Origin: the human T2T-CHM13v2.0 reference genome, Homo sapiens
Strand: one strand, 5' to 3'
DNA: 64,000 bases
Assembly (NCBI RefSeq): GCF_009914755.1
Contig: NC_060931.1
Position 1 is the stretch's first letter; each line of letters begins with the position of its first letter. Both the position numbers and the translations under genes were made by a program. The notes under the pieces are model-generated. The model had not been told where the DNA came from. It ran no database searches and saw only the letters and a list, made by a program, of their open reading frames with translations. Positions 1 to 64,000 of the stretch are shown one piece after another.

Positions 1-68
1 GACCTCAGGTGATCACTCGCCTTGGCCTTCCAAAGTGCTGGGATTACAGGCGTGAGCCACCGCGCCCA
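1..68 (-). mobile_element. Alu, 5' part (cut by window edge)
   Basis: GACCTCAGGTGATC...CAAAGTGCTGGGATTACAGGCGTGAGCCACCGCGCCC is the reverse complement of the Alu left monomer. Confidence 0.95.
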
Positions 69-317
69 GGAACAATTATCTCATTTTAGTTGCAATTTGC
101 ATTTCTTTGGTTATGAAGTTGTGCTTTTAAAATTATTACTTCTGTGGATTGTTCTATTCAGGTTTTTAGCATATTGGGAATAACAGTGTTTATTAGTGTG
201 AGTGTTTTTTCTATTAAGAATATTAATTTCTTTTTCTCATTTTTGTTGGTTATATCATGTGCCTTTGAATTTTGTGAACACATTCTTGAGTTGATGTTTT
301 AAAAATGCATGTATTCA

Positions 318-2398
<2,081 letters not shown>

Positions 2399-2596
2399 AC
2401 TGTTTATTCACATTAAAAATATTCATGTAATGTAGGAAAAAACTTAGGAAGATACACACCTAATTAATAATAGATTTTAGTTCTGGGAGGTGTGATAGAT
2501 TGGCATGGGCAAGGGAAAATGAGTGCTTTCTACTCTATAAAATTGTACTTACAGTATGTGTCACTTTTGCAATTTCACAATTAAAGGATAATTTAA

Positions 2597-2668
2597 AAAA
2601 TGTATTTAAACCTATAATTATTTCTGAGTTAACTTCCTCAGAAATAATTATAGGTTTAAATACATTTT
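2597..2668. repeat. Perfect 32-bp inverted repeat with 8-nt loop
   Basis: AAAATGTATTTAAACCTATAATTATTTCTGAG-ttaacttc-CTCAGAAATAATTATAGGTTTAAATACATTTT; arms are exact reverse complements. Confidence 0.97.
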
Positions 2669-4041
2669 CACGTTAGAAGTTATCTGTATTCACCTATATT
2701 TTAAAATAGTTGTTTAAGCTTTAGTTTTTTTTAAATAACAAACCTTTAACTTGTTAATTCATTGTAATTTCTTTTAGTGTATGACATGCAGTTTTTACCT
2801 AATTTAAAATCATTTAAAAATAGTTAACTGATGCTTTGGCATCATTTGGTCTTCACATTTATTTTGATGGCACATTTATTGTATATTAGGTTCTGATATA
2901 TACTAGGGTGTGTTTTTGGCTAAACTGTTCAGTTTCTGTTTACATGTTTTTGATTATTGTAGATGTATAATTTTCCTATGTATTATGGAAAATTCTTTGT
3001 TATACTGTATTTTTAGAATCTTCTTCTTGGGTAGTATAATCCATTTATCTTCTAGATTAACTTAGGATCTCTTTTTTTATTTTACCAGAGTGGGTTTTGA
3101 TTGGCACTGAATTAAAATGATAAATTAATTTGTGGAGAATTTACTTCTGTCTTATCTAAGACAGAATATCTGTACAGTTTTTCAAAACTGCTTTTGTGTC
3201 TCTATGTTTTTACTTTTCTTTGTAAGTGTATTATACTTTACATTGTAAGATTGCTTGTTAGTATTTTATGTTTTGGGCTACAATTATCAATGATGAGCAG
3301 GATTTATCTCCCATTTTCTTTTTTTTTAAGCTGGCTATTGTTAACATGTAAAACTTTATTCTTATGGTCTTATTTTTCATCCAATTATTTTGAAAGTTGT
3401 ATAATTTTTTGTTGGATTCATGTTCATTGCTTTGTTTTGCTCTAATTCTCTGTTTTTAGTAGATATACAATGACTACTAATGTAGGGAATGATAGCCACT
3501 CTTGCCACTAATTTTAGAGAGAATGTGTGTAGTGTCCACAATTGAGATTATTGCTGAATATTGACTTCAGATGTGTCTTATCTGCTATACTTTCCTTTTT
3601 TTTAAAAAAAATCAAGAATTGCTATTGAGTTTTTCCAAATGCTTTCAGGGCTTATTAGCATGATCATGCTGTTTCTCTCTATCAACCTATGTTGATAGAG
3701 TTACTTATTTTGTGTTTATTGAAATTTTATTTTTAACTAAACTTTGAGTTATAATTTATGTAAAATAAAATACATCATTTAAATAAAAACATCACACAAT
3801 TTGATAAATTTTGACAGATGTATTTCTCTGTGAAAGCACAGCTGCAATATATTTCCATCATCCCTAATAGATTCTTTGTGCCCCCCTGTAGAAAATCTGT
3901 CACTTTGCTCCAGGCTCCAGCCAGTCACTGTTTTGTTTTTATCAGTATAGATTAATTTACATTTTCTAGAATTTTATATACATAGAATCAAAGCAACTGT
4001 TATCTCTAGTTTCTTTCACTTAGCAGAATGAGTTTGAGATT

Positions 4042-4661
4042 TGTCTTAGTTCGCTCATGCTGCTATAACAAAATAACTTAGATTGGGTAATTTATAAACA
4101 ACAGAAATTTATTCCTCCCAGTTCCGGAGCCTGGGAAGTCCAAGATCAAGGCACCTGCAGATCTGATGTCTGATAAGGACTGGTTTTCTGCTTCAAAGAT
4201 GGCACCTCGTTGCTGCATCTTCACATGGCATAAGGGGTGAAAGCTTTAAGTTTCTTTGGTAAGAGCACTAATTTCATTCATGAAGGAAGAGCCCTCATGA
4301 CCTAATCACCTCCTAAAGGGCCCACCTCTTAGTACCCCACAATGGAGATGAGGTGTTTTGTTTTGTTTTGTTTTTAATCTTTTAATTTAAAAGTAAACTT
4401 TACTGTGGAAAATGCAAACTTGGGGAGGGCAGAAAGATCACACACAAGGCTGCCTCTTCACACCTGGAGGGTTGCACGGCAGCCGGGCAGAGGCGCTCCG
4501 CACTTCCCAGTGGGGCGGGCCAGGCCGAGAAAGGCGCTGCTCACTTCCCAGATGGTGCGGGGGCTGGGCAGAGGCGCTCCTAACTTCCCAGACAGTGCGG
4601 TGGCCGAGGGGTGAGGTTTAAATATGAATTTTAAAGGGACACAGACATTCGAAGCATAGCA
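4042..4661 (-). mobile_element. MaLR LTR (MLT1A/MST-like), split by SVA2
   Basis: TGTCTTAGTTC...GCTGCTATAACAAAATA...GGGAAGTCCAAGATCAAGG...CCTCATGACCTAATCACC; resumes after 4608 with GAGGTTT...ATGAATTTT...GGGACACAGACATTC. Confidence 0.85.
4355..4607 (-). mobile_element. SVA2 element, 5'-truncated (VNTR + unique 3' end + poly(A))
   Basis: Three ~40-bp GC-rich SVA-type VNTR units (GGGCAGAGGCGCTCC..ACTTCCCAG); on - strand GTGCAACCCTCCAGGTGTGAAG..AGCCTTGTGTGTGATCTTTCTGCCCTCCCCAAGTTTGCATTTTC, ATTAAA signal, A-rich tail; no SINE-R; TGAGGT duplicated at both flanks. Confidence 0.8.
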
Positions 4662-6943
4662 AGATTCATTTATGTTGTTGCATATTTTAGCATCCTATTC
4701 CTTTTTGTTGCTGAGTAGTATTTCACAGTGGGGATATGCCACATATTTTGTTTCTCTAATCACTTGTTGATGGATACGTAGGTTGTTTCAAGTTTGTATC
4801 TATTATGCATAAAATTGCTGTAAGCATTCATGCGCACATCTTTTTGATGTGCTATTTCTTTTTGATAAAAACTTATGAATATTCATAAGTGTATGTTTAA
4901 CACTCAAAAAAAGCCACACATTTTTTCTATGTAGTTTTACTAGTTTACATTCCCATCAACAATATCTGAGAATTCTAATTACTCTACTTCCTCTCCAACA
5001 TTTTATGTTGTCAACTTTTAAAATTTTAACCATTATAGTGCATGTGTTGTGGTATCATTATAGTTTTAATTTACATTTCCCTGATGAATGATTTTGAGCA
5101 TCTTTTTATGTGACCACTAACAGATTTAATAAACCATCTTGACATTCTTAGGATATACCATCCTTGCTTGTGAAGAATTTAGTATGACCAGCTTCTGAGA
5201 GTGTCACCCCGGATACTGTCAGAAGTTGGTCACAATAAAATCATCACAATCATTCCATTCATACCAAAAAGTATATAATATATAATAAGTATACACATAT
5301 ATTATAGCAAATATATAAAATATAGGTATTGATTTGAAATTGTGTTATTCTGTATTACTTTTCTGTTACATACATATAAGAAATGTAAATATAAATACAT
5401 GCATATTATTTAAAAAGCAATAGAACTAGTTAATGGTTGAAATTAGTAATTAATAATAGGACTAATTAACGAATTGATATAGACAACAAAAATATAACAC
5501 TATTTTTATAATATTTCTGTTAGAGATTTTAACTCTTTGGATATTCTACTTTTGTAAGTTGTGTTATTGTGTATTCTTAAGCTAAGTAAATAAAATACCT
5601 TTAAAAAAATGAACGTAAATAAAATGGGATTAGTTAACCAAACATTATATTTAATAAAATTAATAAAATTAACAATGACATATTTCTTTCTGTTCCATGA
5701 TACACCAGTAAGATGTTTTTGATATTTCTGTTTTCTTTTCAGTAATATTTCTCTGAAGTGCCAGCAGCCTCCCAGATACTCTTCTCTTCTTTTATGTAGT
5801 GGTAGAACTCAAACTGAAATATAAAATTTATTTTGACTTGCATCTCTGCCCCTTTAAGACCACATTACACTGTTTCCTAGTGGCAGTTAAATGAAATGAC
5901 ATCCAGCTAAATATTCTCTCAAAAAAAGTGTTTTAGCATGGAATTCTTAGAATTTTACTCCCTAGTAAACAGCAAATGTTTAGATTTATAGAACTTAGTT
6001 TCCACTTCACTAAAAACGCCTATCCAGTTTGTATCTACAGGAGTATTTTGGTAGCTGTTTGTCAATCAAGTTCCTTTCATCTGTAAATCCATCAGGTAGG
6101 CCCTCCATGTCTAAAATTTCCCTCATGTTTAGATATTCCAAAACACATTGGATGTTATTATCATAAGTTAAGCCTCTTTTTGTCATGGAAAATGGTTATG
6201 AAGCATAGAAGTAATTTGAACTTATGAAATTGAAGTTGGATTTCATGTAAGTTACCATTTTAGTAAAGAAATGAGAAAGTCCTGTTTAACTTGGTTTCCC
6301 TTTTCTAGTGACTTTGTTTTTTCACTTCTGAAACAGCCCTATTTTTTTAAATGACTTTTTTTTGTTTTGCATTGTATGTGTTTTTGTTGCAATCTCCACA
6401 TAACTTTCAACAGCTCAAGTGCAGTCAGTACATGCTTTCCTGGGTTCCTCATGGTCTCTTCATAGACCACCAAACATTTTTGGAGAAACAGTGCATACAT
6501 TTCTGTTTCCATACTTCTCTCCATTCTCATCCTCAATGCATTTGCAAATTAGAGAAGGATACTCTTTTTGTCCTATGCTTTGCAAATATGATTTTAGGGC
6601 ACGCCAATATTTTAACATCTATGGAAAGCAAAAATTATAGTCATCTTGTAGGCACATGTCTAGGGAGGCTACCTCCTTCCATTTCTACAAAGTAAAGAAA
6701 ACTTAAGTGCTTCTGCACATTTTGAGGAAATTGAAAATTGATCCACAACTTTCATTATGGAAGGGAAGCAAATCACAATCCTTTTAAGCAGTATTGTTTA
6801 CAAGGTGTGCAGGACATTTAGCCAGCAAGATCTTTAATTTTCTTTGGTAGGAAGTTTATAAGTTGAATGGAATTTGCATATATATAATATGTGTGTGTAT
6901 GTGTATATATATATACTGTCTGCTGAATATGCAAATAGATAAG

Positions 6944-7359
6944 TATCTTGATCCATTTTCTGTTGCATATAGCAGAATACATATAAGTGGGTAACTTATA
7001 AGAAATAAAATCTATTTCTTATGGTTTTGGAGGCTGCAAAGTCCAAGGTCAATGGGGTGCATCTGGTGAAGACGTTCTTCCTGGTGGGTACTCTGCAGAG
7101 TCCTGAGGTGGTGCAAGCCACCACATAGCAAGGGGGCTAAGCGTGCTAACATTCTAGTTTAAGTCTCTCTTCCTCTTCTTAAAAAGCCACCAGTTCTCCT
7201 TCCATGATAACCCATCAGTCCATTAACTCATTCATCCATTAGTCCATTCATGTGGGTAGAGCCCTCATGATCCAATCACCTCTTGAAGGCCCCATCTGTC
7301 AATATTGTCACATAGATAAATTGCAACATGAGTTTTGGAGGGGACAAATATTCAAGCCA
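6944..7359 (-). mobile_element. MaLR LTR (MSTC-like)
   Basis: AGTCCAAGGTCAA..GCATCTGGTGA..CCCTCATGATCCAATCACCTCTT..AACATGAGTTTTGGAGGGGACAAATATTCAAGCCA. Confidence 0.85.
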
Positions 7360-7459
7360 AATGAATGAGCAATGTTTACTTTGTATTTGGACAGGGATCA
7401 ACAATATTTTATTTATTACTTTTTGTAGTTCCATTAAAATCTTTATAGAAATCAAGATG

Positions 7460-7812
<353 letters not shown>

Positions 7813-8607
7813 TCAAGATGATTTGAAGCTCCATTTTTCAAATCTAAGTACCTAACAACAGCCAGGGGTAACATTTTATTGTTCTTGTTTCTGTGATGTC
7901 TCATGTGAGGTACTATAGAAAGAAGAATCCTTGGTAAGAGTCAGACCTGCCCTGTCAGAGGCTACACATCTGTTATCTAAATTTCCTTTTTTGTTTGCCC
8001 AACAGGACATTTTAGTTACAACCTCTGAATCAGGAAATGCAACCTCTGAATCAGGAAATGCAACCTCACTCAGTTTTGTAGAGGAATTGAAGGAGTAGTA
8101 ATAAAATGTATGCTCATTCATGTAGTATGCTGAAGCTAATTCAGTGGCCACTTTACAATATTCATAATTCTAAAAAATATGTAAATGAGGAACATCATTG
8201 CATGTTTGTAGCTGGCTACCTTGCTGTGATAACCGTTTTGGATCCACATCCCTGGCATTTGGTTTGTGTGGACTGAGCTCCAGAGGAATCAGCCATGGGT
8301 CACCCTCCTCCCAGATCACCACATGCCATCAGCTGTCCCAAAGAGTTTAAAAAACAGTTTTAGAACAATTGAATTGTTTGGGCACATTCACTACTTAGGT
8401 TATCTAACAGATGATGTTCTAATGTAATAATTCAGTTTTATTCTGTTTTCATCTTTTTTTTTTTAAACCTACTCTGTAAGTCTTAGATTGAAACTATGTA
8501 GTCTACCAAGCAGTTATATTTTTAATACTTTGTGCATTTTTGTGTTTATTTCATATATTTTAATGCTTTGTTATAAGCTTTTAAAGTGAATAAATATCAG
8601 GTCTTAA

Positions 8608-8862
<255 letters not shown>

Positions 8863-10632
8863 TGTAATATAATTTTTAAGCTATAATTCTATGTTGACTG
8901 ATACTAGTATTTCCTTTCTTAATTTTATTTGTGCTCAAATGCAGTTTACTTTGCTAATCATTTAAATTTATTGATTCTATGTAATTTATTTTTAATGTGT
9001 TTATTATAAGCACTCTGACGTTGAAGTTTATTTTTAAGCCCAATTAAGAAGAGTCTGCATCCTAATAACTTAATATAAATAATTTACATTTATTTTCATA
9101 ACTTATTTTCTACTTATACCAAATTAAAAGGCCATGCCTGTGTATCTTGTTTTAAATGTTACCAGTGAATGCTTTTCCTATTTTAAGCCACCAAAATATT
9201 TCTTTGTATGAAATGTTAAAAAACTTCTCAAAAGTTAAAGAATTTATCTTCCTCTTACTTTTTCCTGATTTTGTCTAATTCCTATTTGAAATAAGATTTT
9301 AGTTAGATTTTACTCATTATTTTAAATTACATATTTTCCCTTTTAAAAATCGTTTTAGTACATGCATCTATTGTTGTGCAATTATTAAAATTGACGTTTA
9401 AGTCCTCATGCTCACTAGCAGTCCTTTCATACCAGTTTCATCCTTTAAAATTTTTTTTTCTGAATCCTTACATACTCACAAATACCTTGCTTTTGCCCAA
9501 ACACATGAAAACAGCTTACCTTGATCCACAATTATTTTTACCTACAACCTAAACATTATTTTATTCCATCTCGTTTTAGGTTGTGGAGAAGTCTGAGTTC
9601 AGCCTGAAAAACAGATTTTTACCTGATCCAGTCCTAGCTCTGGGCCTGTATTTTAATTAACAATGCACTCTCAATATTTCCTTGCTTGTTTGAAACTCAG
9701 TCATGGCTCTGAGACCTCTAGCAACCCCTTCTAGATGTTAAAGCTCATACACTTTTGCTTTAACTGTAAGTCTTTCTAAGCTGTCTAATGCTGCTACCCT
9801 CTATTCAGCATGCTTGCCCTGTACTTATTTAAGTCATGGAAAGATTGCTTTATACTCCATTTAGCTTCTCAAAGGCCAGAAAGGAGAGATTACCACCACA
9901 GCATGCACACAGGTCAATATTCCAAATTCAGCCTTAATTGTTCTTTTCGAATCACCAGGGAAACCTCCCTCCTTCCATCAGGTATTTGTTTTTACTGATT
10001 AATTACTACCATCTATTTAAAACTAATTTCCTTAGAAACTCCTCTAACTGACTCGTTAATTATGTTTTCCCCAAGCCTGGCCATTGTCAAAGTACTTACT
10101 TAGTATTAAAGAGATTATAGTTAGTTTTCCATGAATATTTTAGCACTTTAAAACTGATCATAAAGAACTTTAGAGCAGAGATGAAAGTTAAGGGTACAGA
10201 AAGCAAATTGCAGGGTGGTGTGGGAGGCAGAAAAGAAAATTTAAAAGGAAATAAGGGAAAAATATATATGCTTATATTTCCATAATAACATGAAAAACTT
10301 TACCTGTAAAATTCTTTAAGAGAGGGTAGTTAAATTGGAAGGAATTTTAGATGAATTTATTTAAACTATAGGATTGAAATGATTAAATCAGAAAATGAAA
10401 TTGGAAAATAAAAAAATCAAAAGAAGAATGTCCAATGACTTCCACTCTGTGGATTCCCTTAACTCTCGCTGAGAAAGAAAAGGTTAAGAGTGGTTCTCTT
10501 TCCTCCAGGACACTGCAGGCAGTTTGTATGAGCATTGGCTGACAGAATTGATAAGCCTGAAGATAAATGAGTTTAAGTAGGGATTTATAATTTACTGATG
10601 ATTAAACTGAGGAATATTTTTGGGATTTCTGG

Positions 10633-10633
<1 letters not shown>

Positions 10634-10662
<29 letters not shown>
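10634..10662. repeat. (TG)n microsatellite
   Basis: About 14 TG units. Confidence 0.95.
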
Positions 10663-10665
<3 letters not shown>

Positions 10666-11194
10666 CCTGCACTTTGTGGATTGATGTGATGCAGCTACAC
10701 TTAAAGGCAGAAGTTAGTTAATGAGGTATAAAGACTTAGAGGGTCCGAAACTGAGTAAGGTTTCCATGTTAGCTTATACCCTATGCTAGTTGAACAAAAC
10801 CAGATCTCATCCCAGTGTGGAAGTGCACATTTAGGACCTCCTAAATATTGATGTGATATGTGTGGTAGCTCCTTTTTGGCACTCTTTGCTAATTATCAGC
10901 AAAGTTTGATGTGGGGTCAGATTTGTATTTTGTGTGAGTTGATTGGCCATTTGTCCTTTTGCGCTCCTGCAGGCACTCATCCTCGCTTTTGTCCTTTTGT
11001 GGGTTATTTTTTTTTGTCTCTATCAGAAAATGGGTACAGAGACCTTCAGCAAATACAGATGGAGAGACTCAGCCTAATTCTTCTCATCTCCTAATGCCTT
11101 TTAGATTCTTAAGGAGGTATAAAAATTTTTCCCAAATAAAAATTGATAAGAAGTATAATTTTATTATCAGAAGTTTACTGTAGACTTTACATGT

Positions 11195-12545
11195 TATGGT
11201 TTTAAAGATATGGTCACAAATTCTTTCATCCTCCTTCCTTCAAAAAATGGAGTTTAATGCCTCTTCCCTTGAAGGTGGGCCAGACTTAGTGATTCACTTT
11301 CAACAGAGAATGTGGCAAAAATGATGCTATGTTTCTTCCAAAGCTAGGTTGCAGAGAGGATGCAGCTTCTGCCTGGTTGTTCTTGTTCTTATATTGCCCA
11401 CACTGGGGCAGACCAGTTACTATGCTGTGAAAATACTCAAGTAGTCCTGTGGAGGGACAGTTTTTCATAGGGAGAAAAACTGAGGCCTCCTACTGAAAAC
11501 CAGCACCAGCATGCCATGAGAGTGAACCACCTAGGAAGCAGATCCCTCAGCCTCAGTTAAGCTTTCAACGACTGCAGCCCTGGCCCTCATCAGACTACAA
11601 TCTTATGATAGGCGTCAGGCCAGAACCACCCAGTCAAGCTGCTCCTGAATTCCTGACCCTCAGAAATTGTGAAAGATAGTAAATCATCATTGCTGTTTTA
11701 GGTCACTCAGTTTTGGGGTGATGAGCTATACTGCAATAGATAACTAATGCTGATTTTTATCAAAGACCTTGCCAGAAGAAAAAGCTAAAAAAATATAGGA
11801 ATGGCATTGGGCTCTGTGGGTAGGTGGACACTGAAAAAACTTTTTTGAGAATATTAGGAAAGCCTGAAGGGCTCTGAAGAGACTGTTAGAGAAATTTGAA
11901 TGCCCTCAGCGAGGCTTTTGGGAAGGGCTTATAGGAAAGAAAGAAAAATTATTTTTGGAAACTAGAAGAAAGGGGATCCTTGCCAACTTGTGGCAGGAAG
12001 TTTAGCAACATTGTCACCTGTGGTAATGCGGTAAAGGCACTTTAATCAATGGGGATATCTAGTTAAGGAGATTTCTGGGCAGAGTGTTGAAGGTGCCTCC
12101 TGTTCTTCTCTTCTTGCGTCTAGTAAAATACAAGAGGAGAGAAACAAGTCAGAGAAAAATTATAATATATAAAGCAGTGAAGACCTGGTGGGTTTTAAAG
12201 TTTGCAGCCTCTTTGGATGGCAAACAATGCTAAAATTTAAAAAAATTGGCTTTTGAACAAAGATCAAATTCAGGGTACTCTCAGGAAGATATAGTATAAA
12301 GATGAACCTGAGGGTGTGACTATAATATGCTTTGTGAAGAAGTTAGAGAACCAGATGGTGAGATAAAAGGCCCTCTAAGGAATTTAAGGGTGGGCAACTT
12401 CATAACGAACCCGAGCCAGGACCACTTAGCTAAGCCACTCCTGAATTTTTAACCTACAGACAAATCACGAGAGATAATAAATATTTACTGCTGCTTTAAA
12501 CCATTAAGGTTTGGTTTAATTTGCTGTGTAGCAATAGATAATAAG
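11195..12545 (+). mobile_element. MLT1 (MLT1F-like) LTR + MLT1 internal fragment + partial second LTR
   Basis: LTR ends GCAATAGATAACTAAT at ~11750; MaLR-internal-like sequence follows; a second GCCACTCCTGAATT...GCAATAGATAA 3' LTR end at 12400-12545. Confidence 0.7.
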
Positions 12546-13211
12546 TTGCCACTGACTTTTAATTATTGTAAAATCAATGAGGAGATGTCTGGCCTCATAG
12601 AAGATTTACCTGACATGAATCAGCCCTCTTCCTGATTCTAACATATAGAAATGATGGAAAAACTACAAAAAGCTTGAATAAAATAGTCATGTAACTGAGA
12701 AAATGGAATCCCTAGATAATAAAAACATAGAGAGAAATCACAGTCATTTGGGAAGGGTAAAGTGAACGTAGTAACCTGGCCCATTGAGGTTTATGAGATA
12801 TAGGATTGTGTAAAGGATGAGGCTGAAGTTTTCATGCAGGGTCAGCAGCTGGAAACAAGTCCAGTTGTATAAGGCCAAGAGCCTACAAGGGTGCACTCTC
12901 TTCACAAATATAAAGTTTGACTTTCCAGCCTGGAAAAGCAACAAAGAAACTTGTTAAACATTCAAGACTTTTTCATCCACTGATTATTCTTTGTCCCTTT
13001 GTTATGAGAGAGTTCTTTGAAAACAAAGCAAAGCAAGTGCATGAAAGGAATACTGAGGCTATTTTCTCCAGGTGACACACTTATGACAAAGCTCATTCTT
13101 AGGCAGTCTGTCTTCTATCTCTCTATAAGAATATGTATTACTATTTATTTAAATTGAAAATGACAATCATACAAAGTATGTTTGATTTGGTCCATTCTTT
13201 TGACAATGAGG

Positions 13212-13340
13212 CAGAGTCAGCACTAGGGAGAGGTAAATAAGGTGCCCAGAGCACAGAATTTAAGGAAACATCAACCTGAATGTGATGCCTCTTTAAATTT
13301 TGTACCCTAAACACCTCACTTGTTTAAGCCTAGTCCAAAA
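13212..13340. mobile_element. MER91/MER96-like hAT MITE
   Basis: CAGAGTCAGCACTAGGGAGAGG...TGCCTCTTTAAATTTTGTACCCTA..CACCTCACTTG..CCTAGTCC. Confidence 0.55.
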
Positions 13341-14749
13341 TCAGCCTTTGCAACAAGATGACATGGCAGGAATTTTCCATACATTGAATGAGCTAAATAA
13401 GTATGTCCATGGTATTGAAGAAAATATATTTAAAACAAATGATAAAATAAAAGCATTTTATCAGATTCCTGGGCAAGATGGCCAAATAGGAACAGCTTCA
13501 TTCTGCAGCTCCCAGTGAGACCAACACAGAAGGCAGGTGATTTCTGCATTTCCAACTGAGGTACCCAGTTCATCTCATTGGGACTGGTTAGCCAGTGGGT
13601 GCAGCCCACAGAGGGTGAGCAGAAGCAGGGTGGGGCATTGCCTCATCAGGGAAGCACAAGGGGTCAGGCAATTCCCCTGACCAAGGGAGGCCATGAGGGA
13701 CTGTGCTGTAAGGGACGGTGCTATCCAGCCCAGCTTTTCCCATGGTCTTCATAACCCACAGACCAGGAAATTCCCTCGGGTGCCTACACCACAAAGGCCC
13801 TGGGTTTCAAGCACAAACCTGGGTGGCCATTTGGGCAGACACTGAGATAGCTTCAGGAGTTTTTTTTTTTGTTTTTTTTTTTTAATATCCCAGTGGCACC
13901 TGGAAAACTAGAGAGACAGAACTGTTCATTCCCCTGGAAAGGGGGTTAAAGCCAGGGAGCCAAGTGGTCTTGCTCAGCAGATCCCACCCCCATACCCCCA
14001 TGGAGCCCAGCAAGCTAAGATCCACTGGCTTGAAATTCTTGCTGCCAGCACAGCAGTCTGAAGTTGACCTGGGATGCTCGAGCTTGGTGGGGGGAGGGGC
14101 ATCCACCATTACTGAGGCTTGAGTGTGGCTTTCCCCTCACAGTGTAAACAAAGCCACTGGGAAGTTTGGACTGGGCAGAGCCCACCTCAGTGCTGCAAAG
14201 CCACTGTAGCCAGACTGCCTCTCTAGATTCCTCCTCTCTGGGCACGGCATCTCTGAAAGAAAGGCAGCAGTCCCAGTCAGGGGCTTATAGATAAAACTCC
14301 CATCTCTGTGGGACAGAGCACCTGGGGAAAGGAGCAACTGTGGGCACAGCTTCAGCAGACTTAAACATTCCTGCCTGCCAGCTATGAAGATAGCAGTGGA
14401 TGTCCCAGCACAGTGTTCGAGCTCTGCTAAGGGACAGACTGCCTCCTCAAGTGGGTCCCTGACTCCTGTGCCTCCTGAAGTGGAGACAACTCCCAGCAGG
14501 AATTGACAGACACCTCATACAGGAGAGCTCTGGCTGGCATCTGGTGGGTGCCCCTCTGATACGAAGCTTCCAGAGGAAGGAGCAGGCAGCAATCTTTGCT
14601 GTTATGCAGTCTCCGCTGGTGATACCCAGGCAAACAGGGTCTGGAGTGGATCCCAGCAAACTCCAGCAGACCTGCAGAAGAAGGGCCTCACTCTTAGAAG
14701 GAAAACTAACAAACAGAAAGTAATAGCATCAACATCAACAAAAAGGATG

Positions 14750-15815
14750 ATCATGCAAAAACTTCATCTGAAGATCACCAACAGCAAAGACTAAAGGTAT
14801 ATAAATCCTTGAAGGTGAGGAAAAACCAGAACAAAAAGGCTGAAAATTCCAAAAACCAGAGTGCCTCTTCTCCAAAGGATCACAACTCCTCACAAGCAAG
14901 GGAACAAAACTGGATGGAGAATGTTTGATGAATTGACAGAAGTAGGCTTCAGAAGATGGGTAATAACAAACTCCTCTGAGCTAAAGGAGCATGTTCTAAC
15001 CCAATGCAAGGAAACTAAGAACCATGATAAAAGGTTAGAGGAATTGCTAACTAGAATGACCAGTTTAGAGAAGTACATAAATGACCTGATGGAGCTGAAA
15101 AACAGAGCACGAGAACTTCATGAAGCATATGCAAGTATCATAGCCAAACTGATCAAGCAGAAGAAGGGATATTAGAGATAAAGCGTGAAGACAAGATTAG
15201 AGAAAAAAGAATGAAAAAGAACAAACAAAGCCTCCAAGAATTATGGGACTATGTGAAAAGACCAAACCTACATTTGATTGGTGTTGGTGTACCTGAAAGT
15301 GATGGGGAGAATGGAACCAAGTTGGAAAACACACTTCAGGATATTATCCAGGAGAACTTCCCCAACCTAGCAAGACAGGCCAACATTCAAATTCAGAAAA
15401 TACAGAGAACACCACAAAGATACTCCTCGAGAAGAGCAACCCCAAGACACATAATCGTCAGATTCACCAAGGTTGAAATGAAGGAAAAAATGTTAAGGGC
15501 AGCCAGAGAGAAAGACTGGGTTACCCACAAAGGGAAGCCCATCAGACTAACAGGTGATCTCTCTGCAGAAACTCTACAATCCAGAAGAGAGTGGCGGTCA
15601 ATATTCAACATTCTTAAAGAAAAGAATTTTCAACCCAGAATTTCATATCAAGCCAAACTAAGCTTCATAAGTGAAGGAGAAATAAAATCCTTTACAGACA
15701 AGCAAATCCTGAGGGATATTGTCACCACCAGGCCTGCCTTACAAGAGCTCCTGAAGGAAGCACTAAATATGGAAAGGAAAACCAGTACCAGCCACTGAAA
15801 AACAAACCAAAATGT
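14750..15815 (+). pseudogene. L1 ORF1p, disrupted
   Basis: ORFs 14861-15175 and 15211-15798: SLQELWDYVKRPNLHLIGV..PESDGENGTKLENTLQDIIQENFPNLARQANIQIQ; frameshifts and short deletions. Confidence 0.92.
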
Positions 15816-16437
15816 AAAAACCATTGATACTATGAAAAAACTGCATCACCTAATGGGCAAAATAACCAGCTAGTATCATAATAACAGGATCAAATGCACA
15901 CATAACAATATTAACCTTAAATGTAAATGGGCTAAATGCCCCAATTAAAAGGCACATATTGGCAAATTGGATAAAGAGTCAAGACCCAGGAGTGTGCTGT
16001 ATTCAGGAGACACACCCCATCAAGCTACCATTGACTTTCCTCACAAAATTAGAAAAAACTTCTTTAAATTTCATATGGAACACAAAAAGATGCCATACAG
16101 CCAAGACAATCCTAAGCCAAAAGAACAAAGCTGGAGGCATCATGCTACCTGACTTCAAACTGTACTACAAAGCTACAGTAACCAAAATAGCATAGTACTG
16201 GTACCAAAACAGATATATAGACCAATTGAACAAAACAGAGGCCTCAGAAATAACACCACACATCTACAACCACCTGATCTTTGATAAACCTGACAAAAAC
16301 AAGAAATGGGGAAAGGGTTCCCTATTTAATAAATGATGGTGGGAAAACTGGCTAGCCGTAGGAATAAAACTGAAACTGGGCCCCTTCCTTACACCTTATA
16401 CAAAAATTAACTCAAAATGGATTAAAGATTTAAACAG

Positions 16438-16728
<291 letters not shown>

Positions 16729-18540
16729 TTAAACAGAAGACCTAAAACCATAAAAATCCTAGAAGAAAACCTAGGCAATACCATTCAGGACATAGGCATA
16801 GGCAAAGACTTCATGAGTAAAACACCAAAAGCAAGGGCAACAAAAGCCAAAACTGACAAATGGGATCTAATTAAAGAGCTTCTGCACAGCAAAAGAAACT
16901 ATCATCAGAGTGAATAGGCAACCTACAGAATGGGAGAAAATTTTTGCAATCTATCCATATGACAAAGGGCTAATATCCAGCATCTACAAGGAATTTAAAC
17001 AAATTTACAAGAAAAAAACAAACAACCCCATCAAAAAGTGGGCAAAGGATATGAACAGACACTTCTCAACAGAAGACATTCATGCATCCAACAAACATGT
17101 AAAAAAGCTCATCATCACTGGTCATTAGAAAAGTGCAAATCAAAACCACAATGAGATACCATCTCATGCCAGTTAGAATGGCGATCATTAAAAAGTCAGG
17201 AAACAGCAGATGGCTTTTACACTGTTGGTGGGAGTGTAAATTAGTTCAACTATTGTGGAAGACAGTGTGGTGATTCCTCAAGAAATACCATTTGACCCAG
17301 AAATCCCATTACTTGGTATATACCCATAGGATTATAAATTATGCTACTCTAAAGACACATGCACATGTATGTTTGTTGCACCACTATTCACAATAGCAAA
17401 GACTTGGAACCAACCCAAATGTCCATCAGTGTTAGACTGGGTAAAGAAATTGTGGCACATATACACTATGGAATGCTATGCAGCCATAAAAAAGAATGAG
17501 TTTATGTCCTTTGCAGGGGCATGGATGAAGCTGGAAACCATCATTCTCAGTAAACTCACAGGAACAGAAAACCAAACACCACATGTTCTCACTCATAAGT
17601 GGCAGTTGAACAATGAGAACATATGGCCACAGGGAGGGGAACATCAAACACTGGGGCCTGTCAGGGAGTTGGGGGCAAGGAGGGATACCATTAAAAGAAA
17701 TACCTAATGTAGATGATGGGATGATGGGTGCAACAAACCACCATGGCACGTGTATATCTATGTAACAAACCTGCATGTTCCACTCATATATCCCAGAACT
17801 TAAAGTATAATAAAAAAAGTGAAAAAAAGCATTTTATTAAAAATATTTTGACAATGGTTGTTATAAGTAACTATGTTTCCATTTTTCAACCTAGTTTGAC
17901 TATAATTGCATTAAACAAAGTACTGTAACTTGAGAGAGAAATACTTATAATTTGTCGTTTTATGAAAAATCTTGGTTAAAAACCTTTTTGACTTTCCAAA
18001 AATTGAAAAGTGAATGACACAGCTGACTGGGTTATAAATCCTTTTGCAAGTCAGGTGTTTTCTAGTTTTAAACAAATTTAAAATCAAATTTAAGAGTTTA
18101 TTAATGTATGGCCATAGGTCACTATAAGATTTTTTTGGGGGGGATATATATTTCAAAGAATTGTATAACATTATTTTAAAAAATTTATTTTATTTTCATA
18201 TATTTACTTATATGAATACGTTTTCTTGAGCTTATATTCATACAAATGAGTTACAACTCAAAGAAAACCTAGCAGAAAACTTTAATAGATAGAGTATTTT
18301 GGTAATAGGAAATAAAAATAACTTGTATTTTGTTTACCAATTTTAATTCATTTTTATTTAACGTATCTTCTTTTTTCACACAGAAGTATGTCAAGATAAT
18401 ACACAAAAACTTTGAAACTTGAAAACATATTACATAGGATAAAATGTTGTGAGGCAAGTGAACTGGAAATTTGAGTTCATGAATAAAAAGGAATGATGTA
18501 GAATTGTGACTACTAAAAAAGATAGTTTCTAAATTTGCTG

Positions 18541-18633
18541 TTTGCTAAAATAGCAAATAGCAAATAGATATTTGATAAAATAGCAAATAGCAAACAGATA
18601 TTTGCTAAAATAGCAAACAGATATTTGCTAAAA
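18541..18633. repeat. Minisatellite of 30/30/23-bp units, each with hairpin TTTGCTA-AAA-TAGCAAA
   Basis: Units read directly from the sequence. Confidence 0.9.
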
Positions 18634-19499
18634 AATGCATGCAGTGGCTATCATCTATGTCAAGAAAGTTACTTAACAGTTAAACTGATTACAGTGATAT
18701 TTATGTAAATATAATGTTAAATATTTTGGGAAACTTTACATTGGAATATACATAGAATAATGTAGAAAAATGTTACGTGTACAAATCAATAACTTTTAAT
18801 GAAATTAACACTCTCCCATATAATTTTAAAACCCAGATTGAGTCCGCATGCCAAGAGACTTCCTCATGATACCCCATGGTCATTAACCTCTCTCCAAAGG
18901 TACCATGGTTTGACTTTCCTAACTTCTGTCACTGTACCTTAGCCTAACAGTTTATTTATTTATTGGCTGTGTAACAGTTTTATTTTTATGTCAATGTTTT
19001 AAAAACATTGGAAATCACAACTTTATAACTGCTTCAGCTTATGATAAAAATATAGATATTGAAAATATCTGAAGGTCCATTTTTTTAATAAAATTAGGAG
19101 TTATCTGAGCCAGTGCAATGTGACAAGAAAAAAATGAAGCGGGAGGATTTTCAATAAGGAAGGAAGGAGGGAAGAAAAGTAAGAAACACAGAAAGAAAAA
19201 AGATGTTGGATGTGCGTAATATGATTGACTATGTCTTAAGTTCAAAAGAATCTTGAAAATGTTGAAACTAAACTGATCTAGAAATTTGAAAGATGACTGA
19301 GAGGAAAAACTTGTTTCTATATGGACTTGTGATGAATATATTGCTACTATTCTTATTTCTTACTATAAATATTAAATTTAGATGAAAGAAACTGAAATCT
19401 TACAGTCAGCATAATATTATTTATAACATAACACATTAACAACATGACACAGTTGCTAAGGTAGCATAATTGTTTGTCTATTTTTTATCAAAGCAGAAA

Positions 19500-19800
19500 T
19501 AAACTAGCTTGAGGTTTTTAAATAACAGTTTACATAACAATAAACATTCAGTTGGCTCATGATTCTGTTGTGTTCAGCTGACTTGTGCTGGGATAGACAG
19601 GTCTCTGCCAGGCTTCTCATGTATTTATGGTCAGCTGAAGATTTACTGAATGGGGCTGGGCATGCTCACATGGAGGGCTGGAAGGCTATTGGCTGATCGA
19701 GGCTGGCCTTAGCTGGGACGTGGCGGTAACTGGGCTGTATTCCAGTCAAGCTAGCCCAGGCATATTGTTTTGGTGGTGGAGGAGGTTGAAGAGTTCAAGA
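19500..19800 (-). mobile_element. Old MLT1-like LTR fragment
   Basis: GGCTCATGATTCTGT..GGGCTGGGC..CAAGCTAGCCCAGGCATATT. Confidence 0.5.
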
Positions 19801-20139
19801 GTTTTAAATTAAACAAAACAAAACAAAAACAGTGCAGAGTTATAATTATCCTAATCAAAGATGTCTCAAAATTTAAGTGTATACACAGATACGCCAGAGG
19901 GAGATTCATTCTAATGTCTGCCAAAAAACAAGTTAAAGTGACAGTACAAGTTAATGAGTTGATAGTCTCTAATATATTACAATTTGGTGTATGACATATT
20001 TGGGTGTGCTAGTCTTTTAATTAAAGTTTTTAAAACATTTACAATTTATTTAAATAATGATATTTAAGACAATTTTTTTTAGGATTCTTTGGAAAAAAAT
20101 TCACAATCCTCTAATGGTCAATGGAACATGACTTGAAAA

Positions 20140-20282
20140 TGTCAGTAATTCATTTCATTGATGAAAAAACTGAGACCCAGAAAGACTAAGTGACTTGTTC
20201 GAATGCTACACTTATGAAGCTGCAGATACGTGATGAGACCCCCAACCAGCTATTACCCATCTGATCTTTTTCTAACACGCCA
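20140..20282 (+). mobile_element. MIR
   Basis: GATGAAAAAACTGAGACCCAGAAAGACTAAGTGACTTG core. Confidence 0.7.
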
Positions 20283-20436
20283 CAAAATGTATCTATGGGT
20301 AATCCCTATGCTTTTCTGTTTAAGTAAAAATATAAAGTGATATAATACCTGGAAATAACTTGACACAGTAAACAGAAGGGTTGAGAACAAATACAAAATA
20401 TTTTTTTTCTAAAATTGTATAAATAGCTGATGAACA

Positions 20437-20712
20437 GACTGGGCGTGATGGCTCACGCCTGTAATCCCAGCACTTTGGGAGGCTGAGGCAGGCAGATCAC
20501 CTGAGGTCGGGAGTTCGAAACCACCCTGACCAACATGGAAAAACCTGGTCTCTACTAAAAATACAAAATCAGCCGAGCATGGTGGTGCATGCCTGTAATC
20601 CCAGCTACTTGGGAGAGTTGAGGCAGGAGAGTCAGTTGAACCTGGGAGGCAGAGGTTGTCGTGAGCCATTGCACTCCAGCCTGGGCAACAAGAGCGAAAC
20701 TCCGTCTCAAAA
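20437..20712 (+). mobile_element. AluSp-like followed by (AT)n
   Basis: GAGGTCGGGAGTTCG..CCTGACCAACATGGA; GGGCAACAAGAGCGAAACTCC. Confidence 0.93.
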
Positions 20713-20924
20713 ATATATATATATAAGTGTATGTTCATCAGATATATATTTTATTTATATATATATATACACACACACACTTTTGAAAAGAGATATATGT
20801 TCTATGCATTATGAGTTACTTAAGCCATTGTGTTGGCAGTACATTATATTGCAAGCTATTCAAGTCTTAATTTTTATATTTATCAGCACATAAATTTGAT
20901 CATGTGTGAACAATGGAATATACG

Positions 20925-21126
20925 TAGTTATATGCTAGTAGATATTTACAACTGTTTCTCTGAAAACCAAAAGTAGCCATTATTGTAACGTGTATTTTTG
21001 TGATATAAATATTCCCATTATGGCTGGTTTCAAACTGCCAACATGATGACAGTGAACACAGAGCTGGGAAGAGAAGCTCACAGTAGGTTCTGGTCAGCCA
21101 GTGAGAGTCAGCTGCAGCATGTCACT
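20925..21126 (-). mobile_element. MER63A-like hAT MITE
   Basis: ATTCCCATTATGGCTGGTTTCAAACTGCCAACATGATGACAGTGAACACAGAGCTGGGAAGAGA..GAGTCAGCTGCAGCATGTCACT. Confidence 0.65.
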
Positions 21127-22601
21127 CACCCTTTTTCCTAAGTTGTTTGTTGTAATGCACGCCCATCTGTATGAATTCCTCAGTAATTCAGACTTATTCA
21201 TATGCATTGGAAACTTGACTGATATAGAGCTCTTCCTCAAAGATTCTTGGTTGTGTTGCTATTGTCATCATGATGCCATCTGCAGCTCTATCCCTCTCCT
21301 TACAAGGCAGCATAATGTGGTTATGCTGTAAATGTAACTTCTGAGACTATCTCCATATGTGAAAACCAGAATAATAATACCCGCCTTTTCTACTTCATCA
21401 TGTATTGAATGTAAAATGCTTTACAAATAATGATTAATTTTATCTTCCCTCTTGCTTTCTGTTTTCCTTTGGCACAATACTTTTAATCCATGGCCTTAGA
21501 TCTTCAAACTCAGTGTAAGTTATATTCTGAGATACTTGAATTTAATGAGATTTACCTAATGAAGACAACTTACCTTTGATTAGCTGGTAAAATCTTTTGT
21601 CTAGCTCTAAAAACGGCAGGGTTGCTGTCAGCTAACCATGTCCTAACCCTCAGCTTTGTGGTTGAATGCTTCAGTTGCTTCTTTTTCCAAATCAATGGAG
21701 CCAATTAGTTCACTGATCTTTATGAAAATGAAAATAACAAGAAGAGTTGCATTTTCTGTCTTCCTCTTACCTATATGAACATTTATCAAAACTGACCCCA
21801 GTTTGTTTTTAGTGAAGTGTCAACAGGTATGTGTATGTTTGAATGTATGTATTTGGGATAAGGAAGGCATCTGAGAGAGGACTCTATGCTTAAAAAGTAA
21901 ACTTTATGGAGAAAGATTCTAATATTTCTAGAAGCTAATTCTTACTTGTGTGCTACGGACAATAGAAATATTTGGTCTATTTCACTTACTTCCCTTACCA
22001 TATGTTGTTTTCCTTGCAGCATTTGGTGCTACTGTTGACTAGCTCCTTGAAATATTTTTCTTGATGGTTTCCTTGACACTGTTCTCATAATTCTCCTCCT
22101 ACCTTCTCAGTTTATCCTTATCAATTGCTTTATTGGACTCCTCTTTCTTTGCCTGTCCTTAAAATACCATAAATTTTTGAATGACATTCATTTGTTTTTT
22201 CCTTCCCAATTCTGCATACCTTTCTTAGCCACACATAATCTTACCATCTTTCTGCTCCTGGAACCCCACCCTGTTTTGCCTATGGTCCCCCCATTCACTT
22301 ACCATTTCTAACTGGCTGTTGCTCATGGTATGTCATGATAAGTAGGAGGAGAAAAGTGAGCTTACTAATTCTCTACTGTAACTTTACTGTAATTTCCTTG
22401 GTTCATAAGTGGAAATCAGAAATAAAGTTACCTTTAACAAAGATTAAAACAAACTTCACTGAAAAAGAATGGTATTGCCAAATTATTGTATCAGTCTTTA
22501 CCAGTGTTGAGCTTTAGGTTTATTTAATTGTTACATCACTTGTTTTTCTCTACTTTTAATGACTAGTACATATGGAATAAAACAACCATGTTCTTGATGG
22601 G

Positions 22602-22991
22602 TGATATGGTTTGGATTTGTGTCCCCACCCAAATCTCATGTTGAATTGTAATCTCCAGTGTGGGAGGAAGGGCCTGGTGGGAAGTGACTGGATCATGGGG
22701 GTGGTTTCTAAAGGTTTAGTACCATCTCCCTAATGCTGTCTTGTACAGTTCTCCCAAGAACTGCTTGTTTAAAAGTGAATAGTACCCTCTGTCCCCTCTC
22801 TCTCCTACTGGCCATGTGAAGATGTGCTTGCTTCCCCTTCACCTTCTGCCATGATTGTAAGTTTCCTGAGGCCTCCCCAGAAGCAGAATCCTGTAGAGCC
22901 AGCAGAACCACAAGCTGATTAAACCTCTTTTCTTTATAAATTATCCAGTTTTGGGTATTTATTTATAGTAGGGTGAGAATAGACTAATATA
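22602..22991 (+). mobile_element. MST MaLR LTR
   Basis: TGATATGGTTTGGATTTGTGTCCCCACCCAAATCTCATG ... GACTAATATA; 5-bp TSD (A/G)TGGG. Confidence 0.92.
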
Positions 22992-23679
22992 GTGGGTATG
23001 GAAGGAAAAGGATTTTGGTGAAAAGATTTTGAAGTGAGGAAAAACAAACTTGAAAGCACATTAGACTACATCTTCTTGTCTTTACTTGGTCTCTCCTTTC
23101 TATGTCCTCTTACGGAGAACTAGGTTGGAGTTTTAGTTTTCCTTTTCTCCCAAGTGTAACTTGGAAGTCATGAAACTTCAAAATCTATCTTGAGTTTTTA
23201 GGGAGGATGAAAGCAGTTCAGAAATGTTCTCTCCTTCCTAGTCAGCTGTACTAGTGTTAATTTTTTTCATAAAGTATAATGTAAAATTGTGTCTAAAAAC
23301 ATTTTTAAAATGTATATCATCAATTTACTGAAAGTTATGTCTGCTTACAAATTATATAGTATCCTAGTCCTTTTCCTGGAACTGTAGTTTTGGTGGGTTT
23401 TTTTGGTACCATTCATTTATATGCTAAATGTGGTAGAAAATGTATAAAATCATAGCAGGTAAACTTTCTTGTCTGTGTTTTGACCTTGGTTTTTAAATCT
23501 GCAGTCAATTAGAGGAAAATGTTCTTAATTTCTTAGTTTCTACCAGTTACCTGCCTCTCTCAAATGCATCCCCAGAACCTAGAAGTTTATTGTGCACTGT
23601 TCTAATTTGAAAGCTGTTGTCATCTAGTTTTATTTTCTAAGACTAAAGTTTAGAATCCTCTTGATTCACCCCACAGGTT

Positions 23680-23965
23680 TTCATTCAATACACACATTGA
23701 CTATCTTCCTTATGTTAGTCACTGTGGTAGGTGCTTAGAATACAAAGTTGTGTAAGTCATGGTCCCTGTCCTCAAAAGTACCTCATCATCCAGTAGGGAG
23801 ACAGGCATAAAAACAGGAAATTACATTACAGAATGATAAGTGCCATTAGAAAGGAGAGCACAAGGGACAGTGATCCAAGGAAGAGAATTAATTTTGCCTG
23901 GAGAGTAGGGAGAGCTTCTGCCTTAAGGAAGGTCGTGCTTGAATTATTCCTTGAATGATGAGTGG
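23680..23965 (-). mobile_element. L2 3' fragment
   Basis: TTCATTCAA..CATTGA..GTAGGTGCT..GGTCCCTGTCCTCAA..TCCAGTAGGGAGACAG. Confidence 0.65.
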
Positions 23966-24246
23966 ATTTAGTACTCTCTGTTCAAGAGTCCCAATTAACA
24001 GGTTGATACCAAAGAGGCCAGGTCTTCCCTTCAATGGAGGACATTAAAATGATTCTCAGTTAGAACATAATGTGTGTTCTGATACAGTTCCTCTGTGGAG
24101 CTAGTCCTTAAAGTTATATAAATTTGTAACTCCTAGTTTAAGGTGACTCTTGAGTTACACTTTGGGTTTTTATTTCCCTACTCTCTGCATATGGATTTTC
24201 TTCTATCACTCAATCATCATTCTCTTAATGCTTTTAAAAGGGTTAT

Positions 24247-24751
24247 TGTGGTAGGCAGAATAATGATCCCTCCTCCAAAGATGCACCCCCAGTCTCCAGA
24301 TCCTGTGAATATATACTTTACATGCAAAAGGGGCATTAAAGTGGCAGGTAGAATTAATTATTGCTAGTTATCTGACCTTAAAATAACATTATCCTGGATT
24401 AATTTGGAGGGCCCAAGGTAACCAAGGGTTCTTAGGTGTAGAAAAAGAAGGCAGAGGGCTGTCAGAATGATATGATGTGGGAAAGACTCAACTGGCCATT
24501 GCTGACCTTGAAAATGGAAGAAAAGGCCACAGTTAAAGAGTGCTGATAGCCTCCAGAAGCTGGAAAAGTCAAGGGAATGAGCTCTACCCTGAAGCCTCCA
24601 GAAAGAATGCAGCCCAGCCAACACCTTGATTTTAGCCCAGTGGACTCATTTGGACCTTTTGACCTTGAAGACTGTAAGAGAATAAATTTTTGTTATTTTA
24701 AACCATCCAGTTGGTGGTAATTTGTTACAGCAGCAATTGGAAACTAATGCA
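24247..24751 (+). mobile_element. MLT1D-like LTR
   Basis: TGTGGTAGGCAGAATAATG...CTCCAGAAGCTGGAAAAG...CAGCAATTGGAAACTAATGCA. Confidence 0.85.
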
Positions 24752-26588
24752 GCTGCTAAAGTCTGTCCTCAATTATTACTTCTCATCTTACACATTGCTC
24801 ACACTCCATTCTGCCTCATGGCTTTACAGAGCTCCCTTGCTTCTTTATACCTCCAACTGTCTACCAGGGCCCAGGTTCTCCAGGTTCATTTGTTAATTAA
24901 GAAATCCTTGCCTAATTTCTATTTATTACTGTCTCAGTACAAACCAATATCTAGCATCTCACATTTATATTTTCTCATATTTCCTTCTAAGTTTGCCATC
25001 AGGTCTCAAATTCAAATTATTGTATGCCTTGGCTCTTGCCAATATTTCCCTCTCACCCCCCAAGCAAACTAACCTTCCTTATTACCCATTCAATCTCATT
25101 CTTCTTAGAAAGATTCTATTAATTGAAAAATAACGTGGTGCATTGGGAGCATTTCCTGATGGAACTAGGTGACTAATCCAGGGTCCAAGATTACTCCTAG
25201 TCTACTGCAAAATGAAAAAGTTCCTTACAAAGTAGTGGTAGGGGTTGGGGGAGAATAGGCAAGGGCATACATTGGTCATGTATGAACATACTTCCAAACT
25301 GACTATCTGTTTTGGGGTACATGTCCAAGTTGCTGTTCTCCCAGGCAGTTTTCATCATTCCTAACCCATGCCCATCATGGTTTGGTATACCAAGGCATGG
25401 CAGTGGGGATGTGCCTATTAAGAGAAGTATGTCTGAAAAACACTGCTATGGGAGACAAGTGGGCAAAAGTTCAAATGAGAGGAAGCTGAAGGAGAAAAAA
25501 AGTTCTTTGGGGGCAGTTTTAAACCATAGACCTGGACATTCTGGGATCTAAAGAGTTTTACTGATGAGTCACTCATGAGTGAATCAAAGCAACTCATTGC
25601 TCTGCAAAGTTCTTAGAAATAATGTGCTCTCCCCAAATTGCATCTTCTCCATACTTTTCTCCCCAAAGGAACATGTTCCTTTAAGTTACAAATCAGGAGA
25701 AAATGCCTTCCAATAATGTGCTGGTGGGAGAAACAGAATCTGAGTCAGAGTGACCCTCAGAGGTAATGTTTATTGATACATTTTAAGTTGTTGTAGCCCA
25801 TGTCACTTTTCTTTTGCTGTATCTTAGAGGGAATCTAAAATACAGTCCTCATCTTCCTGTCCTTATGTTGCAGTATGTGGTTTGGTTTCTTTATTTCAGT
25901 ACTTAATTTGCCTAAATTTTATCTTTTTATTTCCAGTTTCAGAAACTATCTAATGTTCTAAAAAGTGATTTTAAATGTGGGAACAACCTGGAGTCCTTGA
26001 TTAAAATATCAATGGATAGTACCGATTTTTTTTTAAGTATGGTAAGGGTGGTTTTTAAAAAGTCAGCTCTATATTTCAAAAGCATGAATAAAATATTATA
26101 AGGGGAAATGATAATTTCCTGGCTGTGGCAGGAGTTGAAAGCCGGTGGCTGGGGTAGGTTGGGCACATTGTAACTGAAAAAAGAAGCCAATGAAAAAAGA
26201 ACTGAAGCAGAGAGGGTGAACTAGAAATAACACAGTAGGGGATGAAGGACAAAGCATCCGTAGTCCCAGATCCACAGAAGAATGCCATGGATATTCTTAA
26301 CAACAGAAAGATAATATTAAGAAATAATTTCAATTTTAAGTAAAAGTAATCAATAGGGAAAGAAAATAACAAAGGCATTATCTAGAATGATGTATCTTAT
26401 AATCTGGGAAAGGAAGAGGGACAAGGAAGGAATTTACTCATCTTGGGAACTAAAGAGTGGTAACCAGATGCTCACTTGTTCTAGGAATATAATTTTGGCC
26501 AAGTTAATCTTACAGTAAAACTCCAACCTGAGAATAATATTGATAGATATGTGTCAGACACTGGCCTATAGGATATATATGTAATCCC

Positions 26589-27003
26589 TGTGTTAGTTCA
26601 TTCTTGCACTGCTGTGAAGACATACCTGAGACTGGGTAATTATAAAGAAAAGAGGTTTAGCGGGCTCATGGTTCTATAGGCTGTACAGGAAGCACAGCAG
26701 CTTCTGCTTCTGGGGAGGCTTCAGGAAACTTACAATCATGACGGAAGGTGAAGAGGAAGCAGGCATGTCTTACATGGCTGGAGAAGGAGCAAGAAAGAGG
26801 AGGAGGGGAGATGCTACACACTTTTAAATGACTAGCTCTCATGAGAACTCACTCACTATACAGTACCAATGGGGTATGGTGCTACCTGTTCATGAGAACT
26901 CTGCCCCCATGATCCAGTCACCTCCCACCAGGCCCTTCCTCCAACACTGAAGATTACAATTTGACATGAGATTTGTGTGAGGACACAGATTCAAACCATA
27001 TCA
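26589..27003 (-). mobile_element. MSTA-like LTR inserted into a MIR (MIR continues to ~27170)
   Basis: TGTGTTAGTTCATTCTTGCACTGCTG...TTCAAACCATATCA; TSD ATCC(C/T). Confidence 0.9.
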
Positions 27004-27527
27004 ATCCTCAAAACAGCCTTATGGGGTAGATAGTGTTACTATCATCTACATTTTTAGCTGGGAATATTGAAGCATGACTACTGGCCAAAAATGCCAGTGC
27101 TTATACGTAGTGGATATGAGATTTGAACCCAGACCATCCAACTCCAAGGTTAGCAACTGTGCCACACTGCCTTGGGAAGAGCCTTTGGACAGTGAAATTG
27201 TGGGATGATGGTTTGTTCTAGGAATGGACTGATACATTAAAGACTGAGCTGTCCTATGTCATGACAGCAATGGGATGAGAGTTGAGGAGCAAACCTTGTT
27301 TCATTGAAGCAAGGTAACAACAACATAAAAGAACAAAGACAGTCCATCAGTATTTGCAGTGTAGAACTCCATCCTAATTTTCTGGGCGTTTTAACCATTT
27401 GCATAATGCAAGGTTAGTGAGTAGAACTTGGGGAGGAGAGGAGAGGGGAGCTTGGAGCAGGATTTCAGAACCAAAGGTTCTCAGGAATTGGTGCTATGAT
27501 CAGAATGGAGAGGCAGAGTCCAAGACG

Positions 27528-28409
27528 TGTTACTGAAACAGCAGGGGTTTGGTCTAGGTCCTGCTCCTTGCTGCACAGAATGCCAATCACTGAGATGACA
27601 AGTATTGCCAAGGAAAAAGGCTTTAATCAGGTGCTGTAGCCAAGGAGGTGGTTGCTCAGTCTCAAATTCAGCTCCCTGACTGACTAAACTAGGGCTTTAT
27701 ATAGCAGGGAAGAAATGTAACAATATGTAAAAAAACAGGAACTGGGTGCGAGCGGTGCAGAAGGAGGCATCTGGTGTGGTGATCTGGTGAGTTTTAGTTC
27801 TGTGATACTTTTTTGGAGTGGCCTGAAGGTCGTTTCCTGAGGAAGTGTATTAGTCTGTTTTCACACTGCTATGAAGAACCACCCGAGACTGGGTAATTTA
27901 TAAAGGAAAGAAATTTAACTGGCTCACAGTTCAGCATGGCTAGGGAGGCCTCAGGAAAATTCCAATCATGGCAGAAGGTGAAGGGGCAGCATGGCACCTT
28001 CTTCACAAGGCGACAGGAAGGAGAATGAACTACCAAACACTTATAAAACCATCAAATCTAGTGAGAACTCACTCACTATCATGAGAACCGCATGGGGGAA
28101 GCCACCCCCATGATTCAATTACCTTCACCTGGTCTCTCCCTTGACAAGTGGGGATTATGGGAATTATGGGGATGACAATTCAAGATGAGATTTTGGGTGG
28201 AGACACAGCCAAACCATATCAGGAAGGAACTCAGATAAAACAAATACAAGTTTCAAGCTTTAACAACAGAAGGGTCAATTTCTATGTTTATCCCATAAAC
28301 AGTTTGTTCTAGGAATGAACTGATACATTAAAGATAGAGCCGTCCTCTATCATGACAGCAATGGGATGAGAATCTATGGGACTGCCTATGGGACTATTGG
28401 GTCAATTTC
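27528..28409 (-). mobile_element. ERV1 LTR (MER57-like), interrupted by THE1
   Basis: TGTTACTGAAACAGCAGGGGTTTGGTCTAGGTCC..GCCAATCACTGAGA..GGCTTTAAT ... GGGTCAATTTCA. Confidence 0.7.
27846..28221 (-). mobile_element. THE1C-like LTR
   Basis: TGTATTAGTCTGTTTTCACACTGCT...CAGCCAAACCATATCA; TSD GGAAG at 27841-27845 and 28222-28226. Confidence 0.93.
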
Positions 28410-29449
28410 AGAGGGAGATCCAGGACTATGTTGTGAACAATAGCAAAAATTACCATAAAGGATTTGGATCTTTTTGAAGCTTATTAATAATAAAAGTAGC
28501 CTTGTATTACCTCTGCTGTGAAGCTTCCCACCACAGGCAATTTGGGGGCTGCCAAGTTACAGGATCCAGGGGTTACCATTCCCATAGAATATTAATCTGT
28601 CTGGATTTATGCATAAATGGCCCTTTTGACTTGTATGTGTCAGTGGAGAGGAACTTGCAGAATTTGCAGCAACTGCCCTTCCCCTTCGTGACTTTGGAAG
28701 ATGGGGATGCCTGGTGTCCTCATGCTCTCTATATCTCAGAACCCTCTTGAGTTGATAAGGACTTTCCAATCAGCCTTTTTCATTATCTCCTGCCTACTTT
28801 AACTTCAGACACATTCACATTCATCAGTCTTGTCTTATCTGAACAATGAGCAGGGACTAGTACCAGGCACAATGGAAGAGGTAATATTCAGAGGCTTTAA
28901 TTATATTCACACTTGAGGAGTCTCCAGAAAGAACACTTTGCAAGTCATAAACTATCAGCACCAGCGCTGCCACACACTTGTTTTTAATTATTGATGAGCA
29001 GCTGGTTTGGTTGTGGGATGCCTTTCAGGGTATCCTTCAAGTGTTAACTTTGCAGCACCATAGTCCTGGCTCTCTGGACAGAGTTGCTCTAGCCGGGTTA
29101 CTTTGGTCAGAGTTAGAAGGAATAAACACTGTCAGTGTGATGCCACAAACATTCACTGAGCACGTTCTATGTGCCAGGGTTTGTTTGTGGTTCAATATTC
29201 TGTTTGGGATGAGAGAAAAATGAGCTCTGCTTTCAGGAGCTCACAGTGAAGAAATGAGGAGGAATATAGAAGCAAATTAACACAAATCAGCATGAGACGT
29301 GCTGCGGAGGAGCTACTTTAAGGGGGCAGAGGAAGGTGCGGTCAACATTTGGGGAGCTCTGACGGTCACCCAGAGAAGCAGATGCTCGAGCCGGGTTCCT
29401 CTGGTCTTATCCTTGTAGGTCTCTCCATCTGCATGGGATCCCTCTATCA

Positions 29450-29620
29450 GAAAGTATTGACCTTGGCTTCAGAATCACCTGGAAAGCTCTGAAAGACCTC
29501 AGTGCCTAGACTGCAGCCCAGACCAACTAACACTCCCTGGGGGTGGTACCCAGGCATCTGTATTTTTAAAAATTCTGCATGTGATATTAATGGGCAGCCG
29601 AGTTTGAAAACCACTGTCAT
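29450..29620. mobile_element. MER5-like hAT MITE
   Basis: CAGAATCACCTGGAAAGC..CCCAGGCATCTGTATTTTTAA..AGTTTGAAAACCACTG. Confidence 0.7.
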
Positions 29621-29797
29621 AAATCGAGAATTCAGTAATTCAAAAATAAGAGTTAGGAAGATGACTGTATTATGGTTTGGAGACTGTTACTATATTCTGA
29701 GAGGGCTGGTAGAGAAAAAAATATTGTTGTTCAGAGGAGATCAGTGGTTATATCTAGCCAGGTTCAAATACAGGAGCATCATAGAATTTTACTAACA

Positions 29798-30120
29798 CAG
29801 TCGGCCCTCCATATCCATGGGTTTCACATTCACAGATTCAAACAACCGTGAACCAAAAATTTTTTTTTTAAAAACCCATAAAAATATAACAGTAAAAAAT
29901 ACCAATAAAAACAATGTGTAGTATAACAACTCTTTACATAGCATTTATACTGGACTAGGTATTATAAATAATCCAGAGATGACTTAAAGTATATGGGAAG
30001 ATGTGTGTAGGCTAAATACAAATACTGCACCATTTCATATTAGGGACTTAAGCAGACATGGATTTTGGTATCCTCTGGGGTCCTGGAACCAATCTTTGGG
30101 ATTACTAAGGGATGACTCTA
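29798..30120. mobile_element. Tigger3a-like (MER7) element
   Basis: CAGTCGGCCCTCCATATCCATGGG ... GGAACCAATC..GGGATGACTC termini. Confidence 0.8.
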
Positions 30121-31007
30121 TAGTAAAATTGGGAAAATAACATGAGCTACTTATGTTATAAATAGGCATGGGAGCTAGGCATGGGATATGAGCTGTGAAG
30201 CAACCTGAAGTTAGTGATTTTTACATATGTTTTCTATCTCCCACTCCTAAAAAATCTTGGGAAAGCCTGCATCTTAAAGTATATTTAAGAAGAAACCAGA
30301 GAAGTTCCACCTAAGAATGCAGAGAAATTGCATACATTTAAGTGTCAAACTTAAAATTATGGAAATTGTTTGCAGATTGTACTATTCTATAAATCCATTT
30401 TAGATTTTTAAATTAGTTTCTAAACCTACAAATTCTTTGAAAATAGGCCACCTGGGGCTCACATATACATGATTACTTCAATTAAACAATAATGATGATA
30501 ATATTGGTCATATTATATTTATAGCATATCTCAATATATCAGTACTTACTATATTTTATTTAATTCCCAGAAAAGTCTTATAAAGTAGGTAACTATGATT
30601 TTTTCCCAGTACTTAGATGAGACTATGAGGCACAGAAATGTTAAAAAAAAATTGTCTGGCTATGGGGTCCCAAGTAGCCCGAGTTGGGATATAAACCTAG
30701 TCATTCTGATCTTCTCCACTCCTTGTTCTATCTCTCTTCATTGTGAAAAGGAGTGGCTTGATGTAGTTCAAAAGGAAACTGGTTTGAGAATAAGAAGATA
30801 GGATTCCATGTCTGATTGACCTACTCTGTGATCTTGAGTTAGTCACTCAGCCTCTCTGAACCTTACTGTCTTCTTTAAACACTAAAGATCAGACATAATA
30901 TGACATTACAATTTTCCTTGTAGTAATGAGTTGCAGAGGGAATGCATGTTGAAAATCACTTTAGAATCTCACAGATATGTCATTCTTCTGAAGGGCATCA
31001 TTAAGAC

Positions 31008-31147
31008 ATATATGTATACACACACACGCATATACTCTCTCTCTGCGTGTGTGTGTGTATATATATAGTGTATATATATGTGTGTGTATATCTATAGTGT
31101 ATATATATGTGTGTATATATAGTGTATATATATGTGTGTATATATAT

Positions 31148-31179
<32 letters not shown>

Positions 31180-31226
31180 AAATATATATATATATATCGT
31201 GTATATATTGACAGGTACATATATAT
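31008..31226. repeat. Compound (TA)/(TG) low-complexity repeat
   Basis: GTGTGTATATATATAGTGTATATATAT units. Confidence 0.9.
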
Positions 31227-34200
31227 TTTTTTCCTAAAACAAAGAGGATAGGGATTCATTTTGCATTTTTGTGTAAGTTTTATAGATAACTATTTTTCTT
31301 TTGTCAGAAAATACCACTCATCTTCCCCATCCTCCTCGTAGTTGTAGAGAACTTGCATGAAAGTCAGGTTCACCAGACAGGTTTAACTTTTTTTTTTTTT
31401 TTTTAACACTAACCTGTGTCCTATAGAGGATGCCCCATCTGGCTCCTTGATCCTTTGTGATCTAGATGGGTCTTTTTAGCTCTTGATCGGAAGCAGAATG
31501 GTTCTGAGACAAGCAGCTTAGACCCTTTGGGAAATTAATCAGGCAGAGGAGGCAGTTCTGAGTCTCTAACAGGTACATTAAGGAGCATTCTGAAGCTTGT
31601 CTAGCTTGACAGGAAATTGCCTGGGGGAACTCTAAGAAATCCAGACAGGCTTGGCTAAGGCAGGCATTGAAGTTTGCAGTTGCTTAGATTATCCTATATT
31701 GTTAGAATATAGAAAAACTTCAGTCCTAGAAGATGCAATCCATTTGGTACATGATATTGATGGTACTGCAGATATTAATAACAAATTAGGTGGGTACTGG
31801 AAGGTCCTCAGTGTGGCCCTACCCTCTTATAGGGTCCTTCATGCTCTTTCCCAGCCTTCTCTCCAAGCTAAACAAGACTTGTTAGACAGATATGTGTATG
31901 AAGCTAGAATAGAACTGTGGCTCTTGAGGAGTAGTGGTATGTGATTATCTCTGGTAGGTGGTAGAACAGTAGTGAGTGAGTGCCATCCAGGAGGGGGCCA
32001 GAGGGGAGCAGTGTGGCTACCTCCTCCCTCCCTGCAGCCCCAGGTCCCACGGTCTTCACAGTCGCGGCCACTGCCCTCCGTCAGCACCTCACCATCTCTC
32101 AGGGGGACAAGTGCCACAGAATCTTGACTGTTTTGGAGGCTGTCCTTGGGCCTTCCTGGTGTCAGTCCAACCTCTTCATCACGACCAGGGCTGTCTTACC
32201 AAACACCAAGTTGGTCACCATCAGCACCCATGGATAGCAGGATAAAATCTAAACTCCTCAGCCTAACATCAAAACCCCTTCACATCTGATTTCAATCTTC
32301 CTGGTCCCCCTGGAGGGGGCTGGATCTCACAATAGTCTTGTAATAGTCCACTCTCCCATCTTGACTGATTGCTGATCTGCCTGTAGGGAGCCAGAAAAGA
32401 CAAAGATGAGGAAACTGGGCCAGATGGAGACCAGTCATGCTCTTCTCTGTTTCTCCATTTTACCTGCCCCTTAGCCACCCAGACACTGTTTGCAGTGGCT
32501 CCCACCTTCTAATCTTGAAGGAGTTTACTTCTTTAAAATCCACAACTCCTGTAGTGCTTTCTCACTCTGTAATCTGTATATCCCCACAAAGCAAGAAGAT
32601 TTTTGTCAAATCTGACCTTCTGTAATTTGTGTTTAAAAAACATTGAATATGAGTTTTCAAACAACTATGTATAACTCCCACTTCCAAAGGACAATCTGAA
32701 ACAACTCTTATCTCCTCCTTCCTTAAGAGTCACATCAGGAGGTTTTAATGATACATTAACTCATCAAAAATATTAATTAAGCTTCTAAGATAGAACTAGA
32801 ATTAAACTCAGATTCCCCACTATCTACTTCGCACAGACAGTGTTTCATGCTTGCCTCTGGCTTTACTCTGTTGGCTGCCAACCGTTGGCCCCAACGAGAG
32901 GGGGATTTACAGTGAAAATAGTGGAGCTTACATTTTAGGGCCTATGCTTTGACTGTGTCCTTCCCAAGTCTCTGCAAATAGCTATAGCAATGTGATACAT
33001 GGTTACAGGTTTGTAAAGCTGGTAAAAGTGAGACATTTTAACTGCATTAGGACCAGAGTCTCTTTCTCTTCTGATTTCCCTTCTGTGATACCTCCTTTGG
33101 TGACAGGAAGTGCTAGAATAGGTATTCGTAATTTCAATTGAGGATACATTCAGTGAGTTCAGTGGGATTCATTAATGCACTTTACAATCACTCCTGTGTA
33201 CAGTTAAGTTACTGTGTATGGATCATGATATTCTTACGGAGCGTCTGGAACCAGAATCTCTTGGGACAGGGCCAGAGAGGGCAGGCTTCATGAGGTCTGG
33301 GAGTAAGGCTTTCAGTTGTGTGTGTGTTTGTTGGCTTATCATTGAGTCCCCCGAACTGCATTGGCTCAGAGTAGGTGTTTAATAAATGCTCATGAAATGA
33401 ATTTTTATGCACAGGAAGCCTTGAGAATGACTGTTTCTGCTTATTTAGTATCTTACAGAGCAAGACTGCAGATCAAGATTTTCCAACGTGGTGCTGACTT
33501 TTTTGAGAACAGTTAATGAGAACTAGGAAAGTCCTTGCAGACCATCCAGTCCAGCGGCTTTCAAATGGAAAATGTGAAAGGACAACAGAATTACATGGAT
33601 TCTTTTCTGAACTGCTTTTTTCCAGTGATGCCATATTCTATAAGACTTCATGTGAAGGTGTGGAGGACGGGTAATGTCTGAATCTTCCAGGCAATGAGAG
33701 GGATGGTGTGAGTCTGGAAATTCTTTGTGATGGTCTGAGACTCCCCTTACTCCAGTTAAGAACACTGACTTAATTCGATCTGGTTTTTTTAACAAATGGC
33801 CTCTGAGACGTAGAGCAGTGAGGATAAGGACTCTTACCCGGTTACAGAGTGGAGTAAGGGCTAGAACTCAACTCTTAAAAATTTCAAATGCAATGTTCTT
33901 TCTACAATATTGTGCCTACTTCTTCACTTCTGCTTATAGGCAACTTCCTTTTCCTTTAATTCTCTAATATTTGGAGGGCACGTCACAACTTATACACTTG
34001 CTCTATATGTTTTACATTGCTTCTCATGGTTTCTCATGCATAAGTATAGTATTTTCTTATATTTTAAATTTTCTAAGAACAGGTAACCTATTTTAAACTC
34101 CCCTTGCAATTATGCAGGTAACTAACACATTGATGATAAGCTAATATTAAGAGAGCAAAATAGTTGATGATTAGTTTATTAGTATCTCAAAATAATCCAT

Positions 34201-35220
34201 TTGATGTGCTAAGGTGCTATTAGTTACAACATTTCAAGTATACATGCAATTCTTGTTAGAAATATTATCCACCTTTTGAAATACATGTTGATTAAAGACT
34301 AACATGGGCTGTGGGCATAGGTACAGTAACAGCATACCATAGGCCGGAGAAAGAGTTGACTTTGGAGGTCCAAGATCAAGAAGCAGGATGTCTAACAGGG
34401 CTCTTGAGAATTCTAGGGCAGCCGGTACTCGAAAGGCAAGATTTGATTGTGAATGATTTCATGCAACTCCGTTGGTTAATAAGCAAATCCTGCCCACACT
34501 TGTGGATAACATGGAAGCTACCTGAGCAGGTAAAGGCTAAGACAGAAGATCCATGAACAGAACTGGAGTTTTGATAATTCACCAGGAACTTGGTTACTTT
34601 GTTGTACCTTTTATGCTTTTATATTTCTTCTTCCCTTTCATTTCCATGCAACGTATTTATAACTTGTAGCTAGATTTTTAGATTACTGCCAGACAAATTC
34701 AGTCAATTTAATTAATTAGGCAAATTAAAGTGAAAATTATGTTTTAGGGGCTGTTAAAATTTATAAGACGTTAGCACATTCTTCTCATGTGCTTTTATTA
34801 TTATTACAAATGTTGTTTCATAATTAGCCATGTGTTAATTGTTAGCTTGGGGAATGATTTACGTGTTTAAAATTGGGAGAAATCATTTTGGCTATGGCTA
34901 CCTCTTTTAATTTACTTACATATTTTTTTCCCATCACACAGTGTTTGACTTTTACAACCACATAAATTTTGATTAGAACCTGAAATAATTCAGTAAAACA
35001 AGATGATGGTTTTTTGTTCTGCTCAATCTTTGTATCATAACCTTCACTTCTCAATGCTCAAATGATGGAATGAAAAGTGGACAATTCTTGACTGCATCGT
35101 GCTGCCCTTGTGTTGCTGTACTGTTATTTCACACTTGATACATTCACATTTTTTCTATTCTTATGAATTTTCTCAAAAATTGTACTCTAAAGTGCATGAG
35201 GACAGAGACTATGTCTTATT

Positions 35221-35665
35221 TTATTTTATTTTATTTATTACTTCAAGTTCTTGGATACATGTGCAGAATGTGTAGGTTTGCTACATAGGAATACGTGTGC
35301 CATGGTGGTTTGCTGCGCACCTATCAACCCGTCATCTGGGTTTTAAGCCCCGTATGCATTAGGTATTTGTCCTAATGCTCTCCCTCCCCTTCCTCCCAAC
35401 CTCCCAACAGGCTGGTGTGTGATGTTCTCCTACCTATGTTCATGTGTTCTCATTGTTCAATTCCCACTTATGAGTGAGAACGTGTGGTGTTTGGTTTTCT
35501 GATCTTGTGTTAGTTTGCTGAGAATGATGGTTTCCAGCTTCATCCATGTCCCTGCAAAGGACATGAACTCATTCTTTTTTATGGCTGCCTAGTGTTCCAT
35601 GGTGTATATGTGCCACATTTTCTTTATCCAGTCTATCGTTGATGGGCATTTGGGTTGGTTCCAAG
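35221..35665 (-). mobile_element. 5'-truncated L1PA 3' end
   Basis: L1PA 3' UTR antisense; TSD AGAGACTATGTCTTATT at 35204-35220 and 35678-35694; ~12 extra purine-rich nt at the 5' junction. Confidence 0.93.
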
Positions 35666-35747
35666 AAGAGGAGAGAAAGAGACTATGTCTTATTAATTCT
35701 ATTAGGTTGGTGTCTAATTCTATTAGGTTGGTGTCTTATTAATTCTA

Positions 35748-35827
35748 TTAGGTTGGTGCAAAAGTAATTGTGGTTTTTGCCATTACTTTCAATTGCAAAA
35801 ACTGCAATGACTTTTGCATCAATATAA
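35748..35827. mobile_element. MADE1 (Hsmar1-derived MITE)
   Basis: TTAGGTTGGTGCAAAAGTAATTG...CAATGACTTTTGCATCAATATAA, ~80-bp palindrome. Confidence 0.93.
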
Positions 35828-35839
35828 TACATGTCTTGT

Positions 35840-36020
35840 AGTAGTAGTTTCCAAACTAGCCACATCAGAATCACCCAAGGTGTCTTTTAAAAAACCTAGA
35901 ATCTAAGATCTCAGCTTGGGAATTCTGAAAAGTTTTAAGAAGGGTCTCAAGATTCCGATTTTTTTAAAAGCTCATCCAGATAATTTTTCTGGACAGTTGA
36001 TTTTGAAATTCACTGGTCTA
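35840..36020. mobile_element. MER5-like MITE
   Basis: AGTAGTTTCCAAACT..CATCAGAATCACCC..TTTGAAATTCACTGGTCTA. Confidence 0.6.
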
Positions 36021-36148
36021 TAGCATGAAACACTGCCTTGCATTTAGTAATTGCTCAAAGTGTTCTTTTGTTTATTTTGAAACTTACATCACTCAAGAGA
36101 GCCATGTAAACCAGGTCTAGCGTGTTTACTTCATTATTTTCTCTTCTT

Positions 36149-36421
36149 TTTATTTTATTTTACTCTAAGTTCTGGGATACATGTGCTAATCATGCAGGTT
36201 TGTTACATAGGTATACATAGCTTCTGCACAGCAAAAGAAACTATCATCAGAGTGAACAGGCAACCTACAAAATAGGAGAAAATTTTTGCGATCTATCCAT
36301 CTGACAAAATTCGAATAACCAGAATCTATAAGGAACTTAAACAAATTTACAAGAAAAAAACAAACAACCCCATCAAAAAGTGGGTGAAGGATATGAACAG
36401 ACACTTCTCAAAAGAAGACAT
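36149..36421 (-). mobile_element. L1PA with 5' inversion (twin priming)
   Basis: Antisense L1 3' end 36149-36218 joined to a sense ORF2 piece 36219-36421; TSD TTATTTTCTCTTCTT at 36134-36148 and 36422-36436. Confidence 0.9.
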
Positions 36422-37647
36422 TTATTTTCTCTTCTTGGTGCTTTGCCTTGCTTCACTGACTACCTGACAAAAACCAATTCAGATGCATTCTTTTTTTGTT
36501 TTATGGTGCATATTGACAAAATAACCAAGACTTTTTATTGCTTCTTCAAAACTACTTGAAAAATCTGATGGTGCTTTTTAAAATTTGCATTAGCGCTTTA
36601 TGGTACAAGACCACCCTGTTGCCTATGTTTTCTGGCTGGAAGTGTTGGATATATCTTGGAAGACTGATGCAAGACAAATGTCTACCCACATTGACACTGT
36701 CCTTTGGATCCTGGTGGCTGCTGCTGTTTTCAGAGTCTTCTTCCACTTTAAACATACTCTAAATGATGTATTTGTTCCAGGAAGCTATCTTATCTCTGAT
36801 TACTCTCTGCTGCCTGGCCTTCTGATTGCTTCTCTTTCCAACTGCCATTTTCCAGATCATCATATGGCAGTTATCCATTCTTGGTGCATGGCCAGTCCAT
36901 TGAAATTATGACAGAAAACTCTGCAGTTGTCAACTGCGTGAATGATTTGCTTTAGCATTGAGTAGTTTAGTCTCATTCCCATATTTGTTATGGGTTACTC
37001 TGTCTTGCAATTTTAAATTCAAAAAGCATTGTTTCCAGCATTGAGGAAACTTTTCAAGAAGCTTAATGTTTTGGTTGCTTAGTGTACTTAGCTTCCTAGA
37101 GGTGTGTAGAAATGTGTTCCTGGCTTATACTTCATGGGTCACGAGTAGAGTCACTAAAGTTTAGGAACAAAAAATCAAAAGATGTGGGTTGGTAGAGGAT
37201 GAGTGAAAAAATAACAAATAGGAGTGAGGAATACTTAAGAGAGAGTACCGAAGAGATGGAGAGGGAAAAAAAGTACTAACTACAAAGAACCTAGAGAGGT
37301 TATCTTAAGAGGTTTTGCAGTAAGGGGATAATTCATTAAGAATATTTCAAAGATTATATCTGACAGGTGAGCCCTTGGGCCAAGAGCCTTTTGCAGATTT
37401 GGGCTGTGTCTCTTCCCCCTTTCCCCACCCCCATTCTTATTTATATCCTTTGAAATGTCATGAGAAGATTATTTCCTTTACAACCATTTTTTCCCCAATT
37501 AGTCTAATGCAGAGATTTTTAATATATGACTGGTGGATTTACAAGTTAAGCACTGGTCCTTGAATCCTCTAGAATGGTTTGTAAAATTTGTATTTTATCT
37601 TCATGTTTCTCCTCCAGGGGGAAGTCCAAAAGTTAATCATATTCTGA

Positions 37648-38009
<362 letters not shown>

Positions 38010-39004
38010 CTGTTTTTTTTTTTTTTTTTTAATTAAAATTTTAGAAGATCAACTAACAGTGGACCCCATCCATGGAAACCTGTCACTGAGTAACATATTC
38101 TCCAGATAACAGTCAGCAGAGTCCTGGGAATTAGGCTGATGACAGTAGCTGGTCGCTGGGCTGATGCTTCCATCCTTTACCATTTAGTCGTTTTGGAGCT
38201 TGATCAGTGTTACCTTTTGTCTCTCATCGTCTCAAAGGAGTCTTAAACCTTTGGATGTCATTTTCCAGTTTCTTGTGAACAAAACACCAGTGACTTGTTT
38301 TTTATTTTTTTCCCTCTTTTCTTCTTTTTCACATAGGCAATTGATATCTGAGATGCTTTTCAGACTTGAATTACAGGTGCAGACCATTTGTTGTATTTAG
38401 GGTTTCTCTCCTGCAAGCTGGAAAATAGATCGTGTTTGCATTTTTAGCATTTTAAAAATGCTAGTGCATTAGCTGATTTGCAAATTATTTTGTAACTACT
38501 TGAATGTAAACATTTTTCCAGGGTCAGTTTCAGGAACACAACTTTCAGTACATACCCACCCTTAGATGACTACAGTTATCTTTAGGACTTTTGATAATGT
38601 TTACAGTTTCCTGCCTGAAAGAATTTTACTGATGTCAGGAAGTATATTCTGATACAGCTTTTAGGTCCCCTGATAACTCCCTGAGCATAGCTACGTAATC
38701 TCTCTGACAAATGGTAATTTGTCAGTCTGTGGCAGAAGCAGGATTTTCATCAGTCTGGCAAAAACTTCTGAGCTAATAAGTTACTGGTTCTGAGTTTATT
38801 CTCAAATGGGTGATAGCTGCCCATTCCTCTATTCTCTGAGTTCCTGAAGAGAATCAGCAGAAACTAAAAGTAGGAAAAGAGAGGAGATGAGATTAGTGAT
38901 GAAATGTAATAAATGGAAACTGTTAAACAGCCCTTGCCTATCGATAGTGGGGTTGGCTGATGTGTCTGAGAAGGAAAAACCACAGCTTAAAATGAGTACA
39001 GCCA

Positions 39005-39305
<301 letters not shown>

Positions 39306-41984
39306 CTACAGCCATAAGTAACCATTTCACCATGGGGGAAAATTCTGTGTGTCCTTTACATAGATTTTATTGTAGAAGTTATTGCTCCAGAGATTTATAT
39401 CTTGCATTTACTTATTATTTACTTATTTCATTTATGGAAAGCAGTATGAAAACCTATCTACTGTATAGAATATGTAATTGTTTGGAGTAAAGTTTTAAAA
39501 AATTTACTTTCAGACCCTGCTTGATGCTCATTAATTCCTTGTTTTCAGATTGCTTAATACCCATTTCCTATTTCATATCTTAAATTACTTCAATTATTAT
39601 TCAAATTTGCCTAATGGTAGTCATTTTATCCCCCAACATAGAATAGTCATATGGATTTATGTTTATATCTATCTCTACCTCTTAGCAAATAGCCATAAGC
39701 CCATAGTAATAAATGATCCCCTTGAAAACCATAAGTTCTTTTGTTTATGTTTATCAGTGCAGGGATTAGGGCTACCAGTGAGTAAGGCCAGAGAATTGTC
39801 CAGGTAAAAGAGGTTCTGAAGATAACAAGGTTGAGAGAAGTGAGGAAGTCTGTGGATAAGGGAAGCACACCAGGTTTAGGACCTTAACAAGGAGATGGAG
39901 GAACACAGAAGAAATAAAGAGCAAAGGAGCTCAGCCAGATTAGCATCTGGAGAGGCAGACAGAAAGAATTCTGAGGCCTGGAAAACACACATAGGTAAAG
40001 ATGAGTAACAAGTGTCAGAAAAGTGGCCAAGAGGGCCAGGTAGAAAAAATCAGAACCAGACCCAGTGTCCGGACAGCAGATTCAATTAGAAAATGTGCAG
40101 AAAAAATAAAAGACCATGTTAACATGTATTGTGAGCCTGACTATGATACGCTGTTTGCACTGGACCAGGATGAAGTCAGCATGAGGCAGTACTGAGCCCA
40201 CAGGCAGGGAAAATAGGAGAGGCAGATGGAGCAGGAGGCCAGGCAGTGCCTGGCTCCACCTTTGGCAGAATTTCATCTGGACCTCGTTGGATTGCTTATC
40301 TTTGCATTTTCTAGACATCCTTTATCTTTTTAACTTATTGGTCAATGGCATATATATATTGCACCATGCAGCTCAAGCAACCAACCCTTTTGTACTTTTT
40401 TATTTAGAAAAAAAGTAAGACTCTGTTGGGAGGCTTTTACTGTCTGCTCTTTTCTGATTCATTTCAACTTTATTTAATCTATACAAGACCAAATAAAATG
40501 CAGCATTCTTGTCCCAATTGTAATAGATCTTATGTTGACACATTGCTGCCATTGTCCTGTGAAACGAGTAAAAGGAATTGCCGTAAGAGGGTCTTTCTGT
40601 GCCAGTTTTTCCTTCTGAGTTTTTGTTGCTTTTGGAAACATCCTCATGTGACCTCCTTTACTGATAAGATTTTAACGGGCCAAGTGCAAATCTAGGCATT
40701 ACTTTAGAATTTGCAGTTTAGACATTTACTGTTGAGTTGAGTATACATACTACAGGGTATAGAGGTAAGTAATGAGACTATGTTCACATTTTGAAATAAG
40801 TGCTCTTCTGCCAGGGTTACACGAGGACACCTTCGTTTACCAGTTTGATTGATCTTCTAAGAAGGTTCAAATGAGGAACAGCTAATGCTACTGATTCCTC
40901 TCTCACAGTGATTGAAAAGGGATTTCCAACAGTTCAAGTCAGAGTGAAGGAATAGGAAAATTTCAGGCATAGGCAAGGAGCTGGTCAATAGCATGTTGCA
41001 AGAGTCTCGAGGAGCAAAAGTCTCTTATTTACATTCTGGTTTCATGCACCAAAGAATCAGGTTTTCTATTAGAATGATACAAAAAAATGGATGATAATGA
41101 TACTGATTGGATACTCAGACAGAAAGATGCTCCCTGGCATGAGTGACTGTGGGTGGAGGTAGGTATGAGAGGCTGGTGGTGGGCAGCCATGTTAGCAGAG
41201 AGAGGTAAAAACAGTTGATCAGGCGAGAAAGATGAAGTTCTAATGTTGTTGGATCTTGGCTGATTTTGAAACACTAAACAGTCCCTCCCAGCATCTCCCT
41301 GTCATCACTGCTTTGTTTTCCCCAGTCCCTTGCTTGTGGTTCTGGCTCTCTTGCCTCGAGTCAGCCTTTGGACCTGAGTTTTTTCCTTTGGCTTTTGGTT
41401 GGAGGACATGATGACCTCACAGATGGTCTTCATAAATCAGCCACTGTGCTCCCAGGAATCTTTGATTCTACTCTCTAGTTCGTCTCCTTGACTGTGCCCT
41501 GAAACCTGGCTCACTCTATTAAGTCATGCTGGATATTGTGGGGTCATTTTCTACCCCTCATGCATGTCCCTGACCCACTTGTTTTCTCTGAAAGTCGATT
41601 TTCATTTTCTGTAACTCTATGTCTTTGCTCTTCTCCCTCTGCCCCATAGCTGTCAACCCAGCTGCATGCAGCCAACCCAAACCCTTTGTAATTTTTCTCT
41701 TCAGTGATTCACAATATATGTCCTCTCTGACTTGGGAGCAAATTAATGTTAAGGATTTTGCACTTAAAATTTAATATAGCATCATTGGCTCTGAGTCGAG
41801 GAGTGGGTATTATGCCAAAATACTTATTGTCCCCATGTTGTGTCTAGCAAGTTGGGAATTCTGATATATGGCTATTTTAAACAAAAGTCCAAATGAACTT
41901 TAGAATTGGCTTGAGAAGGAAGAGAGAAAGAATTTTAAATTAAAGCAAAAGAGTCTTTTGTTTTCTACCCCAGTTATACTGAGA

Positions 41985-42619
41985 TGACATAGTTTGGATG
42001 TTTGTGCCCTCCAAATCTCATGTTGAAATGTAATCCCCTGTGTTGGAGATGGGACCTGGTGGGAGGTGTTTGGGTCATGGGGGTGGATTCCTCATGAATA
42101 GCTTGGTACTGTCCTTGCAATAATGAGTGAGTTCTCACTCTGAGTTCATGTGAGATCTGTCTCTTTAAAAGACCGTGACACCTCCCCCTACTCTCTCTCT
42201 TGCTCCCACTCTTACCACATGATGCACCTGCTTCCCCGTTTTCTTCTGCCGTGGGAGTTCCATATGCACCTAACCCTGGAGCTCCCAAATTTATAAAACA
42301 ATTGCTAATAGACATAAGAAATGAGATAGACAGCAACACAATTTGAGTATTGAAGGGGGACTTCAATACTCCACCGACAGCTCTAGATAGGTCATCAAGA
42401 CAGAAAGTCAAAAAAGAAACAATGGATTTAAACTATACCCTGGAACAAATTGACAATCTACCATGTTTGGAAGTTTCCTGAGGCTTCACCAGAAGCAGAT
42501 GCCAACACCACACTTCCTGTACGGACTGCAAAAATGTGAGCCAAATTAAAACCACTTTTCTTTATAAATTATCCAGTCTCAGCTATTCCTTTACAGCAAT
42601 GCAAGAATGGGTTAACACA
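41985..42619 (+). mobile_element. MSTB-like LTR carrying an L1 fragment
   Basis: TGACATAGTTTGGATGTTTGTGCCCTCCAAATCTCATG ... GCAATGCAAGAATGGGTTAACACA. Confidence 0.9.
42261..42454 (+). mobile_element. Internal L1 ORF2 endonuclease fragment (no tail)
   Basis: YAPNPGAPKFIKQLLIDIRNEIDSNT..GDFNTPPTALDRSSRQKV. Confidence 0.9.
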
Positions 42620-43778
42620 TAAGTCTTATGAGTTAACTGATTTGTGACCCTCCAAATACAATAAATAACAAATGAAATATCTAACCATTGGAAGCCCTCT
42701 TTGTGGCTCTGCAGTCAGTTGGATGGAGGCTCACAGGGGCTATAACTACCTCATGAGATCAGCAGGTTATAATCCCTCCTAGGATTATGTAACACACTAT
42801 GCAGATATTTATAATTATATTGTGAAGGAGAAATTAGATGTGCAGGTATACATTTTGAAGTAGGAGGAAATGAAAAGGGACAGTAAGAGTAAAAGGTTTT
42901 GCTGTGATTCTGTTTGGTAAAACCTCTTTTGAACAAAGATTTCCTCAAAGAAATGAGAGCAAAATATAATCAGCTTGAGGGCTCTGAGTATAGCATTGTG
43001 TCATATGGATCAAAAGGAAGCCTAAGCTTTTGATCCCTTTTCTCAGGTGGGGAATGGGATTTAGAGGTATGTCAGTATCTACAAATTCAGTTCTAAGATG
43101 TTGAGAAGAAGCTTTGAAGCCAATAAAAAGCATAAGGCAGGATTTCATTAAAAATAGTTATTGGGGGAACATTGAGCAGTGGTGTGGAATATTGGGCTAG
43201 CGCTGGAATATGGGATTATGCACATACCCTGAGATGCTTCTGCACCCAGCCACACCACAAGCTCTGAAACAGCATGCCTGAAATTCCATTGCTGCGGACC
43301 TCAAGCAGTGACTTCATGACTTTGGGAGCACTGGCAAAATCCGGTGCCTTGATGAGCCATTGGGAATGATGGCTGCAATCTTAACAGTTAAGTCTTTAGT
43401 CAGAGATGAATGAACTCATTTAATACAAAGCTTTTTCAAAATCCACAGGGGTGATTATGTTGACAGTCATAACTAAAAATAGTAATCCCTAAAAGTCTCA
43501 TCCCATATTTACATTGCATTTAAAGGACTATAAATTTGGCATGGTGATTACGTCCTATTGTGTCCAACACTTGGCATTTGAATTACTAAGGACCCATAAC
43601 TTAACCCTCAATACTTTTGAGATAGAATTTATATAAATGATCAATGCTTTATTAAAGGTAATAATGATAGTGTCTTTACCATTTTCCAGTTGACGGAGCA
43701 CTTTTTCATATATTACTTTTTGAAAGAAATAGTTTATTTATAAACTAAAAAAAAAAAAAAGGATGGTGTTCAGCAGTT

Positions 43779-44214
43779 GTGGTATAAATTGTCTCCCCCA
43801 AAATTCAGATTTTGAAATCCTATCCTCTAGTACCTCAGAATGTGACATTATTTGGCAATAGGGTTGTTGCAGATGTAAATAACTTGAGATGCAGTCATTA
43901 GGGTGGGACCAATGCCAGTATGACTGAAGTCCTTATAAAAAGAGGAGATTTGGACACAGGCATGCACACAGGGAGAACGGCACATGAACATGAAGGCAGA
44001 GATCGGGTGATGTGACTACAAGCAGAGGACCGCCAAAGCTTGCCAGCCAACCATTAGAAGCAAGGAGAGAGGCATGAACAGATTCTTCTTCACAGCCTTC
44101 AGAAGGAAGCAACCTGGCTGACAACTTGATCTTGGACTTCTACCCTCCAGAGCTGTGAATCAATACATTTGTGTTTGTGGTATTTTGTTATGGGAGCCCA
44201 AGCTAACTAATACA
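43779..44214 (+). mobile_element. MLT1B/C LTR
   Basis: CAGAATGTGACATTATTTGG..CCTTATAAAAAGAGGAGATTTGGACACAG..AACTAATACA. Confidence 0.85.
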
Positions 44215-44468
44215 GCAGTCAACAACACATCCATGTTATTTGTGATTGTTCTGCAGCCTTGAGTGTTACCTTTTTTTTCTCCCACTTTTCCCTGAAACCT
44301 TCTGAAATTGGATGTTGGTTTCCTTAGAGAAGGTGTGTATGATGGTAAGTTTGGGGGAGGCCTGGGTAAGGAGGGGCAGGATAAGGGGTGTTTTAGGGTG
44401 AATGCCTGAGCCAGCAGAGGATGGTGAATGGTGGCCTGGAGAGAAGAAGCCAGAGAGAAAAAGACAGT

Positions 44469-45003
44469 CCATGCAAATGGACCCCAAAAGTGAACAGGAG
44501 TAGCTATTTTTATATCAGACAAAACAAACTTTAAGGGAACAGTGGTTAAAAAAGACAAAGAGGGAAATTATGTAATGGTAAAAGGCCTTGTCCAACAGGA
44601 AAATATCACAATCCTAAACATATATGCACCTAACCCTGGAGTTCCCAAATTTATAAAACAATTACTAATAGACCTAAGAAATGAGATAGCAACACAATAA
44701 TAGTGGGGGACTTCAACACTCCACTGACAGCACTAGACAGGTCATCAAGACAGAAAGTCAACAAAGAAACAGTGGATTTACACTATACCCTGGAACAAAT
44801 GGACTTAGCAGATATATACAGAACATTCTACCCAACAACCATGGAATATACATTCTATCAACAGCACAAGGAGCTTTCTCCAAGAAAGACCATTTGATAG
44901 GCCACAAAACAAGCCCCAATATATTTGAGAAAATTGAAATTATATCAAGCATTTTCTCAGACCACAGTGGAATAAAACCAGAAATCAACCCCATAAGGAA
45001 TCT
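44469..45003 (+). mobile_element. Internal L1PB-like ORF2 endonuclease fragment (no tail)
   Basis: GVAIFISDKTNFK..VKKDKEGNYVMVKG..LNIYAPNPG..GDFNTPLTALDRSSRQKVNKET..FSDHSGIK. Confidence 0.9.
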
Positions 45004-45179
45004 CCCTTGCACCAAGTCTCTTTTTTCCCTCACTGCTTCCAGAGCCATCGCTCTAAAATATGTATCATTTCACTTATTTGCTCAGGGCTTCAGTGGCTGC
45101 CCAGAACATGCAGGATTATGCTGAAATTCCTTGGCATGTCCCCCACTTCATTATTGGCCTACTTTTCGTTTTTTTCTTT

Positions 45180-45255
45180 TTTTTTTTTGAGTTTTATTGA
45201 AGTATGACTGACAAATAAAAATATTATCTATTCAAGGTGTACAATGTGCTATTTG

Positions 45256-45307
<52 letters not shown>

Positions 45308-45390
45308 GTGGCCAGATACAGAAAAATAAATACTGCACGATCTCACTTACATGTGGAATCTAAAAAAGTCAAACTTACAGAAACAAAGAG
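45180..45390 (-). mobile_element. L1MA-like 3' end with inverted 3' UTR piece and internal (AT)n
   Basis: Antisense TTTATTGAAGTATGACTGACAAATAAAA.. then sense GCCAGATACAGAAAAATAAATACTGCACGATCTCACTTACATGTGGAATCTAAAAAAGTC. Confidence 0.7.
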
Positions 45391-46440
45391 AAGGCTGATT
45401 TTCCAATTTTATAACCTGCCTAGTGTTTTCTCTTGAGCTCTAGCTATGAGGAACTATCAACTAATTCGCTTCCTGAATGTGTTGTGCCCTTCTGCGTGGG
45501 TGTTCAATTCCACTTGCTTTTTCTGCTTTTTGCAATGCTATTTCTTCTTTGCTTTTTTGCTGAAGTTCTTTTTGCTTTTTTGCTTTTAAGGCACCCCAAA
45601 TATGGCATTTCCCTTTTACTTCTCACTGGGCATATAACAGTACGGAAGACAGCCGATAATTTAGTGGATGATATATGCATCAAACAAACCATCATCAATC
45701 ATTATTTTCATTATTTTAAGGACTTTGGAGGGGGGAGTGTCCAACAGGTGGAACATACCTGAAATGATGAAAGTGAGGCTACTTCTCTGAAGAAGTGCTA
45801 TTTAAGGCAAAATGTAAAGGCTATATAGGAGTTCTCCATGCAGAGAGTGGGCAAAATGGCCTTCTGGCAAAGGAAATAGTGTATATGAAGACCCCAAGAG
45901 AGGAAGAAGCTTCCTTTCCTGGACTCATGTGGTATCTTGAACATGTACATAGGTGAAAGCCTTGTATCGCTATAATAATTTTCTGGCTGTGGGTCTTTTA
46001 AGTGCAGAATGTAGGTAAGTCCTATTCATACTCATATTCCCAGAATCCTGCACAGTACTCATGCACACACAAAATTGGCACTTACTTTAATGTTTGTGAA
46101 TAATGGATTTAATGAAATAATGACTTGGATAGATGGATGAATAGATGGGTTCAATGTGTTTAAAAGATGCTGTAAATGGGTATCATGAAGTTAACAAACA
46201 AAACCAAGGTGATGAGTATCAGCAGAAGTAAATGACACAATCCACCAGATGAACCAGGGTCATATTCAGGGTCAAGAATGCAGGTAGAAATCTTGACATT
46301 GGCAAATCCATGCAAGGATTGAGTCAAGAATCAGGAAACTTTCTTGCAGGAAACTGAGTCTAGGAATAACACTGAAACTAAATCTTCTTTAGATTGTTGG
46401 TCTATACAATAGAACAATCAGAGAATATAATTAGACTGGA

Positions 46441-46975
<535 letters not shown>

Positions 46976-46999
46976 AACATCAGCTGCTTGCTCAATGGT

Positions 47000-47205
47000 A
47001 TTATTGAGTGCTACTAAGTATTAGGCACTGTTCTAAATTCTTCACATGTTAACTCATTTAGACCTTGTAACAATCCTGTGAAGTAGGGGTTATTATTATC
47101 TCCATTTGATGGAAGAGAAACTCCAGGCACAGAAAAGTTAAATTATTTCCCTAGGAACGTACTGCCAATGAGCTGTGGCCTTAGCCACTGTGCTATACTG
47201 CCTCT
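47000..47205 (+). mobile_element. MIR
   Basis: TTATTGAGTGCT..AGGCACTGTTCTAA..AACAATCCTGTGAAGTAGG..AGGCACAGAAAAGTTAA. Confidence 0.7.
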
Positions 47206-49889
47206 ATATAGAAGCATCCTGTTTTTTGTTGTTGTTGTTGTTGAATGGGTATAACAGGTGGGAACCTCTTAGAGAGATGAAAGTCACACCATCACTCTCT
47301 TAAATATAAGCTGAAGACTGGATGGCTCATATATTCTTGCTGCTCTCCCAGAGGTTAATCTGAAAATTCTTGGGAAGACATAAATAGAATTTAATGACCA
47401 TTTGTTTCTTTATCCAGGACTGATAGCCATGCATGTAAGATATCATTTACTTCTTGCTTAACACACCTTCACAAAGAGAATTGTGTTATTTTCCTAACTC
47501 AGTAAGGTATAAGCTATAGTCAGGCATAGTGGCTTTCCATCCAATTAAATATATGTTAAAGGAGTCGAAGCTGGGAATTTTTAACATTGAGTAAATCAGT
47601 GAAGACAGCATAGGTTGCAAGTCTTCAAGAATTTTACCAAATTTTCTCTTGTGATAATATGAACCTGTCTAGAGAAAATCTAAAGATTTGGACTGGGAGT
47701 TAATACTAGCAGTCATGATTATAATCATATTATACATTTTTGTAGATCTTAGGACTTGATAAAAAAGATTTAATAAGTGGTACATAATCTGGAGTATCCA
47801 TTTTTTTTGGAGAGAAAATAAAGGAGAGATAGCTTACATCTCACAAATACTTCAAGGTCATCATTTCTCCCTGTCTTGCTAGAACAGGAAAATAAGGGAC
47901 AAGACAAATAGCTGCCAGAGCTCTGATTGTCTCCTGCTCTATTGGAAACAGGACATGAAGGCTAAGCTGACATTGATAGAGACATGTTTTGACGTGTTGG
48001 CACAGTATAATAGTGATCATTGCCACAGCCGGGATGTGTTCTTGTACAATCTTTCTTGTAACAGGAACATTAGCTTCTACTGGCAGAATCTTTTCTTCCT
48101 TTGATGCGTGTCTTGTTATGTGACTCTTTCAGCTGGGTCAAGTGGTCCCCTGGTTCCTCTGTAGATGGAGGTGAGAAGGAGACAGCCATCTGTTTGGATG
48201 GCTTGGAGATTCACCTGCCTGAAGGGAGGGAGTTTGGAACAGATGATGGCTTTCAGACTTGGGTCCAGGATCCCCGCCTAGAGTGACTGATCAGGTCTGT
48301 AATGCCAAGGGTCATTTCTTCTGCATATTTTGGACAGCAGCTATTGAACTGCTGGGCTCCCAGTCACTTCTACCTAATTGGGGAAAGGGGGCCACCTGCT
48401 CAGTATCCCCAAAATAGCACCAGTCTCCACCTTTCCCTCTTAGTCTCACCATCCCTCTGAGTCTTCGGGCTCACAGCCTACACTGCCACAGAGGTTCAAG
48501 TCTGTAGGCTTCCACATGGCTAATGTGATTTTATTGCTAAGTCCAGGAGGAGTACTTGCAGAGCATGATACATGTGTCATCTGAGGGATTCAGAGTTATT
48601 CAAAAATACTTCATATTATGAGTAGGAAATTTAAACAACTTTATTGAAAAATGGGCCATATCATACACTTTTCAGAGATTCTTCTGTGTGACTATAGAAT
48701 GGCACCATGAGAGCATCACCTGTTTTCTGTTTATGCTATTTACCATGTCAGGTTATTTTTTACTGCCATATATATTTAATTTTGACAGTGAACAGATATA
48801 CTAAAAATAGAATTACAGCGTATCATTTTAATTACGGCCATTTCAGTTGCTCATCAACATAACAATGAAAAATGGAAGGGTTACCACAACATTGCTGAAT
48901 CGCCATCTCTTAATAGCTTTCTGTGAGTGTAGCATGTACTACCAGATAATTATGAAGATTAACTCTTGCAGATAGGGTGCCTGTACCTATTTTTAATAAT
49001 TTGTATGCACTGAGGAAGGATAAAGAGTTGGAAATACAAGAATCTTAATCTTAATTATTTTACCCCATCTACCCTTTTATCCGTATTGAACTGTTGGGTA
49101 TTTAGTTTGCTTTTTTTACTTTTCCCTTTTCCTTAATTTTTTGTTATGGTGGAGGAGAGACTGGGGATAGCAAAGAAAGGAAGCAATTAAATTTCTGTAA
49201 GAGTCACAGACAACCCTCTTTAGAACAAAGTAAAGTCCATAAGAATGAGTTTCCATATCTCTAAAACTCCACATAGCTTATTTAATACTGCACAGAAGGC
49301 GGGTTATTGATCTGTGTGTAGAGTTGTTGGCAGAGAGGGAGAGTAGTATATTCCAGGAGCTTCTCTCAGTCTGCAGCATTACTCTAAGCAGGAAAAGACC
49401 CATGATTCCCTGTAGTGTCTTCAGCTGCCTCTATTAATCCATTGTCAAAATCATGGCAACAGGACACAAGGCAAATAGCAGTTTTGTATCATCTTGCTTA
49501 TGAATATGATCATGAGTAAGTGCTAGTAGTCTCCCCTTATGCAACTGGGTTTTATAAGCAATAGACCAGATGTATATGCCCTTACATTATAAATGTACCT
49601 TTAAAAGTCTGATGTCTAAATCATGATAAGGAATCATTTCCAATGTATAAAACTTAAAATTTCCAGAACAGAGAGCAATATTTATTTCTACCAGCTTTCT
49701 CTCCATTAAATAATTGTTTCAATATCAGGATGTGATTGGAGCTTGAAGAAGCTTCTCTTGGGATATCTAAGAATGGAATCCATTTTGATTAAATTTACTG
49801 GTAATTGAGTCAGTATGTAAATGGCATCAAATAACCAACTGGTCAATCTCCTTGAATGAATCAACTAGCCAAAGTCTAAGTAACAATGG

Positions 49890-51690
49890 CTTAGGAACAG
49901 ATCCAGATTGTGTGGGGTCTGAGGCTGTTATGATTTGGGGGCTTTCTCTGAGAAAAAGAATACATAGTTGCATATGCTACATTTGGTATGAAAATGAATA
50001 TTTATTTAGAATGAGAAATCACAAGTTATGCATTAAAAAGTATACAGATATGAAATCATCACAAAATCCTGAAAAATAACAAAATATTTTTATTAACTTT
50101 CTGATATACTTTTGTAATTGCTACATTTTTAGTTGCTTCTTCAAATGACAAAAAATTTTAAATATAATTTTCAATGGAGATAATAGATAATAGTCTTTCC
50201 TTTATCATGTGGATTCAAAATTGATTTATGTTACTGATGGTTTGGCAACATTTATTTCAGCTTAGCAACCATCTATTGGTAATGTTATGCAAATGTTTAG
50301 GATTCTTGTCAAACTGCAAGAAATCTCTTTAAACTTTGCTTTATATATAAACTTTATATTGTAGGCATTTTAAGTTATCTTAGGCAGTATCTATTCTGAA
50401 ATGTTATTTGATCTGACAACACTCATTAAACAGTGTGGTCGACATTCTCATGCAAATTTTGTTTTTCTTTACTAAGACATTAATCTGCCTTTTACTTTTT
50501 TATTTTTGGTTTGGAACAGTCCTGGTGTAATTCCTTTTCTCATGTTCATGATACTGATCTGCAAGCTTTAGTTTCCATTGTGATATAATAAGAATTTTGG
50601 TGATACTGAAACTTCTGCCAATCTTCTCTTTCGGTTTACATTTTGGCTTTTTTCTTCTTCTCACATTCGAATGTTAGTATTATCCATAATTCTGAAAAAT
50701 TAAAATGAATCTGAAATTAACGCATAAACAAGAGAAGTTCAGTGCATCTAAAATTGCTGCTATATTTTGTTCAGCTAAAAGTGTTGTAATCAAATTAATC
50801 TTATACTACACACAATGACTTATTAATGAATATTTTTCACTTGTTTATTCAGTCTATTTCACTGCATTGGTAATAATATTGTGTGTTATTTCATCTAGAA
50901 CCACTAGACTTTATCAGAACAACATGTGTTGGATATTCTAGGATACAATCCACTGTCCTGGGATGCATAAAATATGTAACAGCTATAGATTTGTGACTTA
51001 CAAATACAAAAATTCTGGTAAATATCACATAAAGAAAGGATTCTCATACAAATGGGGAAAATATGTGGTGCATTTATATTTGTGTATGTTGCATAATCAC
51101 GTGCATTCCTGACAGGAGGAAACTTCAATTTTGATCATGCATCAGTGAGAACAGAATCTTCTATGCAAAATGTTACACAAATTAGCTCTTGGCTTCCTAC
51201 ATTTCAAACCTTATTTCCCCTTCACAATCCACATAGTTTTGGTGCTGGATAAACTCTAGACCATGTTAACATCACAGTATAACTTCTGGCCAGGCATTTC
51301 TGATAAAAATCCCAGGTAAGTTGACAGGGTGGGCTGTAGAAACATTTCTGGAAGTCATTCCTACACTGAATGGCTGGTCACAACTTAATAGAAATGCCTG
51401 GAAGCTACAGACACATGTCCTGTTAAACCCCAACTCAGTATATCCCCAGCTCAGCTTCTTGTTAGCCTAAAACGCAAATGATTCATGATTGCACCAAAGT
51501 TACCCTACATAGGAGAAAATGTGACAGAGGAAATCAGAGCATAAAGAGACGGCAGTCTAAACCACTGTAGTTTAACTGTCTTTCATTTGGAAATTTACAA
51601 AATTATATGATAGTATCAAGCATGGCTAGATCTCCTTATGGGGAACTGTAAGGTGCAAGACCCATGAAGCTCATAGTACACCTTGCTCTG
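49890..51690 (-). mobile_element. Zaphod/MER115-like hAT-Tip100 transposon with transposase remnants
   Basis: Left end CAGATCCAGATTGTGTGGGGTCTGAGGCT..TTTGGGGG..GAATATTTATTTAGAATGAG; - strand hAT C-terminal remnant (LTRILNICITLP..ERL..SIISIEN..LSFEEA) near 50130-50320. Confidence 0.7.
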
Positions 51691-51831
51691 GGGGTAGATC
51701 TCTCTCTTTCTCTCTCTCTATTTCTTTCTTTCTTTCCTTTTCCCCTCTTAAGTTCACTTTGCAATGGCCAGGGAGTGATTTCATCCCTTCAATGTGAGAG
51801 ACAACACAAACTTATTTTGAGACAGGAAGGC

Positions 51832-52249
51832 TGTTGGGGTGATCAGACCAAACACCAGGTTGTGGGGGCGATGAAGTCTGGTGGAGTCAAAGGATTGAGA
51901 AAAAGACATTTTGAGAGAGAAAAGTGGGACCAGGGGGCCATCGCAATTGTGGAGGCTGTGAAGGCCCCGAGCTCTGGGAGCCCACGCTATTTATTGGTAG
52001 TCCAGCAGAGAAACAGATGGTGAGAATGTGGAGGTCAAAAAGGGCAGGCACATGATCTACAGCTGTGATGGTTTAGCATTTATAAGGAACATGTTCTGCT
52101 ACTTGAGATAATGGGAATACAATTGATGTAGGAGTCTAGGAGGGCCAGAAGCAAGGAGCCAGCAAGTCTAGACACATTCCAGAGGACATTATGTCAGACA
52201 TGCAAGCCCTGGCTCAGTATTTTTCCCAACACTCAGCTTTTCCCCAACA
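51832..52249 (-). repeat. 3' LTR (LTR14 family-like)
   Basis: Direct repeat of 55678-56104; on - strand TATAAA and AATAAA present; preceded by the PPT. Confidence 0.93.
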
Positions 52250-52268
52250 TGCACCCTTTCTCTTTTTT
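52250..52268 (-). promoter_or_regulatory. Polypurine tract
   Basis: - strand AAAAAAGAGAAAGGGTGCA directly before the 3' LTR TGTTGGGG. Confidence 0.85.
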
Positions 52269-52734
52269 GTAAAAGAGAAGGTATCATTATTACTAGCTAT
52301 CATTATTACTAGCATAAAAGGTGGCCTTTTAATTGAGCAAGGCAATTGCAGGCTGTGCAGCCGTTAATTGCCAGTTGGTGATCCAGATTCATTTTTCTTA
52401 GCCCTTATGCAAACTGGAGTTGCTCTGGTTTGAATGCTTCCCACATACCTCCCCTTTCCCTTTTACAAGAGGACCCTTAATCCTAGGGTTGCAGAAGGAT
52501 GAAGGTCCATCTTCTGTAACTTCTTCATGCTGAATAGAGGTGATGATATTCCTGCCTAACTATTAGGGTCTCCTGTATTCAGGGTAGACAGAAGCTGAGT
52601 CAGAATGCATTGGTCCATTAAGCATCATGACTCCAGTCGGTCCTCGTTCCATCTTTGCATTCAGATTCAACTGGCTCACGGCTTGTACTGGGGGAACCCG
52701 GTCCATAGTTGGGATCCATGGCTCCCTCCAGTCT

Positions 52735-52832
52735 CCCGTTCCATGTCGTACACATCTTGAGGACATCCACATGATTCATTTGTCTCCTGCAAAAACACAA
52801 GCATACCCTCACCCCCACGTTAGTAAATCTAC
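52735..52832 (-). pseudogene. Second integrase C-terminal remnant with env-type splice acceptor
   Basis: VDLLTWG*GYACVFAGD..WMSSRCVR; TACTAAC branch point and TGTGTTTTTGCAG|G. Confidence 0.7.
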
Positions 52833-52980
52833 TGAAACAGAAGCAAAAACTTTTGTGGCTGTAGCCGGGAGGGTACTGATATTGAAAAACAGGCCCCTTC
52901 TAACAGAAGACACAGGAAAACAAATCGAGGCTTTTCAAACCTTCAATTTGTACTGTACAGGTGGGTCCACTAGATGCTGT

Positions 52981-53234
52981 GGCTCATGATAGATCTTCAG
53001 ATGTTTGGTGGGCACCCACACAGGCACCTGATCATCACCTGGAGAGACACAAGCAAATCCTCTTCCACATATAATTATCTTTCCTTTTTTCCAGCTCTTT
53101 GTATGTGACCATATCTTTTTCTAAGGCCTGCGGCATTTAGATGAGTTAAAGAATGTAATGTTTGTGCATCAGCAAAGGTGCAGACACCAAAGCATCTGCC
53201 CTTTGATTAAGTTTAGTTAAAGGACCAAAAGGTC
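52981..53234 (-). pseudogene. pol: pol remnant: RNase H end/integrase N-terminus fused to integrase C-terminus
   Basis: [36 protein letters not shown] then [41 protein letters not shown] (cf. HML-2 [30 protein letters not shown]). Confidence 0.85.
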
Positions 53235-53493
53235 CTGTTGGAGAGAAAAGAAAGAGCATTTTTATCCCTACCTCCCTCCCCTCTATTCCTTTTATATTTG
53301 CTCTTTGAGCCATAGCTAATTTCCGTAATTCAGAATGTTCTTATCTGTCTCTGCAAATCTCTGGTAGTCTTTGCTAGTCTCTACTTTTGTATCTCTTTAG
53401 GGCACTGATCAGTACTTCTCTAGGGCACTGACCTTATATTGCTAGTATTCATCTATCCCTATCTGTCCCTGTGGTACCTGTTAGTTCCTGCAA

Positions 53494-53707
53494 GTCTCTA
53501 TCTCTCTATTTGTCTCTATCTCTCTATTTAAATAATCTCTATCTTTCTATTTATCTCTATCTCTCTATATCTTTATCTCTATCTCTATGTATCTCTATTT
53601 ATATCTATGTCTATTTATCTCTATCTCTCTATCTCCATCTCTATCTCTATCTCTATCCATTTATCTCTATCTCTCTATCTCTATCTATCTCTATCTCCCT
53701 TATCTCT
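53494..53707. repeat. (TCTATC)n-type degenerate hexamer repeat inside the provirus
   Basis: Read directly; purine-rich AGAGAT repeats on the viral strand. Confidence 0.92.
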
Positions 53708-53831
53708 GCTTACTTAGTTCTACTTACTTAGCTCTACTTACTTACTTAGCTCTACTTACTTACTTAGCTCTACTTATTTACTTAACTCTACTTATTTACT
53801 TAACTCTACTTTCTTACTTAGGTCTACTTAC
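53708..53831. repeat. ~18-bp tandem repeat (TACTTAGCTCTACTTACT)n
   Basis: About 7 units; reads YLALLT repeats on + strand and AAGTAAGTAGAGCT on - strand. Confidence 0.92.
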
Positions 53832-53832
53832 T

Positions 53833-54297
53833 TTCCTGGAAACCTTTTTTATGACCCTGGGTAGAGCTCAGAAATCCACTCTTTAAGCTTTGGTAAGAGA
53901 CAAAACAGGGACCCCGGACCCGGCACCAGATTGAAGGAAACAGGAAGTGTTCTCCCCTCCCCAAAACAGGAAAACCAGAGTTTGGCCCTTGCAAATTTCC
54001 ACTCCACATCAGCGTCATCCTCAATTTCCTGGAATGAATTGTTGATCGTAGCAATTAACATATTTAGCAAAACAATGACCGTTGTAACATTATAGACTCC
54101 ATAAAGAACACAACCAATGTTTTCAATGAATTTGTGGTTATAGTTGATGACCACTGATTTTACTTCAGAAAGTCCAAATATAGCCCAGAACAGTGTCTTA
54201 AAACTCTGTTGTGAAGGTTTCATTTTGTTTTACACCAAGGTAGTAGGAGTAGAGGTTGAACATTCCCATCATAAAGGCCACAAACACCACAATGAAC
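53833..54297 (-). pseudogene. TRPC6: Captured, intronless TRPC6 mRNA fragment (S5 end, pore helix LFW, S6, TRP box EWKFAR)
   Basis: [30 protein letters not shown] / [100 protein letters not shown] / QGHKKGFQE matches recalled TRPC6 rather than TRPC3/7 in the C-terminal part; two frameshifts. Confidence 0.93.
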
Positions 54298-54394
54298 ACA
54301 TTCAGCGCATATCATGCCTGTGTGCTCATTAAATCTGTTTTTCTCTAGCAGAGGCAGGTTAACCATGAAACTGAAGCTTCAAGATAACTTTACT

Positions 54395-54484
54395 TGCCCT
54401 ATGAAAAGCAGCCCATGATTTATTTTTTCTGGGGACTACTGCCAACCAGGCCTGTGTGTCAATCTGTAAGCATCCAACAGCAGG
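54395..54484 (-). pseudogene. Possible env SU remnant
   Basis: PAVGCLQIDTQAWLAVVP resembles HML-2 Env APGCLMPAVQNWLVEVP. Confidence 0.5.
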
Positions 54485-54935
54485 TCTACTGTACAAATAG
54501 GTCTTTTGTCAAACACTTATTAACCCAATATACAGCCCTTCCTGTTGGATTAGTACTACCAAAGCCTCCTGTTCTTTTCACAGTGCTGCTTCCCAGCTTT
54601 ATGTCAACAACTGAGCAATTCTTTCTCCTAGGGAAGCAGACCATGGAGTAGAGGAACTAATAATGAATTGAATTTCTCCGGTATAATCAGAGTCAATTAT
54701 TTCCATATGTACAGTGACACCTTTCAAATTTAGACTACACCTTCCTAGTAATAGACCAACTGTTCCTGAGGGTAAGGGTCCCCTGACTCCCATAGGGACC
54801 GTTTTTGGTGGCTCCCCAGGAAGTAAGGGTATGGGAATTGTGTGCAAAAGTCTACAGCAACACTGCCTGCTGTGGTGGGGGACAATTGTTGTACGTTTGT
54901 AAGGGCACTGGCTGTGCCAGAAATGCCTGAGTTTA
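54485..54935 (-). pseudogene. pro: dUTPase-pro N-terminal remnant
   Basis: VQQLSPTTAGSVAVD..LLPGEPPKTVPMGVRGPLPSGTVGLLLGR.SLNLKGVTVH..IIDSDYTGEIQ..RTGGFGSTNP..AVYWVN. Confidence 0.9.
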
Positions 54936-54984
54936 TTGAGGTGCTCTCTGAATAAACAAGCCTCAGATTCCACTGGGTCTTAGT

Positions 54985-55528
54985 ACTACCAATTGCTCCA
55001 GGTTTTAATGTTGTAACTACAGGAGTGGTAAGTTTTGTAGCTAATTCATTTTCTCGCCCATTAAGGGGAGAGAGAGGAGGTGGCCATTCACTTAATCCAG
55101 CAGTTGGAGCTGAGGGGATAGTAAAACATACTTTTTTGTTTCCCTTTTTTTTCTTTAATTTCCTCCAGTTTCTGTTCCTCACATTCAGAATCTGAAGTTA
55201 GTTTTTTACACTTGTCCTCCACTTCCTCATCTGAATCTGCCTCATCATCTGTTTGAAATGGCTCAAGAGCTGCTTTTATTAGCGCCCACATGGACCAAAC
55301 TGAGACTGGAATTTTTGCTCCATCCTTATATGCTTTTTAAAAATCTCTGCCAATTCTCTCCCATTCATCCAACTCCATAGTCCCTTGTTCTGGGAACCAT
55401 GGGCAAAACTGCTTTACTGCACTAAAGAGTGATAACAAATTCTGAGTACTAACTTTCACTCCCCTTATTCGTAATAAATGCCTTAAGAAATTTAAATAAG
55501 CAGAATGTCTGCTTTCACTTTGTCCCAT
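54985..55528 (-). pseudogene. gag: gag matrix/phosphoprotein remnant (CA and NC deleted)
   Basis: MGQSESRHSAYLNFLRHLLRIRGVKVSTQNL..FCPWFPEQGTMELDEW.RIG; WALIKAALEPFQTDDE; PSAP late-domain motif. Confidence 0.92.
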
Positions 55529-55655
55529 TGTTACCCTGGTTCTTCTGAGAGCTCATCTTTCCCGCTGAGCTTCTTTTAGATGTCCTTGGGTGTCCTTTGA
55601 TGAAGGATCCTCTGCTTTCACACGCTCTAGTGTTCCTTTACTGGGGTCTTTGTCT

Positions 55656-55673
55656 CCTCACTTTGGGCGGCCA
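55656..55673 (-). promoter_or_regulatory. Primer-binding site, tRNA-Lys type
   Basis: TGGCCGCCCAAAGTGAGG versus HERV-K PBS TGGCGCCCAACGTGGGG, 4 nt after the 5' LTR. Confidence 0.8.
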
Positions 55674-55677
55674 GGAA

Positions 55678-56104
55678 TGTTGGGGTGATCAGACCCAACA
55701 CCAGGTCGTGGGGGTGACAAAGTCTAGTGGAGTCAAAGGATTGAGAAAAAGACAGTTTGAAAAAGAAAAGTGGGACCAGGGGGCCATTGCGATTGTGGAG
55801 GCTGTGAAGGCCCTGAGCTCTGGGAGCCTACACTATTTATTGGTAATCCAACAGAGAAACAAGTGATGAGAATGTGGAGGTCAAAAGGGCAGGCACATGA
55901 TCTACAGCTGTGATGGTTTAGCATTTATAAGGAACATGTTCTGCTACTTGAGATAATGGAGAGCAGGTTCTTTTAACCCAAGATACAATTGATCCTGGGA
56001 GAGCAAGGAACAAGGAGCTAGCAAGTCTAGACACATTCAGAGGACATGTCAGACATACAAGCCCTGCCTCAGTATTTTTCCCAACACTCAGCTTTTTCCC
56101 AACA
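55678..56104 (-). repeat. 5' LTR (LTR14 family-like)
   Basis: - strand starts TGTTGGGAAAAAGCTGAGTGTTGGGAAAAATACTGAGG; followed by PBS. Confidence 0.93.
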
Positions 56105-56720
56105 GAAGGCCATGGATCAATGGAACAATGATCTATATATGGCACAGGCTTGACATTTCTCATGTTTTTAAGGGGCAGCAATTCTCATTGCTAAGTAACC
56201 TGTAATTGTGCTCATTGGCTTTTTCTACCATTTTCTGTTGAAAATAAGGCAAATACTTCCACCTTAGGAAAGTGGTGAAACAGCTAGGTTAAATAGATTT
56301 TCTAAGTTGAAACAGTGTCTTAATGGCTTCAATATTTGGGAAATGCTCTGTTAAATAGTTGTAATTAATATAAGACTTCCCAGAGTCTTTGAGATGTCAA
56401 TGTGAACATCAAAGATGCTTTAAGAAGGGATTAGGGCATGCAACATTTCCTAAACTTATTTGATCAAGAATTTCTTTTCTTTTTATTTAATCCTCAGGAT
56501 CTCCTGTGGACCTGACCTAGTGGAGAAATACAAAGCTTTTATTTCCATTAGCCAGTAGCAGGTGAGGAGTCAGGACTAATATTCCTGCCTGAGTCAGCTG
56601 AGATTACACATTTAATAAACACTTATGGTGCAATGACAATATAGTTTTCAATAAAACTCTGTTCTTAATAAAACCATAATTATTCACGAGTTTGTGATTA
56701 CTAACATTTATATAGATTTT

Positions 56721-57152
56721 TTTAAATGTAATTTAATTTAAAGTTCTAGAATACAAGTGCAGGACGTGTAGGTTAGTTACATAGGTAAATGTGTGCCATG
56801 GTGGCTTCCTGCACCTATCAACCCATTACCTAGGCATTAAGCCCAACAAATATTAGCTATTTACCCTGAAGCTCTCCCTCCCTCCACCCTCACAACAAGC
56901 CCCAGTGTGTGTTGTTCCTCTCCCTGTGTTTATGCATTCTCACTGTACAGCTCCCACTTGTAAGTGAAAAAACACAGTGTTTGGTTTTCTGTTCCTGTGT
57001 TAGTTTGCTGAGGATAATGGCTTCCAGTTCCATCTGTGTCTCTGCAAAGGATGTGATCTAATTCTTTTTTATGGCTGCATAGTATTCCATGGTATATATG
57101 TGCCACATTTTCTTTATCCAGTCTATCATTGATGGGCATTTGAGTTGATTCT
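56721..57152 (-). mobile_element. 5'-truncated L1PA 3' end
   Basis: Antisense L1PA 3' UTR; TSD TA(T/C)ATAGATTTT. Confidence 0.9.
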
Positions 57153-57359
57153 ACATAGATTTTAAAATAGATCTCATTCAGAGAGGGTTACAATGAATTG
57201 AAGAAACTCAAGACACAAAATGACCATCTTTCTGATTCACATTGATTCTGGATTATAAGCTTTTGCAAAAATCTTAGACATTTGTTCCTGCTGTGATCAA
57301 GATGCCTTATAAGGGCTTGATGACAGGTATAAAGGTGTGTTTAAAAGAGAAGAAGGAGT

Positions 57360-57490
57360 ACCAGGTGTGGTAGCATGTACCCAGCTCTTTAACTAGTTTC
57401 AGCTACTTGGGAGGCTGAGGTGGGAGGAATTCTTGAGCCCAGGAGTTCGAGGGCAACACAGCAAGACCCCATCTCTTAAAAAGAATAAAA
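57360..57490 (+). mobile_element. FLAM/old Alu monomer
   Basis: CCAGGTGTGGTAGCATG..CAGCTACTTGGGAGGCTGAGGTGGGAGG..TTGAGCCCAGGAGTTCGAG..GACCCCATCTCT + A tail. Confidence 0.8.
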
Positions 57491-58451
57491 GAGGGAGCTG
57501 AGTTATGAGTAAGAATGGAGGAACATGGCTGTGAGAATGGAAGGGAGGAGTTACACAAAGTGACAGATGAGAGATGATATCCCCTGCTGACGGTCAGGGC
57601 TGAGAATGAAGACTGAGTTAGACAGCTGTGTTGCTGTCCATTGACACAGAAGCCTTAACTGGTGGCAGTGTCTATTCTGCTCTGCTATTGAATCTCAAAA
57701 TTGAACCTACCTCTTTACTTCCACTGCCATTGCTCAAGTTCAGTCCAGGTTTCTATCAAAACTGCCTCTTATTTTCCTAACTGGAATCCCTGCCTTACAG
57801 TTTATTTTTTATTGCAGCATTTTCTCTTCCCTGATGCCATAACTACCTTCCAAAATGTAAACATAATGATGCTCTGGACATCCACACAAGCCTTTTGGAA
57901 AGGAGCCATAGTTATTGCAAAATGAGAGGAGACAAGGAGGGGGAAAAAGGAGTTGGCCAAGGCTCTGGTCATCAGGGCACACACTGTGGGCCAAGTGATG
58001 GGTAAAAGCAGAGCCTTTGTAGTGCAGCTTGCACTGTAGAGCAGGCAAATGTCCTTAGTTCTGTTTCTCTAGTACTCAAGATTGAAGGCAAACTGCTATG
58101 AGGAGTTGAGCCAGTCCTTCCTGTGTTGACTTGAGCCTCATCGACTGCAGACACTCACAGTATGAGGCACAGTGCATGTTCACTTGTCTATGCTCAATCA
58201 CACCACCAACTCACTTCCATTTCCTAATGTCATTTATTTCCATTAAGATTCTCTCCTTGTTTGGTGTCGCTGGGGCTTGGCGCAAGGCTTTTGAATTTCC
58301 TACTGAAAATCAAAGCTTACTGCTGTCAGATAAGATGAGAAGAGAGAACTGATGAAGAAAGAAAGAAAAAGGTACAAAAAAGTATTTATACTATACTTCC
58401 TGGTGAAAAATGGCAACAGGGGAGTTTCAAGCTAAAATTAAGAGTAAAGAG

Positions 58452-58863
<412 letters not shown>

Positions 58864-59332
58864 TTAATAACAGTAGGTGCCTCATAGAGAGGTTGCGAGA
58901 ATTAAGTATTTCATATACTTAGTTAATTAGTCAGTGTTAATTGACATTTTTTTTTGTCATTGATGATAGCCTGATCAACAGAAGTTAGGCTTGAAGTTAG
59001 AAATGTTAGAAGTTAAAAGAAATGAAGATTATTCCTTCATCTTTTTCTACATTGATTGACTTATTGAAAAATTGTTACCATTTTTTGAGCACCTATTTGA
59101 TTTTAGGGAGAATCCTTCAAAACAGAAGACACTGTTAAGAAGTGTAGAATCTGGAAGCTTAGAGAATACAGCTACTTTAAATCCTTTTTTGAAGTGAGAC
59201 ATAGACAATTTAAATATCAATTGGATAATCCATCAATAGATTAAAATTTCAGAGTGTTAGAGCTAAAAAAAGTACTTCACAGATCATTCACTCAAACCCT
59301 TTCATTTTCCAGATGCCCAAGCTGAGTTGCAT

Positions 59333-60060
59333 CATTCATTCATTCATTCATTCATCCTTCATTCATTTACAATGTTTATTGAGTGCCACCTGTTTGTCAG
59401 ATATGGTTACCTGACAGGTAGTTCCTGAGACACAGCAGTGAACAGAACGGAACTGATCCATGCTCTTTTGTAGCTTACGTTCTAGTGGAGAAGGCAGACA
59501 ACAAACAAATAAAATAGCAGTGGTAACATGTCCTAAGACAAAAATGAAACAAGGTGAGAGTAAAGAGGGGAAGCAGGCATATGTGTTAGTGCTTTGTGTG
59601 TATGCGTGCTGTATTAGTCTGTTCTCACACTGCTAATAAAGACATACCTGAGACTGGGTAATTTATGAAGGAAAGAGGTTTAATTGACTCACAGTTCCAC
59701 ATGGCTGGGGAGGCCTCACAATCATGGTGGAAGGTGAAGGAGGAGCAAAGTCATGTCTTACATGGCAGCAGGCAAAGAGAGCATGTGCAGGGGAACTCCC
59801 CTTTATAAAACCATCAGATCTCATGAGACTTATTCACTGTCATGAAAACAGCATGGGAAAAATCCACCTCCATGATTCAATTATCTCCCACTAGGTCCCT
59901 CCCATGACACCTGAGAATTATGGGAGCTACAATTCAAGATGAGATTTGGGTGAGGACACAGAGCCAAAACATATTATGTGCATATGCTGTTTTTAAAGAA
60001 TGTTCAGGGGAGGCCTCTTTGATCAGGGGATATTTAAGTAGGCACTTAAAGGATCTGAGT
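59333..60060 (-). mobile_element. L2 3' end with (CATT)n, split by THE1
   Basis: CATTCATTCATT..TGTTTATTGAGTGCC..AGCTTACGTTCTAGTGG. Confidence 0.7.
59610..59975 (-). mobile_element. THE1B/C LTR
   Basis: TGTATTAGTCTGTTCTCACACTGCTAATAAAGACATACCTGAGACTGGGTAA... Confidence 0.93.
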
Positions 60061-61509
60061 GCCAGATTTGCTTGTCCTGGAGCAAAGTAGCACTTTAAAG
60101 AAGATGCCTGTTCAGATGACTTGCCCAACCCTCTCCAGGATAAATTCACAAGAGATTTCGATATGAAGTGAGACAACAGAAGGACTATATCAGAGGAAAG
60201 GTGACACAAGTGCACTTTTGGCTATGGGTCATGATGGCTCTCAGAAGGTTACAGGAATCCTTTGTTGGAAACCCGGCAGGAAGTGAGGTAGAGTTAGGGC
60301 AGGGAGCAAAAAGATTAAAATGTGTGTCTTTATGTGGGCTTTTGATGCATATGAGCATGAGTTGATGTGAGGATATCTGAAACTGCTTTATCTACTGCAG
60401 AAATATTGTCATGAAATTTAAAGGAAAATTAAAGGAAAACAGGTGTAGGTTCTAGAGTATATTCTCACTGAGGCAGTAGCATAAAAATTTAAAAATCCCT
60501 GACAGCAGAACTGATAGATTGTTAGAAGGTTTAAGTTGGAATGTGAGAGAGGGCCCCCAGCCCTCATTCTTCATATTCTCTTTGTGGGGGTTAACTGTCA
60601 ACAAGAGAGCAATTTCAAAGACAAGCTGAGAATGAGGGTGTGTTGGTGTCATGCCACCAACATGAAGGTCATGAATGTAAATAAGGTAATAAAAATATCA
60701 ATGGAATGGTGCACTGTTGACAGGGAGTGTTCCAAAAACCAAACCAAACAAAAAACACATGGGATATTTGGAAGATCAACTCTTTAGACAGAAAATTCTA
60801 TTAGCAATTCTATGGGGAACAACTCCCTGTAGGTGAAATGTCTTAGAAGCAACAAATTCTTTTTGTTCATGGTTGAATAAAATGAGATAATAATGCAATA
60901 ATCTCCTAATTGAGAGAATATCCTGGAGATATCAACCATACCTAGAATGACCAGGAGAGGGTAGAAGACTTGATTGGGCTTGCCTAATTAAATATCTGGT
61001 TTGTTTCAAGAGGAAGAGTGAATTCACAAGACTAACTGTAACTTCAGGAAAAGTCTTAAAGAGTCCAGTGGAAACAGTTCTTAACCATAGAGTTTTAATG
61101 ACAGAGCCTGCCTTTAAAATTTGTTTTTGCATATTCTTTATGAATGACAAAAGCATAATACCCTATCAAAGATGCCTAAGATTTTTTAAGTGTGTTCTTA
61201 TCTATAAATAGATGAAAAATGGAACTTGAAAGTATTTGGGAAAAAATGGACACATGTTAATATTAGACTGTAGGTATAGGATATTTTCATATAGGTGTGC
61301 CCTTTTAGGATCTTCCTGAGAAGGAAGATACCAAGCTGAAAGTCCCTATCATTTAATTAATTAAGTGATGCTACAATGCTTGCGAGTTCACAGGAACTGG
61401 GCTGTGGATGCCTCTTGTCTAATTCAAAGTGGTAAAGCTTATATATATTAGAAATAATCTTCTACTGCAGCCATTTCATCATTCCCTCCCACTTTCATTC
61501 TCTTATTAC

Positions 61510-61882
61510 TGATACGGTTTGGCTGTGTCCCCACCCACATCTCATCTTGAATTATAGTTCCCATAATACTCACGTGTAGTGGGAGGGACCCCGTGGGAGG
61601 TAATTGAATCATAGGAGCGGTTACCTCCATGCTGCTGTTCTCATTATAGTGAGTTACTGCGAGATCTGTTGGCTTTATAAGGGGCTTTTCCCTGTTTGCT
61701 CAGCAGTTCTCCTTCCTGCCATCCTGTGAAGAAGGATGTGTTTGCTTTCCCTTACACCATGATTGTAAGTTTTCTGAGGCCTCCGTAGCCATGTGGAGCT
61801 GTGAGTCAATTAAACTTCTTTACTTTATAAATTACCCAGACTTGGGCAGTTCTTTATAGCAACATGAGAATGGACTAATACA
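61510..61882 (+). mobile_element. THE1C/D LTR
   Basis: TGATACGGTTTGGCTGTGTCCCCACCCA...GGACTAATACA; TSD AT(T/C)AC. Confidence 0.92.
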
Positions 61883-63059
61883 ATCACAATGCCAGGGACT
61901 CTATCAGGGCCAGTGTGCCACTGTGATCTTTGCCCTTAAATGGAAAATGTTTATTGTCAGATGTCTCCTCTTCCCTCCCTTTCAACAATTAATGCCACTG
62001 ACCTCAACGATGGCCTAGGGTACAGAACATTCTTCAGAATCGATGCTTCCCTTGATTTCCTCACCTCATATTTAGCACTTGAGTTCTCTAGCATAAATCA
62101 GAAGTATGACAAATTGTGGAAATCCTATATATCATCTAGAAGAAAGGAGAAATAGTTGAAGACAAAATGTAGTCGTTATCAGTAGGTATTCATCAATTAC
62201 TATATATATTGAATCTACAATAGCCACTGATTTTTAAGTGGTGTCATCATTTTATGTAAAACTAAAGGCAATGCTTCCTCATTACACCAAGACGCAATGT
62301 TTCTTACATCTTATAATTTTTATTTCACATTATTAAGAGACTATTTTAGACTTAGATTTTTCTTTTATCATTTATCATCTTTGTGCATGTATGCATCTTT
62401 GTGCATCTTCACTGTGTGCAAGTGAAATAAATTGTCTGTTATTGCAGGAAGATGTGGAATTATAATCATTCCTCCCATGAAGAATATTTGCTTCACTGTT
62501 ATTAGATTTATACTGTATTGCTCAGTATCCTTGCCTTTCTTCTTGTCTATCACATTTTATTTAATGCCGAGTAACAGTGCAAAATTTTAAGGAACACAAT
62601 GAGACTCATCATTTGTAGCACAAGCAGTGCAAATAACTAAAGTGACAACCGTATGAAGATCTATGACCAAGTTTGCACACGTGCAGGCAATTACAACTTC
62701 CTCACAACTGCTACCTGGGTGGCAATGTTTTAAGACACCAACAGTTAGAGAATGTATTTCAATTTCAGAAATATTTAAGATGTGGAGAAAATGGACATCC
62801 AGTTTTTAACAAAATATGGTAATTACAGAAATATAAGGTAACAAAGACCTGTAATACTTTCTAATGCTGTGGGACAATAGGGAAGAAATGTCGGTCAGAG
62901 AATAGCTGACTTTGACTTTAATCTCCTGATGAATATATCCCTAATTTCAAATGAACCCTGGCACAAAAGAGATGCTCAGTACCAACCTCTTCAGGTAATG
63001 AATGAGAAGCTAAGGTTGACTTTCTTCTCTGACGGAGAAGTTAAGTTTTCTTAAAAAAA

Positions 63060-63510
63060 TCATAGCTGATTCATAATAACATAAGTTAATTTTGACAAAA
63101 GAAAGATCACCAATGACCTCACAATCCTAATAGGATTACTTTTATTTTTTTATATTCATCTTAGTGTTCATCTATGTAAGTTTTTAGTGTTTCTAGTTGT
63201 AATCATAATGAATATAACATTTTTATACATTTACACTGAATATTATATCATAACAGTATAATTATAATTTTATGGCTGTGTAATATTCCATTGAATTATA
63301 CACAGTAATTTATTTAAAGATTCATTGTTATTATACATGTAAATTACTTCTGATGCTTTGCTATTTTAGTTAAAGCTATAAATAACATTATCGTGCATTT
63401 AGTTTTCCCTTCTGTTAAATTATATTCCTAGGAAACATTCCCAGGAGTGGAATTTTTGGTGACGGGGAATGATACATTTTTATGGCTCTTGGTATAAATT
63501 GCCATAAAAA
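63060..63510 (-). mobile_element. Old L1ME fragment
   Basis: TTTATGGCTG..TATTCCATTG..GCTATAAATAACAT..TTCCCAGGAGTGGAATT. Confidence 0.6.
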
Positions 63511-64000
63511 CAGGTTCTAATAAAATTCAGTGGCAATTTCTCCTTAAAGATTCTGAAGGACAGGGGACTATTAGCCACTTTATAATACTGCTTCATTTTC
63601 TAGGATGTATATGTCATTGGAGGCATGGCTTAAGAAGAGAGGAAAAAACAAATTGCTGTCGCTTGGTTACTACAGCGCTCCCCAATTTTCGTACAGCCTG
63701 GGTGCTGCAGTTCAGCTCTTTGCTCTGCTTTCTAGCTTTCTCAGCAATTTTGCAACTGAACATAAGGCTCTAAGGGGCTCTGAGTTAAGGGATATCGGTC
63801 ATTACTAGGTAGAACATGGAACAAAATTCTTTCTAAGTTTTTCAGAACTGGATAGTAAAAGGTAAGATTTGGTTAAGCAGGGTGGTTTGGTTACAATATA
63901 ATTTGCAGAGTCGCTCTATGGAATTACTCCCATTTACAGGGTGAAAATGATGATGCCTATTTTGCTAGATTCAAGATAACTTATATAGTCACAGTCTTTG

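What the first reader, a model, noticed from the sequence alone, without database searches (positions are those of the whole stretch)
51832..56104. Retroviral transduction of a host ion-channel mRNA: HERV-K14-like provirus carrying the TRPC6 pore region
Seen: a complete provirus shell (LTRs, PBS, PPT, GAAGGC TSD) in which most viral genes are replaced by a sense-oriented, intronless TRPC6 fragment with no poly(A) or TSD of its own. It was therefore carried in the viral RNA rather than inserted by L1, like oncogene capture by acute transforming retroviruses. Established, from memory: HERV-K14I proviruses with TRPC6 mRNA portions were reported by Flockerzi et al. 2005 (J Virol), so the class is known; the internal details listed in the following findings may not be.
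Basis: partly seen in the sequence, partly recalled or inferred. Interest (0 to 1): 0.8.

Follow-up and report, generated by a model that had tools for sequence, protein, structure and literature searches.

The report
Old provirus carrying spliced TRPC6 exons
This is a dead, roughly 20-40 million year old HERV-K14I (HML-1) provirus that carries a spliced piece of the host TRPC6 ion-channel transcript, one of about 13 copies descended from a single ancient capture, a class of element that is already in print.

Summary
On the minus strand lie two LTRs (56104-55678 and 52249-51832), a 6-bp target duplication (GAAGGC), a PBS, a PPT, and remnants of gag MA, dUTPase and integrase. A sense-oriented TRPC6 piece sits inside, with exact exon-exon joints and no poly(A) or duplication of its own.

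Retroviral transduction is supported:
- 12 of 12 copies that cover the TRPC6 3' end share one junction.
- At least five copies have their own distinct 5-6 bp target duplications.
- The parent gene on chr11 has the same exons separated by introns.

Corrections and additions:
- The TRPC6 part runs from about 53826 to 54399, not 53833-54297. Its 5' end is 83 nt of a cryptic exon from inside a TRPC6 intron, spliced exactly to the next exon.
- A second 43-nt scar of that intron lies at 54940-54982.
- A roughly 490-nt block (53341-~53825) comes from another ERV family.
- Viral gene loss is due to about ten separate breakpoints, not to replacement by TRPC6.
- Two structural types exist. The window copy belongs to the derived type.

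The class was reported by Flockerzi et al. 2005. I could not read that paper, so I cannot say whether these details are new. Interest is moderate.

The parts
51826..51831 (.). target-site duplication GAAGGC (3' side of the provirus)
   Evidence: identical hexamer at 56105-56110
51832..52249 (-). 3' LTR (418 nt)
52254..52268 (-). polypurine tract, 4 nt from the 3' LTR
   Evidence: read by eye
52269..52937 (-). 3' internal viral region. Shared with sister copies and with L055/L056. No Pfam hit.
52938..53120 (-). integrase C-terminal DNA-binding domain remnant; the catalytic core is deleted
   Evidence: PF00552, E = 6.8e-06
53078..53265 (-). end of RNase H plus the integrase zinc-binding domain start
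   Evidence: PF02022, E = 1e-05. The RNase H end was read by eye against L052.
53266..53340 (-). env SU piece f. In a canonical copy it lies about 380 nt after the 87-nt env piece. Here it is followed by a jump back to RNase H.
53341..53825 (-). block R: fragment of the leader of another ERV family, with tandem arrays at 53495-53697 and 53721-53833
53826..54019 (-). TRPC6 exon 'E' part. It ends mid-exon, 7 nt before the donor. All copies share a +1 frameshift.
54020..54207 (-). TRPC6 exon 'D'; it lacks its first 8 nt in the window's type
54208..54296 (-). last 89 nt of TRPC6 exon 'C'
54297..54316 (-). first 20 nt of TRPC6 exon 'B' (residues from 505 on in the gene); an internal deletion follows
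54317..54399 (-). 83 nt of a cryptic exon from inside a TRPC6 intron (C11:101488614-101488696), spliced exactly to exon B
54400..54486 (-). 87 nt of env SU, brought next to dUTPase by a deletion of about 3.7 kb
54487..54945 (-). pro N-terminal region with dUTPase
   Evidence: PF00692, E = 8.9e-13
54940..54982 (-). 43-nt scar of the same TRPC6 intron (C11:101488740-101488782), lying between gag and pro
   Evidence: 95% over 43 nt; absent from 4 of 4 canonical copies that cover the place
54983..55528 (-). gag matrix (p10) remnant, ATG at 55528-55526; capsid and nucleocapsid are deleted
   Evidence: PF02337, E = 5.7e-20
55656..55673 (-). primer-binding site (Lys type by recall)
55678..56104 (-). 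5' LTR (427 nt)
56105..56110 (.). target-site duplication GAAGGC (5' side of the provirus)

Best explanation
The element is a fossil, replication-dead HERV-K14I (HML-1) provirus on the minus strand. It descends from one ancient retroviral transduction of a TRPC6 transcript.

Shown:
- All TRPC6-bearing copies share one 3' junction. TRPC6 stops mid-exon and joins the tandem repeats of block R at a 6-nt microhomology (AGAGAT).
- In the less rearranged type (II), gag nt ~70 is joined to 185 nt of a TRPC6 intron. That stretch ends at a GT donor and is spliced exactly to four consecutive coding exons (residues 505 to about 800).
- The window's type (I) keeps only parts of this. It has extra viral segments and a 43-nt intron scar, so it is a later recombinant.
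- The copies sit at different sites, each with its own target duplication.

Inferred:
- A provirus lying in sense orientation in that TRPC6 intron lost its 3' part.
- Transcripts from its LTR then ran into the intron, used the first usable donor and spliced to the downstream exons.
- This chimeric RNA was packaged with a helper genome. Reverse transcriptase switched templates at the microhomology and so supplied the 3' viral end. This is the classical oncogene-capture route (Swain and Coffin, recalled).
- Further template switches and deletions made type I.
- The defective genome was spread in trans by helper proteins roughly 20-40 million years ago.
- Nothing suggests a present function.
For: - Provirus shell and domains.
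- Exon-by-exon match to the chr11 gene, with introns absent from the insert.
- Exact splice joints, and the GT donor after the cryptic exon.
- The cryptic exon lies 2.37 kb upstream of exon B, inside the roughly 6.4 kb intron.
- The 3' junction is shared by 12 of 12 copies that cover it (L033 gave no hit).
- Type I junctions are shared 7 of 7. The type II 5' junction is shared 5 of 5.
- Eleven changes, including a +1 frameshift, are shared by at least 10 of the 11 full-length copies compared against the gene.
- Type I forms one group in the tree, with weak support (70/87) and star-like short inner branches.
- Distinct target duplications: window GCCTTC, L025 GGTAGG, L024 AGAAAA, L021 TCTGCC, L020 GTTTT.
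- LTR-LTR K2P distances of 0.058-0.126 in 10 proviruses. HML-1 is dated at about 39 million years in Table 1 of PMC3778440 (passage seen).
- The 43-60 nt between gag and pro is host intron, not virus. Four of 4 canonical copies that cover the place carry a different sequence there. Canonical matches begin only at query 40-45.
Against: - The DNA-fusion step is inference. No HERV-K14I LTR or other proviral remnant is left in the 19.8 kb of the TRPC6 gene that I examined.
- I saw no splice acceptor at the 5' end of the 185 nt. The junction could therefore equally have formed on a pre-mRNA or on an alternative transcript.
- The order of events is not resolved: R insertion, TRPC6 capture, the env-to-RNase H jump, and type I versus type II.
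- Tree support for type I is weak, and type II is not one group.
- Target duplications were unclear or untestable for 8 of 13 loci: L022, L023, L026 and L028 were ambiguous, and L027, L029, L030 and L033 lacked one LTR in the stretch I held.
- Ages rest on recalled substitution rates.
Confidence: 0.85

Rival explanations
1. Same single transduction, but no provirus ever sat in TRPC6. A TRPC6 pre-mRNA or alternative transcript containing the cryptic exon was co-packaged by chance. Both junctions were then made by reverse-transcriptase template switching.
For: - Both ancestral junctions show short similarity: AGAGAT at the 3' junction, and an imperfect GA.GGG.GAG stretch at gag|intron.
- No proviral remnant is present in the 19.8 kb of the gene examined.
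- Later junctions in the same lineage are plainly of this kind, for example a 7-nt overlap at scar|pro.
Against: An ordinary TRPC6 transcript would splice the upstream coding exon straight to exon B and remove this stretch. Intron sequence followed by use of the first donor is what a read-in from an upstream promoter predicts. No evidence was available here that the cryptic exon is used in normal TRPC6 RNA.
Confidence: 0.3
2. An L1-made processed TRPC6 pseudogene landed inside a resident provirus, which was then copied.
For: The insert is intronless between coding exons. L1 copies are often 5'-truncated.
Against: - There is no poly(A) and no flanking duplication.
- The 3' end lies mid-exon, and the downstream TRPC6 coding exons and 3' end are absent.
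- The 5' end is intron sequence joined to gag nt ~70.
- The copies carry retroviral 5-6 bp duplications and LTR pairs.
Confidence: 0.03
3. The many copies arose by segmental duplication or gene conversion of one locus, not by retroviral spread.
For: The two PAR2 copies differ by under 2% in the 480-nt TRPC6 part.
Against: The flanks and target duplications differ at every locus where both ends were readable, including the two PAR2 copies. The loci lie on eight chromosomes (4, 5, 7, 9, 11, 12, 18 and X; the two PAR2 copies are also on Y).
Confidence: 0.02

Closest known systems
HERV-K14I proviruses with TRPC6 mRNA portions (Flockerzi et al. 2005, J Virol 79:2941; title seen in reference lists; abstract recalled; text not held)
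   Same: Same family, same host gene, same idea of mobilisation inside the viral genome. This locus is annotated as TRPC6P8.
   Different: Nothing is known to differ. I cannot tell whether the following are in that paper: the intron-derived cryptic exon, the 43-60 nt intron scars, the two structural types, the junction microhomologies and the foreign ERV block.
Oncogene capture by acutely transforming retroviruses (read-in or deletion fusion, splicing, co-packaging, non-homologous 3' recombination; Swain and Coffin 1992, recalled)
   Same: - Sense orientation and spliced host exons.
- Host sequence joined early in gag, with LTR, PBS and leader kept.
- A 3' junction at a few bases of similarity.
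- A defective genome spread by helper functions.
   Different: - This is a germ-line fossil, not a tumour virus.
- There is no gag fusion: the gag frame stops 19-22 codons in.
- There is no sign that the captured part was selected. The private changes of the PAR2 copies are mostly non-synonymous (by eye).
L1-mediated processed pseudogenes
   Same: Intronless copy of a host mRNA.
   Different: No poly(A), no long target duplication and no mRNA 3' end. The insert is flanked by viral sequence and moved as part of an LTR element.
Recombinant ERVs that replace viral genes by another retroelement and still spread (recKoRV; PMC6112702, abstract seen)
   Same: Block R is a piece of another ERV family recombined into the genome, and the recombinant made progeny.
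   Different: Here a host gene transcript was taken up as well.

Membership tests
HERV-K14I / HML-1 provirus | paired LTRs with TG...CA ends and a 5-6 bp target duplication | tested here: met
HERV-K14I / HML-1 provirus | DNA homology of the internal region to many other genomic HERV-K14I copies | tested here: met
33-34 further loci per search at 81-92% identity among the 40 candidates scored.
HERV-K14I / HML-1 provirus | betaretroviral gene set: gag p10, dUTPase in pro, integrase | tested here: met
   All are fragments. Protease, RT and the integrase core are absent.
HERV-K14I / HML-1 provirus | tRNA-Lys primer-binding site | tested here: inconclusive
   An 18-mer sits at 55656-55673, and sister L025 starts TGGCGCCC. 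The comparison with tRNA-Lys is from recall only.
Retrovirally transduced host sequence | host exons in sense, spliced, lying inside the LTR-bounded unit | tested here: met
Retrovirally transduced host sequence | the same virus/host junctions in progeny that integrated independently | tested here: met
   12 of 12; 7 of 7; 5 of 5. Distinct target duplications in 5 proviruses.
Retrovirally transduced host sequence | single origin from the parent gene | tested here: met
   11 changes shared by nearly all copies against the gene; tree
Retrovirally transduced host sequence | progenitor provirus at the host locus | tested here: not met
   No LTR or other proviral remnant in C11:101476000-101495800. 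This is expected if the fusion allele was never fixed, so it does not exclude the model.
L1 processed pseudogene | poly(A) tail, the mRNA 3' end and a 7-20 bp target duplication | tested here: not met

The most novel reading that the evidence does not exclude
The fine anatomy may be unreported, and it gives a nearly complete fossil record of a germ-line transduction.
- A read-in from a provirus into a TRPC6 intron.
- Use of a cryptic donor 185 nt further on.
- A 3' template switch at AGAGAT into a foreign ERV block.
- Later back-recombination with helper genomes. This left 43-60 nt TRPC6-intron scars in the window copy, and in a provirus (C19:20.85 Mb) that no longer carries any TRPC6 exon.

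Bolder still: the ancestral genome encoded a truncated pore fragment. It would have 17 residues from the cryptic exon plus TRPC6 505 to about 787. This frame is still open over 304 codons in the PAR2 copies. Expression of that fragment might have helped this defective lineage to make about 13 of the roughly 68 known HML-1 proviruses.
Probability: 0.35. Interest if true: 0.55.

Novelty: already known. Interest (0 to 1): 0.4.

Why it matters
Natural capture of a host gene by a retrovirus in the germ line is rare, and this is the textbook human case. The locus shows how such a genome is built and then rebuilt by template switching. It also shows that gene annotation (TRPC6P8) covers only part of the host-derived sequence. 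Short host 'scars' can mark proviruses that descend from a transducing genome. It has no evident bearing on present TRPC6 function.

Tried and rejected
1. I first read 54300-54490 as protease (a 'DTQA' motif seen by eye). Searches showed it to be 87 nt of env SU plus TRPC6 cryptic exon.

2. I thought the bases after the TRPC6 end (AGTAAGTAG) were retained intron. The gene shows that the exon continues for 18 more nt, and the bases belong to block R.

3. I took the 60 nt at C11:101488740-101488799 for a relic of a provirus inside TRPC6, marking the capture site. I rejected this because canonical copies lack the stretch. It is host intron that some proviruses carry.

4. I considered HERV-W as the source of block R, from the recalled abstract. 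The related loci have a Lys3-like PBS (by recall) and a betaretrovirus-type zinc-knuckle gag. The family name stays open, because no repeat library was on hand.

5. Flockerzi 2005 could not be opened by DOI, PMC id or PubMed id.

6. Five full-text searches linking TRPC6 with HERV-K14, HML-1, LTR14, provirus or HERV found no paper that describes these proviruses. I looked into two of the hits, PMC3088655 and PMC12922068, and both were unrelated.

8. In one search my spliced host reference lacked 2 nt (AG) at the start of exon D. As a result the 'type II insertion' and the '6-nt deletion' in that output are artefacts. Read, type II equals the gene at that point and type I lacks 8 nt.
Full report
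**Observation**

The window holds a 4.27-kb LTR-bounded unit on the minus strand.
- The two LTRs are 55678-56104 and 51832-52249. Direct-repeat families D2-D5 are 86-100% identical, and a global alignment gives 47 mismatches in 413 columns.
- Both LTRs run TG...CA. The hexamer GAAGGC flanks the unit on both sides, at 51826-51831 and 56105-56110.
- An 18-nt PBS-like site follows the 5' LTR after 4 nt (55673-55656). A purine run (52254-52268) precedes the 3' LTR.
- Pfam finds Gag_p10 (E = 5.7e-20), dUTPase (8.9e-13), Integrase_Zn (1e-05) and IN_DBD_C (6.8e-06), all on the minus strand. Between dUTPase and integrase it finds Ion_trans.

**The TRPC6 part**

- The 460 nt annotated as TRPC6P8 match three exons of the gene on C11 back to back, at 90-95% identity. 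In the gene these exons are separated by introns.
- The translation aligns with residues 672-790 of human TRPC6 (PDB 5yx9, E = 3.5e-63). By recall this region is the pore, S6 and the TRP helix.
- The host-derived part is longer than annotated. Positions 54317-54399 match C11:101488614-101488696 at 96%.
- That stretch lies inside the roughly 6.4 kb intron between the exon ending ...SWVIG and the next exon, 2.37 kb upstream of the latter.
- In the gene the stretch ends at CAG|GT. In the provirus it is joined exactly to the first 20 nt of the next exon (54297-54316). It is therefore a spliced cryptic exon.
- An internal deletion then leads to the last 89 nt of the following exon.
- The TRPC6 homology ends mid-exon, 7 nt before the donor. 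There is no poly(A).

**Sister copies**

The assembly holds 13 loci with TRPC6 exon sequence inside HERV-K14I context, counting PAR2 once for X and Y. They fall into two types.
- Type I, 7 loci: the window, C9:113.30M, C11:121.26M, C5:23.80M, C5:24.85M, C4:188.25M and C7:30.68M.
- Type II, 5 loci: two in PAR2, C5:146.26M, C7:151.79M and C12:46.86M.
- One fragment lies on C18.

The junction evidence is as follows.
- All 12 copies that cover the TRPC6 3' end share one junction. The exon sequence ...GCAGAGAT runs into the tandem repeats of block R, with AGAGAT common to both partners. L033 is truncated and gave no hit.
- At least 10 of the 11 full-length copies compared share 11 differences from the gene, including a +1 frameshift.
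- Type II joins gag nt ~70 to 185 nt of the intron (C11:101488799-101488615). It then carries four complete or nearly complete exons, about 1.07 kb in all. This 5' junction is the same in 5 of 5 copies.
- Type I has its own junctions, shared in 7 of 7 copies.

**Spread**

- Perfect and mutually different target duplications flank the window copy (GCCTTC in sense), L025 (GGTAGG), L024 (AGAAAA), L021 (TCTGCC) and L020 (GTTTT).
- The other eight loci were ambiguous or lacked one LTR in the stretch I held.
- LTR-LTR K2P distances are 0.058-0.126 in 10 proviruses.
- With recalled rates of 0.13-0.21% per million years, this gives about 14-48 million years. That is in line with the roughly 39 million years listed for HML-1 (PMC3778440, Table 1).
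- The TRPC6 parts differ from the gene by 4.8-8.5%. The tree is star-like.

**Anatomy of the window copy, in sense order**

1. 5' LTR, PBS and leader.
2. gag MA, to 54983.
3. A 43-nt scar of the TRPC6 intron, 54982-54940.
4. pro/dUTPase, to 54487.
5. 87 nt of env SU, 54486-54400. In canonical copies this piece lies about 3.7-4.2 kb further on.
6. The TRPC6 part, 54399-~53826.
7. Block R, ~53825-53341.
8. An env SU piece, 53340-53266. In the canonical copy it lies about 380 nt after the 87-nt piece.
9. A jump back to the end of RNase H, then the integrase Zn domain, a deletion of the core, the integrase C-terminus, a 3' region, the PPT and the 3' LTR.

This makes about ten non-homologous joints. 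Several have a few bases of overlap, for example about 7 nt at scar|pro.

**The scar**

The 43 nt at 54940-54982 match the TRPC6 intron at 95%. I first took the matching 60 nt in the gene for a proviral relic. The evidence went the other way.
- Four of 4 canonical HERV-K14I copies that cover the place have an unrelated sequence there (L041 gave no hit).
- In one search the canonical matches start only at query 40-45.
- So the stretch is host intron.

The window copy thus carries TRPC6-derived sequence in two places. A provirus on C19 (L055) carries a 60-nt scar but no TRPC6 exon. Both are best read as products of recombination between the transducing genome and helper genomes.

**Block R**

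- Its tandem arrays and its 160-nt unique part recur at 75-83% identity at many loci.
- Two of these loci, L053 and L054, are 81% alike over about 930 nt.
- L054 shows an LTR end and a Lys3-like PBS (by recall), followed by the same repeats. L053 continues into a gag with a zf-CCHC_5 knuckle.
- R is therefore a leader fragment of another ERV family.
- The R|env joint is shared by both types and by L055 and L056.

**Mechanism**

- Shown: a single origin, an RNA intermediate with splicing, junction microhomology and spread by integration.
- Inferred: the route into the virus. Intron sequence followed by use of the next donor is what a transcript reading in from an upstream proviral LTR would give, so I favour the classical deletion/read-in model. 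A co-packaged TRPC6 pre-mRNA remains possible.
- No proviral remnant is left in the 19.8 kb of the gene that I examined.

**Coding**

- In type II the gag frame stops 19-22 codons after the ATG, so there is no gag fusion.
- The cryptic exon offers an ATG in frame with TRPC6 residue 505 onwards.
- This frame is still open for 304 codons in the two PAR2 copies, but not in the others.
- The private changes of the PAR2 copies are mostly non-synonymous (by eye), so I see chance rather than constraint.
- In the window copy the frame is broken by the internal deletion and by the 8-nt loss.

**Novelty**

- The class is in print: Flockerzi et al. 2005. I saw the title in two reference lists. The abstract is recalled and the text could not be opened.
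- Five full-text searches found no other description.
- I cannot say whether the details above are new.

Noticed in passing
L020 and L021 (C23:154025200-154035100 and C23:154208600-154218500; the same loci on C24): The two PAR2 copies keep a 304-codon open frame running from the cryptic-exon ATG through TRPC6 residue 505 to about 787. They differ by under 2% in the TRPC6 part, yet have different target duplications. Gene conversion, or a late copy of one from the other, is possible.
   Followed up: partly
L055 (C19:20847300-20851300, minus): An HERV-K14I provirus without TRPC6 exons. It has a 60-nt TRPC6-intron scar between gag nt ~70 and pro, and carries block R in env.
   Followed up: partly
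window 53341-53833; L053, L054: Block R comes from the leader of another ERV family that has its own tandem repeats. The family was not named, for want of a repeat library.
   Followed up: partly
window 53840-54299 versus 54297-54399 and 54940-54982: The RefSeq pseudogene TRPC6P8 covers only 460 nt. It misses 103 nt of contiguous TRPC6-derived sequence and the separate 43-nt scar.
   Followed up: yes
LTRs of the window copy and of L020-L028, L055: The LTRs come in a short form (about 410-430 nt: window, L023, L025) and a long form (about 540-640 nt: L022, L024, type II, L055). They differ by a block of roughly 170 nt after the first 60 nt.
   Followed up: no
TRPC6 part of all copies: Four of the 10 substitutions shared by nearly all copies against the gene are A>G. 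The sample is too small to argue for RNA editing.
   Followed up: no
L052 (C1:224980500-224986500, minus), about 3450-4460: This canonical copy has a foreign insertion of about 1.3 kb in RT, with Alu-like parts (matched to an Alu in the TRPC6 intron) and a short ORF that resembles the end of another HERV-K env (by recall).
   Followed up: no
C5:136753883-136754069: A 75% match to the middle TRPC6 exon. Probably the paralogue TRPC7 (by recall), not a proviral copy.
   Followed up: no
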